Below are positions 1 to 1,713 of a stretch of 1,713 bases of DNA, piece by piece; within the stretch, counting starts at the first letter, position 1; each line of letters starts with the position of its first letter. The notes beneath the pieces were generated by a model. That model saw only the letters and a program-made list of their open reading frames with translations, searched no databases and was not told the origin of the DNA. The translations under genes were made by a program, and so were the position numbers. Origin of the DNA: Naegleria gruberi (taxonomy: Eukaryota); assembly GCA_000004985.1 (NCBI GenBank), contig GG739281.1; one strand, written 5' to 3'.

Positions 1-2
1 CA

Positions 3-290
3 CAACTCACAGCAGATTTGAGAAAACAAGCTCAAATTTTCTTTGAAAAGAGATCGATGGATCAACTTAAACAAAATTCTGGAAGGTGGAAGGATAGATT
101 CAATGATATTACATCATCATTATCAACTGATAATAATAGTGAAAATATTAATACAACCAGAAGTTTTGAAGCTACTGATACTACTACTAATAATAATAAC
201 TCAACAAGAAGCAATGAAAATAGTTTAAAGAGAAAGGAAACACAAGATGTTAATCTATTCGGAGGTATGAAAAAGAAACGAAAACAATAA
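3..290 (+). CDS. 3' terminal part of an upstream protein-coding gene, 5'-partial. The product is Asn/Ser/Thr-rich and low-complexity: ...TDNNSENINTTRSFEATDTTTNNNNSTRSNENSLKRKETQDVNLFGGMKKKRKQ*
   Basis: Frame 0 is open from base 3 to TAA 288-290. The ORF-track start at 18 is a TTG, so it is an artefact of a prokaryotic start table; the true start lies upstream of the window. Codon usage (AAT, AAC, ACT, AGA, CAA) is consistent with the downstream gene. The basic C-terminal KKKRKQ could act as a nuclear localisation signal (NLS). The overlapping ORFs 43-228(+) and 62-349(-) are low-complexity shadows of this frame. Confidence 0.55.
   Translation, partial: QLTADLRKQAQIFFEKRSMDQLKQNSGRWKDRFNDITSSLSTDNNSENINTTRSFEATDTTTNNNNSTRSNENSLKRKETQDVNLFGGMKKKRKQ
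180..200 (+). repeat. In-frame trinucleotide microsatellite (ACT)3(AAT)3AAC encoding TTTNNNN, inside a wider Asn-rich tract
   Basis: The sequence actactactaataataataac was read directly, and the codon phase was checked against frame 0. Confidence 0.7.
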
Positions 291-291
291 A
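286..291 (+). promoter_or_regulatory. AATAAA (contains TAAA) overlapping the TAA stop of the upstream gene; a possible polyadenylation signal if the source is eukaryotic
   Basis: The hexamer caATAAAg spans the stop codon. AATAAA is expected about 2-3 times by chance in 1.7 kb at this AT content (other copies at 637-642 and 732-737), so this is weak evidence. Confidence 0.2.
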
Positions 292-330
292 GTTTATTGT
301 TATCTTCCAACTGCCAGATGTCATCAGGCA

Positions 331-343
331 AGGATAAAAAAAA
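331..343 (+). promoter_or_regulatory. Translation-initiation context for ATG 344: AGGA (331-334) followed by an A9 homopolymer (336-344). It reads as a Shine-Dalgarno-like site with 9-nt spacing in a bacterium, or as an A-rich Kozak-type context in an AT-rich eukaryote.
   Basis: Read directly: caAGGAtaaaaaaaaATG. A frame-2 stop TAA 335-337 sits just upstream, so ATG 344 is the first possible start of that ORF. Confidence 0.3.
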
Positions 344-484
344 ATGCAAAAACGAGTAATTTCTGTTGTTGTGGTTTCAATTTTAATAATAGGAGCAATT
401 TTTCTCTATTATTCTAATCTTTCTCGGAATCATAAACAAGCCAATAATAACGTTGTCATTTCAACTACTGTGGCTAACCTTTGA
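344..484 (+). CDS. 46-aa ORF encoding a short basic cytoplasmic tail plus one transmembrane helix (signal-anchor, type-II topology): MQKRVISVVVVSILIIGAIFLYYSNLSRNHKQANNNVVISTTVANL*. It is either a stand-alone small membrane protein or the first (TM-anchor) coding segment of the downstream gene.
   Basis: Runs from ATG 344-346 to TGA 482-484, translated codon by codon. The 19-residue hydrophobic core VISVVVVSILIIGAIFLYY is preceded by the positive residues K and R (positive-inside rule). It lies in the same genomic frame (position mod 3 = 2) as the long downstream ORF. At 46 aa it fell below the ORF-track length cut-off. Confidence 0.4.
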   Translation: MQKRVISVVVVSILIIGAIFLYYSNLSRNHKQANNNVVISTTVANL

Positions 485-847
485 AATGCAAGTTTTTATT
501 TTAAGAAGAGCAAGTAAGTATTTATAGATTGGCAAGTTTCTGCTAATGAAAGGCAACCAGAATCTAATTTTAGTTTTCTTAGAAATTTGAAAATCACACA
601 CCAACCCTGTGAAATATCTGTCAAGTAACACCTCTCAATAAACCTATTAAAAATTCAAAATATTTAAAGAAAACAATCTATCATCACTGAGACCTCGGAA
701 AACAATTATTCGCCCAAGATTTATTCCAACTAATAAATTCTCAATTCCCCATTTCAGAATTACACATATTGCTTTTCTTACAATAATGTCTTTAAATTTG
801 TTGCCAGATGTTATTATTTTATGATGATACTTAATGGTAATAAGTGA
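485..847. other. Non-coding spacer, either an intergenic region or intron sequence. Stop codons occur in all three + frames and all three - frames.
   Basis: Stops enumerated by hand. On the + strand they occur in frame 0 at 525, 588, 627, 639, 648, 822 and 825; in frame 1 at 502, 544, 547, 565, 571, 580, 610, 688, 784, 793, 832, 838 and 841; and in frame 2 at 515, 665, 731, 734 and 845. Complements of stops on the - strand occur in every frame. GC is about 29%, containing GC-richer islands such as cacacaccaaccctgtg and gacctcgg and cgcccaag. Confidence 0.6.
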
Positions 848-961
848 TGGTGTACAATCAAATCTATTTTAAGAATTGCCAATTCATCATACTTGCCATT
901 CTATAATTATATTCTTGCTCTTCTTAAAATAAAAACTTGCATTTCATACCTCATCGACAGT

Positions 962-1713
962 AAGGTCAGAGAACAAACATCTTCACAACAAGAACCAAAA
1001 GTCATTGAAAAGATTATTGAAAAGACAATAGAAATACCAGTAGAAAAGATAGTTGAAAAGATAATAGAAAAACCGTGTGCAACAAGTCAATCCAACGATA
1101 ATAACTTGTCCAAATTTTCAGAATTTTTAAAAAATGATCAATTAAAAGCAATTGAATTGACTAAACAAATTGCTAGTGGAAATGTTAAAAATCCAGCAGT
1201 TCATTTAGTAACTCAATTATTTGGAAATATGGAAAATGATCATTATGTGGATATGTTGGCAGCAATTCAATTAAATCTTTTCAATCCATTTGTTGAAAAA
1301 GTTCACCTCCTTCAAGAGAATGATGCAAACGATCAAGATTTAAAGAAATTAATTGGACAAGAAAAACTTGTCATTCACATGCTAGGTCATCGTATTACAG
1401 TTGGTGATTTTATGAGATATTGTAATGAAAAATTACCACAAAAAATTGTAGGACTCATTAATACTGATGTTTATTTTGATAATACCCTGGTTGAGTTACA
1501 TAGAATGCCACATCAAACTGCATATGTTATTTCAAGAAAGGAAACTCTAGTTGGTAATAAGCCAGATCCAATTAATAATAGAGATCAATGTGGTGGTTAT
1601 CAAGGTTCACATGATGCTTTCATTTTCAGGAATAAGGATAAATTTGGAGATTCAATCATTGACAAGTTGAATAATATTAATTTGGGATATATGGGTACTG
1701 AAAATGTTATTTT
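962..1713 (+). CDS. Internal or 3'-open part of a protein-coding gene; both ends are incomplete or uncertain. Translation: KVREQTSSQQEPKVIEKIIEKTIEIPVEKIVEKIIEKPCATSQSNDNNLSKFSEFLKNDQLKAIELTKQIASGNVKNPAVHLVTQLFGNMENDHYVDMLAAIQLNLFNPFVEKVHLLQENDANDQDLKKLIGQEKLVIHMLGHRITVGDFMRYCNEKLPQKIVGLINTDVYFDNTLVELHRMPHQTAYVISRKETLVGNKPDPINNRDQCGGYQGSHDAFIFRNKDKFGDSIIDKLNNINLGYMGTENVI... The architecture is a low-complexity EK/SN-rich stem followed by a globular domain, possibly a DXD-type glycosyltransferase fold.
   Basis: Frame 2 (codon starts with position mod 3 = 2) contains no stop from 848 to the window end, 288 codons, checked line by line. At about 7.6% stop frequency per random codon, the 89 stop-free codons between 962 and the first in-frame ATG at 1229 have probability of roughly 1e-3. 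Coding therefore extends upstream of any ATG. The 5' boundary is uncertain: the frame is open from 848, but 848-961 translates to the atypical WCTIKSILRIANSSYLPFYNYILALLKIKTCISYLIDS, so it may be non-coding. The ORF track missed this ORF because the window contains no stop for it. Confidence 0.75.
1001..1072 (+). repeat. Six tandem copies of a 12-nt unit (gtcattgaaaag / attattgaaaag / acaatagaaata / ccagtagaaaag / atagttgaaaag / ataatagaaaaa). They encode a tetrapeptide repeat (V/I/T/P)(I/V)E(K/I): VIEK IIEK TIEI PVEK IVEK IIEK.
   Basis: Direct reading of the sequence; the repeat is in phase with the coding frame. Confidence 0.8.

What the first reader, a model, noticed from the sequence alone, without database searches (positions are those of the whole stretch)
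344..1713. The two ORFs together reproduce type-II Golgi glycosyltransferase topology, but are separated by 477 nt of non-coding sequence in the same genomic frame
ORF 344-484 supplies a short basic cytoplasmic tail (MQKR) plus signal-anchor TM. The downstream ORF supplies a low-complexity stem (SSQQEP, (ΦΦEK)6, SQSNDNN) followed by a globular domain. Both use frame 2. The spacing from the TGA at 482 to the first clearly coding codon at about 962 is close to a multiple of 3 (482-964 is 483 nt), so a single gene interrupted by an in-frame insertion or an unconventional intron is possible. The interruption (485-961) contains GC-richer islands and an internal 10-mer shared with the region upstream of ATG 344.
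Basis: inference. Interest (0 to 1): 0.55.

Follow-up and report, generated by a model that had tools for sequence, protein, structure and literature searches.

The report
Transposon-split membrane glycosyltransferase gene
The two reading frames are the two halves of one gene for a membrane-anchored glycosyltransferase-like protein from an AT-rich, probably protist, genome, and a 495-base miniature inverted-repeat transposon flanked by a duplicated TA has split it; this is a well-known kind of event, and the window alone cannot show whether the host removes the element.

Summary
ORF 344-484 (a basic tail plus a membrane-spanning segment) and the open frame that runs to 1713 are in the same frame.

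The gap between them is not anonymous spacer. It is a 495-nt element (468-962) with these features:
- 72-nt terminal inverted repeats (466-537 and 891-962, 85% complementary, with a 33-nt perfect core)
- a TA at each end
- no coding capacity

Deleting 468-962 joins the two parts into one open frame (…NNNVVIST|KVREQTSS…). The TGA at 482 lies inside the element.

Evidence that this is one gene:
- The downstream frame has no ATG before 1229, which is already inside the catalytic fold.
- The domain has 342 homologues. The best is from Naegleria gruberi (42% identity).
- Many homologues carry an N-terminal membrane anchor followed by a stem.

The "GC-richer islands" are not confirmed. The shared 10-mer and the shared frame are at chance level.

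Most likely this is a Tc1/mariner-type MITE insertion that disrupts the gene. Removal as a ciliate-style eliminated sequence or as a transposon-derived intron cannot be excluded. Conventional splice sites are poor, and no other copy or empty site was found.

The parts
3..290 (+). 3' end of an unrelated upstream gene. It encodes an N/T-rich low-complexity tail ending in KKKRKQ, with a TAA stop at 288-290. It is not part of the split gene.
   Evidence: No homologue or record was found.
344..467 (+). First part of the split gene. It holds the ATG, a basic tail (MQKR), a signal-anchor membrane segment (residues about 5-23) and the start of the stem, up to the TA target site.
466..467 (.). Left copy of the TA target-site duplication.
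   Evidence: The arm alignment starts exactly at TACTGT on both ends.
468..960 (.). Body of the non-autonomous inverted-repeat element (493 nt). It has no long ORF and stops in all frames. Its ends pair in a fold with z = -8.85.
468..537 (.). Left terminal inverted repeat. The 33-nt core that is perfectly repeated lies at 482-514.
482..484 (+). TGA that ends the 46-aa ORF. It lies inside the element, so it is a premature stop introduced by the insertion.
891..960 (.). Right terminal inverted repeat. The perfect core lies at 914-946.
961..962 (.). Right copy of the TA target-site duplication.
963..1081 (+). Second part of the gene: the low-complexity stem (SSQQEP, six EK tetrads, SQSNDNN).
   Evidence: There is a weak sub-threshold IMCp hit.
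1082..1713 (+). GT-A-fold catalytic domain, cut off by the end of the window. It keeps the family's conserved residues (IQLNLFNPF, NTDVYFD, SR, C..Y.GSHDAF).

Best explanation
Positions 344-1713 are one gene for a type-II (N-in, signal-anchored) protein with a low-complexity stem and a GT-A glycosyltransferase-like domain. It comes from an AT-rich eukaryote, or possibly a giant virus, whose nearest sequenced relative for this protein is Naegleria.

A 493-nt non-autonomous DNA transposon with 70-nt inverted ends has inserted at a TA in the stem-coding region and duplicated that TA. This is the signature of the Tc1/mariner/pogo superfamily, that is, a Stowaway-like MITE. That much is shown.

Inferred: as the DNA stands, translation from ATG 344 stops at the element-borne TGA 482 and gives a 46-residue anchor peptide. 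The catalytic domain has no start codon of its own. The insertion therefore most likely inactivates this gene copy. It would have to be recent, because both halves are still open and keep all the conserved family residues.
For: Element anatomy:
- Inverted arms 466-537 and 891-962, 72 nt, 85% complementary.
- The core motif occurs twice where 0.01 is expected, and the inverted-repeat score is 41 against at most 20 in shuffles.
- TA lies at both borders, and deleting 468-962 gives one ORF, …VVISTKVREQ….
- There is no long ORF in the element, no tRNA and no Rfam family.

One gene:
- There is no in-frame ATG between 848 and 1229. Position 1229 lies after the first core strand of the fold.
- The domain has 342 homologues, the best from Naegleria gruberi at 42% identity, E 9e-34.
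- Homologues have an N-terminal anchor followed by a stem.

Against host removal by ordinary splicing:
- Every frame-keeping GT/GC-AG pair needs a weak donor (GTGGCT, GTTGTC, GTCATT, GCCAAT or GCTAAC) and an AAG acceptor, the nearest being TAAG|G at 964.
- The good CAG acceptor at 960 and the GTAAGT at 514 are unusable.
- A relative's intron is a short canonical GTGAGT…TATAG.
Against: - Both halves are intact, and every near-invariant family residue is present. This is what one expects if the gene is still used and the element is removed somehow.
- The two arms differ at 11 of 72 positions. If they were once identical, the insertion would not be very recent. However, the mismatches are clustered (P = 0.007 under uniform placement), which fits an inherently imperfect repeat.
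- No second copy of the element was found in three collections, so mobility is inferred from anatomy only.
- The window itself is not in those collections either.
- No empty site or orthologue was available.
Confidence: 0.6

Rival explanations
1. The element is a germline-limited internal eliminated sequence of a ciliate (a 'MITE-IES'). It is cut out precisely at its TA borders by a domesticated piggyBac-type excisase when the somatic nucleus develops, so the expressed gene is intact.
For: - TA lies at both borders, and precise TA-to-TA deletion restores the ORF.
- Both ends read TACTG, which fits the TAYNR end motif quoted for Paramecium (PMC9942856).
- Non-autonomous elements of 0.2-0.8 kb, some with Tc1/mariner-derived TIRs, sit mostly inside coding exons as mobile IESs in Paramecium and Blepharisma (PMC9942856, PMC8354472).
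- Both gene halves are intact.
- Genes are very closely spaced, with 53 nt between the upstream stop and the ATG.
Against: - All 24 glutamine codons are CAA, and the upstream gene ends in TAA. This excludes Paramecium-, Tetrahymena- and Oxytricha-type genetic codes. Only a standard-code or UGA-reassigned ciliate would fit.
- The best homologue is from Naegleria, and none is named as coming from a ciliate.
- The TAYNR match is implied by the inverted repeat and has about a 1 in 4 chance.
- Germline contigs of ciliates are rare in public assemblies (my own judgement).
Confidence: 0.15
2. The element is a transposon-derived intron, either an introner or a euglenid-like nonconventional intron. The pre-mRNA ends are brought together by the paired inverted repeats and the element is spliced out, with weak or non-canonical borders.
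For: - The RNA fold pairs the two ends (-129.6 kcal/mol, z = -8.85).
- A 495-nt GT…AG interval (470-964) keeps the frame.
- The Euglena nonconventional code N3-CDG…CHG-N5|R fits 465-965 apart from the exon-start purine, and fits 465-974 fully. Both intervals are in frame (the code is from PMC12501133).
- Such introns are thought to derive from MITEs and carry TSD-like repeats.
- The protein family occurs in Discoba (Naegleria, Euglena longa).
- Both gene halves are intact.
Against: - The donors are poor and the acceptor would be AAG, while the better CAG at 960 is out of phase.
- Any TA-CTG…CAG-TA element fits the CDG/CHG spacing automatically, so that match is not independent evidence.
- The 29% GC composition is unlike known euglenids (my own knowledge).
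- A relative of the gene uses a short canonical intron.
- No other copies were found.
Confidence: 0.15
3. The two ORFs are separate genes, a 46-aa membrane peptide and an independent cytosolic enzyme, and the sequence between them is ordinary intergenic DNA.
For: The 46-aa ORF has its own ATG and its own stop. The Naegleria model P0001 shows no N-terminal anchor.
Against: - The downstream frame has no ATG before the catalytic core.
- The stop of the small ORF lies inside an inverted-repeat element.
- Most close full-length homologues carry the anchor.
- The 46-aa product is not on record anywhere.
Confidence: 0.03
4. The interruption is a self-splicing group I or group II intron, or an assembly artefact.
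For: Only the strong predicted secondary structure speaks for it.
Against: - No Rfam family matches at E <= 1.
- The structure is a simple long terminal stem.
- The arms are imperfect, there is a TA duplication, and the restored ORF is supported by homology. All three argue for a real insertion rather than a fold-back chimera.
Confidence: 0.02

Closest known systems
Stowaway-like MITEs (non-autonomous Tc1/mariner/pogo derivatives)
   Same: The size is a few hundred bases, there are long terminal inverted repeats, the target duplication is TA, and there is no coding capacity.
   Different: No family members and no autonomous partner were found. The ends read CTGT, not the common CAGT or CTCCCTCC (my own knowledge). 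The outermost 16 nt of the arms are less alike than a 33-nt internal core.
Mobile IESs of Paramecium and 'MITIES' (BogoMITE) of Blepharisma
   Same: These are also TA-bounded non-autonomous inverted-repeat elements that sit inside coding exons, and their precise removal restores the gene (PMC8354472, PMC9942856).
   Different: The host here shows no ciliate signature. There are no TAA or TAG sense codons, and the nearest protein relative is from Naegleria. BogoMITE has TAA/TTA duplications and C-rich ends. Elimination is not shown.
Introner elements and euglenid nonconventional introns
   Same: These are transposon-like inserts with inverted ends and short flanking repeats inside genes, and their ends pair in the RNA.
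   Different: There are no good GT-AG sites. There is no evidence of splicing or of many copies. The composition is unlike euglenids.
Type-II Golgi GT-A glycosyltransferases (for example GlcAT-P, the chondroitin synthase GT-A domains, EXTL2)
   Same: The layout is a short basic tail, a signal anchor, a stem and a GT-A fold with a conserved acidic motif (NTDVYFD) after a central strand.
   Different: Identity to any solved enzyme is only about 10%. No Pfam, NCBIfam or PDB sequence match was found. It belongs to an unnamed eukaryotic family, and its donor, acceptor and location are unknown.

Membership tests
MITE of the Tc1/mariner/pogo superfamily | Terminal inverted repeats | tested here: met
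   The arms are 72 nt long and 85% complementary, far above shuffles.
MITE of the Tc1/mariner/pogo superfamily | TA target-site duplication directly flanking the repeats | tested here: met
   TA lies at 466-467 and 961-962, and similarity between the arms starts exactly there.
MITE of the Tc1/mariner/pogo superfamily | Small size and no transposase gene | tested here: met
   The body is 493 nt (495 nt with one TA) and has stops in all six frames; the longest stop-free stretch is 73 codons.
MITE of the Tc1/mariner/pogo superfamily | Many dispersed copies, and an autonomous element with the same ends | tested here: inconclusive
   The core motif has no exact match in the viral, prokaryote-genome or JGI metagenome collections. 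The source genome itself is not in them either.
Ciliate TA-bounded IES | TA at both borders, with precise deletion restoring the ORF | tested here: met
Ciliate TA-bounded IES | The host is a ciliate | tested here: inconclusive
   There are 0 TAA or TAG codons among 24 Gln codons, and the upstream gene stops at TAA. The best homologue is from Naegleria. Standard-code ciliates are not excluded.
Ciliate TA-bounded IES | Absent from somatic DNA | not testable with these tools
   There are no reads and no second assembly.
Spliceosomal intron / introner | GT(GC)-AG borders with usable consensus that keep the frame | tested here: not met
   Only weak donors (GTGGCT, GTTGTC, GTCATT, GCCAAT, GCTAAC) paired with an AAG acceptor (nearest TAAG|G at 964) keep the frame. 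GTAAGT at 514 lies behind the stop at 482.
Euglenid nonconventional intron | N3-CDG…CHG-N5-6 followed by an exon purine, with the ends base-paired | tested here: inconclusive
   The interval 465-965 fits except that the exon starts with T. The interval 465-974 fits fully. The ends pair. The fit follows automatically from the TA-CTG…CAG-TA ends.
Group I / group II intron | Match to the family's RNA structure model | tested here: not met
   There is no Rfam hit at E <= 1.
Type-II GT-A glycosyltransferase | N-terminal signal anchor with positive charge on the N-terminal side | tested here: met
   MQKR is followed by 19 hydrophobic residues (KD 2.69). This was tested on the conceptual fusion only.
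Type-II GT-A glycosyltransferase | GT-A (nucleotide-diphospho-sugar transferase) fold | tested here: met
Type-II GT-A glycosyltransferase | Conserved acidic (DxD-like) motif after a central strand | tested here: met
   N167, D169, F172 and D173 are near-invariant in the family and present here as NTDVYFD, directly after model strand E122-126. A role in metal binding is inferred.
Type-II GT-A glycosyltransferase | Golgi location and sugar-transfer activity | not testable with these tools
   This needs experiment.

The most novel reading that the evidence does not exclude
The host is not a ciliate or euglenid but an unsampled AT-rich protist, for example a heterolobosean relative of Naegleria. 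It routinely tolerates TA-flanked MITEs inside coding exons because it removes them precisely, either as DNA or as structure-guided non-canonical introns. That would be a new lineage with transposon-derived intervening sequences.
Probability: 0.12. Interest if true: 0.75.

Novelty: new member of a known kind. Interest (0 to 1): 0.33.

Why it matters
As a plain transposon hit in a gene it is ordinary. Its main use is as a clean example that explains why a glycosyltransferase gene appears as a tiny membrane ORF plus a start-less enzyme ORF.

It would matter if the element turned out to be removed by the host. TA-bounded MITEs in intact exons are the proposed starting material for ciliate eliminated sequences, for introners and for euglenid nonconventional introns. 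A new host lineage would extend that picture.

As a by-product, the downstream domain belongs to an unnamed GT-A family. The family is widespread in eukaryotes (Naegleria, Euglena, a soft coral, many metagenome contigs) and has no Pfam model.

Tried and rejected
- The word-index protein search with the fused protein found nothing. With the family alignment it returned only 3 distant proteins, and with the upstream ORF it found nothing.
- Exact look-ups of the 46-aa ORF, the upstream ORF and the Naegleria protein found no record.
- Scans for the TIR core in the viral, GTDB-genome and JGI-metagenome collections gave 0 matches. No element family, source contig or empty site could therefore be recovered.
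- Related-locus scans found none in viral contigs (the first alignment was too divergent). JGI metagenomes gave only 4 distant loci at 25-27% identity.
- The element has no similarity to the two relatives' contigs L001 and L002, and those contigs hold no comparable inverted-repeat element.
- Pfam, NCBIfam and PDB sequence searches gave no family name. The IMCp/alveolin hit to the EK repeats is below Pfam's cut-off and was treated as low-complexity similarity.
- Rfam and tRNA scans were empty. That rejects a group I or II intron and a tRNA-derived SINE.
- A giant-virus origin was considered because of the uniform 29% GC, the 53-nt spacer and the palindrome at the upstream stop. Only distant fold-level relatives exist in giant viruses, and there are no sequence relatives in IMG/VR. 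This was left open.
- The afdb50 fold library was not available.

Full report
**What is in the sequence**

The window is uniformly AT-rich, about 29% GC, with no compositional break anywhere.

ORF 344-484 encodes 46 residues: MQKR followed by a 19-residue hydrophobic stretch. The Kyte-Doolittle 19-residue maximum is 2.69.

The same frame is open again from 848 to the end of the window. Between the two open parts lie seven in-frame stops.

From 962 onward the frame encodes a low-complexity stem: SSQQEP, six four-residue EK units (visible as DNA repeats D1/D2), then SQSNDNN. A globular domain follows.

**The key new observation**

The gap is a discrete element.
- The repeat finder reports inverted arms at 466-537 and 891-962, 72 nt long and 85% complementary.
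- When the arms are aligned, similarity begins exactly at TACTGT on both sides. There is no similarity in the flanks.
- A 33-nt core is perfectly repeated (482-514 and 914-946). A 19-nt piece of it occurs twice where 0.01 is expected.
- The best inverted-repeat score of the window is 41, against at most 20 in shuffles.
- The arms are flanked by TA (466-467 and 961-962).
- Removing 468-962 (495 nt, which is 493 nt plus one TA) gives a continuous ORF, …KQANNNVVIST|KVREQTSSQQEPKVIEK….
- The TGA at 482 and the last five codons of the 46-aa ORF lie inside the element.
- The element has no long ORF in any frame or code, no tRNA-like part and no Rfam match.
- As single-stranded RNA its ends pair into one long stem (-129.6 kcal/mol, z = -8.85).

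This anatomy is small, non-coding, with long inverted ends and a TA duplication. It is that of a Stowaway-like MITE of the Tc1/mariner/pogo superfamily (my own knowledge of the superfamily's TA duplication).

**One gene, and what it encodes**

The downstream frame has no ATG between 848 and 1229. Position 1229 (GNM) lies after the first core beta-strand of the predicted fold. The downstream frame therefore cannot be a gene on its own.

An exhaustive HMMER search found 342 homologues of residues 1082-1711. The best is a Naegleria gruberi predicted protein (42% identity, E 9e-34). Other named homologues come from Euglena longa and the soft coral Xenia. Most of the rest come from metagenome contigs, and the one examined closely (L001) is eukaryote-like. 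There is no Pfam, NCBIfam or PDB sequence match.

Many full-length homologues start with a short charged tail and a hydrophobic anchor, followed by a coiled-coil or low-complexity stem and then the domain. Examples are P0006, P0008, P0009, P0011-14 and P0018. In all, 23 of 41 assessable sequences score at least 1.6. In the conceptual fusion, the conserved LQxNLLNPF-type motif (IQLNLFNPF) lies at about residue 143. In anchored homologues it lies at residues 96-185, so the fusion falls within their range.

Golgi location and activity remain untested.

**How the interruption is dealt with**

Three readings remain.

(a) Plain insertional disruption.
- Translation would end at the element's TGA.
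- This needs the insertion to be recent, since both halves are intact.
- It is the default for a MITE in an exon.
- I favour it at about 0.6, because nothing in the window positively shows removal.

(b) Ciliate-type eliminated sequence.
- The TA borders, the TACTG ends (the TAYNR motif quoted in PMC9942856) and exonic position match the mobile IESs of Paramecium and the 'MITIES' of Blepharisma.
- However, all 24 glutamine codons are CAA and the upstream gene stops at TAA. This excludes the Paramecium-, Tetrahymena- and Oxytricha-type code.
- The protein's nearest relative is heterolobosean, not ciliate.

(c) Transposon-derived intron.
- Conventional splicing is poorly supported. Every GT/GC-AG pair that keeps the frame uses a weak donor and an AAG acceptor, the nearest at 964.
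- The good CAG at 960 is out of phase, and the GTAAGT at 514 lies behind the stop.
- A relative's gene uses a short canonical GTGAGT…TATAG intron.
- The Euglena nonconventional code (PMC12501133) formally fits 465-965 and 465-974. Any TA-CTG…CAG-TA element would fit, and 29% GC is unlike euglenids.

I give (b) and (c) about 0.15 each.

**What could not be done**

The window, its proteins and the element's core are absent from every searchable collection. No second copy, empty site, orthologue or organism name could therefore be obtained. Related-locus scans returned only distant relatives.

- The element is not GC-richer than its surroundings.
- The shared 10-mer (312 and 802) is one of several chance 10-mers.
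- The two parts share a frame only because 495 is divisible by three.

**Verdict**

This is a real and neatly explained feature: one type-II GT-A gene split by a TA-flanked MITE. It is a new member of a known kind. Interest is modest unless host removal is shown.

Noticed in passing
window 280-304: A palindrome with 12-nt arms (GAAAACAATAAA g TTTATTGTTATC) straddles the TAA stop of the upstream ORF. Only 53 nt separate that stop from the next ATG. It may be a 3'-end hairpin signal of the kind described for mimivirus transcripts (my own knowledge), or it may be chance; I estimate P about 0.15.
   Followed up: partly
window 3-290: This is the C-terminal fragment of an upstream gene. It has an N/T-rich low-complexity region and a basic KKKRKQ tail. 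No homologue or record was found in any search.
   Followed up: yes
window 1001-1075: The EK tetrad repeats of the stem give a sub-threshold hit to Pfam IMCp, the alveolin repeats of alveolates (E 6e-4, 20.5 bits against a cut-off of 21.1). This is probably low-complexity similarity only.
   Followed up: partly
window 1082-1713 and proteins P0001-P0150: The catalytic domain belongs to an unnamed GT-A family with 342 homologues and no Pfam or NCBIfam model. Named members come from Naegleria, Euglena longa and a soft coral. One member (P0019, 1289 aa) fuses it to TPR repeats and a GT41 (OGT-like) domain.
   Followed up: partly
window 466-537 / 891-962: The 11 mismatches between the two arms are clustered at positions 7-16 and 50-64, leaving a 33-nt perfect core (P = 0.007 under uniform placement). 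The outermost part of the repeat is less conserved than the inside, which is unusual for transposon ends.
   Followed up: partly
window 514-519: A consensus-like splice donor, GTAAGT, lies inside the left arm. It is phase-compatible with the CAG at 958-960. It would be usable only if the in-frame TGA at 482 were a sense codon, as in UGA-reassigned ciliates.
   Followed up: partly
L001 1748-1797: A distant homologue on an ENA metagenome contig (33% GC) is interrupted by a canonical 47-nt GTGAGT…TATAG intron. The protein called there (P0006) is therefore truncated at the intron.
   Followed up: partly

What the first reader, a model, noticed from the sequence alone, without database searches (positions are those of the whole stretch)
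848..1228. Long ORF with strong coding signal but no usable start codon: about 89-127 codons of clear coding sequence lie upstream of the first in-frame ATG
Frame 2 is stop-free from 848 to the window end. The only in-frame ATGs are at 1229 and later (1253, 1379, 1412, 1505, 1691). The in-frame TTG at 893 has no Shine-Dalgarno. The segment 962-1228 shows clear periodicity, charged EK repeats, and a chance probability of staying open of about 1e-3, so the gene must begin upstream by a mechanism a simple ORF scan cannot see. The candidates are splicing from a short 5' exon, a TGA=Trp code, a non-ATG start, or a disrupted gene. Each is developed as its own finding below.
Basis: seen in the sequence. 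Interest (0 to 1): 0.6.

Follow-up and report, generated by a model that had tools for sequence, protein, structure and literature searches.

The report
Mobile element splits a glycosyltransferase gene
The open reading frame seems to lack a start codon because a 495-base transposon-like element with inverted-repeat ends and TA flanks sits inside the gene, cutting off the first 41 codons, which begin at ATG 344; this is a familiar kind of event.

Summary
Frame 2 is stop-free from 848 to 1713, and its first in-frame ATG is at 1229. The cause is not a hidden start.

A 72-nt inverted repeat (arms 466-537 and 891-962, 85% complementary, 33-nt perfect core) bounds a non-coding element of about 495 nt. 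It begins TA|CTGT and ends ACAG|TA.

Deleting it and keeping one TA joins ATG 344..467 to 963.. in frame, in the standard code. The result is MQKR + a 19-residue membrane anchor + an EK-rich stalk + a conserved domain.

That architecture matches the homologues: 342 hits, the best from Naegleria gruberi at 42% identity. The modelled domain has a GT-A glycosyltransferase fold. Its first beta-strand lies upstream of the Met at 1229, so 1229 is not the start.

Codons 848-961 belong to the element and are open by chance. TGA 482 and GTAAGT 514 are also inside the element.

The structure is well supported (about 0.85). How the organism handles the insert is unresolved. My estimates are a plain recent MITE-type insertion, giving an interrupted allele (about 0.5), a ciliate-type germline eliminated sequence (about 0.2), or a transposon-derived intron (about 0.13). 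The source organism could not be identified.

The parts
344..467 (+). 5' part of the coding sequence: ATG, a basic MQKR tail, the membrane anchor VISVVVVSILIIGAIFLYY and the start of the stalk. It is in the same frame (frame 2) as the long ORF.
   Evidence: ORF 344..484. Codon-position score is +0.18 in frame 2 and -0.52/-0.38 in the other phases. Kyte-Doolittle 19-residue maximum is 2.69. It is modelled as a helix with pLDDT 81-94. It aligns with the N-terminal anchors of homologues P0008, P0005, P0010, P0011, P0013-16, P0020 and P0026.
466..467 (.). Left TA, a putative target-site duplication
   Evidence: Complementarity between the two arms stops exactly outside the TA.
468..962 (.). Inserted 495-nt non-autonomous inverted-repeat element. 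It can equally be written 466-960, because the TA is duplicated.
   Evidence: Inverted repeat I1. No ORF longer than 56 aa. Codon-position score negative in all phases. DNA fold z = -7.6. It contains all the frame-2 stops from 482 to 845.
466..537 (.). Left terminal inverted repeat, TACTGTGGCT... It contains TGA 482-484 and GTAAGT 514-519.
   Evidence: 61 of 72 positions are complementary to 891-962, with a 33-nt perfect core. In 300 Markov-1 random sequences the longest exact inverted word averaged 12.5 and never exceeded 24.
891..962 (.). Right terminal inverted repeat, ...CATCGACAGTA, including the right TA at 961-962
963..1183 (+). 3' part of the coding sequence: the stalk, including the EK-rich repeats at 988-1074
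   Evidence: Open frame 2 with a positive codon-position score. Direct repeats D1 and D2. Sub-threshold Pfam IMCp match, E = 6e-4, 20.5 bits against a 21.1-bit cut-off. Low pLDDT for residues 41-83.
1184..1713 (+). Conserved GT-A-fold domain, which runs off the window. The first in-frame ATG (1229) lies inside it.

Best explanation
SHOWN. A eukaryote-type gene for a type II membrane-anchored protein with a GT-A glycosyltransferase fold starts at ATG 344. It is interrupted after codon 41 by a 495-nt, TA-flanked, non-coding element with 72-nt terminal inverted repeats. [quoted passage not shown] The ORF 'without a start' (848/963-1713) is simply the part of the gene downstream of the insert. Its first 38 codons are element sequence that happens to be open. 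Removing the element and leaving one TA gives ...TCA ACT A|AG GTC AGA... This is one 291+ codon ORF in the standard code (MQKR..VVIST|KVREQ..).

INFERRED. In the DNA as given, translation from ATG 344 would stop at TGA 482, inside the element, so this copy cannot make the full protein. I take it to be most likely a recent transposon insertion, that is an interrupted or null allele, or one disrupted member of a gene family. Both halves are still intact, all conserved residues are retained, and the repeat core is perfect over 33 nt. My confidence in the structure is about 0.85. My confidence that it is a plain, unremoved insertion rather than a programmed removal is about 0.5.
For: The inverted repeat 466-537/891-962 is 85% complementary, and complementarity ends exactly at TA on both sides. 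It far exceeds random expectation: 33 nt exact against a maximum of 24 in 300 random sequences. It also exceeds the best inverted repeats in 12.8 kb of similar eukaryote-like DNA, which were 25-42 nt at 71-76%. Fold z = -7.6.

Both flanks are in frame 2, and the in-silico join has no stop. The coding signal is positive in 344-466 and from 962 on, and negative in every phase in between.

The upstream piece supplies what the homologues have: a basic tail plus a strongly hydrophobic anchor (KD 2.69), then stalk, then domain. The AF2 model (pLDDT 79.9) places beta-strand 1 at residues 121-125, before Met131 (ATG 1229). The fold is GT-A. All ten conserved family residues are present. The element has no ORF longer than 56 aa.
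Against: No second copy of the element was found anywhere. A 24-mer from the repeat core is absent from the viral, metagenome and prokaryote genome collections. The source genome is unknown, so multi-copy status, the hallmark of a transposon family, is untested.

A disruptive insertion in an otherwise perfectly intact gene is uncommon in ordinary genomes. It is routine in ciliate germlines and in introner-rich protists. No empty-site allele or transcript could be examined. A 2-nt TA duplication is weak evidence by itself in 70% A+T DNA.
Confidence: 0.5

Rival explanations
1. Germline internal eliminated sequence (IES) of a ciliate. The window would be micronuclear-type DNA, and the TA-bounded element would be cut out precisely at the DNA level during development of the somatic nucleus. 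That restores the gene, as with the MITE-type IESs ('MITIES') described in Blepharisma and the TA-IESs of Paramecium and Euplotes.
For: TA sits at both boundaries, and TA-to-TA deletion restores the frame exactly. Both ends read TACTG, which fits the 5'-TAYNR-3' motif quoted for Paramecium IESs in 10.1101/2022.05.02.489906. They match 7 of 8 positions of TAYAGYNR (from my own knowledge). That paper describes intragenic MITE-derived IESs and many palindromic IESs, with IES GC equal to somatic GC; here the element is 29.1% GC and the exons 28-30%. The DNA is compact and AT-rich, with 53 nt between the upstream stop and ATG 344. The stalk repeat resembles alveolin repeats (IMCp, E = 6e-4). Both halves of the gene are fully intact.
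Against: There is no positive evidence that the host is a ciliate. All 24 Gln codons are CAA, none TAA or TAG, and the upstream gene ends at TAA, which excludes the Paramecium, Tetrahymena and Oxytricha codes. The best homologue is from Naegleria, and others are from Euglena and a coral. The IMCp hit is below Pfam's cut-off and lies in a low-complexity lumenal stalk. The element is unrelated to BogoMITE, whose repeat is poly-C.
Confidence: 0.2
2. Transposon-derived intron (introner-like, or a non-canonical intron paired through its inverted repeats). The element would be transcribed and removed from the pre-mRNA, so the gene is functional.
For: Introners are MITE-like elements with terminal inverted repeats and target duplications that sit in coding exons (PMC11282704; PMC9860276). 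The termini CT|GT...ACAG| provide a GT and a YAG, and a pyrimidine-rich run (tttcatacctcatcgacag) precedes the right end. GT 470 to AG 963-964 removes exactly 495 nt and keeps the frame, giving ..STT|VREQ... The 72-bp pairing would bring the two ends together in RNA. Euglenid non-conventional introns use such pairing and carry duplication-like repeats at their junctions, and the protein family occurs in Discoba.
Against: The frame-preserving donor ACT|GTGGCT is poor. The first AG after the pyrimidine run (959-960) would leave ACT|TAA, an immediate stop. The only consensus donor, GTAAGT 514, leaves TGA 482 in the mRNA. 165 in-frame ATG/GT/AG combinations exist by chance, so an in-frame pair carries little weight. 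No other intron in the window shows what this organism's splice sites look like. The euglenid +4..+6 CAG / -8..-6 CTG pattern is not met.
Confidence: 0.13
3. An ordinary spliceosomal intron, GTAAGT 514 to AG 960, with the in-frame TGA 482 read as an amino acid (a TGA=Trp code or selenocysteine). The inverted repeat would be incidental.
For: The donor matches the consensus GTAAGT, and the acceptor has a pyrimidine run. Both are in phase 2 with frame 2, giving ..VANLWNASFYFKKSN|KVREQ...
Against: It needs a second special assumption (a recoded TGA) for which the window gives no support: there are no in-frame TGA codons and only one TGG in 386 codons. Being in phase and stop-free over 15 codons has roughly a 10% chance. 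It leaves unexplained why a 72-nt inverted repeat ends precisely at TA at both edges of the coding signal. The donor lies inside the left repeat arm, and the matching position of the right arm lacks it.
Confidence: 0.04
4. The ORF starts within what I call the element or later. Either ATG 821 is the start with TGA 845 read as Trp (a Mollicutes- or Blepharisma-type code), or ATG 1229 is the start and the upstream openness is chance.
For: Under translation table 4, ATG 821..1713 is a complete start-to-edge ORF. ATG 1229 is the first standard in-frame start.
Against: 848-961 scores as non-coding in all phases. The alternative N-terminus has no anchor-grade hydrophobic stretch (KD 1.24 against 2.69). 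A start at 1229 would delete beta-strand 1 and the conserved VHLVTQLFG block that aligns in most homologues. The family is eukaryotic. 291-820 would then be almost empty, which is unlike a bacterial genome.
Confidence: 0.03

Closest known systems
Stowaway-like / Tc1-mariner-pogo-derived MITEs (TA target-site duplication)
   Same: It is small (495 nt) and non-coding. It has long terminal inverted repeats with TA on both sides, ends (TA-CTGT) that resemble Tc1-type TA-CAGT, and strong hairpin potential.
   Different: Only one copy is known and no autonomous partner has been found. The repeats are unusually long (72 nt), with a poorly matched outer 10 nt and a perfect inner 33 nt. It lies inside a coding exon rather than the usual position near a gene or in an intron.
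MITE-type internal eliminated sequences of ciliates ('MITIES', Blepharisma stoltei; TA-IESs of Paramecium and Euplotes)
   Same: It is intragenic and TA-bounded, with inverted-repeat ends. Precise TA-to-TA removal restores the ORF. Both ends fit TAYNR. Its GC content equals that of the flanking DNA.
   Different: The host is not shown to be a ciliate. There is no germline-versus-somatic comparison. The sequence is unrelated to BogoMITE. No ciliate-type codon reassignment is visible.
Introner elements and MITE-derived non-canonical introns (Micromonas, Aureococcus, dinoflagellates, Fritillaria borealis, euglenid non-conventional introns)
   Same: It is a transposon with terminal inverted repeats and a target duplication, sitting in a coding exon between two intact exon halves. 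The ends could pair in RNA. GT and AG lie at or near the termini.
   Different: The terminal GT-AG pair would leave +4 nt and a stop codon. The frame-preserving pair has a weak donor. No family of copies and no RNA evidence is available.
Golgi-type type II membrane GT-A glycosyltransferases
   Same: It has a short basic N-terminus, a single signal-anchor helix, a low-complexity stalk and a GT-A Rossmann-like domain with conserved acidic residues (D210, D214, H258-D259).
   Different: The family matches no Pfam model and no solved structure by sequence. There is no strict DxD motif, and the donor and acceptor substrates are unknown.

Membership tests
MITE (non-autonomous DNA transposon, TA-targeting Tc1/mariner/pogo type) | Terminal inverted repeats | tested here: met
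   72-nt arms, 61/72 complementary, with a 33-nt perfect core. This is well beyond random expectation and the control loci.
MITE (non-autonomous DNA transposon, TA-targeting Tc1/mariner/pogo type) | TA target-site duplication directly outside the repeats | tested here: met
   TA at 466-467 and at 961-962. The bases outside do not pair, and no longer direct repeat is present. A 2-nt repeat is weak evidence in AT-rich DNA.
MITE (non-autonomous DNA transposon, TA-targeting Tc1/mariner/pogo type) | Small size and no transposase gene | tested here: met
   495 nt. The longest ORF is 56 aa, and there is no coding signal in any + phase.
MITE (non-autonomous DNA transposon, TA-targeting Tc1/mariner/pogo type) | Many related copies in the same genome, and an autonomous relative sharing the repeat ends | tested here: inconclusive
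   The repeat-core 24-mer is absent from the viral, metagenome and prokaryote genome collections. However, the window itself is also absent from them, so the source genome was never searched.
Ciliate internal eliminated sequence (TA-bounded) | TA at both boundaries, with precise removal restoring the coding frame | tested here: met
   The in-silico TA-to-TA deletion gives one open 291-codon frame.
Ciliate internal eliminated sequence (TA-bounded) | Terminal consensus (TAYNR / TAYAGYNR in Paramecium) | tested here: inconclusive
   Both ends read TACTG, which fits TAYNR (motif as quoted). TACTGTGG and TACTGTCG match 7 of 8 positions of TAYAGYNR. The motif is short and is shared with Tc1-type transposon ends.
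Ciliate internal eliminated sequence (TA-bounded) | Host is a ciliate; the element is present in germline DNA and absent from somatic DNA | not testable with these tools
   The source is unknown. There are 0 TAA/TAG among 24 Gln codons, and the best homologue is from Naegleria. Only a sub-threshold alveolin-like repeat points towards alveolates.
Introner / transposon-derived spliceosomal intron | Splice sites at or next to the element ends that remove it cleanly from the mRNA | tested here: inconclusive
   GT470-AG960 leaves a TAA. GT470-AG964 keeps the frame but has the weak donor GTGGCT. GTAAGT514 leaves TGA482 in the transcript.
Introner / transposon-derived spliceosomal intron | Numerous near-identical copies inside genes, and spliced transcripts | not testable with these tools
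   Neither the source genome nor RNA data is available.
GT-A fold glycosyltransferase with type II membrane topology | GT-A (nucleotide-diphospho-sugar transferase) fold | tested here: met
GT-A fold glycosyltransferase with type II membrane topology | DxD-type metal/nucleotide-sugar binding motif | tested here: inconclusive
   The near-invariant residues are N208, D210 and D214 (NTDVYFD), which is D-x3-D rather than a strict DxD.
GT-A fold glycosyltransferase with type II membrane topology | N-terminal signal anchor followed by a stalk | tested here: met
   Met only after joining 344-467 to 963 onward: KD 2.69 over residues 5-23, a modelled helix, and a disordered stalk at residues 41-83. Homologues share this layout.
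GT-A fold glycosyltransferase with type II membrane topology | Glycosyl transfer activity | not testable with these tools
   No characterised member exists. There is no Pfam, PDB-sequence or named match.

The most novel reading that the evidence does not exclude
The element is not a lesion but is removed precisely and routinely. One route is at the DNA level, as a MITE-type eliminated sequence in a ciliate that uses the standard stop codons. The other is at the RNA level, as a MITE-derived and possibly non-canonical intron whose 72-bp terminal pairing brings the junctions together, in a poorly sampled protist related to Discoba. Either would make this a working gene that carries a young 'tamed' transposon, in a lineage where such systems have not been described.
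Probability: 0.33. Interest if true: 0.55.

Novelty: new member of a known kind. Interest (0 to 1): 0.35.

Why it matters
For annotation, the finding explains an apparently start-less ORF and gives the correct gene model: ATG 344, a join at TA 467|963, a type II anchor and a GT-A domain. It also shows that a consensus-looking GTAAGT...CAG pair can mislead when it lies inside a transposon.

For biology, it documents an uncharacterised, widely scattered eukaryotic family with a GT-A glycosyltransferase fold (Naegleria, Euglena, a coral and many environmental sequences). It also documents a previously unseen TA-flanked inverted-repeat element.

If the element proved to be removed programmatically, it would be a clean, young example of how transposons become eliminated sequences or introns. 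As a plain insertion it is ordinary.

Tried and rejected
1. Alternative genetic codes (tables 4, 6, 10, 15, 27-31). No single reassignment bridges 482-845 except codes that make all three stop codons sense. Those are contradicted by 24 CAA against 0 TAA/TAG Gln codons and by the TAA end of the upstream gene.

2. Exhaustive listing of ATG/GT/AG combinations. 165 in-frame solutions exist, so the listing is not informative on its own.

3. Finding the source contig. An exact 40-mer from the coding sequence is absent from the viral, metagenome and prokaryote genome collections. Exact-protein look-ups of the 46-aa ORF and of the upstream 95-aa fragment found nothing.

4. Finding other copies of the element. 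The repeat-core 24-mer gave no hits. blastn of the window against two homologue-bearing loci gave only chance matches.

5. Word-indexed protein searches gave only repeat-driven hits, no hits, or three family members. The exhaustive HMMER search was what found the family.

6. The search for related loci in viral contigs found no relatives.

7. Rfam and tRNA scans of the whole window found nothing, so there is no known RNA gene in the element.

8. Pfam on the window's proteins and on ten homologues found no family, apart from a sub-threshold IMCp match and TPR/GT41 in one fusion protein. A PDB sequence-profile search found nothing.

9. The Blepharisma BogoMITE was rejected as the identity of the element. 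Its repeats are poly-C and its flanking duplication is TAA/TTA.

10. A MITE inside a pre-existing intron was rejected, because the coding signal and open frame run right up to both ends of the element.

Full report
**Observation.** The window is 1713 nt and about 30% G+C throughout. Frame 2 of the + strand has stops at 335, 482 (TGA), 515, 626, 665, 731, 734 and 845 (TGA). It has none from 848 to the end of the window. Over those 288 codons the other two + frames carry 20 and 37 stops. The description is therefore correct.

**What the ORF encodes.** Pfam gives only a sub-threshold match of the EK-rich repeat to alveolin (IMCp, 20.5 bits against a 21.1-bit cut-off). Word-indexed searches were swamped by that repeat or found nothing.

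An exhaustive HMMER search with 1082-1711 found 342 relatives. The best is a Naegleria gruberi predicted protein, XP_002673121, at 42% identity. Others come from Euglena longa, the coral Xenia and many environmental assemblies. None matches a Pfam family or a solved structure by sequence.

Most alignments begin at residues 35-57 of that query, which is nt 1184-1250. In the multiple alignment the conserved block starts at AVHLVTQLFG (nt ~1196), ahead of the Met at 1229.

**Where it begins.** Many homologues start with a short basic tail and a single hydrophobic anchor, followed by a variable stalk. The window has exactly such a piece on the same strand and in the same frame: ATG 344, MQKR-VISVVVVSILIIGAIFLYY-SNLSRNHKQ.... 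Its Kyte-Doolittle maximum is 2.69.

It lies 53 nt downstream of the TAA that ends an upstream gene (3-290, frame 3). A codon-position score trained on the secure coding parts gives these values:
- 344-466: +0.18 in frame 2, strongly negative in the other phases.
- 467-961: negative in all three phases.
- 962 onward: positive again in frame 2.

**What separates the two pieces.** The repeat scan found an inverted repeat with arms 466-537 and 891-962. It is 72 nt long and 85% complementary. Written out, the left end is TACTGTGGCT... and the reverse complement of the right end is TACTGTCGAT... Of 72 positions, 61 match, with a perfect run of 33. Complementarity stops exactly outside the TA on each side.

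Three controls show this is not chance:
- In 300 Markov-1 random sequences the longest exact inverted word averaged 12.5 nt and never exceeded 24.
- In 12.8 kb of similar-composition eukaryote-like DNA carrying two homologues, the best inverted repeats were 25-42 nt at 71-76%.
- The segment folds with z = -7.6.

The interior has no ORF above 56 aa and no Rfam or tRNA match. The anatomy is that of a non-autonomous DNA transposon of the TA-targeting Tc1/mariner/pogo kind, a Stowaway-like MITE. It has TA, long terminal inverted repeats, about 0.5 kb and no gene.

Deleting 468-962 (495 nt, or 3 x 165) and keeping one TA gives ...TCA ACT A|AG GTC AGA GAA... This reads MQKR...NNNVVIST|KVREQTSSQQEPK..., one uninterrupted frame in the standard code. 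Every frame-2 stop between 482 and 845 lies inside the element, and so does the GTAAGT at 514. Codons 848-961 are the element's right end. The other two frames have only two stops each over the same 38 codons, so that stretch being open is unremarkable.

- TGA=Trp alone fails, because five TAA codons remain in frame.
- Ciliate codes that read TAA and TAG as Gln are contradicted: all 24 Gln codons are CAA, and the upstream gene ends at TAA.
- A conventional intron from GTAAGT 514 to AG 960 is in phase on both sides, but it keeps TGA 482 in the message.
- Donors upstream of 482 are weak. With 165 in-frame ATG/GT/AG combinations available by chance, an in-frame pair proves little.
- 'Disrupted gene' is the candidate that fits, with a specific cause.

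**How it most likely works.** The structure described above is shown. What the organism does with the insert is inferred.

(a) Plain insertion. Translation from ATG 344 ends at TGA 482, so this copy is a null allele or a recently disrupted family member. Both halves are intact. All ten invariant or near-invariant family residues are present. The repeat core is perfect, and the mismatches are clustered rather than scattered. All of this fits a young insertion. I give this about 0.5.

(b) A ciliate germline eliminated sequence. The points in favour are TA boundaries, ends fitting the TAYNR motif quoted for Paramecium, and the precedent of intragenic MITE-type IESs. In that precedent IES GC equals somatic GC (10.1101/2022.05.02.489906). 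The DNA is also compact and AT-rich, and the stalk has an alveolin-like repeat. Against this, nothing shows the host is a ciliate, and the nearest relatives of the protein are from Naegleria and Euglena. I give this about 0.2.

(c) A transposon-derived intron. Introners and the MITE-derived non-canonical introns of Fritillaria and euglenids have this anatomy (PMC11282704; PMC9860276). GT470-AG964 would remove exactly 495 nt in frame. However, that donor is poor, the nearer AG 960 gives an immediate TAA, and the best donor leaves a stop. I give this about 0.13.

The remaining readings are a recoded TGA with a normal intron, and a start at ATG 821 or ATG 1229. Together they get less than 0.1.

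**Limits.** The source could not be identified. The window is absent from the viral, metagenome and prokaryote genome collections. Its small ORFs are not on record. No other copy of the repeat core exists in those collections. Copy number, empty sites and transcripts therefore remain untested. These are the decisive experiments.

**Verdict.** The finding is real and now has an ordinary explanation. A MITE-like element splits a gene for a type II membrane protein with a GT-A glycosyltransferase fold, and the start codon sits upstream of the insert. It is a new member of known kinds, in both the element and the protein family. Interest is moderate to low unless the insert proves to be removed programmatically.

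Noticed in passing
window 3-290 (+), spacer 291-343: This is the C-terminal 95 codons of an upstream gene. It is N/T/S-rich and low in complexity, with a basic tail KKKRKQ, and it ends at TAA 288-290. AATAAA (286-291) overlaps the stop. Only 53 nt separate the stop from ATG 344, which implies a very compact genome or very short UTRs.
   Followed up: partly
window 318-359 (+): An out-of-frame upstream ATG (318; MSSGKDKKKCKNE*, frame 3) overlaps ATG 344. Either transcription starts downstream of 318 or this is a small upstream ORF.
   Followed up: no
window 988-1074 (+): Tandem 36/48-nt repeats encode (E/P)K(I/V)(I/V)EK units in the stalk (EPKVIEKIIEKTIEIPVEKIVEKIIEKP). They give a near-threshold match to the alveolin IMCp family (20.5 bits against 21.1), although the region is predicted to be a lumenal, disordered stalk.
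   Followed up: partly
window 453-527 (+) and 907-1005 (-): Because of the inverted repeat, both strands encode the same peptide (EMQVFILRRA) in short mirror-image ORFs. This can mislead ORF-based gene callers.
   Followed up: no
window 601-800: The interior of the element is strongly C-rich and G-poor (GC skew -0.49), unlike its flanks. The cause is unknown.
   Followed up: no
L001 1119-1760 and L002 2507-3091: Two environmental homologues (P0008 and P0006, on contigs with 33% GC) have ORFs that stop at the same alignment column, just after the conserved ISR motif. No downstream continuation was detectable by tblastn. This could be a shared intron position or truncated copies.
   Followed up: partly
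P0021 (1289 aa, Logan assembly): One family member carries this domain at its C-terminus, after TPR repeats and a GT41 (O-GlcNAc-transferase-like) domain. That independently links the domain to glycosylation.
   Followed up: no
P0003 (Naegleria gruberi XP_002673121) residues 1-60: The annotated N-terminus of the best homologue has no membrane anchor and looks non-coding (..NFYNYQLKTSLLRPFSVDYFF..). Its gene model may have the same missing-first-exon problem. The N. gruberi DNA could not be fetched, so this was not checked.
   Followed up: no
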